A stretch of DNA of 64,000 nt from Escherichia phage vB_vPM_PD114: the sequence record MH675927.1. One strand, 5' to 3'. Under the pieces are notes generated by a model. That model had not been told where the DNA came from and searched no databases. It worked only from the letters and a program-made list of their open reading frames with translations. Position 1 is the stretch's first letter, and each line of letters opens with the position of its first letter. Below, piece after piece: positions 1 through 64,000 of this stretch. Both the position numbers and the translations under genes were made by a program.

Positions 1-747
1 AGCCTACTTTCTTAAAAGCGCAATAAATTAGAATTATCTTGATTTTTAGGGCGTTTTATAGTATAGAAAATATGCAAATGATAATCATTATCAGCTATCT
101 TCCACGGGTGGCACTATTTCACGCAGGAGCATTTCATTTGGCAAGGTGTATATAGATGTTTAGAAATGCCAAGCCATTGATTTACTTAAGATTTATTTGT
201 TTTATTGGGAATAGTGCCTTTATTGCTCAGAAAATAATCAAAAGTCTTATAAGTCATTGAATGATAATGCAAATGATAATAATTCTCATTGATATTTGAG
301 GGGGACGGTCGGCAGAAATCGGGGGGGCGCTAAAAATCGCGTTAAGCACCTCTCGCAAGCGAGCAGTATTTTGCGGCAAGTTATTGATATTATTGACTTT
401 ACGCTTATGAAAAGGGGGTGTGTCGAAATAAATCGGGTATACCGGAAAATTTTTGTGGCATAGATATTTATTTGTCTATATTATGTACAAAGGGGTGTGT
501 TAAAAATAATAGGTATATATAGAATAATTGATAGGGAAATCCTATACTAAATCCTTCATTAATGATGTTCCTATGTTGCTGTTCTTGTAACAGATGAAAA
601 GAAGCTATATGATGTGTGGCATGAAACGTAAATTTATAAGATGCAAATAATGCTTGCATTGAATAGAAATGTCTGTATAGTGGTTTGCATACCGCGCACG
701 ACGCGTTTCCATTTTCAATAAAATGTTAGCATTATGGGAGGTAGAAA
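1..747. other. AT-rich noncoding region with direct repeats upstream of the first + strand gene
   Basis: no ORF with SD; atgcaaatgataat present twice (approx 72-86, 269-283); two copies of aaGGGGTGTGT..AAATAA..GGTATA (approx 410-441, 489-520); promoter-like TTGCAT-N16-TATAGT approx 653-690. Confidence 0.5.
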
Positions 748-1209
748 ATGAGACAACTATCTATACTGGAAGCACATGTGCAATGTGTTGCAGATTATGT
801 CAAAGAACACTCAAGTTTGTTGGATGTAACCTGTGCAGTGCAAAATGATGTAGGTATTGTCTGTGTGCGACATATCTTATCTGAAACTCGTTATGAAGTA
901 TTTCGTGCCAAGTTGTTTGGATGTGATCAAGTGCATGTAAACTTCTTGGATTCCAATTTTCGTTATGCTTTAGAAAATATTGATGATTATCTTCCTTGCT
1001 CTCCGACCGGATATGTGATGATGGCAGCAAATGAAGTAACACCAAGCAACAATGAGCGGGAAACTTTGTTACGGAAGAAAATACGCCAACTGCAAGTGTT
1101 GAATGAAATGAAAGAAGAGATTGAAAAAGAACTGAAAGAAGATTTTGGTATGCTTCCAAAAGATGCTTTGAAATGGTATGATGAACTAGGAGAGGAAAGT
1201 TATGAATAA
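748..1209 (+). CDS. hypothetical protein (paralog of 7246..7497)
   Basis: track ORF; SD ggaggtagaaa before ATG; shares SLL.VT..V.N..G.V.V.H.LS.T.Y.VF pattern with 7246..7497. Confidence 0.6.
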   Translation: MRQLSILEAHVQCVADYVKEHSSLLDVTCAVQNDVGIVCVRHILSETRYEVFRAKLFGCDQVHVNFLDSNFRYALENIDDYLPCSPTGYVMMAANEVTPSNNERETLLRKKIRQLQVLNEMKEEIEKELKEDFGMLPKDALKWYDELGEESYE

Positions 1210-1378
1210 AGAAACTACTGTGTACTTAGTAACAAAGAATACCCCAGGCTGGAGCCAATGCAGCACTGTTCCTTACAAAATCTGTGCAACACTCGAACTA
1301 GCACAACGTGCAGAAGCAGAAGTGAATGCCATGCAATACAGCTATGGTGAAATCATTCCTTTTACTCTTGAACAATAA
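1202..1378 (+). CDS. small hypothetical protein (58 aa)
   Basis: ATG overlapping previous stop (ATGAATAA); fills gap to next gene; below track size cutoff. Confidence 0.35.
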   Translation: MNKETTVYLVTKNTPGWSQCSTVPYKICATLELAQRAEAEVNAMQYSYGEIIPFTLEQ

Positions 1379-1389
1379 GGAGTTGTGTA

Positions 1390-1845
1390 ATGTTTGAAAT
1401 TGGTAAAGTATATCGTTTTAAAAACGCATCTTATATCCGTAAGTTTGCTAATGTGTCTGAGTGCAATAGCAGAATTGCTTCTTTCTTAGGTGATTCCTGC
1501 TTTCGTGTATTAGATGTGGATGATTGGTATGGTGTCACTTCTTTGCAATCCTTAGCAGGAGAACAAGAAATTATCACTCAAAACGAAGGAGACTTTGTTC
1601 TGTGTTACACCTTACTTGCAGAAGCTGAGTTTGAATACTTTGTAGAAGTAGTAGTAGAGGAAGCACCAAAAAGTAAACATGAAGAGAAATACCTGCTCGT
1701 AGTGGACGGAGTTCCAATCATGGAAACCATCTACCGTGAGGAAGTTGAAAAAGAGGCAAAACGTTACAAGCTGGATCGTACACAGAGCGTAGTTGAAGTA
1801 TATTCTCTTATTGGTGTTGCAGATATTCATGTGAACATTGTATAA
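1390..1845 (+). CDS. hypothetical protein
   Basis: track ORF; SD aaggag upstream. Confidence 0.6.
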   Translation: MFEIGKVYRFKNASYIRKFANVSECNSRIASFLGDSCFRVLDVDDWYGVTSLQSLAGEQEIITQNEGDFVLCYTLLAEAEFEYFVEVVVEEAPKSKHEEKYLLVVDGVPIMETIYREEVEKEAKRYKLDRTQSVVEVYSLIGVADIHVNIV

Positions 1846-2059
1846 TATGTGTAATGATAGATACATTCTTCGTGTATCTGATAAGTCTCCAATGTTTGAC
1901 TGGCGGGGCTGGTGGTTACTAGCTCCGATGCAAGGTCTAACAGACGTGGAAAAGGAGGCTTATGTGTATACAAAAGAAGAGATAGAAGATAGCCTTTATT
2001 TGACAGATAATATTAAGAATGGTATCTTTGAGTGTAAATTGAAAGGAGAGGAAGAATGA
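1838..2059 (+). CDS. hypothetical protein
   Basis: track ORF in compact same-strand array; start uncertain. Confidence 0.45.
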   Translation: MYNMCNDRYILRVSDKSPMFDWRGWWLLAPMQGLTDVEKEAYVYTKEEIEDSLYLTDNIKNGIFECKLKGEEE

Positions 2060-2355
2060 CTGTTACAGAAAAACTGCGCTGTATTGCAAAGCAAAGTGGA
2101 GAAGGCTTGTGGTTTCCTATTGATGAAGTTATTCAGGATTGTTATGATCAGGCAAAAACTGGCAAATACTCCAAGGCATTTAAACCATCTGTTTTCGGTT
2201 TGGATGACTATCCGACAAATGAACAAGCAAGGAAACGCCAAGTGGATTTGATTGATCTTGCTATGGAAGCACTGCGAGAGCGTGGACTTAGTAAGGTGTA
2301 TGCTTTAAACACCAAAGAAGGTTTTGTAGATTCAGTGATCGTAGACTGGCATTAA
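2056..2355 (+). CDS. hypothetical protein
   Basis: track ORF; SD aggagaggaaga before ATG; ATGA overlap with upstream stop. Confidence 0.6.
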   Translation: MTVTEKLRCIAKQSGEGLWFPIDEVIQDCYDQAKTGKYSKAFKPSVFGLDDYPTNEQARKRQVDLIDLAMEALRERGLSKVYALNTKEGFVDSVIVDWH

Positions 2356-2364
2356 GGATAGATC

Positions 2365-2733
2365 ATGCAAGAGAATAATAAAGTGTGTAACATGAAAAGC
2401 AGCCCCTATTTGCTACAATTTTATGAGTGGTGGTTAGAACAAGAAGATACAAACTTTAGCAAAAAGCATTATGGTCTTTGCACGTGTCTTGTAGACTTCT
2501 TATACAATATTGCTTGGATAAAAGACGTTGAGAATGTAGCAAACCTTCAAGCCTCTGTACGAGAGGAAATGAAGGAACAGTTTAAGAAAGCAGGTTTGAA
2601 CCATTTACATCCATTTAATACAGATTTCTCACATTACTTTACGGAAACAGAGTTAGGCATTGCACACCTTAACAAAGAACGTGTACAATGGGTGATTGAT
2701 CGTATTCGTGATATGGAGGAATACAATGGTTAA
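2365..2733 (+). CDS. hypothetical protein (paralog of 3643..4227)
   Basis: track ORF; shares LLQFY, LHPFN and HLN.KR..WV motifs with 3643..4227. Confidence 0.6.
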   Translation: MQENNKVCNMKSSPYLLQFYEWWLEQEDTNFSKKHYGLCTCLVDFLYNIAWIKDVENVANLQASVREEMKEQFKKAGLNHLHPFNTDFSHYFTETELGIAHLNKERVQWVIDRIRDMEEYNG

Positions 2734-2935
2734 GTTTAAAACTTTCTGTGCAATCTCTGTTTGTCTTATTCTTGCATACGTGTTATTCTCTGGTATCATT
2801 CGTTTAGGTGAGCATATGGCAAGAGAAGCTCGTGAAAGTGAAGCTAAAAAAGAACAGTGTATTGTGTTCAAGCATCAAAGGGATGCTGAAAAATTTCTTG
2901 AACAGGATTGTGGGCGCTATGTGAATTATAATTAG
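2726..2935 (+). CDS. small membrane protein (paralog of 7721..7945)
   Basis: internal ATG overlapping upstream stop chosen over track start 2696; one hydrophobic helix; C.I.KH..AE.FL..C motif shared with 7721..7945. Confidence 0.5.
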   Translation: MVKFKTFCAISVCLILAYVLFSGIIRLGEHMAREARESEAKKEQCIVFKHQRDAEKFLEQDCGRYVNYN

Positions 2936-2944
2936 GAGGGAAGT

Positions 2945-3193
2945 ATGTTAGATATTTTTACCTTTGATCGTGTTGGTACACCGATTACCGAAGAAGAACG
3001 TACCAAAATTGAACAAGAATTGGATGCTTTACGTGCGTCTCTTACAGACACAGCCTCACTACAACGTGAAGCTGCACATCTCACAGAGATCACTGGTATT
3101 CAGTGGAGCACGGAGTGGGTTGTAATTACAATTGAAGCGGATATTTGGGGACATGAAGAGACGCTACGTACCGGAGTAGTAACGATTTGGTGA
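2945..3193 (+). CDS. hypothetical protein
   Basis: track ORF; SD taggaggg upstream. Confidence 0.6.
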   Translation: MLDIFTFDRVGTPITEEERTKIEQELDALRASLTDTASLQREAAHLTEITGIQWSTEWVVITIEADIWGHEETLRTGVVTIW

Positions 3194-3239
3194 TAGATGT
3201 TATTCTTTTGTGTTTCTTGATATATAAATAGGAGGGTTT

Positions 3240-3464
3240 ATGGTAAAACGTCTGGAATGGGATGCGTGTACTGTTCACGCTTGTCACTGCGATATTGTGG
3301 AAGATCCTAATGGAGAAATGGTGTATTATGAAGATTACGAAGCATTGCACAATGCTGTGATTGCTTTGCTGGATGATATTAGCTCACGCTACCCAGGACA
3401 ACAGTTTACGTGTCCACATATTCAACTGTTAGCCAAACTTACGGAGTATCCAAGTGTTCCATAA
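3240..3464 (+). CDS. hypothetical Cys/His-rich protein (paralog of 8606..8869)
   Basis: track ORF; SD aggaggg; shares CDIV.DP.G..V...DY motif with 8606..8869. Confidence 0.6.
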   Translation: MVKRLEWDACTVHACHCDIVEDPNGEMVYYEDYEALHNAVIALLDDISSRYPGQQFTCPHIQLLAKLTEYPSVP

Positions 3465-3465
3465 T

Positions 3466-3633
3466 ATGGGTGTCCCTGAACAACTACTCTTTATTGTAGG
3501 ACTAGTAGGCTTATTGGCGGCTGGAGCTAAAGCCGCTTCTCACACGCGTCACATAATGTTAAGATTTCTATTCCTGCTCCCTTCTATCCTCGTACTACTA
3601 GTCATACTGATCGATAACATTTTTCACAATTAA
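3466..3633 (+). CDS. small hydrophobic protein (55 aa)
   Basis: ORF filling gap 3465-3642; strongly hydrophobic; no clear SD. Confidence 0.3.
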   Translation: MGVPEQLLFIVGLVGLLAAGAKAASHTRHIMLRFLFLLPSILVLLVILIDNIFHN

Positions 3634-3642
3634 GGAGAGGTC

Positions 3643-4227
3643 ATGAGTAAAATTATACCAAGCAGTTATGAATTATTGCAGTTTTATGTATATTATATAG
3701 ACTGGGTTACTAGATCGAATGTTAAAGACAATGCGATGTTTAGTAAAAATATCTGTTTAACGGAAAGTATCTTCCGTTATTGGCACACAGGCAGAAAGTG
3801 TACACACAGTGAAGCTATGCGCATTGTAGGAGAATATCTGGAGCAATTACAAAAAGCAGAACTTCCTGTCCTTCACCCATTCAACGAATCTAAAGAAGAA
3901 TTAGAACAAGAGTGTAGAGAAGGTAAGTGCCATTTGAATGAAAAACGTATTGAATGGGTAAGGCAACGTTTAGCCGATGCAGGAAAGACTCCTAGTGACT
4001 CTGACTATACGTGGTACGATGTAGAGGGTTTAGTTCAAGGTTTTGAGGCTTGTGCTATAGATAATACCAACTTTGCCAAAGTTTTATGCGAGGTTTATGA
4101 TCTGGCAGATAAAATCCGAAATCAAGGATGGAAACAAGAGCATAAAGAATCATATGAACGTCTTGACAAGATTTTCAAACAGATCTATTCTAACCACAAA
4201 GAGATGTTCCAAATGGAGGATGTGTAA
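3643..4227 (+). CDS. hypothetical protein (paralog of 2365..2733)
   Basis: track ORF; SD taaggagagg. Confidence 0.6.
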   Translation: MSKIIPSSYELLQFYVYYIDWVTRSNVKDNAMFSKNICLTESIFRYWHTGRKCTHSEAMRIVGEYLEQLQKAELPVLHPFNESKEELEQECREGKCHLNEKRIEWVRQRLADAGKTPSDSDYTWYDVEGLVQGFEACAIDNTNFAKVLCEVYDLADKIRNQGWKQEHKESYERLDKIFKQIYSNHKEMFQMEDV

Positions 4228-4910
4228 TGAAAGAGACTATGTTTGAAGGTCATCGTTACGAAGTTCCAGACAATGCAAATTTTATGGCTCGTGATATCAC
4301 TGGAGATGTGTTCTGGTTTGAAGATGAACCTGTGTTTTCGAACAAACATTGGTTTTCACAACAATCTTCTTCTGAAAATATGACTTTTGGCTACGTAGAA
4401 CCTAAAGTCCGTTGCAGAGCAGCTTCTTCTTTGGTAAAAATTTCCCAAGATAATGAAGAAAATACTCCAGATGTTGTTAGTGCACTACTGAAGTACATTG
4501 CAGAACTTGAGAAGAAAATTAAAGAAGCAGAAACTAAGGTGAAAGCACGATCAGCAATCATTGAAGCTATGTCTGAACGTATTTTAGAACTAGAAGATTT
4601 GTGTGGAGAGGCTTATCAAGTGGTTGGTGCACTGGCTTGTGAAGCACAAATGTTTGAAACTTCAGAGCAAGTTTCACATATGTTAGATAATTTGAGTGAA
4701 TGTAAAATGATTCATGATGATGTATTGCCATTCTGTTGCAATGTTAACAAAACAGAGCAAACAGAAGATTCAGAAACAGTTTATGTTCCGCTAATGTGTG
4801 TTCCAGATCATCTAAAAGGTGTATTCTCTTGCAAATGGTCACTGTTGAGCGTTACTAATTGTGGTGAAAACTATTCTGCTAACATTGAATTGCTAAAACA
4901 CGTTAAATAA
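4227..4910 (+). CDS. hypothetical protein
   Basis: track ORF; TAATG overlap with upstream gene. Confidence 0.55.
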   Translation: MKETMFEGHRYEVPDNANFMARDITGDVFWFEDEPVFSNKHWFSQQSSSENMTFGYVEPKVRCRAASSLVKISQDNEENTPDVVSALLKYIAELEKKIKEAETKVKARSAIIEAMSERILELEDLCGEAYQVVGALACEAQMFETSEQVSHMLDNLSECKMIHDDVLPFCCNVNKTEQTEDSETVYVPLMCVPDHLKGVFSCKWSLLSVTNCGENYSANIELLKHVK

Positions 4911-4920
4911 GGAGAGTAAG

Positions 4921-5325
4921 ATGTGGTCTGTTAAAATCAAATATAATGCGCAGTATTATGGTGGAAAACCTTACGAAGTTGTTATTTGTGACTGTATCTC
5001 TAAAGAAGTTGCACAGCTTTGTGGTGCTGGTGTTAGTGAAGCTATGAACAAAATGCATAATTCTACTGTGCGTTTCCTGGATCGGGATATTCCAGAAGAT
5101 GTAAATGACTATGGTTACGAAGTTATTTACAGTGAAGGTAAGAAGCTCTCTATTGAAGATGCACTTAAAGCACTACCTGCTATGTGCAACCCGACACCAG
5201 AAGCAGTTAAAGAGATTTTACCAGAATCCAACCCCGATGAATATGCTTCTATGGTTGCTTCAGATATGTGGAATCTCTGTCGAGAAACTATGATTAAAAA
5301 TCTTGTGGAAATGGCACATGAGTAA
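4921..5325 (+). CDS. hypothetical protein
   Basis: track ORF; SD taaggagag. Confidence 0.6.
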   Translation: MWSVKIKYNAQYYGGKPYEVVICDCISKEVAQLCGAGVSEAMNKMHNSTVRFLDRDIPEDVNDYGYEVIYSEGKKLSIEDALKALPAMCNPTPEAVKEILPESNPDEYASMVASDMWNLCRETMIKNLVEMAHE

Positions 5326-5536
5326 AACGCACTTTATACATCCGTTTGATCCAAAGAACAAGGCGGTTATACACCGCCGTTGGACTGAAACGCGCATTAC
5401 AAAATGTCCTGTGCCAGCAGCACAGGAATATAACAAAACATATAAAGCAGAATTTGTGGAGTACACCTTTGTGAATAACAAAGGGAAGGAGGTTTATGTT
5501 CCAGAATACTGCCTTTGGATAAAATGGGAGGAGTAA
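5318..5536 (+). CDS. hypothetical protein
   Basis: track ORF 5303..5536 trimmed to ATG overlapping upstream stop. Confidence 0.5.
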   Translation: MSKTHFIHPFDPKNKAVIHRRWTETRITKCPVPAAQEYNKTYKAEFVEYTFVNNKGKEVYVPEYCLWIKWEE

Positions 5537-5703
5537 TGCAAACATTTTTTATCGACAAGTTCAACAAAAATATGAACACGTGGATGGCAACATTCACTAT
5601 GCAATTTGCGTCATTTAAAGAGGCTCAAGAATGGTGCGATCAACACAAGGATTTTGATTTTTACTATCAAATTAATCCAAATCTCTCTCCAGAGGAGAAA
5701 TAA
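5536..5703 (+). CDS. hypothetical protein
   Basis: track ORF 5515..5703 trimmed to internal ATG preceded by ggagg. Confidence 0.5.
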   Translation: MQTFFIDKFNKNMNTWMATFTMQFASFKEAQEWCDQHKDFDFYYQINPNLSPEEK

Positions 5704-5704
5704 C

Positions 5705-6055
5705 ATGTTGGCTGATATTGAAATCCTTATGTACCGACAAGGTATGATCAAGATGTGGCTGGATTCTTTTAGCAACATATACTGCACAGTGCGATCAGCA
5801 GAGGAGCGTAAAACGCTTATTTTATCTGCTATTGTTGATAAACAACGTTTCTTCAAAGAAGTTTTGCAAACAGGATTCTCCGATGCAGGAGTAGAGATTG
5901 CAACTCTTAGTCTTGGGGTGCTGTCTTACTTGGAGTCCGTTGTTTTATATGTCTTCTCTTTAGAAGAAGACTTGCAATTGGAAGCATTAAAACTTATTCT
6001 AAATGCTGCAATTGACATAGAACAAAACAGAATTGATTCTTTTGAAGAAAAATAA
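5705..6055 (+). CDS. hypothetical protein
   Basis: track ORF 5606..6055 trimmed to ATG just after upstream stop. Confidence 0.5.
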   Translation: MLADIEILMYRQGMIKMWLDSFSNIYCTVRSAEERKTLILSAIVDKQRFFKEVLQTGFSDAGVEIATLSLGVLSYLESVVLYVFSLEEDLQLEALKLILNAAIDIEQNRIDSFEEK

Positions 6056-6065
6056 GGAGAAAACT

Positions 6066-6524
6066 ATGCAAGAGGTTAAACATTATCCACATGGTCGTAG
6101 TTTTGTAGCTGTATGGCATGTTCCGGCTCGTAATGAACTTTTTTGTGCATCTTTTCATTATAAAGATGGACAATATTTCACCTATGACGAAACGATGGAT
6201 GATTTTATCCCAGAGTGCGATCATGGGTATACACCAATGTTCTTTAAACGTATGAAAGCTCGTTTCTTCGTTACAGATGTTGATGGTGAACCTACTTGGC
6301 ACATCGAAGAAGATTGGCAAGATTCTGTGGATATTAAAGAAGCCCCAGAATGGGCTACACTACTGGTACACGTCAAAACCCCTACCCTTGACGTTATGGC
6401 GTGGGTTAATCATGATGACACCCATTTCCAATACATAAATAGTAGCACAGAAATTTCTGGCGAGATTATTGGTCGTTGGAAGCCTACGAATCAGGTTGCT
6501 ATTGTCGGGTATAAGACTGTATAA
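6066..6524 (+). CDS. hypothetical protein
   Basis: track ORF 6033..6524 trimmed to ATG preceded by aaggagaaaac. Confidence 0.55.
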   Translation: MQEVKHYPHGRSFVAVWHVPARNELFCASFHYKDGQYFTYDETMDDFIPECDHGYTPMFFKRMKARFFVTDVDGEPTWHIEEDWQDSVDIKEAPEWATLLVHVKTPTLDVMAWVNHDDTHFQYINSSTEISGEIIGRWKPTNQVAIVGYKTV

Positions 6525-6525
6525 T

Positions 6526-6720
6526 ATGAAAAATAGCGTAGATTGGGATGATTTATCCGATTTTGAAAAATGGTTCTTAGGTAGTGGTTGTTATGCAGAT
6601 GAGGATCTCGAAAGAGATCCTTCTGGAAACTACACTATGCCATTAACCCAAGGTTTTTATGAGTGCTGGTGCGCAGCACAAGACAACGTACTGAATAAGG
6701 AGACAACACAATGCAATTAA
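6526..6720 (+). CDS. hypothetical protein
   Basis: track ORF 6469..6720 trimmed to ATG after upstream stop. Confidence 0.5.
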   Translation: MKNSVDWDDLSDFEKWFLGSGCYADEDLERDPSGNYTMPLTQGFYECWCAAQDNVLNKETTQCN

Positions 6721-6950
6721 ACATCGGACAACCAATTTTTGATGCAGATACTGGTCAATATGCAGTAATTGTTGCTCGTATGAGCAATGATGACTTTATT
6801 GTTTCAGAACTACTTGAATCAGATCCGCAACTGCGCGTAGTTTGTGACCTATATCTTCGAGACGAAAGTGATCGCATTGCACTGAAAGAAGATGGTGTGC
6901 TCTACTACACCTGGACTAGAGATCCTGGGGTAACGGAGGTAGAGGTATAA
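6711..6950 (+). CDS. hypothetical protein
   Basis: track ORF; SD aaggagac upstream. Confidence 0.55.
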   Translation: MQLNIGQPIFDADTGQYAVIVARMSNDDFIVSELLESDPQLRVVCDLYLRDESDRIALKEDGVLYYTWTRDPGVTEVEV

Positions 6951-7249
6951 TGGTAAGGAATAGGGGTTTACATAAAAGAAGACACCTTACTTACTGGCAT
7001 CGCAAAGTACATGAACCTGTATCAAAGAAAGAATGGCAATACCTGCCTTATGGAAAGGAGCGAAGAAAGTATTTGTTGGCTCATTTAAGGGTACATGGTT
7101 CGCTTCCTGTTAACAGTAAGTGGCAATTGCAAACAGCTTATGACGAAGATATGAAATATTTGTTAAAGAGAGGCATTATTTGCCTTGTTAAGATAGGGCG
7201 ATGGAAATCTCGTCAATCCTATATCGTACTTAAACAGGAGAAACCATGA
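6950..7249 (+). CDS. hypothetical basic protein
   Basis: track ORF; SD ggaggtagagg; Lys/Arg/His-rich. Confidence 0.55.
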   Translation: MVRNRGLHKRRHLTYWHRKVHEPVSKKEWQYLPYGKERRKYLLAHLRVHGSLPVNSKWQLQTAYDEDMKYLLKRGIICLVKIGRWKSRQSYIVLKQEKP

Positions 7250-7497
7250 ATATCAAAGATGTTGTAGCATACGTAGAAGATGAAGTTAAAAACCATACAA
7301 GTTTACTGAAAGTAACGGTTGTGGTTAAAAATGGTATTGGACAAGTAAACGTACAACATGTCTTATCTGACACTGTATATAATGTGTTTGAATGTAAAGA
7401 AACACCTCATGGAGTACGTGTGGTTTATATTGATAACAATTTCAAAGAATGTGTGAGACATACTTTAAAAAATGAGCTAAGGATCACAACCTTATGA
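7246..7497 (+). CDS. hypothetical protein (paralog of 748..1209)
   Basis: track ORF; SD caggag. Confidence 0.6.
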   Translation: MNIKDVVAYVEDEVKNHTSLLKVTVVVKNGIGQVNVQHVLSDTVYNVFECKETPHGVRVVYIDNNFKECVRHTLKNELRITTL

Positions 7498-7667
7498 GTT
7501 ATTATGTTGTACCTTATGCCAATAAGTGGAGAGTAAGAGAAACTTGTTTTCTATTCTCCTGGTGGGCTACATTCGGAGATGGTTGTGGAAATGATACAGG
7601 AAAGCCTGTAGAGTATGACACAAAAGAAGAATGTGAACAGTGGATAAAATTAACACAAAGATGTTGA
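7494..7667 (+). CDS. small Cys/Trp-rich hypothetical protein (57 aa)
   Basis: ATGA overlap with upstream stop; fills gap before promoter at 7664. Confidence 0.4.
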   Translation: MSYYVVPYANKWRVRETCFLFSWWATFGDGCGNDTGKPVEYDTKEECEQWIKLTQRC

Positions 7668-7692
7668 CACGATCTTAACTTCTTGTTAGTAT
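7664..7692 (+). promoter_or_regulatory. sigma70-like promoter (TTGACA-N17-TAGTAT)
   Basis: near-consensus -35/-10 with 17-nt spacer upstream of 7721 gene. Confidence 0.5.
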
Positions 7693-7720
7693 CAATGTGT
7701 ACTAACGATAAGGAGGGTTT

Positions 7721-7945
7721 ATGAAGTCTGTAAACAAGTTGCAACAATTTTTGTTATCAACAGCAATCTTTTTGCTTTTGTTAATTGGTATTCTGTATGG
7801 TGCATCTAACTTATACAATCTACACAACAATGTAGAACATAACATAGAGAAGTGCACCATTCTAAAACACAATAAACAAGCAGAAGATTTCTTAAAGAAT
7901 AAATGTTACAACTACATTGATTATGAGGAGACAAATAATGATTAA
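7721..7945 (+). CDS. small membrane protein
   Basis: track ORF; SD taaggaggg; N-terminal hydrophobic helix. Confidence 0.6.
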   Translation: MKSVNKLQQFLLSTAIFLLLLIGILYGASNLYNLHNNVEHNIEKCTILKHNKQAEDFLKNKCYNYIDYEETNND

Positions 7946-8180
7946 AGAATTAGGCATGCGAGTATACAGTGAGTGGACTCCAAGCAATGGCCCAGGAGTT
8001 GTTGCAGCTAAGTGTATCAATGGTCGTATTGAGTACCTGGAAGGTTATGAAGATAATGAAGAGTTAGTAGATTATGCTAAATCTTTTATTGAAGATGATA
8101 CAGACTTTATTGTATTATATGATACAGGAGAGTTAGAGTATGGATATGATGGAGATGGGGATATCTTTGAACTTCAATAA
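7938..8180 (+). CDS. hypothetical acidic protein
   Basis: track ORF 7917..8180 trimmed to ATG after gaggag. Confidence 0.55.
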   Translation: MIKELGMRVYSEWTPSNGPGVVAAKCINGRIEYLEGYEDNEELVDYAKSFIEDDTDFIVLYDTGELEYGYDGDGDIFELQ

Positions 8181-8387
8181 GAGTAGTAAGTAAGATATAA
8201 AGAGTATATAGTTAGTTATAGAGTTAGTAACATTACATATACTCTTTCCATGTATAACATGGAATATTCTCTACCTCGCTATCGCTCGGTATATAAGATT
8301 AGGGTAGCATGTTTTTTACGAAAAGTAAAACTGTTTGTACCGATTGATAGCAGGTTTTTAATAGATTTTATCTATGAGGAGTAGAAA

Positions 8388-8606
8388 GTGTACAAATTAT
8401 ATAAAGCAAAAGATAAGTTTACGGGTAATACATCTGGTTTTTATGTAACACCTCGTGGTGTTGCTGTGTTCGATTGGATCTCCGGTACTCCAGATCGTGA
8501 AATGATCTCTCTTGTAAAACTGTCGGAACAAGAGTACACTTACGGTGACATTACAACATTCTATTCTCGTGCAGAAAATCCAAAACTGATTGCGGAGTGG
8601 GAATAA
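8388..8606 (+). CDS. hypothetical protein
   Basis: track ORF; GTG start after gaggag. Confidence 0.5.
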   Translation: MYKLYKAKDKFTGNTSGFYVTPRGVAVFDWISGTPDREMISLVKLSEQEYTYGDITTFYSRAENPKLIAEWE

Positions 8607-8869
8607 TGGTTACACGATATGGCTTAGAGGTGTACAGCCAAGGTGCTGCTGGTCAGTGTGATATTGTACCAGATCCAGAAGGGGATTATGTTCTTCTTGC
8701 TGATTACAATAAACTAGAAGAAAGACTTCTGGCTGTGTATGCTAAAGAGAACAAAACAATCTGCCCTTATTGCAGTGGAATGGGTTGGGTAGTTGCAGAT
8801 GTTGGACAAATGTATGAATGTGTGCCTTGTAAAACCACAGGATTTATTGAAAAGGATACTGACAAATGA
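8606..8869 (+). CDS. hypothetical Cys-rich protein (CxxC pairs)
   Basis: track ORF 8597..8869 trimmed to ATG overlapping upstream stop; CPYCSG and CVPCK motifs. Confidence 0.55.
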   Translation: MVTRYGLEVYSQGAAGQCDIVPDPEGDYVLLADYNKLEERLLAVYAKENKTICPYCSGMGWVVADVGQMYECVPCKTTGFIEKDTDK

Positions 8870-9114
8870 CTGTAGCAGATAAAATGAGAGAACTGGCAGA
8901 AAACGCAGAACTTAACAAAGCAAAGGATAGTCTACAAAATATCTACTCGTATATTGAGAGAGCAGCTAAAGATGGAGACAGAGAAGTTGCTATATACACG
9001 CTTTATCCAACTTTTGTAAAAGTTAACTTGGATGCTGAAGGTTTTTCAACTTTTATTGATACAGAAACATCTCATTACGATGAAAACTTTACTCGAATAG
9101 TTATTCGATGGTAA
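8866..9114 (+). CDS. hypothetical protein
   Basis: track ORF; ATGA overlap. Confidence 0.55.
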   Translation: MTVADKMRELAENAELNKAKDSLQNIYSYIERAAKDGDREVAIYTLYPTFVKVNLDAEGFSTFIDTETSHYDENFTRIVIRW

Positions 9115-9129
9115 ATTTCTGACATTTAT

Positions 9130-9190
9130 GCGCCCTGGCTACCTGGGCGTAATAAATTCAGCTTATATTTGATCCGCGCCTTCGGCGCTT
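9130..9190 (+). promoter_or_regulatory. two GC-rich hairpins in intergenic region (second with UUCG tetraloop)
   Basis: cgccc-N9-gggcg and gcgccTTCGgcgc; no downstream T-run. Confidence 0.35.
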
Positions 9191-9219
9191 AGGCAAAGCC
9201 ACGCCACACAGGAGGGTTT

Positions 9220-9630
9220 ATGTTCAAATGGTTAAAAGGGTTTCTAACATCTTTGGCAGAACCTAAGCAAGATGTTATTAAAAGCTCTATCACAGGAAAA
9301 CCGCTTGTTATAGTCACAGGCGGCTTTGGTCATGGGTTTTCTCTTAAACAAACAGATATAGGTTTACAGGGGTGTCTGATTAGCTTTAGAATCACTCAAT
9401 TAGGAGATAATAGACAAACAATCTTAGATCTTTTCAATGGGGAGTTTGATGATTATTTATCTAAGAGTGATAAAGAACGTCTGATCGAGCATATAAAACA
9501 CCGATATGAGCGTGGTGGCTACTATTTAGAGACAAAACGTAATTCACAAGGTGATCTTGACATAGTTAGCATAGCGTGGGATAATGAATTTAAAACTAAA
9601 CTTGGTAAACTTCTGGAGGAGTTATGGTAA
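9220..9630 (+). CDS. hypothetical protein
   Basis: track ORF; SD caggaggg. Confidence 0.6.
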   Translation: MFKWLKGFLTSLAEPKQDVIKSSITGKPLVIVTGGFGHGFSLKQTDIGLQGCLISFRITQLGDNRQTILDLFNGEFDDYLSKSDKERLIEHIKHRYERGGYYLETKRNSQGDLDIVSIAWDNEFKTKLGKLLEELW

Positions 9631-9806
9631 ATATTAAAACAGGTGATATTGTACGTCTTGCCAGCGAAGAAATGTTAATGACTGTAATGGTATCTACTTA
9701 CGATACTTGCGAAGTGGTGTGGTTTGATGTTAATGAGCAACTACAGAAAGCTACATTTGATAAACGTATGCTTCGTAAAGTTGAAGAAGTGAAGGAGGAA
9801 GAATAA
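9624..9806 (+). CDS. hypothetical protein
   Basis: track ORF; SD ggaggag. Confidence 0.55.
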   Translation: MVNIKTGDIVRLASEEMLMTVMVSTYDTCEVVWFDVNEQLQKATFDKRMLRKVEEVKEEE

Positions 9807-9807
9807 T

Positions 9808-10020
9808 ATGGGAATGTTGCTTCGTGTTTTTGTGTTTCTTATGTTCTGGATTATCGTTGGTAACGGTATTGTATTTTTGATTTTTCCTGAAGTGATGACA
9901 GGTAATGAAAATAAGGCAGTGCCTTACATTATGCTTATCGGTTACGGTATTGGTACACTTGGACTATTGTTTGCTGATTGGTTAATCAATACTTTGTTCT
10001 CTAAGTACAGGAACAACTAA
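9808..10020 (+). CDS. small membrane protein (two hydrophobic helices)
   Basis: track ORF; hydrophobic segments. Confidence 0.55.
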   Translation: MGMLLRVFVFLMFWIIVGNGIVFLIFPEVMTGNENKAVPYIMLIGYGIGTLGLLFADWLINTLFSKYRNN

Positions 10021-10021
10021 T

Positions 10022-10294
10022 ATGTCGGAAAACTTACCTAATGTTTTCTTTTGTTTTGTAGATTGTGTTACACAAGAAATTATAGTTGACGAAGAAGGTA
10101 TGTTTACTTATTTTGCATCTGAAGAAGAGGCAAAACTATCAGCTATGAAATGTATAAGCCAATTGTCAGTACCTGCTGTCAACAGGTTCGGTATTGCCCA
10201 GGTGTATAAAACAGTAACAGAGTTTACACCAGATCGAAAACTAACTTTTCTTAACGTTCACTTTGTTTGTAAGTTTAGTGAACTACGACATTAA
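10022..10294 (+). CDS. hypothetical protein
   Basis: track ORF directly after upstream stop. Confidence 0.5.
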   Translation: MSENLPNVFFCFVDCVTQEIIVDEEGMFTYFASEEEAKLSAMKCISQLSVPAVNRFGIAQVYKTVTEFTPDRKLTFLNVHFVCKFSELRH

Positions 10295-10308
10295 AATCAG
10301 GAGTAAAA

Positions 10309-10908
10309 ATGAAAGAATATTGGAGTGGTGAGAAGGGCTTGCTAAAGCCAGGAATGCTTTTGCGAGTAAAGAACATGTTGATCACACAAGATTACATAAT
10401 GCCTAATCCTGGAGCATTAGTGGAATTCCTTACTGCGCGAGATCAACCTGGGGTTGGTGAAATGTGGATTGTAACGTGGATATCTCTCGATAGTAAATTG
10501 CGCGTTGCTCCTATTGACCCAAAACACTTGGAATCTCCTTACGCCAGCATTGATTCTCGGATCATAGATTTGGCTAGAGTTTATAAGGCTAGGACTGGTG
10601 TAGAATTAGATGTAGAAATTTTAAATCAATGTATTGACTTCTTACCTGAAAAAGTGCATAATGCACAACAAGAAGATAGCGGTTTAGAAGTTATTCTTCT
10701 GAATGATGGGATGTTCTCTGGTTTGGCATCTGTAGATTTTCCAATAACATTAAGATTGTTACCTGGGGAATACGTACTGGATGAAGATACTATTGCTATA
10801 TCCTCTAAAATTTTAGAACTCATTCCAGGTGCAAGGTGTGTTGGTGATACATCTTCCTTGCTGTTTACTCTGAATGAAGAAGCCATTATAGTTAAAAAGG
10901 AGAAGTAA
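10309..10908 (+). CDS. hypothetical protein
   Basis: track ORF; SD caggag. Confidence 0.6.
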   Translation: MKEYWSGEKGLLKPGMLLRVKNMLITQDYIMPNPGALVEFLTARDQPGVGEMWIVTWISLDSKLRVAPIDPKHLESPYASIDSRIIDLARVYKARTGVELDVEILNQCIDFLPEKVHNAQQEDSGLEVILLNDGMFSGLASVDFPITLRLLPGEYVLDEDTIAISSKILELIPGARCVGDTSSLLFTLNEEAIIVKKEK

Positions 10909-11013
10909 ATGATGACGTTTATTGTTGGTGTTGTTGTTGGTTATTTTGGTCACAAGTATCAGGATGTTATCATCGCTAAAGTTGACGAAGTAATCGAAAA
11001 ATTTAAACACTAA
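10909..11013 (+). CDS. small hydrophobic peptide (34 aa)
   Basis: ATG immediately after upstream stop; hydrophobic N-terminus. Confidence 0.3.
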   Translation: MMTFIVGVVVGYFGHKYQDVIIAKVDEVIEKFKH

Positions 11014-11064
11014 TTTTCTAAAAGGCTGTACTATTGTGCAGCCTATCTTTTAAAGGAGAGTAAA

Positions 11065-11238
11065 ATGTTCAAAGATACCAATTATAAATGTGTACATTGT
11101 GGTAAATCTTTTGGTGATCACCAAGCTAAGACGTTCAATTGTCCACGAAAAGGGCGAGGTAGCTTTAAAGGTTTTAATCCATCCCACGTTTATTCTCCCA
11201 ACTACGAGAAACCAGAAGAAGAAAAATTTGTAATCTGA
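11065..11238 (+). CDS. small zinc-ribbon-like protein (57 aa)
   Basis: SD taaaggagag before ATG; CVHCG..NCPRKG Cys pairs. Confidence 0.45.
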   Translation: MFKDTNYKCVHCGKSFGDHQAKTFNCPRKGRGSFKGFNPSHVYSPNYEKPEEEKFVI

Positions 11239-11247
11239 GGAGGCAAT

Positions 11248-11535
11248 ATGGAACTAGTACAAGAAGTTTATGAAAAACTAAAAGAAGAGAATCTTGATTG
11301 GCCTGAACATGCTCTTATTGTCGTCAAAGATACTAATGGTGAAATAAAATTCTCAAGTGTAAGTGAAGACGATGTTGTTTTAAGTCCTACAGGATATTAT
11401 ATGAGAGGTGTTACGTGTCTGTTCAACACCAAAGTGTATCCTGAAGTTAAACTTAGTTACGGTGAACCTGATCATCCAGAAATCGTTACACGTAATGAAT
11501 ATGAAAATTATTATTTTGCTCGTGAAAGCAAATAA
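11248..11535 (+). CDS. hypothetical protein
   Basis: track ORF; SD gaggagg. Confidence 0.6.
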   Translation: MELVQEVYEKLKEENLDWPEHALIVVKDTNGEIKFSSVSEDDVVLSPTGYYMRGVTCLFNTKVYPEVKLSYGEPDHPEIVTRNEYENYYFARESK

Positions 11536-11543
11536 GGAAAACT

Positions 11544-11867
11544 ATGCAAAAAATAAATACTGGTTCTCGTCCTAAACAGAAGCAAACAAAAGCAAGGGTA
11601 TCTTATGTTGATAACTCTTGTTATAATTTCAAAAATGTTAAAGAAGTTATCATTGATGAAAAAGAAGGTTTGATTCACATTTCATCTGAACGTTTGAAAG
11701 GTAGTGTTACTCTTCGTGAGAATGTATCTATACCTATGAAAGTTGTGGTTACACTCTGTGTTGATAAGCCCGATGTTGTTAACTATTATGTGTTCCGTGA
11801 TAGTTGTATTTCATCACATAATAAGATTTTTAAATCTTCGCACGTTAAAACAAAACACATTGTGTAA
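11544..11867 (+). CDS. hypothetical protein
   Basis: track ORF. Confidence 0.55.
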   Translation: MQKINTGSRPKQKQTKARVSYVDNSCYNFKNVKEVIIDEKEGLIHISSERLKGSVTLRENVSIPMKVVVTLCVDKPDVVNYYVFRDSCISSHNKIFKSSHVKTKHIV

Positions 11868-11872
11868 CACAT

Positions 11873-11897
11873 AAACCCGCTTCGGCGGGTTTTCTTG
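11873..11897 (+). terminator. rho-independent terminator
   Basis: cccgcTTCGgcggg hairpin followed by TTTTCTTG. Confidence 0.6.
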
Positions 11898-11952
11898 TAT
11901 ATACGCTCTTTATCTGTTATAAACACTTTTACCATAAACAATAGGAGGTATT

Positions 11953-12174
11953 ATGTCTGTAGTTGTAGAAGGTAGTATTGGTTTCTTAGTAGATAACCCT
12001 CACCCTTTCGTGGTTAAGGTTCATATTCAAGAAAAGGTAAGCAACAATACGTGGCTGTGTTTGTTAGATAGTAAGATACACTCTTATACAGAGGTTTATC
12101 TTCACACTTGGCAAATTGGTACGATAACAGCAGAGGATGAATTGATAATTGAACTATATGAACGAGATCTATAG
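11953..12174 (+). CDS. hypothetical protein
   Basis: track ORF; SD ataggagg. Confidence 0.55.
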   Translation: MSVVVEGSIGFLVDNPHPFVVKVHIQEKVSNNTWLCLLDSKIHSYTEVYLHTWQIGTITAEDELIIELYERDL

Positions 12175-12254
12175 ATGACTTTACTAGAGAGTATCGTAGT
12201 GTTAATCATCTTTATCATTGTTGTCATAGGATATTTTACAGAAGACTAAAATAA

Positions 12255-12284
12255 AGCCCCTAGAAGCGATTCTAGGGGCTTTTG
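12255..12284 (+). terminator. rho-independent terminator ending the + strand early block
   Basis: gcccctaga-agcgat-tctaggggc hairpin then TTTTG. Confidence 0.6.
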
Positions 12285-12349
12285 TTTGCATTAGGTAGGG
12301 AAACGTATTACTAAAATAAAAAGTGCGTTAGAATGCGTTACAGGAGGTT

Positions 12350-12607
12350 TTAGGAATGCATAAAATCTTCTTCAGGGCAGGTTGAGAGATAAGAGATGCA
12401 CGTTGGGACAACAACAACATTATCTTTAAGGTTTTCAACCAAGCCTTTTGTGATTCCAGCCACTGCCCCGTTAATATCTGCTTGACGGATACCAAAACCT
12501 TGTTGTGCGGATAGATAACAAAATCCCTCACCTTTCTGTTGATTGTTATTGAAGTAATAAACGTAGTGCATCATAAAATGGTCTTTAACGATTTGTTCTG
12601 TGGTCAT
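12350..12607 (-). CDS. hypothetical protein
   Basis: track ORF; SD aggag upstream. Confidence 0.5.
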   Translation of the reverse strand: MTTEQIVKDHFMMHYVYYFNNNQQKGEGFCYLSAQQGFGIRQADINGAVAGITKGLVENLKDNVVVVPTCISYLSTCPEEDFMHS

Positions 12608-12618
12608 AATATTCTCCT

Positions 12619-12644
12619 ATAAGAAAAGGGGCTTTCGCCCCCTT
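12619..12644 (-). terminator. rho-independent terminator downstream of SIR2-like gene
   Basis: ggggc/gcccc hairpin followed by T-run on the - strand. Confidence 0.45.
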
Positions 12645-12651
12645 GGTTAAG

Positions 12652-13464
12652 TTATTTAGTCAAATGATCTTCTATCATTTTTATGAAAGCAGGATTGCTA
12701 AAAGCATCTGCGGCCTTTTCTCGATAAACAAAGACTCCTCTATCTTCGTAAAGAAGAGTTTCTTCGTAATTAATTCCTGGGTTAACAACAATCATTTTTG
12801 TACCCATACTAAGTGCAGGGAATAATTCCCAATTAAAATTGATAACTTGGTTTGAACATCCCACTACAACAACCAAATCTTGCATGGTCAAAGTATCAAA
12901 AATATGATACATATCCGTGTAAAGTGGAGCAGCTTCCCCAAAGAAAATTACATTAGGTTTTACATAATGGTAGTCATCTACATCTATAGCTTGATAACCA
13001 ACATCTTTTACAATTGTAGGTTGTCCAGCTTTTCTTTGAAAAGTAATTTCAGGAAGAAAACCGTGCACATGTAGCACTTCTTCCCTATCTACTCCTGCTC
13101 GTTCAAGGAGGTCATCCACGTTAGTAGTAATGTTAATAATTCGTTCTGGGCCATATTTTTTGAACCATTCTCCAATCTGAAGATGTGCTGGATTCGGGTC
13201 AACTTTCTCTAATTCCACGCGACGTTTATTGTAAAAGTCGTGAGTTTTACGGTAGAGGTTATATCCTTCTGCATCTAAACCACCCATAGCATCAAGAACA
13301 CCTTGTTCTTGCTGATAACCGTCACGGAAGTTGAAAATGTCACAGACCTCAAAAAGATCATAAGAAGACCATAACGCCTTCCCTGAAGAAGTATCTGTTC
13401 TAAAAGCTGAGATACCGCTATCCACAGATAGTCCTGCACCACTGACAAAAATTACTCTTCGCAT
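12652..13464 (-). CDS. SIR2-like (sirtuin fold) NAD-binding protein
   Basis: GAGLSVDSGISAFR glycine-rich NAD loop near N-terminus, VHG and VIFFGE motifs as in sirtuins; no Zn-ribbon Cys pairs; SD aagagga. Confidence 0.6.
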   Translation of the reverse strand: MRRVIFVSGAGLSVDSGISAFRTDTSSGKALWSSYDLFEVCDIFNFRDGYQQEQGVLDAMGGLDAEGYNLYRKTHDFYNKRRVELEKVDPNPAHLQIGEWFKKYGPERIINITTNVDDLLERAGVDREEVLHVHGFLPEITFQRKAGQPTIVKDVGYQAIDVDDYHYVKPNVIFFGEAAPLYTDMYHIFDTLTMQDLVVVVGCSNQVINFNWELFPALSMGTKMIVVNPGINYEETLLYEDRGVFVYREKAADAFSNPAFIKMIEDHLTK

Positions 13465-13475
13465 TCAATATCCTC

Positions 13476-14006
13476 TTAGTAATCATCATCCCAAGAAGAT
13501 GCGTCGTAACGCTCTTCCTCTTCGAAATCCCAATTAATTTCTACTCCAAAATCTAAAAACAATTTAACAATGTTTTCTGTAGAGTAGTATTTATCATAAG
13601 CGTTAGCTAGTTCCCAATACTTGTCACTCAATTTTTTATAATTAGGATCATTATAATCATGAGCTACTTTATCACCATAATCATACATCTCTTGTTCAGC
13701 TTTAAGCATAGCTTCTGGTGTAAGAAGATTAGGGAACGGACGATTTCTTTCTTTTAACTTAAAAGCAATCCAGTTTGCAACATTCGCCACTTCACCATCT
13801 CGATTATCACCTAAACAACTTGCATAATCTCCATCTTCGTAAGTGCCTAAATCCCCACTGACTTCATGTACAATAGATGAATACGATCCACACGTTTCAC
13901 AATCTGAAAAAGTGTCTACTGTTGTAATATCAATAGATAAAACTGGTAAAGCCATAGCTTCTTTCACACAAGCCTCCTCATATAATAACATATCATCAAA
14001 ACCCAT
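13476..14006 (-). CDS. hypothetical acidic protein
   Basis: track ORF trimmed to ATG after ggagg; very acidic C-terminus. Confidence 0.5.
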   Translation of the reverse strand: MGFDDMLLYEEACVKEAMALPVLSIDITTVDTFSDCETCGSYSSIVHEVSGDLGTYEDGDYASCLGDNRDGEVANVANWIAFKLKERNRPFPNLLTPEAMLKAEQEMYDYGDKVAHDYNDPNYKKLSDKYWELANAYDKYYSTENIVKLFLDFGVEINWDFEEEERYDASSWDDDY

Positions 14007-14017
14007 ATATCCTCCAG

Positions 14018-14043
14018 ACAAATAAAGCCCCTGGTTGGGGGCT
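14018..14043 (-). terminator. hairpin with T-rich tail
   Basis: agcccc/ggggct stem, T-rich downstream on - strand. Confidence 0.35.
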
Positions 14044-14061
14044 TTGGTTAAGTTTTACGGA

Positions 14062-14673
14062 TTATACCAGACTTTTAAGGTAGTTGTCAAGGGCTTCTTG
14101 ATCACCTTGACAAACATAGCAACGGAAATCTTGAGCAGAAGGTTCTTTGTCCTCCTCCCAATCCCAATAGACAGTACCTTTATAGCGTGAGCCTGGGAAC
14201 TCGAAGTATGCTACATGGGTAATATGGTGTGGGCCACCCCAAAACTCTGTAAAAGTAAATTGAGGATACGCTGCTTTAACTGTATTTTCAAACCAAGTTT
14301 TACGATCTAATGCTTCGTTTATAAAATAAGCATGGCGTTCCATTTCATCCCAATCTTTCCAAACGCATTTTTCATCCAGAGAAAAAACAAAATTTTCACT
14401 GTTAAAATCGTCTGTATCTGATTCCAAAATATCATAATCATGTGCGCTAGGTATCCACCATCCAGCTTCTAATAGTGCTTTCGCAGGTACAAAACCTTTT
14501 TCAGCGTATTGATCAAATTCTTTTACTCTACGTACAGTGCAGTATTCATCTTCACCACCAATGTCCAGTAGACAAGCGCCTTTGCGTCTTGCTGCAAGAC
14601 CATGTGTATCAAAAACTACAACACTACCTTCACCATCTTCACGATCTACTTGATATGCAACTTTTTGAGTCAT
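14062..14673 (-). CDS. hypothetical protein (Trp/acidic-rich)
   Basis: track ORF. Confidence 0.5.
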   Translation of the reverse strand: MTQKVAYQVDREDGEGSVVVFDTHGLAARRKGACLLDIGGEDEYCTVRRVKEFDQYAEKGFVPAKALLEAGWWIPSAHDYDILESDTDDFNSENFVFSLDEKCVWKDWDEMERHAYFINEALDRKTWFENTVKAAYPQFTFTEFWGGPHHITHVAYFEFPGSRYKGTVYWDWEEDKEPSAQDFRCYVCQGDQEALDNYLKSLV

Positions 14674-14796
14674 ATTACCCCCAATGTATATGGGAAATTA
14701 ACCAAAAGATAAATTCCCAAAAACACCAACCAAGAAAAGTTAATGGAATTATAAAAGCTATCAGAGCAGTCTTCCAGCCTTTCCACAATGTTTCCA

Positions 14797-15786
14797 TCAT
14801 TCCTCCATACACTTAAGAATATGTGCAATGACAGGTATAGTCCAACCATTACCTAACATCTTATATGCTTGTGTGTTACTACTCACTTTAAAGTAATCAT
14901 CTGGAACACCTTGTAAGCGGCAACACTCTTTAACCGTTAACTTTCTATAATGCACACCTTCACTCAATTTTTCAAAGGCATCCAGATATCTTCCAGGTGG
15001 AATGTAAGCTAACAGTACGTCTTTAGGCACAGTCGTGAGGCAACGAGTTTTTTCACTGTCCTGAACTTCCAAGCAATGTACCAAACGATCAGCTTTAGAT
15101 GTACTACGTTTGCCATTTTCATTAATTCTACGCCCATATATTGCTGCCGGATAAAAAGCTAGTTGTCTGCGGCTCTTTTCAAAATACTGTTCTATATTAC
15201 CACCTTTGGCATAATTTGCATCTATGCAATAAGCCTTATCCCTGTCTACAATACTATCATCTTCAATGATATCTTGCAACACTTCATTGGTAATATCCCA
15301 AGGTTTTATTTCCCAATTGCACCAGTATAAACGTTGTCTATTCTGTGCAGTGAAATCTGCGGAGTTAATGAATACGGGATCAACACCTAAGTAACTTGTG
15401 ATCACGTTTTCCCACTCCACCTTCATCTTAACGTTTTCAAGCATGAACTTAACATTAGGGTTAAACTTTTTAATATGTTCAAGAATTTCAACATATTCAA
15501 AGAACAGTTTAGATCGCGGATCTTGAAAGTTCAAACCCTTACCAGAAGAAGAGAAGCCTTGGCACGGGCTACCGCCTAACAAAATATCAATTTCTCCCCA
15601 CGGGATATCCCATTCTCTCCATTTTGTAACATCACCTAATTGAATAATATCTGGAAAATTGGCTTGGCTTTCAGCTATGGCAAATTTGTCCAATTCTGAG
15701 GCATAATACTTATCTACTTCAATACCTGCACTTTTTAGTGCAAGCATTCCTCCTGACATACCATCAAAAAGACTTAAAACTTTCAT
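14797..15786 (-). CDS. DNA cytosine-5 methyltransferase
   Basis: motif I FDGMSGG, motif IV GGSPCQGFS, motif VI ENV in canonical order. Confidence 0.8.
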   Translation of the reverse strand: MKVLSLFDGMSGGMLALKSAGIEVDKYYASELDKFAIAESQANFPDIIQLGDVTKWREWDIPWGEIDILLGGSPCQGFSSSGKGLNFQDPRSKLFFEYVEILEHIKKFNPNVKFMLENVKMKVEWENVITSYLGVDPVFINSADFTAQNRQRLYWCNWEIKPWDITNEVLQDIIEDDSIVDRDKAYCIDANYAKGGNIEQYFEKSRRQLAFYPAAIYGRRINENGKRSTSKADRLVHCLEVQDSEKTRCLTTVPKDVLLAYIPPGRYLDAFEKLSEGVHYRKLTVKECCRLQGVPDDYFKVSSNTQAYKMLGNGWTIPVIAHILKCMEE

Positions 15787-16199
15787 TATTGCTTCTTCTC
15801 CTTAACACTAGCTGGTAATTCTGCCTTAAGGCAGAAGTTTAAACGGTAAGCCTCATTTTCATTTAAAAGTACAGATTCACACGATAACCAGAACAAGAGA
15901 TCCTCAATACTAGGACTGTGAAGCCAACAGTGCAGAAGAGAATGTTGTTCTATATCAATGTAATTTAGCAACAAGCCTTGTAAGGCGTAACTAGTTCCTG
16001 TCGTTTTTGCTTTTTCAAGGATGATATTGTGTTTACTAACAACCTTCTTTCTAAGACCAAACCATTTATTAACAACAACAGTCTCTTCTTGTAGTTGTTT
16101 TCTTATTTTCTCACATTCTTTAACTACAATCTGCATCTTATCCACTGCTGATTGAAGTTGTTCTTTTGTTGGGTTTACAAAATAGTCACTATAATACAT
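15786..16199 (-). CDS. hypothetical protein
   Basis: track ORF; SD gaagaggag; TAATG overlap with methyltransferase. Confidence 0.55.
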   Translation of the reverse strand: MYYSDYFVNPTKEQLQSAVDKMQIVVKECEKIRKQLQEETVVVNKWFGLRKKVVSKHNIILEKAKTTGTSYALQGLLLNYIDIEQHSLLHCWLHSPSIEDLLFWLSCESVLLNENEAYRLNFCLKAELPASVKEKKQ

Positions 16200-16225
16200 A
16201 CTAATCTCCTCTTCTGTTTTTGTGT

Positions 16226-16254
16226 AGTTTATTCGAAAAAACTGGTGTTGTCAA
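16226..16254 (-). promoter_or_regulatory. sigma70-like promoter on - strand (TTGACA-N17-TAAACT)
   Basis: reverse complement of 16226-16254 upstream of gene starting at 16199. Confidence 0.45.
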
Positions 16255-16277
16255 CAAAAAACCCGCCGAAGCGGGTT
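16252..16277 (-). terminator. rho-independent terminator
   Basis: aacccgcCGAAgcgggtt hairpin with T-run on - strand. Confidence 0.55.
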
Positions 16278-16281
16278 TATA

Positions 16282-16539
16282 TTATTCTACAGGAATTTCT
16301 TCACCAAGAGAAACTTCCAAACGGAATGCTTTACTTTCAATACATTCACTACCTTTTAAGAAATCGAATTGCACTATAGACTGACTTAATAGAATAGATA
16401 GAATCACATCGCAATCTTCACTAGGAGCCAGATGTTTGTATTCTTCCTTCAAGGTAACATCATAAAAACATAAATCCCCTACTCCTAGTTCATCCCATCC
16501 TTCCCACGCATCTACAAAGTTAAACTCTAAACCTTTCAT
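16282..16539 (-). CDS. hypothetical acidic protein
   Basis: track ORF; SD gaggagg. Confidence 0.55.
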   Translation of the reverse strand: MKGLEFNFVDAWEGWDELGVGDLCFYDVTLKEEYKHLAPSEDCDVILSILLSQSIVQFDFLKGSECIESKAFRLEVSLGEEIPVE

Positions 16540-17060
16540 ACAACCTCCTCGTAATTGTTATTGTGTTTTACTGTCTCAACATACAATAAAGATTCCATCT
16601 GTAAGACATTACCAGAAATAATAAACCCATAAGCCATTTCAGATGTGTCTATATCGTATGCCCCATCTTCCGGTTTAGCAAAGTGTAAAACCATTTCATC
16701 TGGGTTTTCTTCATCCCATATTTTAGAAATTTTCCGAACCAGAATATTAGCTAAAATAGTTGACATTCGGGATAAAGCTGTATCCTCGTATCTTTTAAAA
16801 CCTAACCAATAGAGGTTAAGAATTTCTACTTCTTCTTGTGTTAAGTTTTTGTCTAAAGTAATCAGATCTGTAGTGCACGGCGTTTTTGTTGAACCTACTG
16901 TTACAAAACCTGGAGTGTTATGAAAAACAATCTTAACTTTATCACGTATGAAGTTTAAACCTTGTGCCTCCACTATATATTGTATTGTAGGTACAATATC
17001 GTTTGTTACATCAATAAAGCTATCTTTGATGACGCTTATATTATTTCTGGACAAGACCAT
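16536..17060 (-). CDS. hypothetical protein
   Basis: track ORF; SD agaggaga. Confidence 0.55.
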   Translation of the reverse strand: MVLSRNNISVIKDSFIDVTNDIVPTIQYIVEAQGLNFIRDKVKIVFHNTPGFVTVGSTKTPCTTDLITLDKNLTQEEVEILNLYWLGFKRYEDTALSRMSTILANILVRKISKIWDEENPDEMVLHFAKPEDGAYDIDTSEMAYGFIISGNVLQMESLLYVETVKHNNNYEEVV

Positions 17061-17619
17061 TCTCCTCTAAAATAGGTTTAATAAATTCGAAGATTTGTTT
17101 TTTACTTTTACCTCGAATATTAAAACAAGGAACATTAAACTTTTTAGCCAACATCCAAGCTGTTCTTGTACCACCCAAAGGATCTCCATTTTTATCTGTA
17201 TTTGCACAAGCTAAAAGAAAACAAGACGGTTTTGGATTCTCAAGATCTTTGCCAAGAACTTGGTGGATATTCCTTTGATGTAATTTTTTAGCACCTTGAG
17301 ATAATCTGTCCCAAGCCGGATGCAATTCTTTTGCATATTGCAAGGTTAGAGCATAGTTTACACTATCTGGTCTGTCAAGAACAATAACCTCTCCCTCTAT
17401 CTCATTACCTTTAAACGAAGGCCAAGGAATGTATATTTCTTTCTTTGTATTATTTCCACTATCATATACCCCGCATTCAAATGCGGAATCTGCACCTTCT
17501 GCTTTACCAGATCGCAAAATGAACCATGTAGATAACCATTTTGCAACAGCTACCATAGTGTCCCATTCTTCGTCTGTAATATCTCTGCTACCAACACCTG
17601 TGTAGAATAAATCGCTCAT
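17041..17619 (-). CDS. DprA/Smf-like Rossmann-fold protein
   Basis: GVGSR and SGKAEGADSAFE motifs resembling the DprA nucleotide-binding core; track ORF 17041..17724 trimmed to ATG after taaggagaaaac. Confidence 0.45.
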   Translation of the reverse strand: MSDLFYTGVGSRDITDEEWDTMVAVAKWLSTWFILRSGKAEGADSAFECGVYDSGNNTKKEIYIPWPSFKGNEIEGEVIVLDRPDSVNYALTLQYAKELHPAWDRLSQGAKKLHQRNIHQVLGKDLENPKPSCFLLACANTDKNGDPLGGTRTAWMLAKKFNVPCFNIRGKSKKQIFEFIKPILEENGLVQK

Positions 17620-17629
17620 GGTTTTCTCC

Positions 17630-17938
17630 TTAACAAGTAATACTGGGAGTAACAATTGGATTAATAGGATACGTATACCAAGGGCTTCCAATTTCCCAAG
17701 GGTTATAAGGTGTACGAGGATCAAATGGAGGCGTTACTTGAGGCTTTTTCCAAATCTCCGCTAGTTGTTTCTTCCATTTATCCCTTGCTGTATCGTTATC
17801 TTCATCCAACTGTTCGTCATTATCTTTTATTTCTGATTTTGGAAATAAAAGCTCTTTGACTAACTCAACGTCTTCCGTTTCAATAGTAGTTTCTTTCGTA
17901 ATATTCCCTACCGTCTCTTTAATTGTGACTTTATACAT
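17630..17938 (-). CDS. hypothetical protein
   Basis: track ORF; SD agaggagg. Confidence 0.55.
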   Translation of the reverse strand: MYKVTIKETVGNITKETTIETEDVELVKELLFPKSEIKDNDEQLDEDNDTARDKWKKQLAEIWKKPQVTPPFDPRTPYNPWEIGSPWYTYPINPIVTPSITC

Positions 17939-18684
17939 TAGTCCTCCTCTAAAGTAGAATAAAATTGTAACGTATTTGAATCATCAAAATATGCAAAGGT
18001 TAAATTACCATTGAACACAGACCCAGTATCCATATATACCCTATTACTGCTAATTACAGGTTTAGGAACATAAGAATGCCCGTGAAATACATAATCTACT
18101 CCTGAAACTCTAGGAAGAAGAATCCCTTCAAGTGCGCAATCTATCATATCACGATCCCACATTAAAGATTCTGTGAATCGAGAAACTTGCTCTTTATCCA
18201 TATTCAAACAAAATGGCAAAACTTCTGTCACTGGTAAATGTTCCAAAACTGAAGGATATCCACCGTGAATAAAGCCTAGTTTCATATTACGATAATTGAC
18301 AACAAGTACAACAGGTAAGTCTTCTAGCATCAAAGCAAGAGCAGTTGCACCTTCTTCTCCACACTCGTTTAGAACTGTATGGCCTCCGTTCTGAAACCAA
18401 CATTCGTAATATCGCCTATCACCTTCTAGCAACCCTTTAATCATCATATCTTCGTGATTTCCACGAATAGCATAGCGATTTAGTTTTCTGGTGAATTCAA
18501 CGGTACAACGAAAATTCTGCTTGCCGCGATCTGTAAGATCTCCTAAAGATACAACAACATCTTGATCTCGGATACCTAAAGTATTAACACCTTTCTGGTA
18601 TAAATCAAAGCAACCATGTAAATCACCAATAATAAACAGGTCTTGATCATCTTTTACACTAATTTCTTGATATACTAGCATCAA
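17938..18684 (-). CDS. Ser/Thr protein phosphatase (PPP, calcineurin-like)
   Basis: GDLHG, GDLTDRG and RGNHE metal-binding motifs in canonical order. Confidence 0.8.
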   Translation of the reverse strand: MMLVYQEISVKDDQDLFIIGDLHGCFDLYQKGVNTLGIRDQDVVVSLGDLTDRGKQNFRCTVEFTRKLNRYAIRGNHEDMMIKGLLEGDRRYYECWFQNGGHTVLNECGEEGATALALMLEDLPVVLVVNYRNMKLGFIHGGYPSVLEHLPVTEVLPFCLNMDKEQVSRFTESLMWDRDMIDCALEGILLPRVSGVDYVFHGHSYVPKPVISSNRVYMDTGSVFNGNLTFAYFDDSNTLQFYSTLEED

Positions 18685-19007
18685 CTCTCCTCAAAATCCA
18701 TAAGTATAAAGATATTAACTTTACCTTCTATATTATGTTCTACAACAAGATCTGCAAATTCTTTGTAGGCTTTTTCTTCTATTTGTTCAATGTGAGACGC
18801 TACATCTTTATATATAGCGTCACCATCTACTTTAACAAGGAGGAATAGAGATCTTACCTCAATCTCTTTATTTTTGCGGGGTAGAAAATCGACGGCTTCT
18901 TGTATACGCCAGCCGAGATACCCTGGAGTCCTTTGAATATCCTCCAAATGACTTTCTAAGATTTCCCTTCCTTTGTCTATTAAAGCCTGTTCTGTCGTTA
19001 TTTTCAT
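18681..19007 (-). CDS. hypothetical protein
   Basis: track ORF; SD taaggagaagggg. Confidence 0.55.
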   Translation of the reverse strand: MKITTEQALIDKGREILESHLEDIQRTPGYLGWRIQEAVDFLPRKNKEIEVRSLFLLVKVDGDAIYKDVASHIEQIEEKAYKEFADLVVEHNIEGKVNIFILMDFEES

Positions 19008-19017
19008 CCCCTTCTCC

Positions 19018-19590
19018 TTAATGTGTTAATGAAACTGCGTAACTAAACACAGGTTCAGATATTACATCGGCTACAGTAATAAAAACGTCCTCATCTTGCG
19101 TTGTTTCTACACGACATACAGTTACACCATTTACTACAAATTCAACGCAATGTGGAATATCTTCACAAACGAATGTAGTGTAAGTAACACCCAAAGCATC
19201 ATACAAAGATTTAACAGTATTTGCAAGTGCCGCAGTTTCTTCTTTTTCTGAGACAATGAATGCTGTAACAACAAGATTGTTTGCATAGTTTAGACTGTCC
19301 TCTATAGCCAATGATTTACAAGGTAGTAATGCAAAATATTTACCTGGTTTAATCAGACCTGCTTCCCATTGATTCAAAATTGCCTGGGATGGTTTAGTAA
19401 TATAAAACAGATTTTCACTTGGGTTATCAATATTACTTCTGGCGATACAACGTGAAGGATTATTAATATCGAACACATGATCAAAATCTACACAAACTGG
19501 TAAACTGAAAGGTGTAAATTTTTTACCTAATAATCCTACTGCTGACAATATGTTTGCTGTGCTTATCTTCCCGTTAAAAGCTAAACGCAT
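19018..19590 (-). CDS. hypothetical protein
   Basis: track ORF; SD aaaggag. Confidence 0.55.
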   Translation of the reverse strand: MRLAFNGKISTANILSAVGLLGKKFTPFSLPVCVDFDHVFDINNPSRCIARSNIDNPSENLFYITKPSQAILNQWEAGLIKPGKYFALLPCKSLAIEDSLNYANNLVVTAFIVSEKEETAALANTVKSLYDALGVTYTTFVCEDIPHCVEFVVNGVTVCRVETTQDEDVFITVADVISEPVFSYAVSLTH

Positions 19591-19601
19591 ATTTAACTCC
19601 T

Positions 19602-19805
19602 TTAACTAGCAACCGTAACTTCCGAACTTTCTTCTTTCGTACTGTCTACGATATGCCTGGTGGCAATATACGAGACTTGCCAGTTACCATCTGGTGTAGT
19701 CTCAATAAGTACCCTATCTACTTCGAGAAAATGCAAAAATTCAACCATCGCTCGCTTCGATAGGAATTGTTTTTTAACAGTCTCCTCAAAAGATTGAACT
19801 GCCAT
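19602..19805 (-). CDS. hypothetical protein
   Basis: track ORF; SD aaggagg. Confidence 0.55.
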   Translation of the reverse strand: MAVQSFEETVKKQFLSKRAMVEFLHFLEVDRVLIETTPDGNWQVSYIATRHIVDSTKEESSEVTVAS

Positions 19806-19814
19806 GTTTCCTCC

Positions 19815-20477
19815 TTATTTAATATTCAATTTTGCACAAAGACGTTGTACCGCTTTGGCATCGAACAAACTCCCACGAATAGTTCTCTTTCCTGATTCAT
19901 TCAGATGCTTTGCAATCGTCATATATGGCGTTTTACAAGCTCTGTATGCAACTAAAGAATCTTTTAAAGAAAGCGCAAACTCTTTTGAGCGTTTTGCTTC
20001 TTCCGTTTTCGTATAATCTGTTCTTTTGTATTTAGGGTTTGCTGCACCAAGAAGCGTTCCCTTCGCTTTTGCTACCTTAAGGCTCTTCTTAACACGATCA
20101 GATATTGCACGAGCCTCTTCTTCTGCCAGAACTGCTAAAATATTTATTATCATATTTTCAGCGGAGGGCATAGTTGCTATCCGTACATTAATCATCTCTA
20201 ACAAGGTTGCAACAGAAGCTGTGTTACGTCCAAGACGGTCAACCTTAGCAACAACAAGTGTAGCACCTGTTTCTTTGCAAAGATTAACAGCTTTTACAAG
20301 CTCTCTACGTTGCTTCCAATCGCCTTTACCAGAATAAAACTCTGCAAAGCTACCTACAATAGTATAGTTTTCTTGTGAATCCAGGAAGCGTTGGATATCT
20401 GCTTCCTGTGATTCTATACCATACTGGTTGCCTTGTTGTTTCTTCTTAGAAAGTCGATGATACAGTACAAACTTCAT
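19815..20477 (-). CDS. serine recombinase (resolvase/invertase family)
   Basis: N-terminal YHRLSKKKQ with candidate catalytic Ser, VVAKVDRLGR motif, C-terminal helix-turn-helix-like region. Confidence 0.7.
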   Translation of the reverse strand: MKFVLYHRLSKKKQQGNQYGIESQEADIQRFLDSQENYTIVGSFAEFYSGKGDWKQRRELVKAVNLCKETGATLVVAKVDRLGRNTASVATLLEMINVRIATMPSAENMIINILAVLAEEEARAISDRVKKSLKVAKAKGTLLGAANPKYKRTDYTKTEEAKRSKEFALSLKDSLVAYRACKTPYMTIAKHLNESGKRTIRGSLFDAKAVQRLCAKLNIK

Positions 20478-20534
20478 AATACCCTCCTGTTCTGTTGCAG
20501 GAAGTATGCACTACCTTAATGTTAAAGTCAACAG

Positions 20535-20738
20535 TTAAGTAGTGGTAATATCATCTTCTTGAATACCAGGGTCAACTTCTGCAAAGATAGCCTCTACAGG
20601 AATTTCTTCACCTGCTATTCTAGAAAGAAGCACTGAACCAATAGCTTTTGCGTGTTCTTCGGATTCCGCATAAACATTAGTTCCTGTGTCTTTTTTCTTA
20701 GTTTCGTTAAAATATACCAGATAGTAATTGTATGCCAT
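20535..20738 (-). CDS. hypothetical acidic protein
   Basis: track ORF. Confidence 0.45.
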   Translation of the reverse strand: MAYNYYLVYFNETKKKDTGTNVYAESEEHAKAIGSVLLSRIAGEEIPVEAIFAEVDPGIQEDDITTT

Positions 20739-20968
20739 TATTCATCCCAATCGTTGTTGCGAGCACTTTCAAGAACCTTGACAACTTCTGCATACTCTAC
20801 AGCTAAACCAGCACACACTTCAGCTTGTTTTGCAATTGCTTGCTTAAAGAACATAGCGATTGCAACACTCTGTGTTGTGTGAATGTTATCTGCTTTAGTT
20901 GATACATGAAGATCAAAATCTTCTTCATCAAAGGTGAGTTCCATAGTAACAATAAATTTCTCGGTCAT
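20738..20968 (-). CDS. hypothetical acidic protein
   Basis: track ORF 20738..20989 trimmed to ATG after aagaggag. Confidence 0.5.
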   Translation of the reverse strand: MTEKFIVTMELTFDEEDFDLHVSTKADNIHTTQSVAIAMFFKQAIAKQAEVCAGLAVEYAEVVKVLESARNNDWDE

Positions 20969-20981
20969 AAAAATGCTCCTC

Positions 20982-21491
20982 TTAAACAAAATAGAAAGGT
21001 TGAGTTAAACCCAGCCTGTTTTTTGGGTCGTAGACGTACCAAGCATATGCTGTCTTATCAGTACCACCTGCAACAAAAGATGGTCGTTCAGAAAGAACAA
21101 TCAAATTTGTTGGTGGGTTCTGTTTATGGAATTCCCTTCGTTTAATAGACTCTAGGAACCCAAGACGCAACAAGTATATGCAAACGTCTGCTTCTTTTAA
21201 GCTCTTTTGCAAGAACTCAAGTGCAAGTCTGAATGGTGGATTTGTGATTATAATATCCGGCTTAGTATGCCATTCGTGGTTAAAATAATCCTTCCCCTCT
21301 TCTAACTCACAATATTCTGATCCTTCTGGAAAATGTTGATAAATTGCAGCAGCAGCGCCTTTACACGGTTCTGCAAAAATAAAACCTTCTTCTTTAAGGT
21401 TATTAAAATCTATTACACTAAATAATGCATTTATACATTTTTGTGGAGTAGGATAGTAATCAGTTGGTGGACGATCATACTTATTTGCCAC
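20982..21491 (-). CDS. DNA N6-adenine methyltransferase (phage Dam-like)
   Basis: DYYPTP near N-terminus and catalytic IITNPPF (NPPF) motif; about 170 aa; GTG start. Confidence 0.65.
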   Translation of the reverse strand: MANKYDRPPTDYYPTPQKCINALFSVIDFNNLKEEGFIFAEPCKGAAAAIYQHFPEGSEYCELEEGKDYFNHEWHTKPDIIITNPPFRLALEFLQKSLKEADVCIYLLRLGFLESIKRREFHKQNPPTNLIVLSERPSFVAGGTDKTAYAWYVYDPKNRLGLTQPFYFV

Positions 21492-21909
21492 TACTTAAAA
21501 TCTCCTCTTTTGTGATTTCAGGGTTTTCTTCAAAAACCATAATATCTCTTAAGAACGTTAATTCTTCCATAGATACTGGTATTGTATCTTCTTCTGTTTT
21601 TCGTTTACATAAGTCGTCAAGAAAGTTTTTAACGCTTTCTGACACATCGTAAAATTTCAACCGTTGATAATCACAGGAGGAGATCCTATCTAGTTCTAAC
21701 ATTCTTTCTAAGATATTTTCTGTGTTGCCGTACAACACACGAACTTCTCCGAAAGGGTTGACTAAATATTGTGAAGTTCTGAACCATCCCTTTTTAGATA
21801 CAGTATAACGCTGTTCTGCTAAACTTTCAATAAAATTTTTAGCCCTTTTACAGTTTTGTTCTAAAGAGTAGTAGGCTTTTTCTACAAAGATTACAGGTAC
21901 TGGTAACAT
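21481..21909 (-). CDS. hypothetical protein
   Basis: track ORF; SD aggaggag. Confidence 0.55.
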   Translation of the reverse strand: MLPVPVIFVEKAYYSLEQNCKRAKNFIESLAEQRYTVSKKGWFRTSQYLVNPFGEVRVLYGNTENILERMLELDRISSCDYQRLKFYDVSESVKNFLDDLCKRKTEEDTIPVSMEELTFLRDIMVFEENPEITKEEILSSGK

Positions 21910-21948
21910 ATCTCCTCCTAATAACCCCGTGAGGGGGTTTATGTTAGA

Positions 21949-22602
21949 TTAATTATCAGAGGATACTTTATCAAGTTTTTCAGAGACTGTCAATACTTTT
22001 TCTTGTGATTCTTTCATTTCTGCTAAAATACTTTCAGCTTCATCACTATCAGGATCACCAGTCAACAGCATACTAATTAGTTGCTCCTTGCTGAAGTTCA
22101 GAATATCTTCCGCTGTTAGCTCCAGTTGTTCTTCGATCTCTTCAACAAAAGTTTCACCGCCTGAAAAAGCATCTCGTAGTTTTGCAACTTCCATCGCTTC
22201 TTCTGGGGTTGCCCCAGCGTCTAAAGCTGCTAAAGCAAAATCTGCCCCACTACCAACAGCATAGTAATCTTCAGTTAAAGGATATGCTCGCGTTGGATTA
22301 TTACCCTCGTGCATATAAATTTTACCGTCTGGGTGAACAACCAATGCCACAAACTCTTCATCTTCTTTATCAGGGTCTGATTGGATCACCAAACCTGGGA
22401 TTGTCTCTTGTGCTGCCTGGCACTGTAAGTTTTGTTCAAACCAAGAAAAGAAAGTCAGGATAGAAGACAGACGTCCTGCACCACCAACAAGGTAATCCCC
22501 AATTTTACGCACTTTCTTGAAATTTAAAGTGTCTACTCGATTACCTACTGTTACTTTACCGTCAGATAGAATTTTGTTATGTGTTGCAATAATTGTTGTC
22601 AT
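21949..22602 (-). CDS. HslV/proteasome beta-like Ntn-hydrolase peptidase
   Basis: N-terminal MTTIIA (Thr directly after initiator Met), GGAG and AVGSGA motifs as in HslV. Confidence 0.55.
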   Translation of the reverse strand: MTTIIATHNKILSDGKVTVGNRVDTLNFKKVRKIGDYLVGGAGRLSSILTFFSWFEQNLQCQAAQETIPGLVIQSDPDKEDEEFVALVVHPDGKIYMHEGNNPTRAYPLTEDYYAVGSGADFALAALDAGATPEEAMEVAKLRDAFSGGETFVEEIEEQLELTAEDILNFSKEQLISMLLTGDPDSDEAESILAEMKESQEKVLTVSEKLDKVSSDN

Positions 22603-23093
22603 TGTACTTCCTCCTGTAGTGTTTTAAGGACTGCTTTACCACCGCTTACATACTTACGTAGGTAATCAATAGCTCTTAGTGTTTCTTTATCCACAAGAAT
22701 TTTATTGGTTCTTGTTAGTGGATGATTTAGTAAATCACTGCAATTTCTTACTAACATAGATTTCTTGTGAAAGATACTGCTAAGAAAAAGAAGTTTAGAA
22801 TCTTCTTCATCAATCAGGAGTAATTCTGAATTAGACCCAGCTACATTTATTATACACTCAAACAAGCCTTCTTGACTATCAGATAATTCCTGGTAATATT
22901 TAGTTAGCCAATCCTCTCCTTTTAACCAACTAAAAAACATCTGAACTTTTTGCAAAGTTGTCATGTTCTCTAAACGAAGAGATATTTCTTTTTCAATCTT
23001 GTCAATATAAATCTGTCTAAACTCATTCGGCTTAACTAAGCCAGCTTGATAGCATTCATCAATACCATTGCGATCAATCTCAATTAGCGTCAT
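22599..23093 (-). CDS. hypothetical protein
   Basis: track ORF; SD tggagg. Confidence 0.55.
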   Translation of the reverse strand: MTLIEIDRNGIDECYQAGLVKPNEFRQIYIDKIEKEISLRLENMTTLQKVQMFFSWLKGEDWLTKYYQELSDSQEGLFECIINVAGSNSELLLIDEEDSKLLFLSSIFHKKSMLVRNCSDLLNHPLTRTNKILVDKETLRAIDYLRKYVSGGKAVLKTLQEEVQ

Positions 23094-23129
23094 TTAACCT
23101 CCATAATAGGCATCCTTGCCTTGTAATTA

Positions 23130-23882
23130 TTAATATACTTCCGTGATGAACTGAGACAAACGGGAACGTTGGTTATCAGCAGTTGTCATTTCAACATAAC
23201 CAATAAAATCTACAATAGCTTCCCTTTCTCCTTCTTCGTTAATAGGAACAACACGATCTAACAAATCACCTAACCCGTTAGCTCTTCGTTTAATTGCATA
23301 TGTTTGATTAACATCGCCCATAATGACAATACGTGTATTAAGACCTGCTCGCTCAAGGAGAAGTTTTACTGTGTTTGGTGACATAAGTTGAACTTCATCA
23401 ATAAGAATAATGCTGTTATCCCACGTAGCACCTAGTGCATAGTTCGGAATATTAAGTTCAATTTTGCCACTTGCAATATCGTTTTCCAATTTATTTGCAG
23501 TCATAAACTGTTGGAAAATTCGTTTAGTTGATTCGTAGTGTGCTGCTAGTTTATCAGTCTTATCTCCAGATAAGAAACCGATTTGGTCATCACCTACTTC
23601 TGTCGGGTTTTTAAGGAAAATCAACTTTCTGAAGTCACCAGCTTTAAGCATTTGTAATGCTTTCCATAGTGCTGTTGTCGTTTTTCCTGTTCCTGCTGGG
23701 GCATTAACAATGGTTAAATCATTCCAAACCATGCTTCTTACAATAGCTTCTTGATTCCCAACAGGGGTAAATTCATCAAGACGGTAATCATCATTTCCTA
23801 CTGCTTTAGCCGCATAACGACTGGCACGTTTGTCATCATTGGCTGCTGATTGACGACGAGCCTTTGCGGTTTTATTTCCCAT
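23130..23882 (-). CDS. phoH: PhoH-like ATPase
   Basis: Walker A APAGTGKTT, Walker B ILIDEVQ. Confidence 0.8.
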   Translation of the reverse strand: MGNKTAKARRQSAANDDKRASRYAAKAVGNDDYRLDEFTPVGNQEAIVRSMVWNDLTIVNAPAGTGKTTTALWKALQMLKAGDFRKLIFLKNPTEVGDDQIGFLSGDKTDKLAAHYESTKRIFQQFMTANKLENDIASGKIELNIPNYALGATWDNSIILIDEVQLMSPNTVKLLLERAGLNTRIVIMGDVNQTYAIKRRANGLGDLLDRVVPINEEGEREAIVDFIGYVEMTTADNQRSRLSQFITEVY

Positions 23883-23892
23883 GTTTGCACTC

Positions 23893-23918
23893 CTTATAAA
23901 AGGGGCTTTCGCCCCTTT
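23893..23918 (-). terminator. rho-independent terminator after lysozyme gene
   Basis: aaaggggcTTTCgcccctt hairpin with T-run on - strand. Confidence 0.5.
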
Positions 23919-23920
23919 GT

Positions 23921-24421
23921 TTAGTTATAAGCGTCTAATGTTCCAGTTTTAAGCACCTGAATTACACGCTCTGCGCGATTAGGCGTTTGGCGATACCATT
24001 TACTTTTACGTAAATTTATAGAGGCTTGAGTATAATATGAATTACTCACTAAAGTCAAGCTATTTTTGAAAGATTCTGCACCTTTCAATCCCATTTGAAA
24101 TACCATATTGATAATAGCCATTTTACGATTAGGACTTACTTTATCGTAAATAGGAGATAATATGGTACTTGAATGGATTTGTTGTATCGCTTTCTTTACG
24201 TCACCCTCAAAGATTTTTCTAGCTTCCGCTTCAGTAATAACCCCATTAGTTTTTCTACCTACTAAGTTATCAAGAATGCGTATAGCTTCTGATTTATCTT
24301 TAAGTTTTGTCAGAAGGTGTCCAATACCAACCGTCCAATACCCTTCGGTATCAGTATATACAGTTAGCTTTAGTCCTTCATCAAAACGTAACATATCAAA
24401 CACATCAACTACTTTAGCCAT
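23921..24421 (-). CDS. endolysin, T4 e-type lysozyme (GH24)
   Basis: DEGLKLTVYTDTEGYWTVGIGHLLTK catalytic region and INMVFQMG, WYRQTPNRA blocks matching T4 lysozyme. Confidence 0.85.
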   Translation of the reverse strand: MAKVVDVFDMLRFDEGLKLTVYTDTEGYWTVGIGHLLTKLKDKSEAIRILDNLVGRKTNGVITEAEARKIFEGDVKKAIQQIHSSTILSPIYDKVSPNRKMAIINMVFQMGLKGAESFKNSLTLVSNSYYTQASINLRKSKWYRQTPNRAERVIQVLKTGTLDAYN

Positions 24422-24433
24422 GTTTTCCTTATA

Positions 24434-24577
24434 TTAGTCGCCCTCCCCATGATCTAGCTCTTGAAACAGTAGGTGTTCAGGAGACATTTCACGTTTAGGC
24501 TTCGTCTTTTTAGTTTGGGACTTAAGCTCTGTTGCCAAAGCACGAGAAAAGATCTTACGTTTCTGTTTACCTTTCAT
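24434..24577 (-). CDS. small basic protein (47 aa)
   Basis: ATG after SD ggagtaac; fills gap between glutaredoxin and lysozyme. Confidence 0.3.
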   Translation of the reverse strand: MKGKQKRKIFSRALATELKSQTKKTKPKREMSPEHLLFQELDHGEGD

Positions 24578-24581
24578 ATTG

Positions 24582-24848
24582 TTACTCCGCAATCTGAGCC
24601 ATGAATTCACGTAGTTCAGAAAAACCTCCTACGTGGGTTAGCTGTTCACCATCTTCCACAAAAATCTGAGGGAATGTGCGTGGTAGAACACCTGTTTTCT
24701 CTAAAACCAGATTCTGAATCTGATCTAAAGAATAGTCTTCATCTAAGGTAAGATATTTAAAATCCTGTTCACGCTGTTCCAGTAGAATCTTAGCGTTAGT
24801 GCAGAAAGGACAATTTGGTTTACCGTAGATAATAAAATTCATTTTCAC
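24582..24848 (-). CDS. glutaredoxin/NrdH-like redoxin
   Basis: CPFC active site near N-terminus, about 88 aa; SD aaggag. Confidence 0.75.
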   Translation of the reverse strand: MKMNFIIYGKPNCPFCTNAKILLEQREQDFKYLTLDEDYSLDQIQNLVLEKTGVLPRTFPQIFVEDGEQLTHVGGFSELREFMAQIAE

Positions 24849-25675
24849 TCCTTGTTTAAAAGTATAGTTAAAGTTCTTACAATACCGCTATCAACACTTC
24901 GCGGATTTAAAGTAGGATCTGTTTTTAAATAAGATGTTGCTGGTCTGACTGCTTTAGAATTATAGGTTGAAGCAGATACAGGATTAACTGTAACAGATAA
25001 ATCTATAACAAGAAATATCTTACGTGCAAAATCATACCAAGAAATATAATCTGCACCTGCATAGTGTACAATTTTACTATTTACACCATCTTTTACAAGT
25101 TTAAAAATTGTTTCTGCCAGATCAGGTGCATAAGTAGGACATGATAAATGATCACATACTACATTAAATTCTTTTTGACCACCGTTGTAGCGTTCCAACA
25201 TAGTTTTCAAAAAGTTATGTCCAAATTCACTATAAACAGAAGCTGTTCTGATAATAAGTGCTGTAGGACAAACTGTTTGTACTAAAGTTTCACCTAATTG
25301 TTTACTGTAACCATAGGTGTTCAAGGGGTTTGTTTTACTATCTTCTGTGCCAGCGACATGCCCATCAAAAACATAGTCTGTTGAAATATGTACAAACTGT
25401 ATCAGTAAATCATTACATGCTTTGGCAATGTTTGTTGCACCGTATGCATTAACATTTATACAGGTGTTAACATCTTCTTCAGCTTTATCTACTGCCGTGT
25501 AAGCCGCACAATTCACAACAACATCAGGCACATGCTGTACAAGACTATTCATAACATCTTTAAAGTTGGTAATGTCTACATCACTTGCTTCAATCAAAAT
25601 AACATCTTCGGGCGCAACTTTTGCCAAAGACTGTCCTAATTGACCTTTTGAACCAAAGATTAAAAATTTTGTCAA
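24845..25675 (-). CDS. rmlD: dTDP-4-dehydrorhamnose reductase
   Basis: N-terminal Rossmann FGSKGQLG; RmlD-like length; non-ATG start per track with SD aaggagatc. Confidence 0.7.
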   Translation of the reverse strand: MTKFLIFGSKGQLGQSLAKVAPEDVILIEASDVDITNFKDVMNSLVQHVPDVVVNCAAYTAVDKAEEDVNTCINVNAYGATNIAKACNDLLIQFVHISTDYVFDGHVAGTEDSKTNPLNTYGYSKQLGETLVQTVCPTALIIRTASVYSEFGHNFLKTMLERYNGGQKEFNVVCDHLSCPTYAPDLAETIFKLVKDGVNSKIVHYAGADYISWYDFARKIFLVIDLSVTVNPVSASTYNSKAVRPATSYLKTDPTLNPRSVDSGIVRTLTILLNKE

Positions 25676-26226
25676 AATATGATCTCCTTTAGTGTTTTGG
25701 CTTGCTGATCTTTTTGTGACAAGATAGGTTTAAAATTAATATCATTAAAGATTAAATCAAAACCCCAGTCTATATTGATATCTGGATCATTCCACGCAAG
25801 ACTACACTCTGAAGTCGGATCGTAATATTCTGTACATTTATATTCAAAATCAGCAATGTCGCTAATCACAACAAAGCCATGAGCGAAACCAGGAGGAATC
25901 CAAAATTGTGTTTTATTCTTTTCAGATAAGAGAACACCTACCCATTCTCCAAATGTTGGACTACCAACCCTAATATCTACAGCAACATCATAAACTTCAC
26001 CACGAACACAACGTACTAACTTCCCTTGTGGGTTTTTCTTTTGAAAATGAAGCCCACGTAGAACTCCTCGAATAGAACGTGAGTGGTTATCCTGGACAAA
26101 GTTTTGTTTACCTATGTATTGATCATATAAAGCCTGATTAAAACTTTCTAAGAAAAAGCCACGTTCATCTCCGTAAACGTCAGGTTGAATGATCAACAAA
26201 TCTTCGATTTTTGTTGCTTGAATCAT
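25672..26226 (-). CDS. rmlC: dTDP-4-dehydrorhamnose 3,5-epimerase
   Basis: DERGFFLE and cupin-type RmlC blocks; 184 aa. Confidence 0.75.
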   Translation of the reverse strand: MIQATKIEDLLIIQPDVYGDERGFFLESFNQALYDQYIGKQNFVQDNHSRSIRGVLRGLHFQKKNPQGKLVRCVRGEVYDVAVDIRVGSPTFGEWVGVLLSEKNKTQFWIPPGFAHGFVVISDIADFEYKCTEYYDPTSECSLAWNDPDINIDWGFDLIFNDINFKPILSQKDQQAKTLKEIIF

Positions 26227-26238
26227 TTAATTCCCCCT

Positions 26239-27108
26239 TTATTTTAATTTAAGTAAATACTTACCGTAGTCTGTTTTACTTAAAACCTCTCCAGAACTTT
26301 TTACAGAGTCTAAAGTAATCCATTCATTTTTAAAAGCAATCTCTTCTAGGCATGCAACCTTCATACCTTGTTGCTTTTCTATCGCATGAACAAATTGAGA
26401 TGCTTCCATAAGACTTTCATGTGTTCCTGTATCCAGCCAAGTGAAACCTCTTCCTAGTTTACAGACACGTAAAGTCTTTTCTTTCCAGTACATCTCATTT
26501 ATATCTGTAATCTCTAACTCCCCTCTAGCAGAAGGTTTAACGCTCTTAGCTTTCTGTATAACAGAATTATCGTAAAAGTACAAGCCTGTGATTGCGTAGT
26601 TGCTTTTTGGTGCTTTTGGTTTTTCTTCAATACTCACCACTGTACCTTCAGAATCAAACTCAACAACACCAAATCTTTCAGGATCATTTACGTGATACCC
26701 AAAAATATTAGCTCCACCATTCTTTTCAATATGTTCTTTAGCAGAATCTAAAATGCTACCAAAACTCTGACCAAAGAATAAATTATCACCTAGCACAAGT
26801 GCTACAGAATCTTCACCAATAAAGTTCTCACCAATAATAAATGCTTCTGCTAAACCTTTTGGGCTGTTCTGTACTGCATACTGTAGGGAAATACCAAAAG
26901 AAGAACCATCACCTAAAAGATTTACAAAATTAATTTGATCTTCTGGTGTTGTAATTATTAGTATTTCCCTAATTCCAGAAAGCATTAGGACAGAGAGTGG
27001 ATAATAAATCATAGGCTTATCGTAAATTGGTAATAGTTGTTTACTAACCCCTTTAGTAACTGGGTAAAGTCTTGTTCCGCTACCACCTGCTAAGATAATA
27101 CCTTTCAT
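26239..27108 (-). CDS. rmlA: glucose-1-phosphate thymidylyltransferase
   Basis: [38 protein letters not shown]; high similarity to enterobacterial RmlA as recalled. Confidence 0.85.
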
Positions 27109-27116
27109 ACTCCTCC

Positions 27117-28106
27117 TTAAACTTTATTTTCCCACCACTCTTTGTTATCTACATACCAATCAATGGTTGAATAAAGTTTTTCTTCAAATGTGCCTTTAGC
27201 TTTCCACCCTAATTCCTTTTCGATCTTATAAGGATTCACTTCATATCTCAGATCATGCCCAGGTCTATCTGTAACCATCTCAATTAGGCTACAAGCATCT
27301 GTTTCAGATGGATACACCGCATCCATATAATCACAAATCATATAGATTACATCAATATTAGTTCTAGGGTTTCTGCTTCCAATATTATATGTCTCTCCAG
27401 ATTTGCCTTTAGTTACTACTAGGTGTAATGCTTCTGCGTGATCGTCAACGTATAACCAGTCTCTTACTTGAAGACCATTGCCATAAACAGGGATTGGTTT
27501 ATTCATCAAGATATTTGTTATCGTTTTAGGTATTAGTTTTTCTGGATGATGATATGCTCCAAAATTATTTGAACAATTTGTTATAACTGTCGGAATACCA
27601 TAAGTACGATGCCACGCTCTTACCAAATGATCGCTTGCTGCCTTAGATGCAGCATATGGACTACTTGGCTTATAAGGATTCTGTTCTGTAAACGGATAAT
27701 CCCCTTCTTCCATATCACCATATACTTCATCTGTTGAAATATGATGGAACATTTTAAGATTTGATTTATCTCCCATTAAACGAACAGCTTCTAGGAGATT
27801 AAATGTCCCAACAATATTTGAATTTATAAAAACACTCGGTGATGCTATTGAATTATCTACGTGACTTTCTGCTGCAAGATGCATTATATAATCTGGATTA
27901 ACATCTGCCACAATCTTAGCAGTTAACTGCGCATTTGTCAAGTCAACACGACAAAACTTTACATTGGGTGTTTCTGATAAATTTCTAGGGTCTGAAGCGT
28001 AACCCCATTTATCTATAACGTAAATATCATTTTTAGTATTTTTAGCCAGGAAACGAACTACCGCACTTCCAATAAAGCCTAAACCACCTGTTACTAAGTA
28101 TTTCAT
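27117..28106 (-). CDS. rmlB: dTDP-glucose 4,6-dehydratase
   Basis: TGGLGFIGS Rossmann, [20 protein letters not shown] (YxxxK) SDR motifs. Confidence 0.8.
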
Positions 28107-28300
28107 TTAGTCTCCTTCCAATTATTCCCTTCAGTAAAAATAATACCTTCATAAAACAACCATCTGGAACCTTTTTCAACAGGAACAGGAAGCTCTTCTT
28201 CAGTAAAGTTATAAACCTCTTTAGCATCTTCTAAAAGTGATGCAAATGTTTTTGGACTTACTGTTACGCGAGGAGCATTGATCAGTTGATCTAGCATCAT
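28103..28300 (-). CDS. hypothetical protein
   Basis: track ORF 28103..28393 trimmed to internal ATG after aaggagg to remove overlap. Confidence 0.45.
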   Translation of the reverse strand: MMLDQLINAPRVTVSPKTFASLLEDAKEVYNFTEEELPVPVEKGSRWLFYEGIIFTEGNNWKETK

Positions 28301-28313
28301 TCTACTATCCTCC

Positions 28314-28640
28314 TTACCAAACGTGTTGAGAAATAATAGTTTCCGTTTCAATGTTATATTTTTCAAGAAGTTGTGCATAGGCTTCTTTTGCATTCTTATT
28401 TAGTTGCTCAAGATCTACAGCTACACTTCCTTCGCCACCTTCTAAATAAATCCCATATATGCAATAAGATGCATCAGCGTCATAGAAAGGTGAGATACGG
28501 CTTAAATCAAGACCTTCTTGTAAGAACCAATTAAAATCTCCATCAAATTCTTCTTCAATTCTAGGATCTTCTCCTACAGCCTCTTCCCATTTATTAAAAG
28601 GTGCACCCTGTAACATACGCCATTCAGTGGCAACTCCCAT
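28314..28640 (-). CDS. hypothetical acidic protein
   Basis: track ORF; SD gaggagg. Confidence 0.55.
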   Translation of the reverse strand: MGVATEWRMLQGAPFNKWEEAVGEDPRIEEEFDGDFNWFLQEGLDLSRISPFYDADASYCIYGIYLEGGEGSVAVDLEQLNKNAKEAYAQLLEKYNIETETIISQHVW

Positions 28641-28776
28641 TATCTTCCTCCTCTTCTTTTTCTTCCGTGTGAACGAAGCCTAAACCGTTACAATTCCAAC
28701 ACGGAATAAATTGTTCCATACTAACAATAAAATTCCCAGTACCACCGCAGATAGGACAAATACTTACATCATCCAT
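28624..28776 (-). CDS. small zinc-ribbon protein (50 aa)
   Basis: CPICGG..CWNCNG Cys pairs; SD gaggag; overlaps downstream start by 17 nt. Confidence 0.4.
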   Translation of the reverse strand: MDDVSICPICGGTGNFIVSMEQFIPCWNCNGLGFVHTEEKEEEEDNGSCH

Positions 28777-28778
28777 TA

Positions 28779-28961
28779 TTAAAGCTCCTCAATCTTTTCT
28801 AACATCTGTTTTAACTCATTCTCTGTTAACAGAATTTCTGTGATACCATCATAAGTTTCTACCATCAGAGTAAAACATTTTTCTCCATCTGAACACACAA
28901 AAGCACCACCTTCATCTTCTGTTAAGTCAGAATTAATATCTACATCAACAAAATCAATCAT
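28779..28961 (-). CDS. hypothetical acidic protein
   Basis: track ORF 28779..28985 trimmed to ATG overlapping upstream stop. Confidence 0.5.
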   Translation of the reverse strand: MIDFVDVDINSDLTEDEGGAFVCSDGEKCFTLMVETYDGITEILLTENELKQMLEKIEEL

Positions 28962-29172
28962 CTTTTTCTCCTTTGATAATTTCAAACTTGGCTACACCAT
29001 TAACTATAATGTGACCACAAGACATAACTCCTAGCCAATGATCACCATTCTTTTTTAAACGTTTACCGTAAACATCACAGAAACCATTCTGTAATTCGGA
29101 AGCCTCATAAGAGGCTCCCTTTTCGAAAACGTCTTTGAAGTCAGAAATTAATCCAACACAAAGTAGTTTCAT
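28954..29172 (-). CDS. hypothetical protein
   Basis: track ORF; SD gaggag; ATGA overlap with nrdB stop. Confidence 0.5.
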   Translation of the reverse strand: MKLLCVGLISDFKDVFEKGASYEASELQNGFCDVYGKRLKKNGDHWLGVMSCGHIIVNGVAKFEIIKGEKDD

Positions 29173-30257
29173 TAAAAGTCTAACTCCTCGTCATCACTTA
29201 CATCTTTATTTGCTGAATTCAGTTTGTAAGCTGTAATTTGGATCTCCTGTGCTGCTGCTTGAATTTGATCTGGATTTAACCAAACATCCATCCAAGGCAG
29301 TGGACTTTTCTTCGGTGCACGGAATTTGTGTTTCATTTTCAGTCTGCGATAGATAGGCGCAGCATTGAAGTAAACCCAAAGTTTGAACAACTCTGCGTTA
29401 CCACCAACGATAATCCTTCCTTCACTAAACAGATAGTCACACCAGTCTTCCTCTTGTCCAACTACCGTGTCAAGAATTTCTGTCAGAACGTCGATATTAT
29501 CTTCGTATACTTTTCTCCAAACAGGATCTTTCAGCAGTGCATCAATAATAGCATAATCCATTTTAACGTGCAATAGTTCATCCAACATAATTTTTTGAAT
29601 GAGTTTAGCTGCACCTACAAACAGTTGCTGCTCTGCTAAAGCAAATGTTGCAGCAAAAGAGGATATGAATTGAATGCCTTCCAGACCGATAAGTGCAATC
29701 ATTCCTTTCAGGATCAGTAGACGAAGGTTATCATCCTTCTCAATCAGACCTAGAGCATATTTATGTCCTGCTTCTGCCAGATCACTCATTACCTCTTCAA
29801 CTATACCCATCCTCTGGAAGATTCTTTCATTCTCCATAATCTGATCGATAACTTCATTTGGATTAGGGATACACTGACGAATAATTTCAGAATATGTCAA
29901 AGCGTGTAAAACTTCCATTTCTGATTGCTTCATCATCATTGCACATGCTTCGTTGTTGCTTAAAAATGGTGCAAACAAAGTGATGATTGATTTAGCAAGT
30001 GAATCATTTTCCCATTGGAAAGATAGGTTTTTGATCATAACATCGTAGTTGCTTTTAGAACAAGCTACGAAATCTTTTCGTGTCTGATCTAAGTCTACTT
30101 CGTTTTCATCCCAATCTTGCTGTTTTTGTAGTTTGTACAGACGATGCATTTCTGGGTATGTTACATTAATAGAATCAAAAATACCTAACTGTTCTCCCAA
30201 AAATACAGGATAGAAACCTTCTTTGTAAGTGTCGTTGTATAAATTAATTGCTGCCAT
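29172..30257 (-). CDS. nrdB: ribonucleotide reductase class Ia beta subunit
   Basis: ferritin-like di-iron protein with EVLHAL and DELLHVK carboxylate/His blocks, acidic C-terminal tail; adjacent to nrdA. Confidence 0.8.
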   Translation of the reverse strand: MAAINLYNDTYKEGFYPVFLGEQLGIFDSINVTYPEMHRLYKLQKQQDWDENEVDLDQTRKDFVACSKSNYDVMIKNLSFQWENDSLAKSIITLFAPFLSNNEACAMMMKQSEMEVLHALTYSEIIRQCIPNPNEVIDQIMENERIFQRMGIVEEVMSDLAEAGHKYALGLIEKDDNLRLLILKGMIALIGLEGIQFISSFAATFALAEQQLFVGAAKLIQKIMLDELLHVKMDYAIIDALLKDPVWRKVYEDNIDVLTEILDTVVGQEEDWCDYLFSEGRIIVGGNAELFKLWVYFNAAPIYRRLKMKHKFRAPKKSPLPWMDVWLNPDQIQAAAQEIQITAYKLNSANKDVSDDEELDF

Positions 30258-30271
30258 TTAAAATTCTCCTC

Positions 30272-30296
30272 AATAAAAAAGGGGCCGAAGCCCATT
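30272..30296 (-). terminator. hairpin with T-run
   Basis: gggcTTCGgccc followed by TTTTTTATT on - strand. Confidence 0.4.
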
Positions 30297-30301
30297 TATA
30301 T

Positions 30302-30958
30302 TTAGCCTCGAAATACTGTTTTTGTTTCCGCCAGGTGACAATAGAAATCCGCTTTGTTTACAAGAGTGTTGTACACCTCTGGATAAAAATGTTCTTCCTC
30401 TTTGTAACGATCCGCTGTTTCCCTGATTGACTTAGCTTTATCCTTTAGCCAAGCAAAGTGTGCCTCTTCCTCTGTAGCGAAGTAGCCTAAATGCTTACCT
30501 TTACTTCCAGAGGCTTTTGCATAAATCTTACCATCTTTCCTAACATGTGCTCCTAGTAAGTATTTTCTTTCATACCTTTTAGCATAACTTAAGAGTGTAT
30601 TTATGTAAGGAGGAACAAACCTACAATATTCAGGACAATAAACAGTATTTCCTTCAAGAACAAGATCTTTATCTAAAACAAAGCCTTCCACGCTATGTTC
30701 CTGATACCAGTTATCAAAGTTTGAAAAGGTGAACCAAGCATCACACACGGTAACATCTTTATAACCTGGTCTAATGTTTTCCATATTATATGCACGATTA
30801 AACATACCCTTCCAAGCTGCATAAGAAGGGTCTATGAATGTATTAACCCTTTTCCCATTGATAACACCACCTTCCCACAATCTACGTTCAACATCCACAA
30901 TCAAGGGGATTTCTCCCCTCTCTGTGAGAACGGTAACTTTACGTTTACCCTTCTTCAT
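30302..30958 (-). CDS. putative homing endonuclease with AP2-like DNA-binding domain
   Basis: free-standing ORF between nrdA and nrdB; HLGYFATEEEAHFAW resembles AP2 domain; SD aggagaa. Confidence 0.45.
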   Translation of the reverse strand: MKKGKRKVTVLTERGEIPLIVDVERRLWEGGVINGKRVNTFIDPSYAAWKGMFNRAYNMENIRPGYKDVTVCDAWFTFSNFDNWYQEHSVEGFVLDKDLVLEGNTVYCPEYCRFVPPYINTLLSYAKRYERKYLLGAHVRKDGKIYAKASGSKGKHLGYFATEEEAHFAWLKDKAKSIRETADRYKEEEHFYPEVYNTLVNKADFYCHLAETKTVFRG

Positions 30959-30969
30959 CTGTTCTCCTA

Positions 30970-33234
30970 CTACATTTTACAGGCACTACATCCTTCGTCT
31001 TCAGAATCTTCTTGTGCAAAAGAGTCTGCTGATTTTGTTCTACTATTTAGATAGTACAAAGATTTACCACCAAGTTTTGCAAACTGAAGGATATATTGCA
31101 TTTCTGATTTAATGGATAAACGACCACCTTCCATCTTAGAATAGTCAATCCACTTATCACATGATGCGCCTTGATCTAAGAATTTAGTCAATAGTCCATA
31201 TGCTTCAGCCATATCTTTATCTGGCGTATCCCAAGCCGATTGGTAAATATCTTTTAGTTTATCATAGTCTGGCACAATAAACAGGACATTACCTTTTTGG
31301 CTTTGTTTATAAACTATAGTATCACGTACAGGATACACAGAGTTAGTCGTATTACTTACAAGACTACTGGACTCATTCGGAGCAATAGCTGCTAATACAC
31401 TATTTCGGATACCGCCTTGTGCAATGATATCTTGTCGTAAACCTTCCCAATCCATTTTAAGTTTAAAATTGCCAATATCGTCTACAGCTTTAGCGTAGGT
31501 GTCAATAGGCAACCATCCTTCAGGCCATTTGGTTTTATGCATCCATTCTGCATTACCCTTCTCTTTTGCCAAACGAAGAGAAGCTCTTGCTAACCAGTAA
31601 TAATGCCTTTCTGCTAATTCGTGAATTAGTTTTTTGCCGTAAGGATCTGAATAAGTAACAAAATTACTTGCCAGATAATGTGCAAGGTTTGTAATACCTA
31701 CACCGATAGACCTACGTGCTTTAGCAGTGATTTCGTTATGTTTAAACGGATACTGCATTGTTTCAATAACATTATCAATAGTTAGAACTGTATAATATGC
31801 AACATCTTCATATTCTTCTGGTGTAACACGACCAGCTACAATAGAAGACAGGAAGCATAATGCCAATTCTTGATCTTCTGTATTCTCACCTGTGAAAAGA
31901 TCAGTCATATTGTGAAATGCTTTCGTAGGTAAGAAAATTTCTTGGCACAAGTTTGACTGATAAATAACATCCTTAAACGGAGTATGCCTATTAGCATTAT
32001 CCGCAAAGAACATATAAATACGTCCTGTCTCTGCTCTTTGTGTAATAATTTCTGCCAGAAGATCTCGTGCTTTTACAAACTTCTTCTTAATACGTTTGCG
32101 ACTAACTTTTTCATATACTTCTTCAAACTCTTCCTCGCTTTTATAAAGCGCCTCATAGAGTTCTGGTGCTTCGTCATAACTAACTAGCATCCAATCTTTA
32201 CCTTTTGCTGCACGGCGCAGGAAAGCATTGTTTACTACGATAGAGTAATCAAGTTTATCTACTCGTTTTTCACTAACAGTAGTTGGGTTTTTCAAACGTA
32301 CCAAATCTTCAAAATCAGGTTCTAATATTGTAAACGTTACTGTTGCACTTCCACCACGACTTGCTTGTTTTGATGCTCCAACACTTGTCTCCATCCATTT
32401 CAGATATGGTAAAAGACCACCGTGAACGATACGGTTGTTCTTAACACCTTGTCCTGTGGCACGGGTTTGAAGGTTAACACCAATACCTGCATTATTCAAT
32501 GTATATTCATGCGCAAGATAGTTAGCAATTGCTAAAGATTCTGCTGTATCATCTGCTCTAAACAGACAACAAGAAGCACTACCTTTAATCTTAGTACGCA
32601 AAGTTGTTAAATAAGGCGATGGTAAATTAATCTTAAGATCACTTACGTAGGTATATAGACGTTTAATGTCTTCTACTCTGCGATCTTTTGGTTGGATTTC
32701 CATTACCTTCATTGCTACACCAATGAATAAAAACTGTGGTGATTCAAAAACAACATCATTGATCGCATCTTTCACAAGATACTTATCAACCATCTGGCGC
32801 AGTACGGAATAACCATAAGTTAGGTTTTTATCGTGATTGACAATTTTACCAATCTCAATAATTTCTTCTTCTGTATAATCCATTTTTCCCCAATAGCCTT
32901 TACTTACAGACATATTGTAGAAATCCAGGAGGGAGGGGATATTATGATATCCCCCATGAGCCTGTTTATAAATCATACCAAGAAGTAACCGACCTGCCAT
33001 ATCACTATATGCCTGATCTTTCTTATCAATACATGCTGCTATCATAGCTTTATGTAAATCACGAGTAGGCACACCGTCGTAACAACGTTTAACAGCTTCA
33101 AGTTCAATTTCAGACCAATTTAATTTACCAGCAGCAAACTCTGACCATTTACGAAGTTTTTCTGGATTAAATTCTTCTTTCTTGCCGTTTGTTTTTGTTA
33201 CATAACGGATAGATTTGCTTAGATACTGAGTCAC
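30970..33234 (-). CDS. nrdA: ribonucleotide reductase class Ia alpha subunit
   Basis: 754 aa; active-site NLCQE, C-terminal CSACKM redox pair; start codon at 33234 not verified. Confidence 0.85.
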   Translation of the reverse strand: MTQYLSKSIRYVTKTNGKKEEFNPEKLRKWSEFAAGKLNWSEIELEAVKRCYDGVPTRDLHKAMIAACIDKKDQAYSDMAGRLLLGMIYKQAHGGYHNIPSLLDFYNMSVSKGYWGKMDYTEEEIIEIGKIVNHDKNLTYGYSVLRQMVDKYLVKDAINDVVFESPQFLFIGVAMKVMEIQPKDRRVEDIKRLYTYVSDLKINLPSPYLTTLRTKIKGSASCCLFRADDTAESLAIANYLAHEYTLNNAGIGVNLQTRATGQGVKNNRIVHGGLLPYLKWMETSVGASKQASRGGSATVTFTILEPDFEDLVRLKNPTTVSEKRVDKLDYSIVVNNAFLRRAAKGKDWMLVSYDEAPELYEALYKSEEEFEEVYEKVSRKRIKKKFVKARDLLAEIITQRAETGRIYMFFADNANRHTPFKDVIYQSNLCQEIFLPTKAFHNMTDLFTGENTEDQELALCFLSSIVAGRVTPEEYEDVAYYTVLTIDNVIETMQYPFKHNEITAKARRSIGVGITNLAHYLASNFVTYSDPYGKKLIHELAERHYYWLARASLRLAKEKGNAEWMHKTKWPEGWLPIDTYAKAVDDIGNFKLKMDWEGLRQDIIAQGGIRNSVLAAIAPNESSSLVSNTTNSVYPVRDTIVYKQSQKGNVLFIVPDYDKLKDIYQSAWDTPDKDMAEAYGLLTKFLDQGASCDKWIDYSKMEGGRLSIKSEMQYILQFAKLGGKSLYYLNSRTKSADSFAQEDSEDEGCSACKM

Positions 33235-33245
33235 TTCCTCTCCTA

Positions 33246-33506
33246 TTAATTGTGCATGTTTAGAACATCTACATCATAACCGCCACGCATCTCATTATAT
33301 AAGCCATTTGCGTATAGAAAACCTTCAAAATGATCTATACCTTCAAAACCTTTTGCCTTTGCTTTGCGGTCTGCTTCTTGTCTTTTTGGGGATAATCTTT
33401 TAGATGTATCAAGGATAACTGTTACATTGCAACCTAATGTTTCATCAAAATAGACTTCAATTTCACAGCCTTCATATTTATTACTTTCTGTCATTTGGCC
33501 TCTCAA
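33246..33506 (-). CDS. hypothetical protein
   Basis: track ORF. Confidence 0.5.
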   Translation of the reverse strand: MRGQMTESNKYEGCEIEVYFDETLGCNVTVILDTSKRLSPKRQEADRKAKAKGFEGIDHFEGFLYANGLYNEMRGGYDVDVLNMHN

Positions 33507-33917
33507 TTAGAATTCAGAATCATCATCTCGTGATGGATCATGTTCATTTCCGAAGTCTTCCATTTTGATATGAGAGCTACCCCAACCTGTAAAATCTTCT
33601 TCTCCAAAGTGCAAAATATCTACACCTTGATAGATTCGCTTATATTTATAGTCTTGTCGAACTGGGAAAGTATACAATGTAGTATTTGCAAACACCACAC
33701 GTCGATTGTTGTTACTACGAATATTAACACCACGTTCTACTGTATAATGTCCATCGGTAGACATACCAAGCATTACTAATGCTGCTCGCAATGTAGTGTT
33801 ATGATACTCGTGAGGAATTTTTCCTCCGTGTTTTTTAGCCATTTCTTTCCAGATCGGTGTAGCCTTAATGGTAGACATACTTACGGTCGCCCAAATGGTT
33901 GTATTAATTAGTGACAT
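33507..33917 (-). CDS. hypothetical protein
   Basis: track ORF; SD gaaggag. Confidence 0.55.
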   Translation of the reverse strand: MSLINTTIWATVSMSTIKATPIWKEMAKKHGGKIPHEYHNTTLRAALVMLGMSTDGHYTVERGVNIRSNNNRRVVFANTTLYTFPVRQDYKYKRIYQGVDILHFGEEDFTGWGSSHIKMEDFGNEHDPSRDDDSEF

Positions 33918-34014
33918 AAATTCTCCTTCTCTCTTTTAAGGAGAGCATAGCTCTCCTAACGTTAGCCTATACTACACGAATCTCAATTAAAAGTCAACTA
34001 TAATTTTAAGTTGA

Positions 34015-34986
34015 TCACCATTTTGTATGGTTAGTCAAAAGTTGACGATGTTGAATCCAACCACAGAAGTTTCCACTCCATAAACGATGTTTACGATCCA
34101 TATGTGTAATACCTTCTTCCCAAGAAGTAGGGAACGGAGGAATATTAATACCACCTTTCTGTTGTTTTAATCCTGACAAATCCATTTCTTTCATTGGTGT
34201 TGCCTGGTGTTCAAACGGGGATGCATGTACCTTTTGTCCAGACAGCAAACGAGAATAGATATCCAATGCTTTATCTTTAGTATCATTCAACTTACGATAA
34301 CTTACCTGAGCGCAACAAGAAGCTGAAATAGCTTTTGCTTCATCTTCTGTCAACATTTTCTCGTTGGAGAAGGTTTCACCCAAGAAATAACGGATCATAC
34401 CAGTTTCTGGATCTCGATCACGATTAACGTAAGGTGTATGCCATTCTCCTGGGAAAAGAAGATATGGTTCAGAAGATTCATACAGTTTTTTAATTTCTTT
34501 AGCAAGAGCCTCAATAGTAGGATCTGCATCAGCATCTACGCGCAACCACAAGAAGTTTTCTAGCTCTGTAGTGGTTACTACAGTCTTCATACGCTGAAAT
34601 GGTTCTAGTAGTCGGTTTGCAACCTGTTTATGATAACCAGCAAGGGCAAACTCTTCTGCAAAACGTGCAGCACTTAGCGCAGCCAAGTCCCACCATTCTT
34701 TTGCAGTATAACCTGCATCAATCAGGGCATCGTGATCTGTGCCTTTATCTTGCATACCTGGTTGGTTAGCACCAAAGCGATAAGGACGTGCTGGAGATTG
34801 CCGTACCATTTCAATTAGAGTTTTAACAGGGATAGCTCGACTTGATGCGGCATTACGAGAAAACAAACGATGCGTCATCAATTCAGAGTGAATGATTCGA
34901 GGATATTCAAGTTCAAAGGTAACAATATCCTTACCTTCGGATGTTTGAGAGTGTGCAATAATTTTTGCTGAAATAGAATTTGTCAT
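34015..34986 (-). CDS. thyX: flavin-dependent thymidylate synthase
   Basis: ThyX signature MTHRLFSRNAASSRAIP (RHR...S). Confidence 0.8.
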   Translation of the reverse strand: MTNSISAKIIAHSQTSEGKDIVTFELEYPRIIHSELMTHRLFSRNAASSRAIPVKTLIEMVRQSPARPYRFGANQPGMQDKGTDHDALIDAGYTAKEWWDLAALSAARFAEEFALAGYHKQVANRLLEPFQRMKTVVTTTELENFLWLRVDADADPTIEALAKEIKKLYESSEPYLLFPGEWHTPYVNRDRDPETGMIRYFLGETFSNEKMLTEDEAKAISASCCAQVSYRKLNDTKDKALDIYSRLLSGQKVHASPFEHQATPMKEMDLSGLKQQKGGINIPPFPTSWEEGITHMDRKHRLWSGNFCGWIQHRQLLTNHTKW

Positions 34987-34995
34987 TATTTCTCC

Positions 34996-35586
34996 TTAAG
35001 GTAGTAAAATACTTTCAATTTCTTCCCACTGATTATCTAAACCAGTGATAATTACATTAGGAAGTTTCTTTAACTCTTCCAAATATGGATCTTCGTAAAT
35101 AGTGTTGAAATATATTTTCAACGTTTCATCTGGAAACAGGACAAGATTTTCAGCCCTATCGTCAATAGTTACATCGCAAGGTAATAAGTATTTTTCTTTT
35201 GTTGCGAAAAAACCATTACCAGATGTTCTACTAAAATCCACTTTATCTAAAGATCGTGTTACGTGTCTATATTTAGAACTAAGGTGTCCACCCTTAGTGT
35301 GGCTTGCTATAGATATATTAGCTCCATTTGCAATTATACGATGAACAACATCTGTACTATTAGGTACTACTCCCATAGTATCATATAGATGTTGGTTATC
35401 CCAAAAAGAGTAAGGATCTACACCAAATTGCTTTTTAAAATCAGGGAAATATTTCGTAATATCATAGTGCACAGTTTTATGTGTCTTATCAAATTTGATA
35501 TTAGATCTACTTACCGCATTTAACCAATTTAACCATTCTATATCCGCTGGAGCTATTACTAAATCCCAATCACATACTAGACGCAT
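34996..35586 (-). CDS. putative HAD-family 5'-nucleotidase
   Basis: DWD (DxD) near trimmed N-terminus and IDDR near C-terminus; track ORF 34996..35700 trimmed to ATG after aggagaa. Confidence 0.4.
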   Translation of the reverse strand: MRLVCDWDLVIAPADIEWLNWLNAVSRSNIKFDKTHKTVHYDITKYFPDFKKQFGVDPYSFWDNQHLYDTMGVVPNSTDVVHRIIANGANISIASHTKGGHLSSKYRHVTRSLDKVDFSRTSGNGFFATKEKYLLPCDVTIDDRAENLVLFPDETLKIYFNTIYEDPYLEELKKLPNVIITGLDNQWEEIESILLP

Positions 35587-36133
35587 TATTTCTCCTGTTA
35601 TAACATTTTCTACACATTGTTTCGTAAATGTCTTCTCCTCCAATAACAATCTGTTCTTTAGAGTCGATAAGTCTAGCATTGAAAATAGCTTTTCTTCCAC
35701 ATTTACAAATGCTTTTCAATTCTGTAATTGAATCTGCTATGGCTAATAACCGTTCAGAACCTTCAAACAATTCTGTAGCAAAATCTGTTTTAAGTCCATA
35801 GCAGAATACAGGAATATCGTAATTATCTACCACATCTCCAAGAATGTCAACCATATCTTTAGTTAGGAATTGTGATTCGTCCACAAATACTGCATCTACT
35901 GGATTTTCTTTAAGTTGTGTATAAATTTCCAGCATATCTTCTTTTGTTTTAACTGGTTTTGCTTCCTCTTTAATACCTATCCTGGAAGCAATAGCACCAC
36001 CAGATCTGGTATCTAAAGCTGAAGTTAAAAGAAGAACTTTCATATTTCTTTCTTTATAGTTCCAAGCTGTTTGTAGCAGATGTGTGCTTTTACCACTGTT
36101 CATTGGACTATATCGGAAATAAAGTTTAGCCAT
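35570..36133 (-). CDS. tdk: thymidine kinase
   Basis: P-loop YSPMNSGKST, C-terminal CKCGRK...CRKCY zinc site. Confidence 0.85.
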   Translation of the reverse strand: MAKLYFRYSPMNSGKSTHLLQTAWNYKERNMKVLLLTSALDTRSGGAIASRIGIKEEAKPVKTKEDMLEIYTQLKENPVDAVFVDESQFLTKDMVDILGDVVDNYDIPVFCYGLKTDFATELFEGSERLLAIADSITELKSICKCGRKAIFNARLIDSKEQIVIGGEDIYETMCRKCYNRRNNASSM

Positions 36134-36178
36134 ATTTTCTCCTCTAACGCTCCCATTTGTGGGAGCGATAATACTTTA

Positions 36179-36754
36179 TTATTTTTCTTCATCAAGAAGA
36201 ATTTTTACTATTTGTTTTCTTCGCTTACTTACTGTACTTTCTGGTGAAATTCCGCGCTTCGTTAGCCAATTTTTATCCTTTTTAGACTGGCATAAAGCTA
36301 TCGCTTCCTTCTCCGCTTTTGCTTCCCTGAATGTCATATCGTGCTTGTCAGCATAAGCTAGGATAGCGTTACACTGCTTACAAACTACACGCAGGTCGTC
36401 TTCTGTTACATACAATAGGCGTAAAACAAAACTTGGGATATCTTCATAACAGGTTAATGTACCTGCTGCATTAATATGGTCTACTTGAAAGTCTTTCATA
36501 CCTCCTGTATGTCCACACAATTCACATTTACAATTCCAAACCTGTTTCGGTTTGCCTGTTTTCTTATCTAAAACTACATTGCCATCTTTGTCCAACCTAT
36601 CGGCTTTAAATCGTACAGATTGGATCTTTTTTATCTTATTCGGGTGTCTCACCCATGCTTTCCTTAAGCAACCCCTTAAATATGTATAAAAGGCTGCTTG
36701 AGTTTTCCAAGGTGTTCCATCTCCCCAAATAATTTTAGGTTCTTTATTTTCCAA
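36179..36754 (-). CDS. HNH endonuclease (free-standing)
   Basis: CELCGH...DHINAAG...CKQCN HNH/zinc motifs; alternative start codon per track. Confidence 0.65.
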   Translation of the reverse strand: MENKEPKIIWGDGTPWKTQAAFYTYLRGCLRKAWVRHPNKIKKIQSVRFKADRLDKDGNVVLDKKTGKPKQVWNCKCELCGHTGGMKDFQVDHINAAGTLTCYEDIPSFVLRLLYVTEDDLRVVCKQCNAILAYADKHDMTFREAKAEKEAIALCQSKKDKNWLTKRGISPESTVSKRRKQIVKILLDEEK

Positions 36755-36938
36755 TAGTGCTCACCTTTTTAGCTACATAATCTCCAGGTGGAATGTTATA
36801 TTTAAAGAAAAGCATACGGTCTAAACCAGCCTTACACATGTTTTCTGGGATTGTGATTGTATATAGGAGTTTATCTCCACGTTTATTGTATATTTTATAT
36901 ACTTCACCCTCTCCGTATTGTTTACCGTGAGAAGCCAT
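36744..36938 (-). CDS. hypothetical protein
   Basis: track ORF; SD gaaggagag. Confidence 0.5.
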   Translation of the reverse strand: MASHGKQYGEGEVYKIYNKRGDKLLYTITIPENMCKAGLDRMLFFKYNIPPGDYVAKKVSTIGK

Positions 36939-37323
36939 CTACACTCTCCTTCAATTGTTCAATAGCATCTGCTGCTTCAATATACTTACCTTTATACATT
37001 GCTTTTAAAGCCTTACGAACAAGATTATCGTCTGTGTATAAATCAATTAGCTGATTAGCTAACTCAATTTTTACAGGATTTTTTAAGTTAGGGTAGGCTT
37101 CATACAACATATTGTAATATTTATCACTCAATTCTTTTTCAATATGAATAACGTGAATCGCTTTGTTTAGGTTGATCACACGATCACCTTTGTTTCGACA
37201 AGCATACTTAGCTAACTTAGTGAAACAAGGAGTTGCACCAATTAGATATGCAAGTTCCAAAGGTTGCATACGCATACGTTTGTAGTGATCACCATCAATT
37301 TGAATATCCAGTGCTGTAGTCAT
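36922..37323 (-). CDS. hypothetical protein
   Basis: track ORF; SD tggagg. Confidence 0.55.
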   Translation of the reverse strand: MTTALDIQIDGDHYKRMRMQPLELAYLIGATPCFTKLAKYACRNKGDRVINLNKAIHVIHIEKELSDKYYNMLYEAYPNLKNPVKIELANQLIDLYTDDNLVRKALKAMYKGKYIEAADAIEQLKESVDGFSR

Positions 37324-37332
37324 AAATCCTCC

Positions 37333-37362
37333 AAAAATAAAGGGGCTTTCGCCCCTTTTTAT
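37333..37362 (-). terminator. hairpin terminator, possibly bidirectional
   Basis: aaaggggcTTTCgcccctttt with T/A runs on both sides. Confidence 0.5.
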
Positions 37363-38324
37363 TAAATTCCAATAACAGTGTTTACACGCTTCTCTTTGCT
37401 ACGCAAATTAACACGTCCACGAGACAGGCTATTACATGATGTGCATCTTAGCACTTGGAATGTACTAACCGCTGTTGTGTAAACCTTACCAGGAACAACT
37501 TCAAGGTGCTCTTTACCGCAACGAGGACAACGAAGTTTTTCATCGTCATAGAATGCAGATACGTTAGGATGTTGTGGAATCCACGCACGAAGTTTGATGT
37601 AAAGATCTCTAAGAGAAACAACATCACCATCGTTGTATGTTTGCATACGGAAGAAGGCGTGTCTGTCTCCTTCACAACATGCTTTCCACAAAGGAAAACC
37701 TTCATTATCAAGTTTAAAGTTTTCTGTATCAAAATACAAACACATTTCTTTAAGCGCATTAGAAGGTAGTGCAAACTGCTTCTTAGCTGCCTTGAGTGTA
37801 TCAATCACAACATAGTGTGATGGTGGCTCCATACCGTGAAAAGCAAAACGTTGGTTAATATAAGCCTTATCAAACTTAATACCGTTGTGTGCGATCACAA
37901 TATCTGCATCGTCAAGCAAGTGCCACAGATCTTGACATAATTCCCAATCATCTGTATGATCTATGTCAAACAGAGGATAATTGCTAAGGTTCTTACCTTC
38001 TACTTCTCCTGTTTCTAAATCAGCAGATGAATAGGAAAGCAAGTAACCTCGACGAATAACTTGTTCAGGTGCAATAAAGGCTTTGAAACGTGAGAAGCTA
38101 TACACAATCTCCGGTGCTGTCTCTACGTCAATAATTTTAATTACTGGCCCACCTTTATCTTGGGGAGCACCGCGATGTGGTGAATTTACACGAGCTAAGT
38201 AATCATTTACTGTGCTCTTCTTAGTAGAACTTCCCAACACCTCTTGTGCAATCTTACGCGAAGAATAACCTTGTGCTTTCATAGATACAATCAAGGCTTT
38301 CTGTTCGTCTGTTAATTTACTCAA
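37362..38324 (-). CDS. 3'-5' exonuclease (DEDDh/DnaQ-like)
   Basis: Exo I IIDVETA, Exo II HNGIKFDKAY; C-terminal Cys pairs. Confidence 0.65.
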   Translation of the reverse strand: MSKLTDEQKALIVSMKAQGYSSRKIAQEVLGSSTKKSTVNDYLARVNSPHRGAPQDKGGPVIKIIDVETAPEIVYSFSRFKAFIAPEQVIRRGYLLSYSSADLETGEVEGKNLSNYPLFDIDHTDDWELCQDLWHLLDDADIVIAHNGIKFDKAYINQRFAFHGMEPPSHYVVIDTLKAAKKQFALPSNALKEMCLYFDTENFKLDNEGFPLWKACCEGDRHAFFRMQTYNDGDVVSLRDLYIKLRAWIPQHPNVSAFYDDEKLRCPRCGKEHLEVVPGKVYTTAVSTFQVLRCTSCNSLSRGRVNLRSKEKRVNTVIGI

Positions 38325-39355
38325 TGTTCCTCCTGCTCTGAAATATATGCTTGTAGCATACTTTCAAAAGTTGTTTCATCATTCGCCCAACGTTTCATAT
38401 ATACCAACTGAAAAATTGTCTCTATCCATTCATCAGTTGTCATCTCTACTTCTTCACCATCCCAAGAAGTAAATTTAACGCCATCTGGGAACCATTCATA
38501 ATACTGATCTTTAACTGTCTGAAAAAGTTCAGCCTGTGTTTTACATTTGGAAATAAGATTAAAGCAAGTAATATCTCCAAACTTAACATCGAAATCTTGG
38601 TAAGGTCGAATACTATCTGTCTTATCGCCCATTAGCATTTGATAAGCTAACCAGTAACTACCCCAACCCTTAATTTCTTTTTTCTTACCTTTTTCTACGA
38701 TCCAGATATCGCCAATAGATTCATCAATCAGAATAATACAAGGATTTTTATAAACACCATCCTCTTTATAAAAGTTAAAGAGTAAACTTGGTGTGTGCAA
38801 GCTATCTTTGTCGATAGATGCTACAATATGAGAAAACTTACCAGTTTCCTTGTAGGCTTTATACCCTGCATATCCATAGATTTCTAAAGCATCATCTGCC
38901 TCAATACCAGTAACAACGTCACCGTTATGTTTTTCAACTAGATAATCTTTAGTATCTGATAAATGGATTGGTCTTAAATCTGATCGTTCTGATTTATATT
39001 CTTTTGGCATTTTGAAAGAATGCCGGAAGGTTTTTCCTACCCCGATGACACCGCAATACTTTTGAAGTTTTAGGTGATCCATCATCTGGGTTATTTTTGT
39101 CTTTGCAGCTTGAAACGTAAAAGAAATATTATCTGGGACTATTTGAACATCTTTTATTTCAAAATCTTCTCTAGAGAACAACTTTTTACCAGCAGCTTCG
39201 CGTTGCGCGTTAAGTGCTCCTAACCATCCTCCAATATTTTTTGAAGATTTACCCCAAAAATCTGTTCTTGTTTCAAACTCTTTTACATTACCGGAAGCCT
39301 TGTGTACAGCGTGGATTTTTCTTTGTTCTAAAGCTGAAGACGCTTGGAACGCCAC
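38321..39355 (-). CDS. 5'-3' exonuclease / RNase H (FEN family)
   Basis: GIEADD and MGDKTDSI motifs as in T4 RNase H; alternative start, no clear SD. Confidence 0.65.
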   Translation of the reverse strand: MAFQASSALEQRKIHAVHKASGNVKEFETRTDFWGKSSKNIGGWLGALNAQREAAGKKLFSREDFEIKDVQIVPDNISFTFQAAKTKITQMMDHLKLQKYCGVIGVGKTFRHSFKMPKEYKSERSDLRPIHLSDTKDYLVEKHNGDVVTGIEADDALEIYGYAGYKAYKETGKFSHIVASIDKDSLHTPSLLFNFYKEDGVYKNPCIILIDESIGDIWIVEKGKKKEIKGWGSYWLAYQMLMGDKTDSIRPYQDFDVKFGDITCFNLISKCKTQAELFQTVKDQYYEWFPDGVKFTSWDGEEVEMTTDEWIETIFQLVYMKRWANDETTFESMLQAYISEQEEH

Positions 39356-39447
39356 TTGATCGTAGTCTATTGCAAGAATTGTGTTCTCGTCAACATATTT
39401 GTGCAGGTCTTCCGGTTGGATTAAAATGTAACCGCTAATATTACCTC

Positions 39448-39660
39448 CTATTCATCATCTGAACTCTCTGTTGAGAATGTTCGTGTGTAGGGACACTGAC
39501 GACTTGCAGAAACCTCTATAACCTTGTCGTACATACCGTTAGAGTAAAAACAGTATTTTGTACTTCCAGAAACTTGTTCTCCAGAATTAATTAAAGTTAT
39601 TTGACCAGCATAAGAATAAGAACTGATTACTAAAAGTAAACCGACAAGAAGTTTTTTCAT
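39448..39660 (-). CDS. small secreted protein with signal peptide
   Basis: MKKLLVGLLLVISSYSYA signal-like N-terminus; SD aaggagac. Confidence 0.55.
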   Translation of the reverse strand: MKKLLVGLLLVISSYSYAGQITLINSGEQVSGSTKYCFYSNGMYDKVIEVSASRQCPYTRTFSTESSDDE

Positions 39661-39734
39661 GGTGTGTCTCCTTAAAAGCCCACCTAACTAAGTAGGTAGG
39701 CATATTAACACATATTAAATTAGTAAGTCAAGTA

Positions 39735-40619
39735 TTATTTTTGAATAGTTGACTTGATAAGGTCTTGCATAATACCACGGATTTCGTTAAAGCACAGAAG
39801 GACAGATGCTTCAAAAGATCCTTCTTCATCATTAAAGTATTTAGGGAATTTAATACCACTCAACTTAAATTCTTTATCAACAATAAAGTTAACGAAACCG
39901 TCATATTCCAGGCCAATGGCAACAACGTGCTTACCATCTTCCATAAGTTCTACTGCACGAGATTCATAAAGGGACTCTTTACTCCATACAACCACACCTT
40001 CCGAATCTTCAAGTTTAATATAATTACCCAGGGTCAGTCGTTCAGCCTCATGTTCTTCTAAGATGGTATCAAAACCTTTAATAATGGCTTCTTCGTGTAC
40101 ACTAAACGGCAGAACTGGGAAAGTACCCAACACCTCACGAAGAAATACAGCAATATCTTCACTAATTTTCTTAGTACCATTAAGAACATAGGTAATACTG
40201 TTTTCAGTGTCTACAACAACATAGTTATAGAAATCATCTGCCTCTGTTTCTGGGAGCAGAGAAAACACAATATCAGCCTCAATTGCTTTTTTGCTTTCTT
40301 TGTCCAAGAAGAACTCTTTAGTAGGATTTGCAGCAATAAACTCTTGTTCCATCTCCTGGAGTTTTTCATTAAGAATGCGTTTAACTTTCTTCTTATTAAC
40401 TTTCTTAACAGACTGCCCTACTTTAATAACCTCTAAACCAGAGAACACTTTTACATAGGAACCATCATCTTCAAAACGAACAAGACCAATGGTATGTGCT
40501 TGTTGCCCCTGTGCCACAACAAAATCCAGCGGTTTGTCTGTTACTGTGTTCAGTGCTGAAATAGACAGACCATCACCAGAAATCAGGGTTACGCAAGATT
40601 TGAAATTTTTAGCAAACAT
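39735..40619 (-). CDS. hypothetical protein
   Basis: track ORF 39735..40640 trimmed to ATG after gaggag. Confidence 0.55.
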   Translation of the reverse strand: MFAKNFKSCVTLISGDGLSISALNTVTDKPLDFVVAQGQQAHTIGLVRFEDDGSYVKVFSGLEVIKVGQSVKKVNKKKVKRILNEKLQEMEQEFIAANPTKEFFLDKESKKAIEADIVFSLLPETEADDFYNYVVVDTENSITYVLNGTKKISEDIAVFLREVLGTFPVLPFSVHEEAIIKGFDTILEEHEAERLTLGNYIKLEDSEGVVVWSKESLYESRAVELMEDGKHVVAIGLEYDGFVNFIVDKEFKLSGIKFPKYFNDEEGSFEASVLLCFNEIRGIMQDLIKSTIQK

Positions 40620-40629
40620 AGTTTTCTCC

Positions 40630-40908
40630 TCAAATAACAACTACAAAATATTTTACACCATCATATTCGACAATATGATCAGGATATTTAAATCCTTTAT
40701 AAGATTTACCAAACAGACTAACAGCTTCATTAGCTTTGTTTTGCGGATTACTCAACCACTGTTCTTCTGTGTAAAACTTAAATTCTGTTCTCTTACCTTC
40801 TTTTTCTAAACCAACAATTTCCTGTGTGATATCTTCAATACCTGCATTCTTCAAGGATTTGATCACCTGACGCAAACCGTGTTTAAAGATATCTTCTGCT
40901 GTTAACAT
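40630..40908 (-). CDS. hypothetical protein
   Basis: track ORF; SD tggagg. Confidence 0.55.
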   Translation of the reverse strand: MLTAEDIFKHGLRQVIKSLKNAGIEDITQEIVGLEKEGKRTEFKFYTEEQWLSNPQNKANEAVSLFGKSYKGFKYPDHIVEYDGVKYFVVVI

Positions 40909-40944
40909 AATACCTCCAATAAGCCCCCGAAGGGGCTTTATTTC

Positions 40945-41667
40945 TTAAGCAATGATTGCTGCGATATTAGGTTTAACAAAGGTAGATGGCTTCATAATTT
41001 TACCTTTGTCATCAAAGAATACGTATACCTTTTGAACTTCGTTATATACAGCATGTACTCCAGTATAAGAACCTTCTGCACGATCTTTGCTTCGCATCTC
41101 GATAGCATCACACTCTTTTTCAAGAGCTTCAACAATATCCTTAGTTTCCCAAATAGCCAGGAGTTGCTTCTTGGTAGGATACTTGGACTCATTGCTATTC
41201 AACACTTCACGCATAACCTTCTTCTCGTTATAAACAGAACGCACCAAAGTATCTCGTGCCATACGTGTAAGTGTAAGAGACATTAGGGCAAATTGCAAGT
41301 CATTTTCTACCATTTTATCAAATTCAATGATAACATCGTAAATGTTTTCTGCCAGAACATCTCCTGTCGGCATTTCCAGGGCTTTATCAACACCTTCTTT
41401 ACCAAAGAACATAAATGCCAGGTAGGATGCTACCACAAAAATATCTGCTGCTGCATCAAGTAATTCAACGTGATCATTTTCCTGTGCTGCTGCTTGGAAC
41501 TCTTTTAGTTCTTCTCGTACAAAAGAAAGTTGAGCTTCAAACATCTCTTGAGTAAATTCTGGGGTTACGCCACCACGTGCCTTAGCATTCCAAGCAACAA
41601 TTTGATCGGCAGCTTTGATAAAGAAGCTATTGTCCACTTTTACTTGTTTGAAAAAATTCTCGATCAT
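40945..41667 (-). CDS. hypothetical protein (possible nucleotide pyrophosphohydrolase)
   Basis: track ORF; SD aaggagaa; function is a weak guess from helical EEL..E..DA composition. Confidence 0.5.
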   Translation of the reverse strand: MIENFFKQVKVDNSFFIKAADQIVAWNAKARGGVTPEFTQEMFEAQLSFVREELKEFQAAAQENDHVELLDAAADIFVVASYLAFMFFGKEGVDKALEMPTGDVLAENIYDVIIEFDKMVENDLQFALMSLTLTRMARDTLVRSVYNEKKVMREVLNSNESKYPTKKQLLAIWETKDIVEALEKECDAIEMRSKDRAEGSYTGVHAVYNEVQKVYVFFDDKGKIMKPSTFVKPNIAAIIA

Positions 41668-41865
41668 TGTTTCTCCTTATTTAAAATATTGTTCTAACAA
41701 AACACTAATGCGAACTACCGATTCGCCCATATACGCCCCAGCACAGAGGAAAACAACAAATCTACAAAAATTGCAGTACCATTTGTTCACTGGAAACGAG
41801 GCTAACATTATAATTGCAATAGCAATTAACATCATAAGAACTGTTACTAATACCATATTTACCTC

Positions 41866-42981
41866 TTACTCTGCTGGTTCCCAAGTACCTGGAATCATCT
41901 TACGTACACGTACCCCAACAGGCTTGGTAGGAATACCTTCGTCTGAAAATTCTTCGTACTCAATTTCAACAAATTGACCAATAAGTGTCAAAGCATTTTC
42001 TTCTTTACGATAGTTAATGGTTTCATCTGAATCCTTACGCATCAGGAATTCGACTACTTTACCATTTTCCATCTCGCCTGTCAATACCCCGTCACCATTT
42101 TTATCACGCTTTGCACTTACCACCTTAACTTCAAGCGTCTGCCGTGGTTTACGTTTAATAACATCATAAGAACGTTTATCAAACTCGTAAACACCTTGTG
42201 CATTACGATACACCACACCTTCCGCTTTCTCACGCAGAGCTTTTGCATAGAATTCATCAAACTGCTCTTGGTTTTCAATGTACTCTGTATGTACTACACA
42301 AATAAGTTCGTCTAAACCTTTATCTTGAACAACTTCTTTTAGAGCAGCCAAAACTTCAACCCTCTTCTCAAATGGTACAGATGGCACAGGAACATCATAT
42401 ACATAGTATTTAAGAAGCGGAGTGTTAGCATTATGCTTTTTCCACGCACTATTAATTTGTTGAAGGCTAAGAACACCCAAACCAGCAAAAACTTCACCGT
42501 CAAGAGGATGACCAACTACTTCTTTAATGAAGGTTGGAATTTCTTTCCAGTGAGGTGGAAGTTTATATACTTCCCCAGCTTTAGATAAGCATTCACCTTG
42601 CATGTTAATCATTGAACGTAGACCATTCAATTTATACTGTGCATAACCTGGAAACAAAACACGATCAGCATAATCTTTATAATCCTGACATTTCATGGGT
42701 GTGGAAGGAACATGGTTTTCAGCTTCCTCTTTTGTTTTATAATACCCATTCTTAAGTTGCTTTGTCCATTTGGCAAGAGCTTCTATTTCAGCTTGTTCTT
42801 CTGCTGTTGTTTCATTTGAGCGACCAATATTTTTAGGTTCTGCTGTATAAGATTTGCTAGTAATCTTTCCACCTAATTGACCATGAGTAACAGTTACAAC
42901 ACTACCTTCGGTATAGACTGACCACTGTTTAATTTTACCTGTAGAAGTTTTACCATACAATGTAGGATTAGTTTGTTTCAT
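41866..42981 (-). CDS. ATP-dependent DNA ligase (nucleotidyltransferase superfamily)
   Basis: motif I YKLNG (KxDG-type lysine), size about 370 aa; track ORF trimmed to ATG after tggagg. Confidence 0.6.
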   Translation of the reverse strand: MKQTNPTLYGKTSTGKIKQWSVYTEGSVVTVTHGQLGGKITSKSYTAEPKNIGRSNETTAEEQAEIEALAKWTKQLKNGYYKTKEEAENHVPSTPMKCQDYKDYADRVLFPGYAQYKLNGLRSMINMQGECLSKAGEVYKLPPHWKEIPTFIKEVVGHPLDGEVFAGLGVLSLQQINSAWKKHNANTPLLKYYVYDVPVPSVPFEKRVEVLAALKEVVQDKGLDELICVVHTEYIENQEQFDEFYAKALREKAEGVVYRNAQGVYEFDKRSYDVIKRKPRQTLEVKVVSAKRDKNGDGVLTGEMENGKVVEFLMRKDSDETINYRKEENALTLIGQFVEIEYEEFSDEGIPTKPVGVRVRKMIPGTWEPAE

Positions 42982-43156
42982 CTTTAACCTCCAGTTGCGA
43001 AAGAACCCATTTAGCCATTTCAATTTCACCGTGTAGTCTGCCTAGTTCATAGGCATCATCAATATTACCACCAGTGTAATCATCCACCATAAAGTAAGGA
43101 TCTTCGCTACTGTTAGGTGCGTTTGCAATTCTCGTTAGTTCTTCAATAAATGTCAT
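42968..43156 (-). CDS. hypothetical protein
   Basis: track ORF trimmed to ATG. Confidence 0.45.
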   Translation of the reverse strand: MTFIEELTRIANAPNSSEDPYFMVDDYTGGNIDDAYELGRLHGEIEMAKWVLSQLEVKDETN

Positions 43157-43164
43157 AGTTACCC

Positions 43165-43389
43165 TTACCAATTATACACAAGAGTTTGAATCTCTTCCAT
43201 CAAATCTTCAAGATCTGTATCAACGTATTCAGAAGATGTTGCCATAAAGTATGTAATCATTGTGAACCCTTCCGAAGAAAGAGCATCAAGGATATCATTA
43301 AACATATCTTCCATTTCAGTATTCTCACCAAATGAGAATAACATTTGTTGGTCTTCGCTTACACCTTTAACATAGATAGCTGTACTCAT
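43165..43389 (-). CDS. hypothetical acidic protein
   Basis: track ORF; SD aaggatt. Confidence 0.5.
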   Translation of the reverse strand: MSTAIYVKGVSEDQQMLFSFGENTEMEDMFNDILDALSSEGFTMITYFMATSSEYVDTDLEDLMEEIQTLVYNW

Positions 43390-43392
43390 ATA

Positions 43393-43713
43393 TTAATCCT
43401 TAAGACGTTCATTTAAATCTGCAATAACATCACCTAAATCTTCACATTCCAGTGTTAACTCTGAAACTTGTTCATTCAAACAAGAAACTTCTTCGTTTAG
43501 ATCTGAAATAATGTTTTCTAATGAATCTACTTGGTCATCATATGAACGTTTTGTTTCTTCAAGTTCTTCCGTAAGATCATTAATCAAACGGAGCAAAGAT
43601 AAGATATAGCCGTCTCCTGTCTCGTTCCTCCACTCACTTCCGTAGCGATAAATAATAATTTCACCATTATCGACTACTGTAAAATACTTACCTTCACCAG
43701 AATAAATTTCCAT
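43393..43713 (-). CDS. hypothetical coiled-coil protein
   Basis: track ORF; SD aaggagag. Confidence 0.55.
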   Translation of the reverse strand: MEIYSGEGKYFTVVDNGEIIIYRYGSEWRNETGDGYILSLLRLINDLTEELEETKRSYDDQVDSLENIISDLNEEVSCLNEQVSELTLECEDLGDVIADLNERLKD

Positions 43714-43722
43714 ACACTCTCC

Positions 43723-44127
43723 TTATTGTAGCTTAAGTGAACTGCGAAGACGTTTCTCTTGCTGATCACGAATATGTTGTGGAACCTCATGAATTGAGTC
43801 GTTACCGTGCCTATTTTCAACAACTAAAGAGATAACTTGATAACCAAACTCTTCAGCAAGAGTAAAATAAGGTTTAAGTTCTTTCTCTGTGGTTGAAGTG
43901 TTAGAGACAATAATCTTTTTAATATTAGATGCCATAGCATCACGAACAATACTCTGACACCATGCGTGTGCTTTACCTACATTTTCTGGCTTCCAATCGT
44001 AAACACCACTTTCTGTGTAATGATATTGATCTGCCTCACAGATAGGCCAATAACCTTCAGAAATAATTTCTGCTACTGTAGATTTACCTGCACCTGAAAC
44101 ACCACGTAAAATGATAAGTTGTTTCAT
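43723..44127 (-). CDS. P-loop polynucleotide kinase-like protein
   Basis: N-terminus MKQLIILRGVSGAGKST resembles T4 Pnk kinase domain start; SD tggagg. Confidence 0.6.
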   Translation of the reverse strand: MKQLIILRGVSGAGKSTVAEIISEGYWPICEADQYHYTESGVYDWKPENVGKAHAWCQSIVRDAMASNIKKIIVSNTSTTEKELKPYFTLAEEFGYQVISLVVENRHGNDSIHEVPQHIRDQQEKRLRSSLKLQ

Positions 44128-45060
44128 TTAGCCTCCAAAGAAGTTTTCTATTTCTTTACGTCGCTCTTGTGGATCTAAAGCAGCCCATTGAGTCTTGGTA
44201 AAGTTGTTTCGAAGCCATTCTAGCAAAGTATAATATTCTTCGTCAACAATTTGTTTAGCATTTTTTGGGTTGTCCCAAATCATATCCCACTTCTTATTGC
44301 CACCACGCATAAGGAATTTCTTAGCAAGATAGTATGGTGACTTAATCTTTAACAGCAAGTTAAACGGATAGTTTGTTTCACGAACTACAAACCCTTCGTG
44401 CTTACATTGTTTAGACATTTCAACAACATCTGAAAATTTAATCATCTGATAAACTTCAGGACGTTTAAATTTTGTAACAGATGCAATCCCATCGAGCACA
44501 CCTTCAGGTAGCATGAAACTTGTCCCATCATCATTTTGAATTCTTGCTCCGATTAAGTATGCACCTGGTTCTTCTTCAACAATATGTGGATCAGAAGGAT
44601 CACAGATTTCAAAAAGGAAAGTTGCTTTTGCACTTTCTGTCCACTTAATGAAATATTCTATGTCATCACACTCGGAAACAATATGGTTCTTGGCAAGAGT
44701 TGCAAAATCTGACTCTAGGCTCCCTGTTGTTGATACAATAAGTTGCCCTTTGTACACACCTACAGATGCCATAAAACCGTTTACTTTACGGACAGCATCT
44801 ACAAGTTGGTCTGCTGGAAGATCTGTACCATTCTCAAAACGATTAAAGATTTTAGTAAAAGGCCAAATAACAACATTGTCTTCTGAGTCAACAACCAACC
44901 CACGACAATCTAGAAGTCGTTTGTCAACGTTCCACAAGTTATCCCAGAATACATTGTTTTTGTATTTAAGTACAGCAAGACCAGCATACTCTCCAGATTT
45001 AACTTCTTTTTTATGCACTAAACCTTTTGCAATCAGGTCATCACAATTGAACTTAGCCAC
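44128..45060 (-). CDS. RNA ligase (Rnl1-like nucleotidyltransferase)
   Basis: motif I KVNGFMASV followed by Gly-rich segment as in T4 Rnl1; GTG start after aaggag. Confidence 0.55.
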   Translation of the reverse strand: MAKFNCDDLIAKGLVHKKEVKSGEYAGLAVLKYKNNVFWDNLWNVDKRLLDCRGLVVDSEDNVVIWPFTKIFNRFENGTDLPADQLVDAVRKVNGFMASVGVYKGQLIVSTTGSLESDFATLAKNHIVSECDDIEYFIKWTESAKATFLFEICDPSDPHIVEEEPGAYLIGARIQNDDGTSFMLPEGVLDGIASVTKFKRPEVYQMIKFSDVVEMSKQCKHEGFVVRETNYPFNLLLKIKSPYYLAKKFLMRGGNKKWDMIWDNPKNAKQIVDEEYYTLLEWLRNNFTKTQWAALDPQERRKEIENFFGG

Positions 45061-45061
45061 C

Positions 45062-45613
45062 TTAATCTCCTTTGATTATCTTATGATGGTCTACAACAAC
45101 AATATCACGCTTATCCATAATAGAGATGATTTCGTCAAAATGCAAGATTTTTCCGTGTGCGTCCCAACCAACGTCCAACATTTTCCCATACAAATGATCA
45201 GGGAATGATCCGTGAGAGTGCCCGTGTAGCATGATTGATCCATGCCCTTGTTTATTCCAGGAAGCCATAGGGTAATGACTTAAGACGAAGAACAGTTTCT
45301 GATATTTCACTTCGTCATAATACACCACCTCGCCATATTCTGCAAGCACTTCTCGGTGTTTGCTGTAATCATGGTTCCCAACACAGTAAGTGATATCACC
45401 TTGAAGACGTGAAGCAATTTTACGGGTATCTTCTTCAGTCCCGAAACAGAAGTCGCCCAAGTGCCACATCTTGACACCAGGACTCGTAGCACATTTATTC
45501 CATGCTTCAATCAGTGCTTCTGTCATATGATCCATATCTTCCCACGGGCGATATTCAGGAGCAAACTCTCGAATACGTTTGTGCATAAAATGCAAATCAC
45601 TTGTAATAAACAT
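45062..45613 (-). CDS. calcineurin-like metallophosphoesterase
   Basis: DLHF, GDFCFG and GNHD metal-binding motifs. Confidence 0.7.
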   Translation of the reverse strand: MFITSDLHFMHKRIREFAPEYRPWEDMDHMTEALIEAWNKCATSPGVKMWHLGDFCFGTEEDTRKIASRLQGDITYCVGNHDYSKHREVLAEYGEVVYYDEVKYQKLFFVLSHYPMASWNKQGHGSIMLHGHSHGSFPDHLYGKMLDVGWDAHGKILHFDEIISIMDKRDIVVVDHHKIIKGD

Positions 45614-45972
45614 TAGTATAATCCCTCGCTGAATAGTTCACTGTCGTGACCATTTCTTTCATAGTTAATTTGTTTGGCGTTATCTGCAATGATATAAGCA
45701 TCTTTGCGACTCCACCAATTATAATACTGATCAATAAACCCTTGATTATCAGGTAAGCAAAACAGCTTATCAATCAATCCTGCATCTTTTAAAACATTAA
45801 GTTGTGCAGATAGTACAGGATTTGCATGCCTAACACAAAGAATAATCAATTCTTCGCCATTGTTGAGAATATACTTATTCGCAGCGCATACTATAACACG
45901 TTGAGCATAGTGATCCTCACCAATCCAAGTAAGAGGTTGGTAACAAATATCATGTTGATTAGTAGCGCACAT
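45613..45972 (-). CDS. hypothetical protein
   Basis: track ORF 45613..45975 trimmed by one codon to ATG. Confidence 0.5.
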   Translation of the reverse strand: MCATNQHDICYQPLTWIGEDHYAQRVIVCAANKYILNNGEELIILCVRHANPVLSAQLNVLKDAGLIDKLFCLPDNQGFIDQYYNWWSRKDAYIIADNAKQINYERNGHDSELFSEGLY

Positions 45973-46121
45973 CAATTTTCTCCGTACTCTTTTAATCTAT
46001 CAGCGAAAAAACTGTAATCAGGAAGTAAAAGATCATTACTCGTATCGTTACAGTTTTCTTCATCTTTATAGATAAAACGCCCTTCATCCTCTTCTTGCTC
46101 TGACCAAACTGAGTAATGCAT
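45972..46121 (-). CDS. small acidic protein (49 aa)
   Basis: ORF filling gap; stop overlaps downstream start. Confidence 0.3.
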   Translation of the reverse strand: MHYSVWSEQEEDEGRFIYKDEENCNDTSNDLLLPDYSFFADRLKEYGEN

Positions 46122-46130
46122 AATACCTAC

Positions 46131-46472
46131 TTAATAGTTAACACGTTTAATTTCAACACCATAGGATGAAATAAAATTTTCCTTAGCTAACATATATTTA
46201 CCGGCAGCAGAAGGATTTGATGTATGAACATAGATAGTTTTAAGAGCATCCCATTCACCAGCGTACAACATACATTCTACGTCTAAGAACGCATGATATC
46301 CTTCTTGATCTTCTCCAAGATCATTATCGAAGTGTATCTCTGAGATATTATTGAAATTATCTTCATCTGAAACAAAAGATAACCAATCCTCAAAAGATTT
46401 TAACCAAATGGCATCCTCATAACCATAATCTTTAGGATCTCTTAAATCGTCTAACCAAAGAATTTTAGCCAC
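46131..46472 (-). CDS. hypothetical protein
   Basis: track ORF 46131..46505 trimmed to GTG after aggaagggg. Confidence 0.5.
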   Translation of the reverse strand: MAKILWLDDLRDPKDYGYEDAIWLKSFEDWLSFVSDEDNFNNISEIHFDNDLGEDQEGYHAFLDVECMLYAGEWDALKTIYVHTSNPSAAGKYMLAKENFISSYGVEIKRVNY

Positions 46473-46474
46473 TA

Positions 46475-46666
46475 TCAACCCCCTTCCTGTTTCTCTTCTT
46501 TCCAAGTTTTACCATTATCTACCAACTTCTTAGAAACAGCAAATCTTTCTCCATTGATATAAAACAAATAAAGAATAAAGGATTTTCCTATAGTTACAGT
46601 ATCTACTACTTTTACACGCTTCACACCTTGCATGTATTTGGCTTTACCTGAATAAATAAGGAACAT
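46475..46666 (-). CDS. hypothetical protein
   Basis: track ORF; SD aaggaata. Confidence 0.5.
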   Translation of the reverse strand: MFLIYSGKAKYMQGVKRVKVVDTVTIGKSFILYLFYINGERFAVSKKLVDNGKTWKEEKQEGG

Positions 46667-46944
46667 TACTTATTCCTTTTGTTGTTGATCACATCTAAAG
46701 CTGTGTAAGGTTTGTTTGTACCGCTGTATTCAAGAATAATTGGTACATATTCATAGACCAACTCAAAAGTACCATACATAGAATCTGCAACTGAAATAAG
46801 CATTTCAGTGCCTTTGTCGTTCTTAATTAATGAAAATCTTGCCCCTGGTTTATTGAGCACTTCATATTTCTTACCTGCTGTCAGCAAACCTGAATACCAT
46901 TCATTTTGCACAACAGACAAACACTTCAGATAAGTTTTTCTCAT
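46666..46944 (-). CDS. hypothetical protein
   Basis: track ORF; SD gaaggag. Confidence 0.55.
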   Translation of the reverse strand: MRKTYLKCLSVVQNEWYSGLLTAGKKYEVLNKPGARFSLIKNDKGTEMLISVADSMYGTFELVYEYVPIILEYSGTNKPYTALDVINNKRNK

Positions 46945-47276
46945 TTCTTTTTGCTCCTTCTTTTAGGTTTCTCGTATAAACCTAACACAGCCGATTCTTT
47001 TGCGCAAATAGGAACTGACTTCATTCCTCGTTTTTTAGCTTCTGGTAGATTCAAAACCCACCAGCCAAACCAGTACAATTCATCTTCTGTGAAAGGATCT
47101 GCCATAGGATCTGCATCACGTTCCTCAAATTTAGCAAGAGCTTCTTCTATCTTTTCTATTGGAGTATCAAAGACAAAAGCCTCTGTGTCAAATTTTTGTT
47201 TCTTAGGAGCGGCTTTTGCCGCCCCATCTTTAGATGCGCGCTTTGTTACGGATCGCTTCTTCGGTGTTTTCGCCAT
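46941..47276 (-). CDS. hypothetical Lys-rich basic protein
   Basis: track ORF 46941..47282 trimmed to ATG after ggagg; overlaps end of upstream gene by 47 nt. Confidence 0.5.
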   Translation of the reverse strand: MAKTPKKRSVTKRASKDGAAKAAPKKQKFDTEAFVFDTPIEKIEEALAKFEERDADPMADPFTEDELYWFGWWVLNLPEAKKRGMKSVPICAKESAVLGLYEKPKRRSKKK

Positions 47277-47469
47277 CAACAACCTCCATGCGGTGTAAGA
47301 AATCTTGCTGGAATCGCCAATACTGTTGACCAGTCCTTACATCTTCGTAGATCACAACAGGATCAAATACTTTAGATACACCCGCTGGTTTAGGAAAGCC
47401 AACTACACGATATAAACCGCCTTTGCTAATACAAGAATATGTTACATCAGTTAAAATTTCTTTTTTCAT
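47230..47469 (-). CDS. hypothetical protein
   Basis: track ORF; SD ggag. Confidence 0.5.
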   Translation of the reverse strand: MKKEILTDVTYSCISKGGLYRVVGFPKPAGVSKVFDPVVIYEDVRTGQQYWRFQQDFLHRMEVVDGENTEEAIRNKARI

Positions 47470-47663
47470 TTCTTAATAAACTCCAATACAGGTACGTGAT
47501 CAGCAGTTAAAGTTACACAATTGTAACTTACCTTTTCAACTTCAGAGAATGCTTCAACCCATAGCAAGAAATTCTCTTTAGCTTCTTCATAATTCAATGT
47601 TGACTTAACAACATGGAACTCACCAAGGATTACTCTATAGATTGTTTGCATAGTTTGATTCAT
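47466..47663 (-). CDS. hypothetical protein
   Basis: track ORF; SD aaagga. Confidence 0.5.
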   Translation of the reverse strand: MNQTMQTIYRVILGEFHVVKSTLNYEEAKENFLLWVEAFSEVEKVSYNCVTLTADHVPVLEFIKK

Positions 47664-47729
47664 TTATTTTTCCTTTGTTTAAAATGTGTTAAACAATCGC
47701 AAATGCTTGTGACGCACTTTGTGATCCCA

Positions 47730-48098
47730 CTAATTAACGTCAGCACTATGATTGTTGAGAGTATAGGATACTCCATCGCCCAAGTCAACATGAATCTCAA
47801 CTCCTAATTGTCTTTCTAATGGTAAACGTTTTGAGAATTGATAATTACAAAGTTTACAGTCTAAGTCAAGCAACTCATGTTTGCTTAAACCTGCAACGAT
47901 AACTTTGCTTCCTACTGTCCACTCAATACCTTCAAAGTTATCTCTTCTTTTCAAAATGTCAAGTAAGAAGATGATTTGTTGCCATTCCGTAGACAAGTCT
48001 TCTTCATAGAATGCAGAACAAAAAGTTTTATCATCGTAGAAAGCATACATTATGCCTCCATCTATTGTTTCACTTCTAACGTAACGTGTGACCCTCAT
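47730..48098 (-). CDS. hypothetical protein
   Basis: track ORF 47730..48137 trimmed to internal ATG after caggaggg; first gene of the - strand block. Confidence 0.5.
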   Translation of the reverse strand: MRVTRYVRSETIDGGIMYAFYDDKTFCSAFYEEDLSTEWQQIIFLLDILKRRDNFEGIEWTVGSKVIVAGLSKHELLDLDCKLCNYQFSKRLPLERQLGVEIHVDLGDGVSYTLNNHSADVN

Positions 48099-48437
48099 TA
48101 TTCCCTCCTGTATGGCTCTGTAACGAGCTAATAGCACCTAAGATATGCAATCACCTTACCTCACAGTAAAACTCGTTACAATCGTTTTTAGGAGGTTCAG
48201 GTTGTACTTAAAAATAATCTAAAAGGTGTTGACAAACGCAAAAAAGTATGCTACCCTAACCCCCGAAAAACGCCGAGCGCAGCGAGGGGGTGTTATCTAA
48301 TCTTGTGATACATGATCTAACAGACAACTGAGTAGTCTACATATAGCACTATGTTATGTCTATAATACTAACATACATGCTCTATACTAACAATAGATTA
48401 TTTATTAATTTTATTATTAATTAAATAATAAATATCT

Positions 48438-48466
48438 ATTGACTTTAGATCTATCTGTATGTAGAG
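48438..48466 (+). promoter_or_regulatory. sigma70-like promoter (TTGACT-N17-TAGAGT)
   Basis: near-consensus hexamers upstream of 48507 gene, preceded by AT-rich tract. Confidence 0.5.
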
Positions 48467-48506
48467 TAGAGAACATAAAGTCCTAACGCAACTAAGGAGA
48501 TAAAGA

Positions 48507-49400
48507 ATGAAAGTTAGTATTCTGCATGGTGTTGACTGTTATGTTACTGATGTAGACGTTAAAGTGTTTACATTCTCTGGTGGAGAACAACATGTTCAAT
48601 TAGATACGAATCTATCAGGTTTCAATCATGCTACAGACAGAATCTTACTCACTTTAGAAGTAAGATCTGCTAAAGACTTGATGACTTTGGTTATGACTAA
48701 GAATGCATTGGACAATATGCTATATCATAAACCATATTGTGTTGATTTACTCATGTTGTATGTGCCGTATGCACGACAAGACAGAGTGTGTGAGCCTGGG
48801 GAAGCATTCGGAGTTAAAGCATTTGCTTCTATAATTAATTCATTAAATTTCTCACGTGTTATCGTTGCTGATCCGCATAGTGATGTTACTCCAGCAGTGT
48901 TTGACAGACTCTGTGTAATACCTCAAGAGGAGATTGCTTACGAAACTTTAAAGTGGAAGTTACGTATGGAGAATTTTGCTCTTGTTAGCCCTGATGGTGG
49001 TGCTCTTAAGAAAATATTTAAATTATCTAAGAAAATGTCTTTAGATGTGTTCTGTGCAGAGAAGGTTAGAGATACCGCAACAGGTGCTATTGTTCGTACA
49101 GACATTTCTGTACAGGATTTCAATAAGCGTAACCTGATGATCGTAGATGATATCTGTGATGGTGGTAGAACTTTTATTGAATTGGCTAAAGTGCTACGTG
49201 CTCGTAACGCAGGTAAGATTGAGTTATATGTTACACACGGTATCTTCTCTAAAGGTCTTAAAGAGTTGAGTGAACACTTTGACTGCATTCATTCTCTTAA
49301 TGTGTGGGAAGATAACATCCAAGAAGATTCCGGTGTTCTTGTTAAGAATCAGTCAGATTTGCAACAACAAATTGTATCTCCATACGTGTGGAATTTTTAA
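48507..49400 (+). CDS. ribose-phosphate pyrophosphokinase-like enzyme (Prs homolog; Adps-type candidate)
   Basis: YARQDR motif and PRPP-binding loop LMIVDDICDGGRT; SD taaggagataaaga. Confidence 0.75.
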   Translation: MKVSILHGVDCYVTDVDVKVFTFSGGEQHVQLDTNLSGFNHATDRILLTLEVRSAKDLMTLVMTKNALDNMLYHKPYCVDLLMLYVPYARQDRVCEPGEAFGVKAFASIINSLNFSRVIVADPHSDVTPAVFDRLCVIPQEEIAYETLKWKLRMENFALVSPDGGALKKIFKLSKKMSLDVFCAEKVRDTATGAIVRTDISVQDFNKRNLMIVDDICDGGRTFIELAKVLRARNAGKIELYVTHGIFSKGLKELSEHFDCIHSLNVWEDNIQEDSGVLVKNQSDLQQQIVSPYVWNF

Positions 49401-49410
49401 ATAATAAGTG

Positions 49411-49439
49411 TTGACAATAGGGAGTATGCTTAGTAAGAT
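49411..49439 (+). promoter_or_regulatory. sigma70-like promoter (TTGACA-N17-TAAGAT)
   Basis: near-consensus hexamers upstream of 49472 gene. Confidence 0.5.
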
Positions 49440-49471
49440 ACTCCCACATTAACAAACAAGGAGACATAACT

Positions 49472-51205
49472 ATGAATATTTTTGCACCTTTTGCTACTGA
49501 TTGGTACAAACCTGGTCACAAGCAGATGTACAATCAAAATACAAAACTCATTTTCTCTAATTTAACTCCTCGTAATGATAAAAACTTTGCACACTATGCA
49601 GATCGTGAAGCACGTGGTGTGATTGTTTTAGGTATTCGTCGAGCAGTCACTGATGCTCTTGTAACTATGTGGGATAGCTTCTTTAAAATGTCTCGTAGTG
49701 CAGCAGTAAATAAATTTTATCGTATGTCTAAAAATGCATTAGGTGCTTCTGCTCCTTCTGCTGAATGTTGGGGAGAATTGCACGATTTAGGTTATCTTCC
49801 GCTGGAAGTTCGATCTCTGCCAGAAGGTGTTTTGTGTCCTATTGGTGTTCCTGTGTTTACTGTGCATAATACTTTAGAAAAATTCTTTTGGTTAACTAAC
49901 TATGTGGAAACACTGTTGTCAGATGAAACTTGGAAGACAATGACTAATGCCACAGCAGCTTTTCAGTATAAGCGTATCGCTATGGCATATGCGATGGCAA
50001 CGTGTGATAATATTGATCACGTTAACTTCCAGTGTCATGACTTTAGCCTACGTGGTTTAAGTAATATCGAAGATGGTTATAAGAGTGGTATCGCTCACTT
50101 GGCATCGTTCACAGGAACAGATAATATTCTGGCTATTGAAACTGTGCATGACTATTATGGTATTGATTATGATCAGTTTGTTGCAGGTTCTATTCCGGCA
50201 ACAGAACATTCAGTAGCAACGACTAACATTGGAGCTATTGTTGAAGATCTGAAGAAACATTTCCCACATCTTAAAGATGATGTAGATGGGCTTCGTTATG
50301 TAGCAGAAAAAGAGTTTCTTCGTCGTTATATCGAAGAAATTGTTCCAGAAGGTTTTTGTTCATATGTAGCAGACTCTTATGACTATTGGGCTGTATTGAC
50401 TCGCATTCTGGTAGAATTGAAAGATTCCATTATGTCACGAAATGGTCGTCTTGTTATTCGTCCAGATTCAGGAGATCCGGTTAAAGTTGTTGCAGGATAC
50501 AATGTTGAATCTTTTGATAACTATGAAGACCTCTTAAATAATGGTATTGCGACAGCCACTGAAGTAGTTCATTTGGCTGATGTTAATAAGTATTACAATG
50601 TTCTTCAGGATTGCAGTGTTGCTGACTGTATTGATGAAACTTATGAGATTCCTTATTGTGAAGCAGTAGGTTCTATTCAAATCCTTTGGGAAGTGTTTGG
50701 TGGTACTATCAACCGAAAAGGCTACAAGGTTCTTGATCAGCATATCGGTATGATTTATGGTGATTCTATTACTGTTGAACGAGAACACGAGATCTTACGC
50801 CGACTGAAGAAGAAAGGTTTTGCAGCTTCCAATATTGTATTTGGTGTTGGTAGTTATACTTATCAGTTCAATACACGAGATACTTTTGGTTTTGCTGTTA
50901 AAGCAACAGGTAGTATTATCGGTGAACACGAAATTTTGGTAAGTAAGGAGCCTAAAACTGATCCTGGTAAACGCTCTGCAAAAGGTTTTATTAAGGTTGT
51001 TAAGGATACCAATGGTAATCTGTCTCTTGTAGATAATCTTTCTTTTAAAGATATCCAGGATGAAGACAATGAGTTACAAGTTATCTTCAAGGATGGTAAG
51101 GTTATTACACCACAAGTAGAAGGCCGTGATGAAACATTCACTGATATCCGCAACCGTGTTGACGTAGAGGTTCTTCGTACTATGGGAACCATCCAGGTTG
51201 ACTAA
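49472..51205 (+). CDS. nicotinamide phosphoribosyltransferase family enzyme (Nampt homolog; Namat-type candidate)
   Basis: Nampt-family blocks HDFSLRG, LVIRPDSGDP, GMIYGDSIT, KTDPGKRSAKG; 577 aa with N-terminal extension. Confidence 0.8.
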   Translation: MNIFAPFATDWYKPGHKQMYNQNTKLIFSNLTPRNDKNFAHYADREARGVIVLGIRRAVTDALVTMWDSFFKMSRSAAVNKFYRMSKNALGASAPSAECWGELHDLGYLPLEVRSLPEGVLCPIGVPVFTVHNTLEKFFWLTNYVETLLSDETWKTMTNATAAFQYKRIAMAYAMATCDNIDHVNFQCHDFSLRGLSNIEDGYKSGIAHLASFTGTDNILAIETVHDYYGIDYDQFVAGSIPATEHSVATTNIGAIVEDLKKHFPHLKDDVDGLRYVAEKEFLRRYIEEIVPEGFCSYVADSYDYWAVLTRILVELKDSIMSRNGRLVIRPDSGDPVKVVAGYNVESFDNYEDLLNNGIATATEVVHLADVNKYYNVLQDCSVADCIDETYEIPYCEAVGSIQILWEVFGGTINRKGYKVLDQHIGMIYGDSITVEREHEILRRLKKKGFAASNIVFGVGSYTYQFNTRDTFGFAVKATGSIIGEHEILVSKEPKTDPGKRSAKGFIKVVKDTNGNLSLVDNLSFKDIQDEDNELQVIFKDGKVITPQVEGRDETFTDIRNRVDVEVLRTMGTIQVD

Positions 51206-51276
51206 ATAAAAACTTCGTGATAAGATTAAGGTAAGGAGAGCCTACAACTGCCCTGGATGGGCTTCACGAAGGATTT

Positions 51277-51498
51277 ATGAAACAACATAATTTTTATTTT
51301 CGTTGCCGAGCCTGTAACAGACACTTGACTAATCATTCCCGTAGAGACAGGAATGGTAATATTCAAGAGTCGGATCTATGCTCGATTTGTACAAGTTTGG
51401 CATTCGATGACAGTCCCGAAAGGGTTTATCAACATCAAAGTGTAACTGATCTTCTTCTAAATTACACAACACCAGAGGAGGAATTAGATTTCACATAA
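51277..51498 (+). CDS. hypothetical Cys-rich protein
   Basis: track ORF; CRACNRH and CSICTS Cys pairs. Confidence 0.5.
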   Translation: MKQHNFYFRCRACNRHLTNHSRRDRNGNIQESDLCSICTSLAFDDSPERVYQHQSVTDLLLNYTTPEEELDFT

Positions 51499-51511
51499 TT
51501 AAGGAAACAGT

Positions 51512-51622
51512 ATGTCTACAGAAATTATTTTTGGCTTATCTGTTTTTATTGCTATTGTATCTTTTGTATGCGGTTATACACTAGGTTACAGATCAAGAAA
51601 AAATATTGTAAAAACTAGTTGA
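51512..51622 (+). CDS. small hydrophobic peptide (36 aa)
   Basis: SD taaggaaacag before ATG; hydrophobic. Confidence 0.35.
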   Translation: MSTEIIFGLSVFIAIVSFVCGYTLGYRSRKNIVKTS

Positions 51623-51648
51623 CAACATAGCTAGTTATTTGCTAAGAT
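51619..51648 (+). promoter_or_regulatory. sigma70-like promoter (TTGACA-N18-TAAGAT)
   Basis: upstream of 51679 gene. Confidence 0.45.
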
Positions 51649-51678
51649 AAGCACAAGTTAAACAAAAAGGAGAAAACT

Positions 51679-51945
51679 ATGACAGAACGTACTTATGGTA
51701 AAGAATTGATTGAGAAGCACGTATTGATTGATAATAAAGGTGGAGCAATCTTTATTTTTGAACCTGAATCAGTTCTTACTGAAAACGAAAATGGTAGCGT
51801 TAGCCTTAAAACAGAAAGTTTGGTAATTGACTTCCTTGCTCTTCTGGATGAAATGGGGCTTCCGCACGAAGAAGAAGCAGCTATTGCTTTGATTACAGTT
51901 CTTCTGGAGAAACGCGAAGCTGGTGAAATGACCCAGTATGCTTAA
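51679..51945 (+). CDS. hypothetical protein
   Basis: track ORF; SD aaaggagaaaac. Confidence 0.55.
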   Translation: MTERTYGKELIEKHVLIDNKGGAIFIFEPESVLTENENGSVSLKTESLVIDFLALLDEMGLPHEEEAAIALITVLLEKREAGEMTQYA

Positions 51946-51952
51946 TATTCAA

Positions 51953-52028
51953 GGTTCCATAGCTCACTGACGAGAGCGCACACCTCATAAGTGTCGAGGG
52001 CAGGGATTGTAACCCTGGGGAACCACCA
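51953..52028 (+). tRNA. tRNA with CAT anticodon (Met or Ile-lysidine), atypical T-loop
   Basis: acceptor GGTTCC/GGAACC, D-arm GCTC-actgacga-GAGC, anticodon loop CTCATAA, 3' ACCA; T-loop ATTGTAA non-canonical, 7:66 mismatch. Confidence 0.45.
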
Positions 52029-52059
52029 TTTAAAAGGAGATGCTATGCATCTCCTATAT

Positions 52060-52145
52060 GCAAGTGTGGTGGAATTGGTGATACACATTGTGCTTAAAAC
52101 GCAACGCTTAAATGATTGAGGGTTCGAATCCCTCCACTTGCACCA
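52060..52145 (+). tRNA. tRNA-Leu (TAA)
   Basis: 7-bp acceptor GCAAGTG/CACTTGC, anticodon loop CTTAAAA, long variable arm, T-arm GAGGGTTCGAATCCCTC, encoded CCA. Confidence 0.7.
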
Positions 52146-52147
52146 AC

Positions 52148-52253
52148 GCCTAGTAGGGTATTTGGTAATTCCGAGGCCATCAAAGCCTGAAAAATATGTT
52201 AGACCGCTTTGTCTAACTAAATACGAAATATGGTTCGATTCCATAACTAGGCT
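52148..52253 (+). ncRNA. atypical 106-nt tRNA-like RNA (possible TCA anticodon hairpin, long extra arm)
   Basis: perfect 7-bp acceptor GCCTAGT/ACTAGGC and canonical T-arm TATGGTTCGATTCCATA but about 30 nt too long; 7-bp extra hairpin gttagac-cgcttt-gtctaac; fold not computed. Confidence 0.3.
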
Positions 52254-52285
52254 TCAATTTAAATAATAATTTTAGTAAAAATATC

Positions 52286-52314
52286 TTGACATTCACTTAG
52301 TTTTTTGTTATAGT
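52286..52314 (+). promoter_or_regulatory. sigma70-like promoter (TTGACA-N17-TATAGT)
   Basis: about 12 nt upstream of tRNA-like gene at 52326. Confidence 0.5.
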
Positions 52315-52325
52315 TACTGTGAAAA

Positions 52326-52407
52326 CGGGGTGTATCTCACCTGACTTCTAATCAGGCGTTAACCGAGTAATTGGAGTATGCAGGTTCGAATCCTGTCACC
52401 CCGACCA
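52326..52407 (+). ncRNA. atypical tRNA-like RNA with TCT (Arg-type) anticodon hairpin, no canonical D-arm
   Basis: 7/7 acceptor CGGGGTG/CACCCCG, T-arm GCAGGTTCGAATCCTGT, ACCA end; anticodon-like hairpin cctga-CTTCTAA-tcagg begins at position 15. Confidence 0.35.
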
Positions 52408-52425
52408 AAAAGTTTTAAAAACTAC

Positions 52426-52454
52426 TTGACAAGCAAGATAGTTTTATGTTAGAT
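52426..52454 (+). promoter_or_regulatory. sigma70-like promoter (TTGACA-N17-TTAGAT)
   Basis: upstream of tRNA-Ser at 52471. Confidence 0.5.
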
Positions 52455-52470
52455 TTAAAGTATGATAACG

Positions 52471-52560
52471 GGAAGGTAGGGCGCAGCGGTGCGCAACCAG
52501 GTTTGAACCCTGGCCCATTGTAGCGATACGGTGATGGTTCGACTCCATTATCTTCCTCCA
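52471..52560 (+). tRNA. tRNA-Ser (TGA)
   Basis: acceptor GGAAGGT/ATCTTCC (one GU), D-stem GCGC, anticodon stem CCAGG/CCTGG loop TTTGAAC, long variable arm, T-arm, CCA; anchored to ORF track at 52531. Confidence 0.65.
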
Positions 52561-52578
52561 AATTCAACTAGGAGCTTT

Positions 52579-52731
52579 ATGAATTATAAAACTATTGGAC
52601 AGGTTGTTACCGGAGTTAAGATTGTAGATAATAAAGTTGTTTATGAGTATTCTAATCTTCAACAATCTGAAGATGGTAAAAATATTCGTATGGTAAAAGC
52701 AGAACAAAAAGATTCCGGTTGTTTTGAATAA
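52579..52731 (+). CDS. hypothetical protein (50 aa)
   Basis: track ORF 52531..52731 overlaps tRNA-Ser; trimmed to ATG after taggagc. Confidence 0.45.
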   Translation: MNYKTIGQVVTGVKIVDNKVVYEYSNLQQSEDGKNIRMVKAEQKDSGCFE

Positions 52732-52739
52732 TTAAGAAC

Positions 52740-52825
52740 GGTAGATTGGTGAAATGGTAGCCACAACAGTTTGCTAAACTGTCGTCGGAAACGGCGTGTA
52801 GGTTCAAGTCCTACATCTACCGCCA
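52740..52825 (+). tRNA. tRNA-Ser (GCT)
   Basis: perfect acceptor GGTAGAT/ATCTACC, anticodon stem ACAGT/ACTGT loop TTGCTAA, long variable arm, T-arm GTAGGTTCAAGTCCTAC, CCA. Confidence 0.7.
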
Positions 52826-52845
52826 AATTTATGCGAGGAGGATGT

Positions 52846-53226
52846 ATGCCAAGCAATGATTATATGCGGGAATACATGAAAACTCGGTGGCAGAAGCGAA
52901 GAGCTTCCGCAATCCTCCAGCTTGGAGGTAAATGTGTTAATTGTGGGTCTGTAGATGACTTGGAATTTGATCATAAAGATTCAAGCGAGAAGAAGTTTTA
53001 TATTAGTCGAATGAGTTCATGCTCTGAGGCTAAATGGCAGGAAGAACTTGCCAAATGTCAACTTTTGTGCCATGACTGTCACATGAAGAAGACAAGAATA
53101 TCCCAAGACATGGGAAACAGAATTAGAACAACGGTGTGTGTTTGCGGGGCAGTATTTTATAGTACAAAGGCTTATGCTGGACATACACGGTGGTGTAAAG
53201 AGTATGCATCGTTAGCCAAGCGGTAA
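52846..53226 (+). CDS. HNH endonuclease (free-standing, inside tRNA cluster)
   Basis: CVNCGS..DHKD..CHDCH HNH motifs; track ORF 52771..53226 begins inside tRNA-Ser, trimmed to ATG after gaggagg; 3' end overlaps tRNA-Lys by about 21 nt. Confidence 0.65.
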   Translation: MPSNDYMREYMKTRWQKRRASAILQLGGKCVNCGSVDDLEFDHKDSSEKKFYISRMSSCSEAKWQEELAKCQLLCHDCHMKKTRISQDMGNRIRTTVCVCGAVFYSTKAYAGHTRWCKEYASLAKR

Positions 53227-53280
53227 GGCACTTGACTTTTAATCAAGGGAGCGAAGGTTCGAATCCTTCACGATGTACCA
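53206..53280 (+). tRNA. tRNA-Lys (TTT)
   Basis: acceptor GCATCGT/ACGATGT (G1-U72), anticodon stem CTTGA/TCAAG loop CTTTTAA, T-arm GAAGGTTCGAATCCTTC, CCA. Confidence 0.7.
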
Positions 53281-53285
53281 AACAC

Positions 53286-53372
53286 GTAGGTATCGCATAG
53301 CGGCAATTGCTGGAGACTGTAAATCTCCTGCCCTTCGGGGCTTCGTTGGTTCGAGTCCAACTACCTGCACCA
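53286..53372 (+). tRNA. tRNA-Tyr (GTA)
   Basis: acceptor GTAGGTA/TACCTGC, anticodon stem GGAGA/TCTCC loop CTGTAAA, long variable arm, T-arm, CCA. Confidence 0.7.
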
Positions 53373-53379
53373 AATTAAA

Positions 53380-53463
53380 GATGGATTGGCCTAGTGGTTG
53401 GGCGACGGACTGTTAATCCGTGAACGAAAGTTCTAGCAAGGTTCAAATCCTTGATCCATCGCC
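53380..53463 (+). tRNA. type II (long variable arm) tRNA with GTT anticodon (Asn-decoding)
   Basis: perfect acceptor GATGGAT/ATCCATC, anticodon stem ACGGA/TCCGT loop CTGTTAA, extra arm gaac-gaaa-gttc, T-arm CAAGGTTCAAATCCTTG, CCA. Confidence 0.5.
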
Positions 53464-53471
53464 AGAATTAT

Positions 53472-53548
53472 GGACTTGTAGAGTTAAGGTAAACCCTCAG
53501 TCGCAAAGAGGCTTCTGGAATTGCAGGTATCGAATCCTGCCGAGTCCA
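53472..53548 (+). ncRNA. degenerate tRNA-like element
   Basis: acceptor GGACTTG/CGAGTCC and 8-nt T-loop GCAGG-TATCGAAT-CCTGC but no canonical 5-7-5 anticodon arm; no CCA. Confidence 0.3.
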
Positions 53549-53554
53549 ATTATT

Positions 53555-53629
53555 GCTCCTATCGTATAACGGCTATTACGGTTGCCTTGTAAGCAACTTA
53601 TCAGGGTTCGAGTCCTTGTGGGAGCACCA
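53555..53629 (+). tRNA. tRNA-Thr (TGT)
   Basis: acceptor GCTCCTA/TGGGAGC, D-arm GTA..TAC, anticodon stem GTTGC/GCAAC loop CTTGTAA, T-arm, CCA. Confidence 0.7.
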
Positions 53630-53652
53630 ATTTTAACTCTAAAGGAGTGTAT

Positions 53653-53976
53653 GTGACAGAAAAAGAGTTAGAGAAATATTTTAATATCAATGTTTTCGAT
53701 GGTTTTGATGATATTGAAGATGTTGAAAGATATTATGAAGTAGAGTTAGATAAGGATAACATTGTAATTCTTTCTGCCACTTATGATTGTGCATATTATG
53801 AAGGTGAATCTCACGTTTATTTTTATGATATGAAAACATCTTTGTTTTATGAAGTACACGCATATCATTGTTCTTGTTATGGTTTAGAAGGTCAGTGGGA
53901 ACCTGAAGAAATAGGTGATTTGAGCTTTACGGTTGCATATCTAAACAGACGTGGTGCATCTACTATTTTAAAATAA
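53653..53976 (+). CDS. hypothetical protein
   Basis: track ORF 53647..53976; probable start at second GTG after aaaggag. Confidence 0.5.
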   Translation: MTEKELEKYFNINVFDGFDDIEDVERYYEVELDKDNIVILSATYDCAYYEGESHVYFYDMKTSLFYEVHAYHCSCYGLEGQWEPEEIGDLSFTVAYLNRRGASTILK

Positions 53977-53990
53977 ATATTAAAAGCCTC

Positions 53991-54020
53991 TTGACAAAGG
54001 GGCTAATAATATGTTAGAGT
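53991..54020 (+). promoter_or_regulatory. sigma70-like promoter (TTGACA-N17-TTAGAG)
   Basis: upstream of tRNA-Gly. Confidence 0.5.
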
Positions 54021-54031
54021 AATATTGTTAA

Positions 54032-54106
54032 GCGGGTATAGTGTTAATGGTAGCATATGAGGTTTCCACCCTCCAGGTGCAGGTTCAAGTCCTGTTACTC
54101 GCTCCA
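54032..54106 (+). tRNA. tRNA-Gly (TCC)
   Basis: acceptor GCGGGTA/TACTCGC (one GU), anticodon loop TTTCCAC, T-arm GCAGGTTCAAGTCCTGT, CCA. Confidence 0.7.
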
Positions 54107-54537
54107 AGATTATTTAAATGGAATCGCTAGAGAAAATTTCTCTTTTCGCTCATGGTTTTCTCCTTCAAACTCTAGCGGTTCTTTTTAAGTGATTTTTTAG
54201 TTTATTGGAGATTCACTGCCTTAGTGTGAGCTAAAATCGAGGAGCCATCGAACTGTCTGATTAATGATTTGCGAATCATTATAGTTTTAAGACCCCGGCA
54301 GTTTTATGGTGTACCTCTTGAATGTGAATGATGACGGGTTTATGGTTATCCTGGTCGTTAAATATCCAAAAACCTATGTTCCCCTTGAGGGCTTGCGCAG
54401 GCAATGCCAATAAGTCCTGCATTTTCATTTAAAAGAGAATTTATAATGGAAAAAGATGAACTTAAGTATGCTAAGCCTCTGGCTTCTGCTGCACGAAAAG
54501 CAGTTCGTCACTTTGTGGTAACACTGAAGTAATTTAT
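54107..54537 (+). other. structured noncoding spacer inside tRNA cluster (candidate small RNAs)
   Basis: 8-bp stem cgctagag/ctctagcg then U-tract (approx 54125-54190); hairpin taatgatt-tgcg-aatcatta (approx 54259-54278); gcagg..cctgc hairpin plus U-tract (approx 54393-54430); no convincing ORF. Confidence 0.35.
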
Positions 54538-54612
54538 TGGAGATTAGCCTAGTGGGAAGGCAACGGCCTTTGAAGTCGTGATGACTAGGTTCGATTCCTA
54601 GATCTCCAGCCA
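54538..54612 (+). tRNA. tRNA-Gln (TTG)
   Basis: perfect acceptor TGGAGAT/ATCTCCA, D-stem GCC/GGC, anticodon loop CTTTGAA, T-arm CTAGGTTCGATTCCTAG, CCA. Confidence 0.7.
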
Positions 54613-54619
54613 AGATTTA

Positions 54620-54695
54620 CAGTGCGTAGCGCAGTTGGTAGCGTGGGAGCCTTGGACGCTTCAGGTCGCAGGTTCGAGTCCTGCCGCACTGACCA
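54620..54695 (+). tRNA. tRNA-Pro (TGG)
   Basis: perfect acceptor CAGTGCG/CGCACTG, D-arm GCGC-AGTTGGTA-GCGT, anticodon loop CTTGGAC, T-arm GCAGGTTCGAGTCCTGC, CCA. Confidence 0.75.
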
Positions 54696-54700
54696 AATTT

Positions 54701-54775
54701 GCAGAGATAGCTGAGACGGATTAGTGCTACCCTGAAAAGGTAGAAAGGATGGATCGTTACCATCTCTCTGCACCA
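54701..54775 (+). tRNA. tRNA-Phe (GAA)
   Basis: perfect acceptor GCAGAGA/TCTCTGC, anticodon stem CTACC/GGTAG loop CTGAAAA, T-arm GATGGATCGTTACCATC, CCA. Confidence 0.7.
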
Positions 54776-54852
54776 AATAACACCATCCAAGGAGTAGACT
54801 TGGTTAACTGTCAATAGCACATTGAGGCTTCTTACAGTGGTGTACTTATTAT

Positions 54853-54937
54853 GGCTAAGTGGTGGAATGGTATACACGATACGCTTAGAACGTATTGCCC
54901 CAAGGGATTGTGAGTTCGAGTCTCACCTTAGCTACCA
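54853..54937 (+). tRNA. tRNA-Leu (TAG)
   Basis: acceptor GGCTAAG/CTTAGCT (G1-U72), anticodon stem ATACG/CGTAT loop CTTAGAA, long variable arm, T-arm GTGAGTTCGAGTCTCAC, CCA. Confidence 0.7.
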
Positions 54938-54952
54938 AATTATTACAGATTG

Positions 54953-55031
54953 CGCGGGATAGAGGAGTCTGGTCGTCCTCGCCAGTTTCATATGCTGGAG
55001 ATCATCGGTTCAAATCCGATTCCCGCCTCCA
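54953..55031 (+). tRNA. tRNA-Met (CAT), possible initiator type
   Basis: acceptor CGCGGGA/TCCCGCC with 1:72 mismatch, D-stem GAGG/CCTC, anticodon loop TTCATAT, T-arm ATCGGTTCAAATCCGAT, CCA. Confidence 0.55.
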
Positions 55032-55089
55032 CTAAATACCTCCCTTCTGGTGTAATGATTAAATTACATTGACACCTCAAGGAACTCAT

Positions 55090-55172
55090 AGCTGGGTAGA
55101 TTTAAAAGAGTATGGTACTCAATATGGCTCCAAACCATAGATCAAGGGGTTCGATTCCTCACCTTGCTGCCA
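55090..55172 (+). ncRNA. tRNA-Trp-like (CCA anticodon) with irregular 5' region
   Basis: anticodon arm TATGG-CTCCAAA-CCATA, D-like arm GAG-TATGGTA-CTC, T-loop TTCGATT, 3' CCTTGCT-G-CCA; only 6/7 acceptor candidate, separated from D-arm by about 11 nt. Confidence 0.35.
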
Positions 55173-55177
55173 ATTAT

Positions 55178-55253
55178 TGTGGTATCGTACAGATGGTTAG
55201 TACACTCGACCGATAATCGAGAAACAACGGTTCGACTCCGTTTACCACGACCA
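55178..55253 (+). tRNA. tRNA-Ile (GAT)
   Basis: 76 nt; acceptor TGTGGTA/TACCACG (U1-G72), D-stem GTAC, anticodon stem CTCGA/TCGAG loop CCGATAA, T-arm AACGGTTCGACTCCGTT, CCA. Confidence 0.6.
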
Positions 55254-55366
55254 AACTCCGTGCCAGCGGTGTCTTCGAAGAACAAGCCTAGTTCCTTCTG
55301 AGATGGAGGGGTGCGACTCCTTAACGCACAATTCTAATAAAGCATTTCAACTTAACAGTATTTATT

Positions 55367-55390
55367 AGCCTCCTTATTGGAGGCTTTTTG
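55367..55390 (+). terminator. rho-independent terminator closing the tRNA operon
   Basis: agcctcc-ttatt-ggaggct hairpin followed by TTTTTG. Confidence 0.6.
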
Positions 55391-55408
55391 CTATTTATTG
55401 AATAAAAC

Positions 55409-55437
55409 TTGACTTATTATTTTTTATATGTTATCCT
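55409..55437 (+). promoter_or_regulatory. sigma70-like promoter (TTGACT-N17-TATCCT)
   Basis: upstream of 55458 gene. Confidence 0.45.
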
Positions 55438-55457
55438 TAAGTAAGGAGGTGCATATT

Positions 55458-55748
55458 ATGCCTAAATTGAAAAGAGGTCGAGGTAGACCTACAGCCGAAA
55501 TGCAACAGATTTATGCTATGGATGCTGCACAGGCGCAAGTAAAAGAAATTTTTGCTGGTCGTTATTTAGATGCTATGCGTTACATTGCAGATCTTGTTGT
55601 AGATGAAAAGGCTTCTGCTAATATTAAGTTGACTGCTTCTAAGATCATCAAAGAACAAGTAGAAGAATGGCTGGAAGAACATTATGAATCTATGGAAGAA
55701 GAAGATATTCTTCCAGAAAATTCTCCCCCTCAAAAAATCGTTATCTAA
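55458..55748 (+). CDS. hypothetical protein with basic N-terminus (small terminase candidate)
   Basis: track ORF 55428..55748 trimmed to ATG after taaggagg; MPKLKRGRGRP basic start; function is a positional guess. Confidence 0.5.
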   Translation: MPKLKRGRGRPTAEMQQIYAMDAAQAQVKEIFAGRYLDAMRYIADLVVDEKASANIKLTASKIIKEQVEEWLEEHYESMEEEDILPENSPPQKIVI

Positions 55749-55793
55749 TTCTCCTCTCTTGGGAACTTTGTTCCCCCCTCTCCTTGTTAATTA

Positions 55794-55830
55794 ACACCCC
55801 TTTCCGAAAGGTTAGGGGGTTTTTTATTTA
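55794..55830 (+). terminator. rho-independent terminator
   Basis: acccc..ggggg hairpin followed by TTTTTTATTT; preceded by gggaac-tttg-ttccc hairpin. Confidence 0.5.
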
Positions 55831-55886
55831 TACCTATTGCTTTTATATATGTTTTTATGATATGATTAATACAGGAGGACTATAAA

Positions 55887-56060
55887 ATGAGAAACTATGT
55901 AGCTAAACACGATTTCAATAGGGCTTCTTATCACAGAGATAAGAAGAACAGTTATTCGCGTAAATGGGATCTGGAGGAAGAATTAGATTATGATTACAGA
56001 AGAACAATGGAAGGAGATTTTGGAGAATGCACAACCGATGGTAGTGAAGAAGATAGTTAA
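55887..56060 (+). CDS. small hypothetical protein (57 aa)
   Basis: SD aggagg before ATG; below track cutoff. Confidence 0.4.
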   Translation: MRNYVAKHDFNRASYHRDKKNSYSRKWDLEEELDYDYRRTMEGDFGECTTDGSEEDS

Positions 56061-56095
56061 TAATTCACCAAGTCTCCCTAAAGTAAAATTTAAAG

Positions 56096-56527
56096 ATGAT
56101 GATACTGATTATGTTAATAAACCTACTGAAGAATAAATGGGTTAGGTATTTTGTTCTTATTATAGCATTGTTTGGTGGTTTGTATATTGGTTTAAACAAA
56201 TTACACGATGATGTGTATGCACAAGGCTACAACGCAGGTGTTGCTAAACAAGAACAAATATTACAACAAAACCAAATTAAAGCAAAACAGCAATTCGATA
56301 TTTTACAAGCAAAAGCAGATTCAGAAAGATCTAAATTGAATGAAAAAATTCATTCATTAACGAAAGAAAAAAATGATCTTCTTATACAATTGGATAAGAA
56401 GAGTAATAACATAACACAAGAGAGAATAGATTATGCGAAAACATCTTCTGGCGCTATGTCTTGTTTTAGCCCTAATGATGACGGGTTGCGCATCATCAAC
56501 AACAGCTTCCCAGCCTCTACTGATTGA
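56096..56527 (+). CDS. Rz-like inner-membrane spanin
   Basis: N-terminal transmembrane helix then Gln/Lys-rich coiled coil; contains embedded Rz1-like ORF. Confidence 0.55.
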   Translation: MMILIMLINLLKNKWVRYFVLIIALFGGLYIGLNKLHDDVYAQGYNAGVAKQEQILQQNQIKAKQQFDILQAKADSERSKLNEKIHSLTKEKNDLLIQLDKKSNNITQERIDYAKTSSGAMSCFSPNDDGLRIINNSFPASTD

Positions 56528-56762
56528 GCAGTGTAAAGCTGTAGCAACACAACAAATAAAAGCCCCTGATTCTGTTAGTATGGAGAAACCATCTACCCCT
56601 GTTTTATATACTCCTAATCAAATAAAGAAAGGAGTTACAAGATCAGAGGTAGTTGATAATCAAACTTTAAACAACGCTTTGTGGGAAAAAGATAGGATAA
56701 AACTTATCAGTTTGCAAAACTATATTAAAACATTACAAAGCGAAGGAATAATTTCTAATTAG
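56433..56762 (+). CDS. Rz1-like outer-membrane lipoprotein spanin
   Basis: signal peptide with lipobox LMMTGC; starts inside Rz in another frame and extends beyond it. Confidence 0.55.
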   Translation: MRKHLLALCLVLALMMTGCASSTTASQPLLIEQCKAVATQQIKAPDSVSMEKPSTPVLYTPNQIKKGVTRSEVVDNQTLNNALWEKDRIKLISLQNYIKTLQSEGIISN

Positions 56763-56770
56763 GAGGAGAT

Positions 56771-57999
56771 GTGGCAAGGAAACCTGTCAAACAATCTTTT
56801 GAAAATGTAGATATTGAAGTTAAAGCCCAACCTGGCAAACAAACACTAGCTATGGATCTTATGCCTGAAGTAATGATTTATGGTGGTGCGGCAGGTTGTG
56901 TTTCAGCAGAAACAGAATACTTAACAAGAGACGGTTGGAAACAAATAAGTGAATATGATGGTGAGGATATTTATCAATACAATCCAAGAAACAAACGTCT
57001 TGAATTAGTTACACCATCTTTTGTAGAATATGATGCTAAAGATAATCTGTATTGTATTACAAACGGAGTAGGTGTCTTCCAAGAATTAAGTATGGAACAT
57101 CGCTTTGTTTTCTACAAGAAGAAAAAATCCAAAAAACATTTTGAAATTCTTGTTGGGGATCTTATTGCACTACAGCAAGCAGGACACCCATTACGAGGAT
57201 ATATTGAAAATCCTTTTGGTAAACGTGTTCCGTTTAACATTCAAGGTAAACCTAGCACATATCTAAAAATTCATGAGGTAATGACAAGTGATGATAAGAA
57301 ATATTGCTTTGAAACTCCAAGCAGTTATGTCGTGTTTAGACGTGGCGATCACATCTTCGTTACTGGGAATAGCGGCAAAAGCCGTCTGCTACTTCTAAAA
57401 GCACTTAAATACGCATATAAAGATCCACTGTTTGGTGGTATTCTTTTCCGTAAAAATACAACAGCTTTACGTAAATCTGGTGGTTTGTTTACTGAAGCTA
57501 AAAAACTTTATCTACCATTAAAGCCTCACGTAAGAGAACAGGCTATGGAGATGGAGTTCAGAGCCACAAAAGGTGGCACACTTAAATTTGACCATCTTGA
57601 AAATGATAACGTAACTGCTGAAACTAACCATCAAGGTACACAGTATTCGATGGTAGGGTTTGACGAACTTACACATTTTACACAATATGAAATGCTGTAT
57701 CTGTTAGGGCGTATGCGTTCTGAATCAGAAACATCTTTTATGCTGTGTACTTGTAACCCTGATGCTGACAGTTGGGTGTTGAAATGGGTACTTCCTTATT
57801 TGGATGAAGCTGGTTATCCACGGGAAGATATGTGTGGCAAACAGCTATACTTTCTTATTGTGCAAGATGAACCAGTATTTGCTGAAACAGCAGAAGAGTT
57901 GAAAGAAAAGTATCCTGAAAACTGTTTTATGCAAAACCCAAACACAGGTGAAACAGTGGTTATTGAACCACAAACATTTGTGTTCATTGGTGGAACCAT
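56771..57999 (+). CDS. terL: terminase large subunit, exon 1 (ATPase domain, contains intein)
   Basis: Walker A split as GGAAG | intein | SGKS; track ORF runs to stop at 58009 but inferred 5' splice site follows T at 57999. Confidence 0.65.
56897..57370 (+). other. mini-intein (158 aa) inserted in TerL Walker A loop
   Basis: begins CVSAETEYLTRDG (intein block A-like), internal T..H block (ITNGVGVF..MEHRFV), ends ..DHIFVTGN followed by Ser; excision gives GGAAGSGKS. Confidence 0.65.
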
Positions 58000-58064
58000 T
58001 AATCAATAGTGGCTTTGTGCAGCGATGCACATCGAATAACTTTGTTAATTGCTGGGAAGTCTAT

Positions 58065-58093
58065 TGACAAATAGATAATCAGCAGCTATAATC
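58065..58093 (+). promoter_or_regulatory. sigma70-like promoter inside intron (TTGACA-N17-TATAAT)
   Basis: consensus hexamers about 30 nt upstream of homing endonuclease ATG. Confidence 0.55.
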
Positions 58094-58124
58094 ACTTCTC
58101 CAAAAATATTAGTAGGAGAGTAAA

Positions 58125-58805
58125 ATGAAAAACTTAGATTTCATCGGATACCCGCATTATTGCGCCACATACGATGGTCGTATTTTTAGTTTATACACCC
58201 AAAAATTCCTAAGCGAAAATAAGATGCTTGGAGATTACAAGGGAGTAACCATTTGTGAAAATGGTAACAGGATAGAAGAATTACAGCACAGGTTGATAGC
58301 AAAAGCATTTGTGCCTAACCCTGAAAATAAGCCTTTTGTTAATCACAAAGATGGCAACAAACTTAATAATTGTGCAGACAATCTTGAGTGGACAACAGAA
58401 CAAGAGAATACTCTTCACGCTATGTCCACAGGGTTAAGACGAACAGAAGTCATAAATGACTACAGACCTATTCCAGACACTGTTGCTGTGGAAATTTGCA
58501 AACTGTTAGAGCAAGGATCACGTAACAAAGATATCTGTCAGATGTATAATGTGGCACAATCTGTTGTTAGTGATATAAAAGCTGGCAGAACATATAAAGA
58601 CATTTCACAAGACTTTAACTTTAGAAAAATACCCTCTTCCAACAGAATAAGTGAAGATAAAGTCTTAGGGATTTGTGAAAAGCTGCAAGAAAATATTCTA
58701 TCAATAAATAAAATAGCTAAAAAATACGGCGTAAGTTTTAATGTAGTTAAGAGTATTAAAGATAGGAAAACCTATACGTACTTATCTAATAACTACAATT
58801 GGTGA
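58125..58805 (+). CDS. HNH homing endonuclease (intron-encoded)
   Basis: HNH block HRLIAKAFVPNPENKPFVNHKDGNKLNNCADNLEW; SD taggagag; located inside the terL intron. Confidence 0.75.
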   Translation: MKNLDFIGYPHYCATYDGRIFSLYTQKFLSENKMLGDYKGVTICENGNRIEELQHRLIAKAFVPNPENKPFVNHKDGNKLNNCADNLEWTTEQENTLHAMSTGLRRTEVINDYRPIPDTVAVEICKLLEQGSRNKDICQMYNVAQSVVSDIKAGRTYKDISQDFNFRKIPSSNRISEDKVLGICEKLQENILSINKIAKKYGVSFNVVKSIKDRKTYTYLSNNYNW

Positions 58806-58992
58806 TGTAGTTCAACGACTATCCCGAAAGGGAGTAGGGCAGAAGCAAATGCTGCTCGAAAAGCAAAGCATCTCTTAGGAGATGATGATATAGTCTATTC
58901 TGCACAGTGATGTGCAGCAGTTCATAAGAGAACGTGGAGTAGAGTTGCGACTACTCCAGAATAAAAAGATTTGATAACCCTGAACTAATAAG

Positions 58993-59824
58993 ACTTAACC
59001 CTAAATACTTAGCTTCTTTGAAGGCTCAAACCGCCGTTAAGAGAGCACAGCTTTTAGATGGTTGTTGGTTTGCTCGTGCGCAAGAAGAGAGTTTCTTTAA
59101 CAGAGAATGGTTACACGTTATCAAGTTTAAAGATTTACCAAACAATCTTAAATATATGCGAGCGTGGGATAAAGCAGTATCTGTTCCAACAGAATCTTAT
59201 CGTTATCCTGACTACACAACATCTGTTAAAATGGCTAAAGACTCTGATGGAAATTATTACATTTTTGGTGATTATGATTATGATGCTCACGATGAAGGTA
59301 GTAAAATTTTTGGTAGATTCAGAAGACTACCAGGTGATCGAGATAATTTAATTCTAAACCAATGTAAGATTGATGGAGATGAAGTTACAGTTGTATTGCC
59401 AAAAGATCCTTCTGGTGCTGGTTTGATTGAATATACAGAATCAGCTAAAAAACTAATTGCTGAAGGGTTTGTTGTTAAACCAGACGCTATGCCTGGTAAC
59501 AAGAAAAAGTTACAACGCTTTATGCCATTTAGTAGTGCTTGTCAAAATGGTTTTGTTTATATTGTAGAAGAATCTTTCCCTAATAAAGAAACTCTTGATC
59601 ATTTCTATAAAGAGATGGAGTCGTTTAATGGAGAAAGATCTACAGCAACATTAAAAGATGATATTCCAGATGCTGCTGCATCTTGCTTTAATACTTTGTC
59701 AAAAGAACAGATGTTTAAAGCAGTAGCAATACCTTCTGCAACAAATGCATTAACAGGGTATGGTAAGATGGGTGGAAGATCAAGAAACTCTTTATCTTCT
59801 CCATATAGTATCAGAGGAAGATAA
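58993..59824 (+). CDS. terL: terminase large subunit, exon 2 (nuclease domain)
   Basis: open frame from 58994 continuous with track ORF 59018..59824 (alternative start); acidic DDIPDAAAS motif; joins exon 1 in frame via junction codon ATA. Confidence 0.55.
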
Positions 59825-59827
59825 ATC

Positions 59828-59857
59828 TTGACAAAACTATTTAAAATATGTTAAAGT
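59828..59857 (+). promoter_or_regulatory. sigma70-like promoter (TTGACA-N18-TAAAGT)
   Basis: upstream of portal candidate. Confidence 0.4.
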
Positions 59858-59921
59858 AGCATTATATGTCTACCCCTTCAATGGGGTAGAGTCATTTGTC
59901 CAGCATTAGCGGAGGTTCTGA

Positions 59922-61490
59922 GTGTCTACAGGTAAGCGTAAGTACACTAAAAGATCGGATTACTGGAACAAAGGCTCAACTGAAAAAGCTGCACTGTCTC
60001 CAACACAAAGTGCAACTAAAGAGAAGAACTTGGTACTTTCACCAGAAATAGGTACTATTGGTCTTAATTCGATTAAAGCCTTTACGAACTTCATGCAACC
60101 GTATGAAACTCGCTTCCCAGAAAACATCCGAACATACAAAGAAATGGGAGAAGACCCTGACGTAGCTACTGCTCTTGATGCTACGTATATCTTTGTAGAT
60201 AGAGCATTCTTTGATTTTAAAATAAAATACAATGTTAGTTCAGCTAAGTCAAGACGTGCTGCAAAGTTTGTAGACTACACACTTCGCAACATGAATGCAC
60301 CACTAAGACAGTATGTACGCTCCTTGCTAACATATAAGCAATTTGGGTTTGCATTTGCAGAAAAGGTGTATGAACTTGATGAAGATCCAAAAAGCCCGTA
60401 TTTTGGTTATTACCGTCTTGTTAAATTGGCGTTTAGACCCCAGGATACAATTGATTTGGCACAACCTTTCACCTATTCTGATGACGGTCGCACTATTCTT
60501 ACGGTAAACCAAAACATTACTAATGCAATGGTAAGCCCCGGTACTAACGCAACTCTGATAGGAAGAAAAGAAATTCCTATGGAGAAAGTTATTTACGTAG
60601 GGAGCAACATTACAGAGAATAATCCATTAGGTGTAAGCCCACTTCTTGCAGTATATAGAAGTTGGCGTGAAAAATCTCTGATTCAAGAATACGAAGTTGT
60701 TGGTGTTTCGAAAGACTTAGGCGGTATGCCAGTGTTGATGGTTCCAAGTGATATTCTCAACAGGGCATCACTAAACCCAAGCGGGGATGAAGCACAATCT
60801 TTACGTGTTCTGCAAGCAAATATCGCTAACTTACACGCAGGTGAACAATCTTATATGGTGTTACCTTCTGATGTTTATGAAGGTACTGTTATGCGCCAGT
60901 ATGATCTTGTATTCCAAGGTGTTGAGGGTAGTGGTAAGCAATTCGATACACAGGCTCTAATAAAACAACGTAAATTAGATATCTACAACAGATTTGGTGC
61001 AGGTGTTCTGATTATGGGTGATGGAGAAGGTGGTAGTTACTCTTTGTCAGATAACAAACAAACCCTTCTTTCACATTTTATTGAGCGTGATGTAGATATT
61101 ATTACAGAAGCACTAAATACTCAAGTAATTCCCCAACTTCTACGTTTGAACGGTATTTTCTTATCTCAAGAAGATATGCCTAAATTTGTTAGTGACGATA
61201 TTGGTGATCCTGATATTGAAGTTAATGCTAAGGCAATCCAACAAATCGTAGCTGCTGGTGCAATACCATTAACGCCAGAAGTAATTAATGAATTCTTCGA
61301 ACGTTTAGGTTTCAATTATAGAATACCTGATGATATTGTTGCTGATCCAGATAAGTTCCAAGAGTTCCTTGAGACTTTTATGCCAGATAAGACTTCAAGA
61401 TCTGGTGATGGTTTAGCGGCTGGTGCTGGTAATGGAACGTCAACATCTCCTGCTGCATTAGATACATCGGCAGCAAATTTGGCAAATTAA
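59922..61490 (+). CDS. portal protein (candidate)
   Basis: 522-aa ORF directly downstream of terL; alternative start after ggagg; no motif recognised, assignment by position and size. Confidence 0.5.
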   Translation: MSTGKRKYTKRSDYWNKGSTEKAALSPTQSATKEKNLVLSPEIGTIGLNSIKAFTNFMQPYETRFPENIRTYKEMGEDPDVATALDATYIFVDRAFFDFKIKYNVSSAKSRRAAKFVDYTLRNMNAPLRQYVRSLLTYKQFGFAFAEKVYELDEDPKSPYFGYYRLVKLAFRPQDTIDLAQPFTYSDDGRTILTVNQNITNAMVSPGTNATLIGRKEIPMEKVIYVGSNITENNPLGVSPLLAVYRSWREKSLIQEYEVVGVSKDLGGMPVLMVPSDILNRASLNPSGDEAQSLRVLQANIANLHAGEQSYMVLPSDVYEGTVMRQYDLVFQGVEGSGKQFDTQALIKQRKLDIYNRFGAGVLIMGDGEGGSYSLSDNKQTLLSHFIERDVDIITEALNTQVIPQLLRLNGIFLSQEDMPKFVSDDIGDPDIEVNAKAIQQIVAAGAIPLTPEVINEFFERLGFNYRIPDDIVADPDKFQEFLETFMPDKTSRSGDGLAAGAGNGTSTSPAALDTSAANLAN

Positions 61491-61521
61491 AAATATTTTT
61501 AAAAATTTTTTAATTTAGGTA

Positions 61522-61550
61522 TTGACAAATAAGCAAATATCCTGTAGACT
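61522..61550 (+). promoter_or_regulatory. sigma70-like promoter (TTGACA-N17-TAGACT)
   Basis: upstream of 61587 gene. Confidence 0.45.
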
Positions 61551-61586
61551 AAGATTTATGGGATATTTGTTTTTATGAGGAACCGT

Positions 61587-62066
61587 ATGGAACTTAATAA
61601 AGACACGCTTTGGGAACTCTATAAAACGTTCAGTGGAACGAAAGAGAAAAAGCAAACCCAACAAAATTCCACTCCAGAAGAAACACCTGCTACTATCGTC
61701 AAACAAAATAAATTTGACGAAGAAAAAATGCAAGTGATTGAAGTGATGTATTGTCCACCAGAACACGATGACCTCCACGGTGAACGTATGTCTGAAATTG
61801 AAATCAGAAAGATGGTTGACAACTTCAACGCAAATATTACTAACGTAAGTGGTAATCTTGGTCATATCAAAAACACCGATAAATTTAAACCAGTTAAGGC
61901 TTGGGTTAATGAAGTCGATTGTTATATTGGTGACGAGTTTGTTGTTGAAGGAACACCACTCGTTAAAATTCAATTCTATGATCCTGAACTGTATGAAGCA
62001 AGAAAGAACGGCGTTCTTAAAGGTTTAAGCATTGGTGCAGTAGGATGTAAAGTGAAGAAGGATTAA
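61587..62066 (+). CDS. head morphogenesis protein (function unassigned)
   Basis: track ORF 61575..62066 trimmed to ATG after gaggaa; between portal and scaffold-like gene. Confidence 0.5.
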   Translation: MELNKDTLWELYKTFSGTKEKKQTQQNSTPEETPATIVKQNKFDEEKMQVIEVMYCPPEHDDLHGERMSEIEIRKMVDNFNANITNVSGNLGHIKNTDKFKPVKAWVNEVDCYIGDEFVVEGTPLVKIQFYDPELYEARKNGVLKGLSIGAVGCKVKKD

Positions 62067-62068
62067 TT

Positions 62069-63184
62069 GTGGCACATACATATCTAGCTGACGTAGACTT
62101 TTCGGGTAAAGCTACGGAAGATTCTTGCGGAGCACACATTGCTTACACCTTCGAATTTCAAGGTGGTGCTGCTTCTGGCTTTAATACCCCTCTACTTTTT
62201 AAATCTGGCGACAACCCAGACATTAGCTTCACTAAATTAGAAGCTCTAGAAAAAATGGGTGAAGACGTTACTGAATTACGTAAATCATATATGAACCAAC
62301 TTATGGGATCATTATCTGATGCCGTTCGTGAAAAATACGAATCTGGTTGGGATTGGGTTTATGTAGTCGATGCCGATTTTGATAATGGCATTGTTATTTT
62401 CTGTTCTGACTATGGAATGTTCTCTACTGATTTTACCATTAACGGACTTCTTGTTGAAGTTGGTGATGTTGCAAAACCAGTAGTACAAACAACGGACTAT
62501 GAAGTAGTAGACGGTGATGTTTTAGTTTCCCTGGATTTCTTTGATAACTTGATTGATGATGCTCTAGGTGATTTAGTTAAGAGCGCAATTAAGTTTGATC
62601 ACGTAAAAGATTATTTAGTAAAAGCTCACGAAGCTCGTACTAATAAAGACTCTGTGATTGCAGAGGATAATCCAGCAGATCTTGAATCTGCAAACACAAC
62701 CGATATAAATAAAGGAGATACCCCTTTGGAAAATATTAACAAAGAAGAATTCCTGAAATCTGCTGAGGTGCAAGACCTTATTAAAGCACAGATTGCAGAA
62801 GCGGTAGAAAAAGCTGCTGCTGAAGCTCGTGCAGAGGCAGAAGCTAAAGCACAGGAAGAAATCAACAAAGCTAAGGCAGAAGCCGAAGAACTTCGTAAAG
62901 CAGAAATTGCTCGTATCGAAGAAGACTATACCAATGTAATTAAGTCTTATGGCTATGTTGAAGAAGACAAAGTTGAAGCACTTGTTAAATACCTAGTAGA
63001 TAACAAAGAAATTGCTGAAACTGTTGTTACTGCATTTGAAAAAGCTCGCGAAGAAGTTGAAACAGTTAAGAAAGAATTTGGCAAAGAAGTAGGTGTTGAT
63101 GTTGAAAACAAAGAACCTGTTGCTAAATCTGCTTCTGAACTGATTCGTCAAAAAGCTGCTGAACTTAAAAAAGCCCAGAAATAA
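62069..63184 (+). CDS. putative scaffolding protein (possibly protease-scaffold fusion)
   Basis: C-terminal Ala/Glu/Lys-rich coiled coil (AEARAEAEAKAQEEINKAKAEAEELRK); alternative start; upstream of capsid gene. Confidence 0.45.
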   Translation: MAHTYLADVDFSGKATEDSCGAHIAYTFEFQGGAASGFNTPLLFKSGDNPDISFTKLEALEKMGEDVTELRKSYMNQLMGSLSDAVREKYESGWDWVYVVDADFDNGIVIFCSDYGMFSTDFTINGLLVEVGDVAKPVVQTTDYEVVDGDVLVSLDFFDNLIDDALGDLVKSAIKFDHVKDYLVKAHEARTNKDSVIAEDNPADLESANTTDINKGDTPLENINKEEFLKSAEVQDLIKAQIAEAVEKAAAEARAEAEAKAQEEINKAKAEAEELRKAEIARIEEDYTNVIKSYGYVEEDKVEALVKYLVDNKEIAETVVTAFEKAREEVETVKKEFGKEVGVDVENKEPVAKSASELIRQKAAELKKAQK

Positions 63185-63202
63185 TCTAAGGAGATTTAAT
63201 TA

Positions 63203-63595
63203 ATGGCAACTGGAATTTCTTTATCAAACTACCGCCAGGAATTTGGACACCTTGTTCTGGGTGGAGTATTTAGTTCTGACCTAGGTCACTGTGTTCGTGA
63301 AGTGAACCTGGTTAAAACTGCAACCATGAAAATTGGTTCTGTACTGAAAGCTGACAACACAGAAGCTGCTTCTGCTGGTGAAGCTGTTAAAGTTCTGCTG
63401 TGGACTGACGCACTGTTCGGGATCGATGATGTTGCAGTAGGTGACACTTTCACCGCAGTTGTTGGTGTACGTGACCTGACTCTCAACCGTTATGCAGTTT
63501 ACTACAAGAGTGGTGATCTGATTGATGACGCTGGCGTTGCAGCACTGGAAACTCACGATCTGAAACTGACTGAAAAAGTTGTTTTCACTTCTTAA
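63203..63595 (+). CDS. putative head decoration protein
   Basis: 130-aa ORF with SD aaggag directly upstream of major capsid gene; positional inference. Confidence 0.4.
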   Translation: MATGISLSNYRQEFGHLVLGGVFSSDLGHCVREVNLVKTATMKIGSVLKADNTEAASAGEAVKVLLWTDALFGIDDVAVGDTFTAVVGVRDLTLNRYAVYYKSGDLIDDAGVAALETHDLKLTEKVVFTS

Positions 63596-63616
63596 TTTTT
63601 AATAGGAGATTTATAC

Positions 63617-64000
63617 ATGCCAGCTATTATCTTAGATCAGGTTGTTGACTTTAGCCCAATGATTGAGCTACAAGAAACTCCTGATACACTTATCGCAAGT
63701 CTGAACCTGTTTGATGTTCAGTATCATGCTACCACTGCTATCGAAATTGGCAGACAGAAAAATGCAGATGGTCTGATCCCAGCACGTGAACGTGGTGGTG
63801 AGCGTAACTTCCTGACTATGGACGCTCCAAGCGTTAAAGTCTTCCGTATTCCGTTCTTCCCTCTGGATAAGAACATTAAGGCACAGGATATTCAATCCTT
63901 CCGTAGCTTCGCTATGGGTGGCATCAATGATAACCTGCGTACCGAAGCGGAAGTTGTTAACCGCTATATGACTCAAATCCTGCGTGATGTTGCAAAAACT
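63617..64000 (+). CDS. major capsid protein (N-terminal part, truncated by window end)
   Basis: ORF begins ATG at 63617 after SD taggag and is open to window end; follows scaffold and decoration-like genes. Confidence 0.55.
   Translation, partial: MPAIILDQVVDFSPMIELQETPDTLIASLNLFDVQYHATTAIEIGRQKNADGLIPARERGGERNFLTMDAPSVKVFRIPFFPLDKNIKAQDIQSFRSFAMGGINDNLRTEAEVVNRYMTQILRDVAKT

Follow-up and report, generated by a model that had tools for sequence, protein, structure and literature searches.

The 969 nt between positions 58000 and 58968 of the DNA analyzed here (the window, a stretch of 64,000 nucleotides from Escherichia phage vB_vPM_PD114) are very probably, with a probability of roughly 0.93, a mobile intron of group I, subgroup IA2 and of the T4 td/nrdB type, inserted at codon 410 of the gene for the terminase's large subunit (TerL) of a phi92-like coliphage (Justusliebigvirus). 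The initial annotation, made from the DNA alone, already proposed that a group I intron with an HNH homing endonuclease in it splits this gene, and the proposal stands: the insert is absent in frame from relatives, the Rfam model hits it (below the threshold) and an ORF-less orthologue, its helices covary, its core aligns with those of td and nrdB, and its protein is I-HmuI-like. These data support the view that an essential packaging gene would depend on RNA splicing. The intron belongs to a well-known kind of selfish element, and an orthologue at the same TerL codon of phage rV5 was published in 2013.

The interrupted terminase gene

The split gene has the following parts, with their evidence in brackets.

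56771..57999, + strand: TerL exon 1, GTG start (list of open reading frames; colinear with the TerL of PHB05)
58000..58968, + strand: group I (IA2) intron, 969 nt (exactly the segment missing in intron-less relatives; Rfam Intron_gpI)
58968, + strand: terminal guanosine (omega G), with the 3' splice site after it (alignment with td/nrdB and rV5; intron-less allele)
58969..59824, + strand: TerL exon 2 (Pfam Terminase_6C, 23.0 bits; identical to the PHB05 protein)

In relatives with about 99% identity to the window, precisely these 969 nt are missing. Once 58000-58968 is excised, the predicted TerL precursor of 694 aa (join 56771..57999, 58969..59824) is identical in 694/694 residues to that of PHB05, a close relative in which TerL is uninterrupted; a comparison with intact TerL had been suggested in the initial annotation. 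Exon 1 contains the N-terminus, the Walker A motif (interrupted by an intein, described below) and most of the ATPase domain, while exon 2 contains the end of this domain (FDNPELIRLNPKYL...) followed by the RNaseH-like nuclease domain. The intron had been thought to separate the two domains. However, the Pfam Terminase_6N match on exon 1 (42.3 bits) is cut off at profile position 155 of 215, and in the intact PHB05 protein the same domain covers residues 201-458, crossing the junction at residues 410/411; the site is thus inside the ATPase domain, in its C-terminal part. Reading into the insert, the frame of exon 1 gains only NQ* (stop TAG, 58007-58009), and the first ORF (56771-58009) ends three codons into the insert, where it was annotated to end. 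The frame of exon 2 is open from 58943, after a TAG at 58940-58942, and not from about 58994 as described before. This exon has no ribosome-binding site, and its earliest possible start is a TTG at 59018, 17 codons past the junction.

In group I introns the 5' exon ends in a U that is wobble-paired with a guide G, and the intron ends in a G. Here U57999 is wobble-paired to G58009 in P1 in 8/8 sequences, in agreement with the 5' splice site originally chosen (after T57999), the terminal G is G58968, and the reading frame is restored exactly. In an alignment with the T4 td and nrdB introns, G58968 falls on their last G, at what we take to be their 3' exon boundaries, and also on the boundary that we infer for rV5; only a boundary after this base reproduces the intron-less allele. 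The predicted spliced message reads ...GGA ACC AT|A TTT GAT AAC... (junction GGAACCAT|ATTTGATAAC, in a longer form GGTGGAACCAT|ATTTGATAACCC) and the predicted peptide across the junction is ...FIGGTIFDNPELIR.... Moving the two splice sites to follow U58000 and A58969 would leave the protein unchanged; this register was rejected because it has neither the U.G wobble nor the terminal G.

The predicted ribozyme

The helices were drawn by hand from P1 to P10 and compared across eight sequences.

57996..58012, + strand: P1, 57996-58001 with 58007-58012 (all 6 pairs kept, 8/8 sequences)
58002..58006, + strand: P10 guide in the P1 loop, pairing with exon 2 at 58971-58975 (82.9% of cells paired)
58016..58031, + strand: P2 hairpin with a GCGA tetraloop (100% paired, 2 compensatory pairs)
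58040..58046, + strand: P3, 5' strand, with 58862-58868 (100% paired, 1 compensatory pair)
58050..58084, + strand: P4 (58050-55 with 58079-84) around P5 (58059-64 with 58071-76) (Rfam partial match)
58085..58090, + strand: P6, 5' strand, with 58806-58811 (hand model)
58806..58811, + strand: P6, 3' strand, directly 3' of the TGA stop of the HNH gene (hand model, alignment)
58817..58821, + strand: P7, 5' strand GACUA, with UAGUC at 58891-58895, the guanosine-binding helix (invariant, 8/8; td, nrdB; Rfam consensus)
58822..58857, + strand: P7.1 (58822-58833, GAAA loop) and P7.2 (58837-58857) (100% paired; 2 compensatory pairs in P7.2)
58862..58868, + strand: P3, 3' strand (8-sequence alignment)
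58869..58884, + strand: P8 hairpin (3 compensatory pairs)
58891..58895, + strand: P7, 3' strand UAGUC (alignment; td, nrdB)
58900..58957, + strand: P9 (58900-58917), P9.1 (58920-58933) and P9.2 (58936-58957) (1, 2 and 4 compensatory pairs, respectively)

This model has 80 pairs, and 95.4% of its cells are paired across the eight sequences as against 33-48% in controls with slid partners, a comparison biased in favor of the model since the structure was drawn from the window sequence. Compensatory changes occur in 19 pairs, a number equalled by 0/500 shuffles, and covariation is found in every variable helix; the alignment represents about three lineages, and these counts partly reflect shared ancestry. 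P4 is invariant and P5 has one compensatory pair, the basal three pairs of P6 (58085-87 with 58809-11) are 100% paired and include a compensatory change, and one compensatory change in P10 follows the TTT/TTC codon at which the exons of the window and rV5 differ synonymously. As an added lineage for the 3' half, Av-05 was rejected, and it was used for the 5' two-thirds only, because its record contains a false join within the intron core, which is repeated there. The RNA with the ORF deleted folds at -85.9 kcal/mol, compared with -60.9 +/- 5.0 for shuffles (z = -5.0).

The Rfam search that had been proposed as a check gave a divided answer. A scan of the whole window at gathering thresholds returned tRNAs only, whereas in E-value mode Intron_gpI (RF00028) matches 58729-58917 with 45.8 bits (E = 1.8e-8; threshold 50). 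This region is the sole match in the 64 kb, accompanied within the same intron by a second one of 16 bits at 58050-58128 (the P4-P6 region 5' of the ORF, model positions 60-138). The score remains under 50 because the ORF-bearing loop of P6, 715 nt long, splits the core; the ORF-less orthologue in Vequintavirus C9 reaches 87.5 bits against the same threshold.

Every helix of the conserved core (P3-P8 with P7, and P4-P6) can be drawn, and the P7 strands and J8/7 agree with the Rfam consensus and with the T4 td and nrdB introns. The core strings first quoted as signs of a ribozyme were recovered at 58810-58825 (GTTCAACGACTATCCC, J6/7-P7-P7.1) and 58887-58896 (GATATAGTCT, J8/7-P7'), and the quoted hairpin CTGCACAGTGATGTGCAG at 58900-58917 is P9. 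The presence of P7.1 and P7.2 between P7 and P3' is a hallmark of subgroup IA2, to which the introns of T4/RB3 nrdB (I-TevIII, HNH) and T4 td (I-TevI, GIY-YIG) also belong. Common to these two and the window are J3/4-P4 UUAAUUGCUGG, P7 ACGACUA/GAUAUAGUCU, P7.1/P7.2, P9 CUGCA..GCAG, the sequence context of the terminal G, and an endonuclease gene placed between the 5' (P1-P6) and the 3' (P7-P9) parts of the ribozyme. The earlier label of a td-like intron was right as to type, but the nearest characterized T-even relative by sequence is the nrdB intron; GCAGCAGTTCATAAGAGAACG (the 3' strand of P9 through P9.1) is identical to its counterpart in T4 nrdB. Homologous cores with 72-80% identity are found in introns of RB3/T4 nrdB and of the DNA polymerase genes of a T7-like Yersinia phage and of Pectobacterium CB7; for the CB7 intron, RT-PCR has demonstrated splicing (PMC7344957). 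The host genes of nrdB and td introns belong to nucleotide metabolism, unlike TerL.

If it follows the chemistry established for introns of group I, the pre-mRNA of TerL would fold into P1-P10, and a free guanosine in P7 would attack the phosphate after U57999, held in P1 by its wobble with G58009. The terminal G58968 would then take the same site, and the 3' OH of exon 1 would attack after it, helped by the P10 pairing (58002-58006 with 58971-58975). Ligation of the exons would leave a message encoding the 694-aa precursor.

Two other readings of the split have to be weighed against these data. The initial annotation had the intron end at G58992, joining ...ACC AT|A CTT AAC..., a junction that is in frame and after a G, and whose preceding CTGAACTAATAAG does resemble the end of the td intron, CTGAACATAATG; in the window, however, this stretch is exon sequence (P-E-L-I-R). 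An intron of 58000-58992 has practically no credence left, the site being 24 bases too far downstream: it would remove FDNPELIR, found in all intron-less relatives (FDNP is kept even in rV5), the relatives are shorter by 969 nt and not by 993, the reading frame needs no start as late as this, being open from 58943 on, td and nrdB have their terminal G aligned at G58968, and 58971-58975 must be exon because P10 pairs there. It is also very unlikely that there is no splicing and that TerL consists of a 412-aa N-terminal part and a C-terminal part that assemble after translation, as happens with NrdA in Aeromonas phage Aeh1, whose gene the HNH gene mobE divides. Separate ORFs are indeed annotated in UAB_1, cardinal and nepoznato, whose GenBank records enter the packaging ATPase as two or three ORFs, and there are precedents for split genes that do not splice, Aeh1 nrdA and CB7_245 (as cited in PMC7344957). 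Such an arrangement fits poorly with an ORF that is flanked by a complete and covarying ribozyme core, with a break inside the ATPase domain, with an exon 2 that has neither a ribosome-binding site nor a possible start before the TTG, and with an exon-1 product extended by NQ* only. Viable phages require an intact TerL, and the intron carriers UAB_1, cardinal and nepoznato are deposited isolates with named hosts, a point that we count in favor of splicing.

The predicted endonuclease gene and its probable homing

The loop of P6 carries a gene with its own control elements.

58064..58092, + strand: sigma-70 consensus promoter, TTGACA 58064-58069, 17-nt spacer, TATAAT 58087-58092 (12/12 match)
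58096..58120, + strand: predicted hairpin hiding the AGGAG of the HNH gene, 58096-58101 with 58115-58120 (dG = -5.8 kcal/mol, weak)
58125..58805, + strand: predicted HNH homing endonuclease gene, 226 aa, I-HmuI-like (Pfam HNH_3; 1U3E)

Both the ORF and its promoter had been described as found here. The protein matches Pfam HNH_3 at residues 55-96 (37.6 bits, cut-off 24.8) as well as CENP-B_N/HTH, and bears helix-turn-helix DNA-binding modules. Its best solved relative is I-HmuI, the nickase of the DNA polymerase intron of Bacillus phage SPO1 (PDB 1U3E, E = 7.9e-11, residues 5-156). In each of them DNA-binding helices come after an HNH core; that of the window has more residues (226 against 174 aa) and extra helix-turn-helix modules, and it reads NHKDG where I-HmuI has DHKDG, so that the catalytic His is preceded by N in place of D. 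The two introns differ in target gene and in ribozyme. This similarity supports the prediction of an I-HmuI-like homing endonuclease.

The promoter is the only 12/12 match in 3.6 kb and overlaps L5/P5/P4 and the 5' strand of P6. At the same place rV5 has TTGCTA-17-TATAAT, and ORF-less variants have no -10 element. A corresponding hairpin is also predicted in rV5, with 2 compensatory changes by our reading. An internal promoter and a hairpin over the ribosome-binding site are the known layout of the T4 intron endonucleases, and the window elements follow the logic of nrdB and td, except that the T4 genes use middle or late promoters and the window a host sigma-70 consensus. The HNH gene would be transcribed from its own promoter, and the hairpin would mask its ribosome-binding site on read-through pre-mRNA; in transcripts beginning at about 58099-58102 it cannot form. 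The I-TevI gene of T4 has an operator-like copy of the homing site over its promoter; a local alignment found no such copy at the internal promoter of the window (score 18, null 16.5 +/- 2.8).

The distribution of the intron bears the signature of homing: presence is sporadic (8 of 66 related records), the element is far more conserved than its flanks, and there is a co-conversion tract. Between the window and nepoznato, a phage of another genus, the intron is 99.5% identical, as against 78.8% and 75.9% for the exons. When nepoznato is compared over 800 nt with congeners that lack the intron, the 10 differences are all located at -50 to -2 relative to the insertion, and in each nepoznato has the base of the window-type exon, a tract of 50 nt that is strictly one-sided, upstream. 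Near the site (TTCATTGGTGGTACTATCTTTGATAACCC when intron-less) the window differs from PHB05 at -5, -2 and +1 only, matching the rV5-type exon (PHB05-type GGTGGTACTATCTTTGAT vs. window-type GGTGGAACCATATTTGAT). During mixed infection the HNH enzyme would nick or cut TerL alleles without the intron, and repair would copy the intron into them along with part of the exon upstream. The one-sided tract, together with the host-type promoter, could mean early action of the enzyme and a cut or nick that lies upstream of where the intron is inserted. By analogy with the intron endonuclease of PhiPA3, shown to act as a weapon against co-infecting relatives (PMC11620839), it could then be a weapon against co-infecting intron-less relatives and not a purely selfish passenger.

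A role in packaging has also to be considered for this protein. Its gene is located within a terminase gene, and some terminases are aided by HNH proteins (as cited in PMC7344957). On this view it would be an accessory factor, kept in the genome for its stimulation of TerL, and not a homing endonuclease. Such factors, of the HK97 gp74 type (Kala et al., 2014), reportedly adjoin terminase genes. We find this role highly improbable here. The gene is dispensable, since it is missing from 58 of the 66 related records, the protein is of the I-HmuI/HNH_3 type with helix-turn-helix modules, and its presence coincides with the co-conversion tracts and the 99.5% identity across genera, all of which point to a homing endonuclease.

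Known relatives, the intein and consequences

The closest published counterpart is the second intron of the rV5 TerL gene, with the HNH protein gp66 (NC_011041; Kropinski et al., 2013, PMC3606486), which is annotated as spliced. It interrupts the same codon (…G-x-T-I|F-D-N-P…), with the same P1-P10 architecture, and its P6 loop contains the ORF, again preceded by a -10 TATAAT. The whole element is 67% identical to that of the window (979 vs. 969 nt), the ribozyme about 70-77%, with many compensatory changes, and the HNH protein 62%; in contrast, the TerL proteins are only about 40% identical and rV5 belongs to another subfamily. The -35 box of rV5 (TTGCTA) departs from the consensus present in the window, and its TerL gene has an additional ORF-less intron upstream and no intein. 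Another rV5-like myovirus, the Pectobacterium phage CB7 (Certrevirus), also has an HNH-bearing group I intron in TerL, whose splicing was shown by RT-PCR (PMC7344957). We rejected the idea that its site is that of the window: it lies at Walker B, at about residue 299 of the window TerL, where intron 1 of rV5 is also inserted. As cited in PMC3606486, the earliest report of a group I intron within a terminase gene concerns Lactobacillus phage LL-H (Mikkonen and Alatossava, 1995), a siphovirus that is unrelated and infects a Gram-positive host. In the literature library searched we found no paper on introns in Justusliebigvirus, and of those that name both Phapecoctavirus and introns none appeared relevant from titles and abstracts.

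A separate observation concerns the Walker A motif of the same gene.

56897..57370, + strand: mini-intein, 158 aa, within Walker A (GGAAG/C43...N200/SGKS) (uninterrupted GGAAGSGKS in rV5; homologues)

Its ends are G|C43 and N200|S, and excision yields GGAAGSGKS as in rV5. Searches of Pfam, NCBIfam and PDB with this sequence gave no match, a word-indexed search found only 5 near-identical fragments, and an AlphaFold2 model from a shallow alignment (pLDDT 47) had an intein as its top Foldseek match, not significant. The question was settled by the homologues from an exhaustive HMMER search (n = 734), located in the P-loops of unrelated ATPases: RecD-like, ResIII/DEAD and SNF2 helicases, a primase-helicase and TerL. 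Most match as separate N- and C-terminal stretches, with mini forms and forms that have a middle region, and excision restores Walker A wherever a P-loop junction was read (11 junctions, 10 host proteins). An 81%-identical homologue scores 18.1 bits with Intein_splicing (cut-off 35.8). The intein thus appears to belong to a large P-loop-targeting family that the Pfam and NCBIfam intein models do not recognize at their thresholds. Maturation of TerL would then need two independent self-splicing steps, that of the intron in the RNA and that of the mini-intein in the protein, the latter leaving a TerL of about 536 aa. That these two steps, the unrecognized intein family and an early, upstream-cutting weapon endonuclease all hold jointly we consider rather doubtful.

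What was known of group I introns, homing endonucleases and terminases is left as before by this finding. Its chief value is for annotation, a corrected TerL product for records of the UAB_1, cardinal and nepoznato type, which matters because TerL is a standard marker in phage phylogeny and in the prediction of packaging strategy. The locus besides documents cleanly, as it occurred in nature, how an intron homed from one phage genus to another, since the donor-type exon tract can be read base by base, and it provides material for mixed-infection studies of co-conversion and of interference between related therapeutic coliphages.

Boundaries of the intron in the TerL gene

The interruption of the large terminase (TerL) gene of this phage is a real intron and an element of a well-known kind. 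The initial annotation had read the gene as split by a td-like group I intron with an HNH homing endonuclease, and this interpretation was right; the ATPase ORF ending at 58009, the HNH ORF in the insert and its consensus promoter were all recovered, and the strings quoted as intron motifs were located where it had placed them. The features are as follows:

56771-58009 (+), TerL N-terminal ORF, 412 residues, Pfam Terminase_6N
58064-58092 (+), sigma-70 consensus promoter, 12/12 match (TTGACA, 17-nt spacer, TATAAT)
58125-58805 (+), HNH endonuclease ORF, 226 codons, Pfam HNH_3, 37.6 bits
frame ending at 59824 (+), Terminase_6C nuclease domain, Pfam

The Pfam match to Terminase_6N ends early in the upstream ORF, at profile position 155 of 215. 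The downstream frame, described initially as open from about 58994, is in fact open from 58943, the nearest upstream in-frame stop being the TAG at 58940-58942.

Salmonella phage UAB_1 and Escherichia phage cardinal (Justusliebigvirus, Stephanstirmvirinae, phi92-like phages) share 99.1% identity with the 3.2-kb region of the window, which is present as a whole in eight of the 66 matching records. In the remaining ones, also ~99% identical, the match is broken in two and 969 nt are absent; among these, PHB05 is annotated with one uninterrupted TerL gene of 694 codons. The segment missing from PHB05 in the alignment is window 58000-58968, and without it 56771-57999 and 58969-59824 form a 2085-nt ORF with the junction ACC AT/A TTT GAT AAC (T-I-F-D-N), whose product is identical to the intact PHB05 homologue at 694/694 residues. 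The 5' boundary of the proposed intron (58000-58992) thus stands, while its 3' boundary was 24 nt off. Judged from the sequence, the boundaries as corrected fit what is expected of a group I intron: exon 1 ends in U57999, which pairs with G58009, and G58968 is the final base of the intron. In an alignment of the 3' core, using what we take to be the 3' exon boundaries of T4 td and nrdB, G58968 shares a column with the terminal G of both introns and with the boundary that the present analysis places in rV5 (Vequintavirus V5, NC_011041). Splicing after G58992 is also in frame, yet FDNPELIR would be deleted; CTGAACTAATAAG, taken as the intron 3' end, is exon sequence with a chance likeness to the T4 td intron end, CTGAACATAATG.

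Around the gene, 15 tRNA genes (Met x2, Leu x2, Ser x2, Lys, Tyr, Asn, Thr, Gly, Gln, Pro, Phe, Ile) are clustered on the + strand at 51953-55253, ~1.5 kb upstream of TerL. Immediately upstream, at 56096-56762, are two overlapping ORFs, the second (56433-56762) with a lipoprotein-type signal, LALMMTGC; ORFs of this region are named Rz-like spanin or o-spanin in relatives. The gap between TerL and the portal gene (59828-59890) contains a sequence resembling a promoter (TTGACA, 18-nt spacer, TAAAGT, preceded by TG) and, downstream of it, a terminator-like hairpin at 59869-59890. Several records titled "UNVERIFIED: Campylobacter phage", including MG065639, MG065645, MG065656 and MG065689, are either 98.9% identical to the window region or carry the Vequintavirus intron; they appear to be E. 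coli phage genomes under a wrong name.

Ribozyme core and endonuclease module

The Rfam check suggested initially had a divided outcome: at gathering thresholds only tRNAs and no intron were found in the window, whereas with E-value reporting Intron_gpI matched 58729-58917 at 45.8 bits against a threshold of 50 (E = 3.3e-10 in a 1.2-kb search, 1.8e-8 in the whole window). A second match, 58050-58128, covers model positions 60-138, that is, P4-P6. The match is in two parts because the ORF module lengthens the P6 loop by 715 nt, more than the model can span. ORF-less orthologues of 266-268 nt occur in Vequintavirus C9, RudolfGeigy, JEP1 and VB-EcoM-WM, the C9 copy scoring 87.5 bits.

The structure drawn on the window comprises P1, P2, P3, P4, P5, P6, P7, P7.1, P7.2, P8, P9, P9.1, P9.2 and P10. 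Counted over eight distinct sequences (window, rV5, phiWec193, four ORF-less forms and a partial Av-05) that represent about three lineages, and with the structure derived from one of the eight, 95.4% of the cells were paired, versus 33-48% with the 3' partners slid by 1-3 columns, and 19 pairs had changes on both sides, a figure reached by 0/500 shuffles. P2, P3, P5, P6, P7.2, P8, P9, P9.1, P9.2 and P10 each have at least one compensatory change; P1, P4 and P7 do not vary. With the ORF deleted, the RNA has a folding energy of -85.9 kcal/mol (-60.9 +/- 5.0 in shuffles). By comparison the intron is of subgroup IA2, because P7.1 and P7.2 are present and it shares sequence identity with T4 nrdB in J3/4-P4 (UUAAUUGCUGG) and P9-P9.1 (GCAGCAGUUCAUAAGAGAACG) and with T4 td in P7-P7.1-P7.2. 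BLAST matched its 3' core at 72-80% identity with introns of several other phage genes, including RB3/T4 nrdB and the polymerases of a T7-like Yersinia phage (DNA polymerase), a Bacillus phage and Pectobacterium phage CB7; splicing of the CB7 intron has been demonstrated by RT-PCR (PMC7344957).

The best solved relative of the HNH protein is I-HmuI (1U3E, E = 7.9e-11). The P6 loop holds its ORF, a ribosome-binding site and the -10 element, and the TGA stop (58803-58805) adjoins the P6 3' strand (58806-58811). As the ORF-less Vequintavirus variants at the same TerL codon (L005, positions 1795-2062; L006; L007; L008) have a short and different P6/P6a without TATAAT, it seems that the HNH ORF and the -10 element, together with the P6 strands next to them, entered a pre-existing intron as one unit. 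Bases 58096-58101 can pair with 58115-58120 in a small hairpin (-5.8 kcal/mol) whose 3' arm contains the ribosome-binding site, AGGAG; a counterpart at the equivalent position is predicted in rV5, read here as having two compensatory changes. RNA made from the internal promoter, with an expected start at about 58099-58102, could not form this hairpin; control of the HNH gene by promoter and hairpin is something we only infer. An operator-like copy of the homing site was not found at the internal promoter.

Mobility between genera

The window-type intron is found in eight records only, and one of the carriers, nepoznato, belongs to another genus, Phapecoctavirus. Exons 1 and 2 of the window and nepoznato are 78.8% and 75.9% identical, the introns 99.5% (964/969), and both ribozyme halves 100%. 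An 800-nt comparison set the spliced nepoznato sequence against two congeners without the intron, phAPEC8_ev052 and Schickermooser. The ten positions that differ from phAPEC8_ev052 all fall upstream of the insertion site, between -50 and -2, with none downstream, and Schickermooser adds one, at -392; at each of the ten, nepoznato has the window-type base. Read from these bases, the tract is one-sided co-conversion from a Justusliebigvirus-type donor. Near the insertion site only three bases, at -5, -2 and +1, distinguish the window from PHB05, and all three changes are synonymous; the window bases fit the rV5-type exon AACCAT/A, and the -2 change also betters P1 pairing.

It is unlikely that TerL is a split gene without splicing, like Aeh1 nrdA/mobE: an entire, covarying ribozyme is present, the gene is broken within the ATPase domain and exon 2 is without a ribosome-binding site. 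The HNH protein may, as an extra, help in packaging, but such a role leaves unexplained both its absence from most relatives and the conversion tracts.

A probable mini-intein and the place of the intron among TerL introns

TerL contains a further insert:

56897-57370 (+), probable 158-aa mini-intein, TerL residues 43-200, breaking Walker A (GGAAG/C...TGN/SGKS)

In rV5 this site is uninterrupted (GGAAGSGKS). The copy in the window had no match in Pfam, NCBIfam or PDB sequences, and its predicted structure was too poor for use. An exhaustive HMMER search gave 734 homologues, placed in P-loops of unrelated ATPases and occurring in short forms and in forms with a middle of ~300 residues; the hosts are RecD-like, ResIII/DEAD and SNF2 helicases, a primase-helicase and other TerLs. 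At the 11 junctions read, from 10 hosts with a P-loop copy, the site lies between the glycine and (S/C/T)GK(S/T) of the P-loop, and excision restores GxxGxGK(S/T) at 11/11; these copies start with CV(D/S)x(D/E)TE(F/Y), once CLSADTEF, and end with GN. On this homology the insert is probably a mini-intein of a P-loop-targeting family. With it in TerL as well, the mature protein (~536 aa) would need both RNA splicing and protein splicing. It is without annotation in the PHB05, EmilieFrey, UAB_1 and nepoznato records.

The TerL of rV5 is only ~40% identical to that of the window, yet has a homologous intron at the same codon (979 nt, with an HNH gene whose protein is 62% identical) and, upstream of it, a second, ORF-less intron. 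The latter (rV5 locus L004, 1149-1427) is group I (Rfam 84.9 bits) and lies in the Walker B region; the HNH-bearing, RT-PCR-proven TerL intron of CB7 (locus L015, ~384-1347) occupies the same site, where the window TerL is uninterrupted (MVGFDELTHF). The rV5 paper has a section named "Introns in terminase" (PMC3606486), and in GenBank the rV5 TerL gene is a three-part join; phage LL12 and BASEL phage RudolfGeigy are likewise annotated with joins. A literature search found no paper on introns in Justusliebigvirus. Since the homologous rV5 intron at the same TerL codon was already published, the window intron adds a member, from another subfamily, to a lineage that had been described before. The Av-05 record (KM190144.1) ends within P9 of its TerL intron and starts with the reverse complement of apparently the other TerL intron, judged by common core motifs; it is probably an assembly misjoin at core sequence common to the two.

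The UAB_1, cardinal and nepoznato records have separate ORFs and no joined TerL CDS, under the labels "putative terminase large subunit", "HNH", and "hypothetical protein" or a second "terminase large subunit". The main value of the finding lies in annotation and in a clean example of homing between genera.
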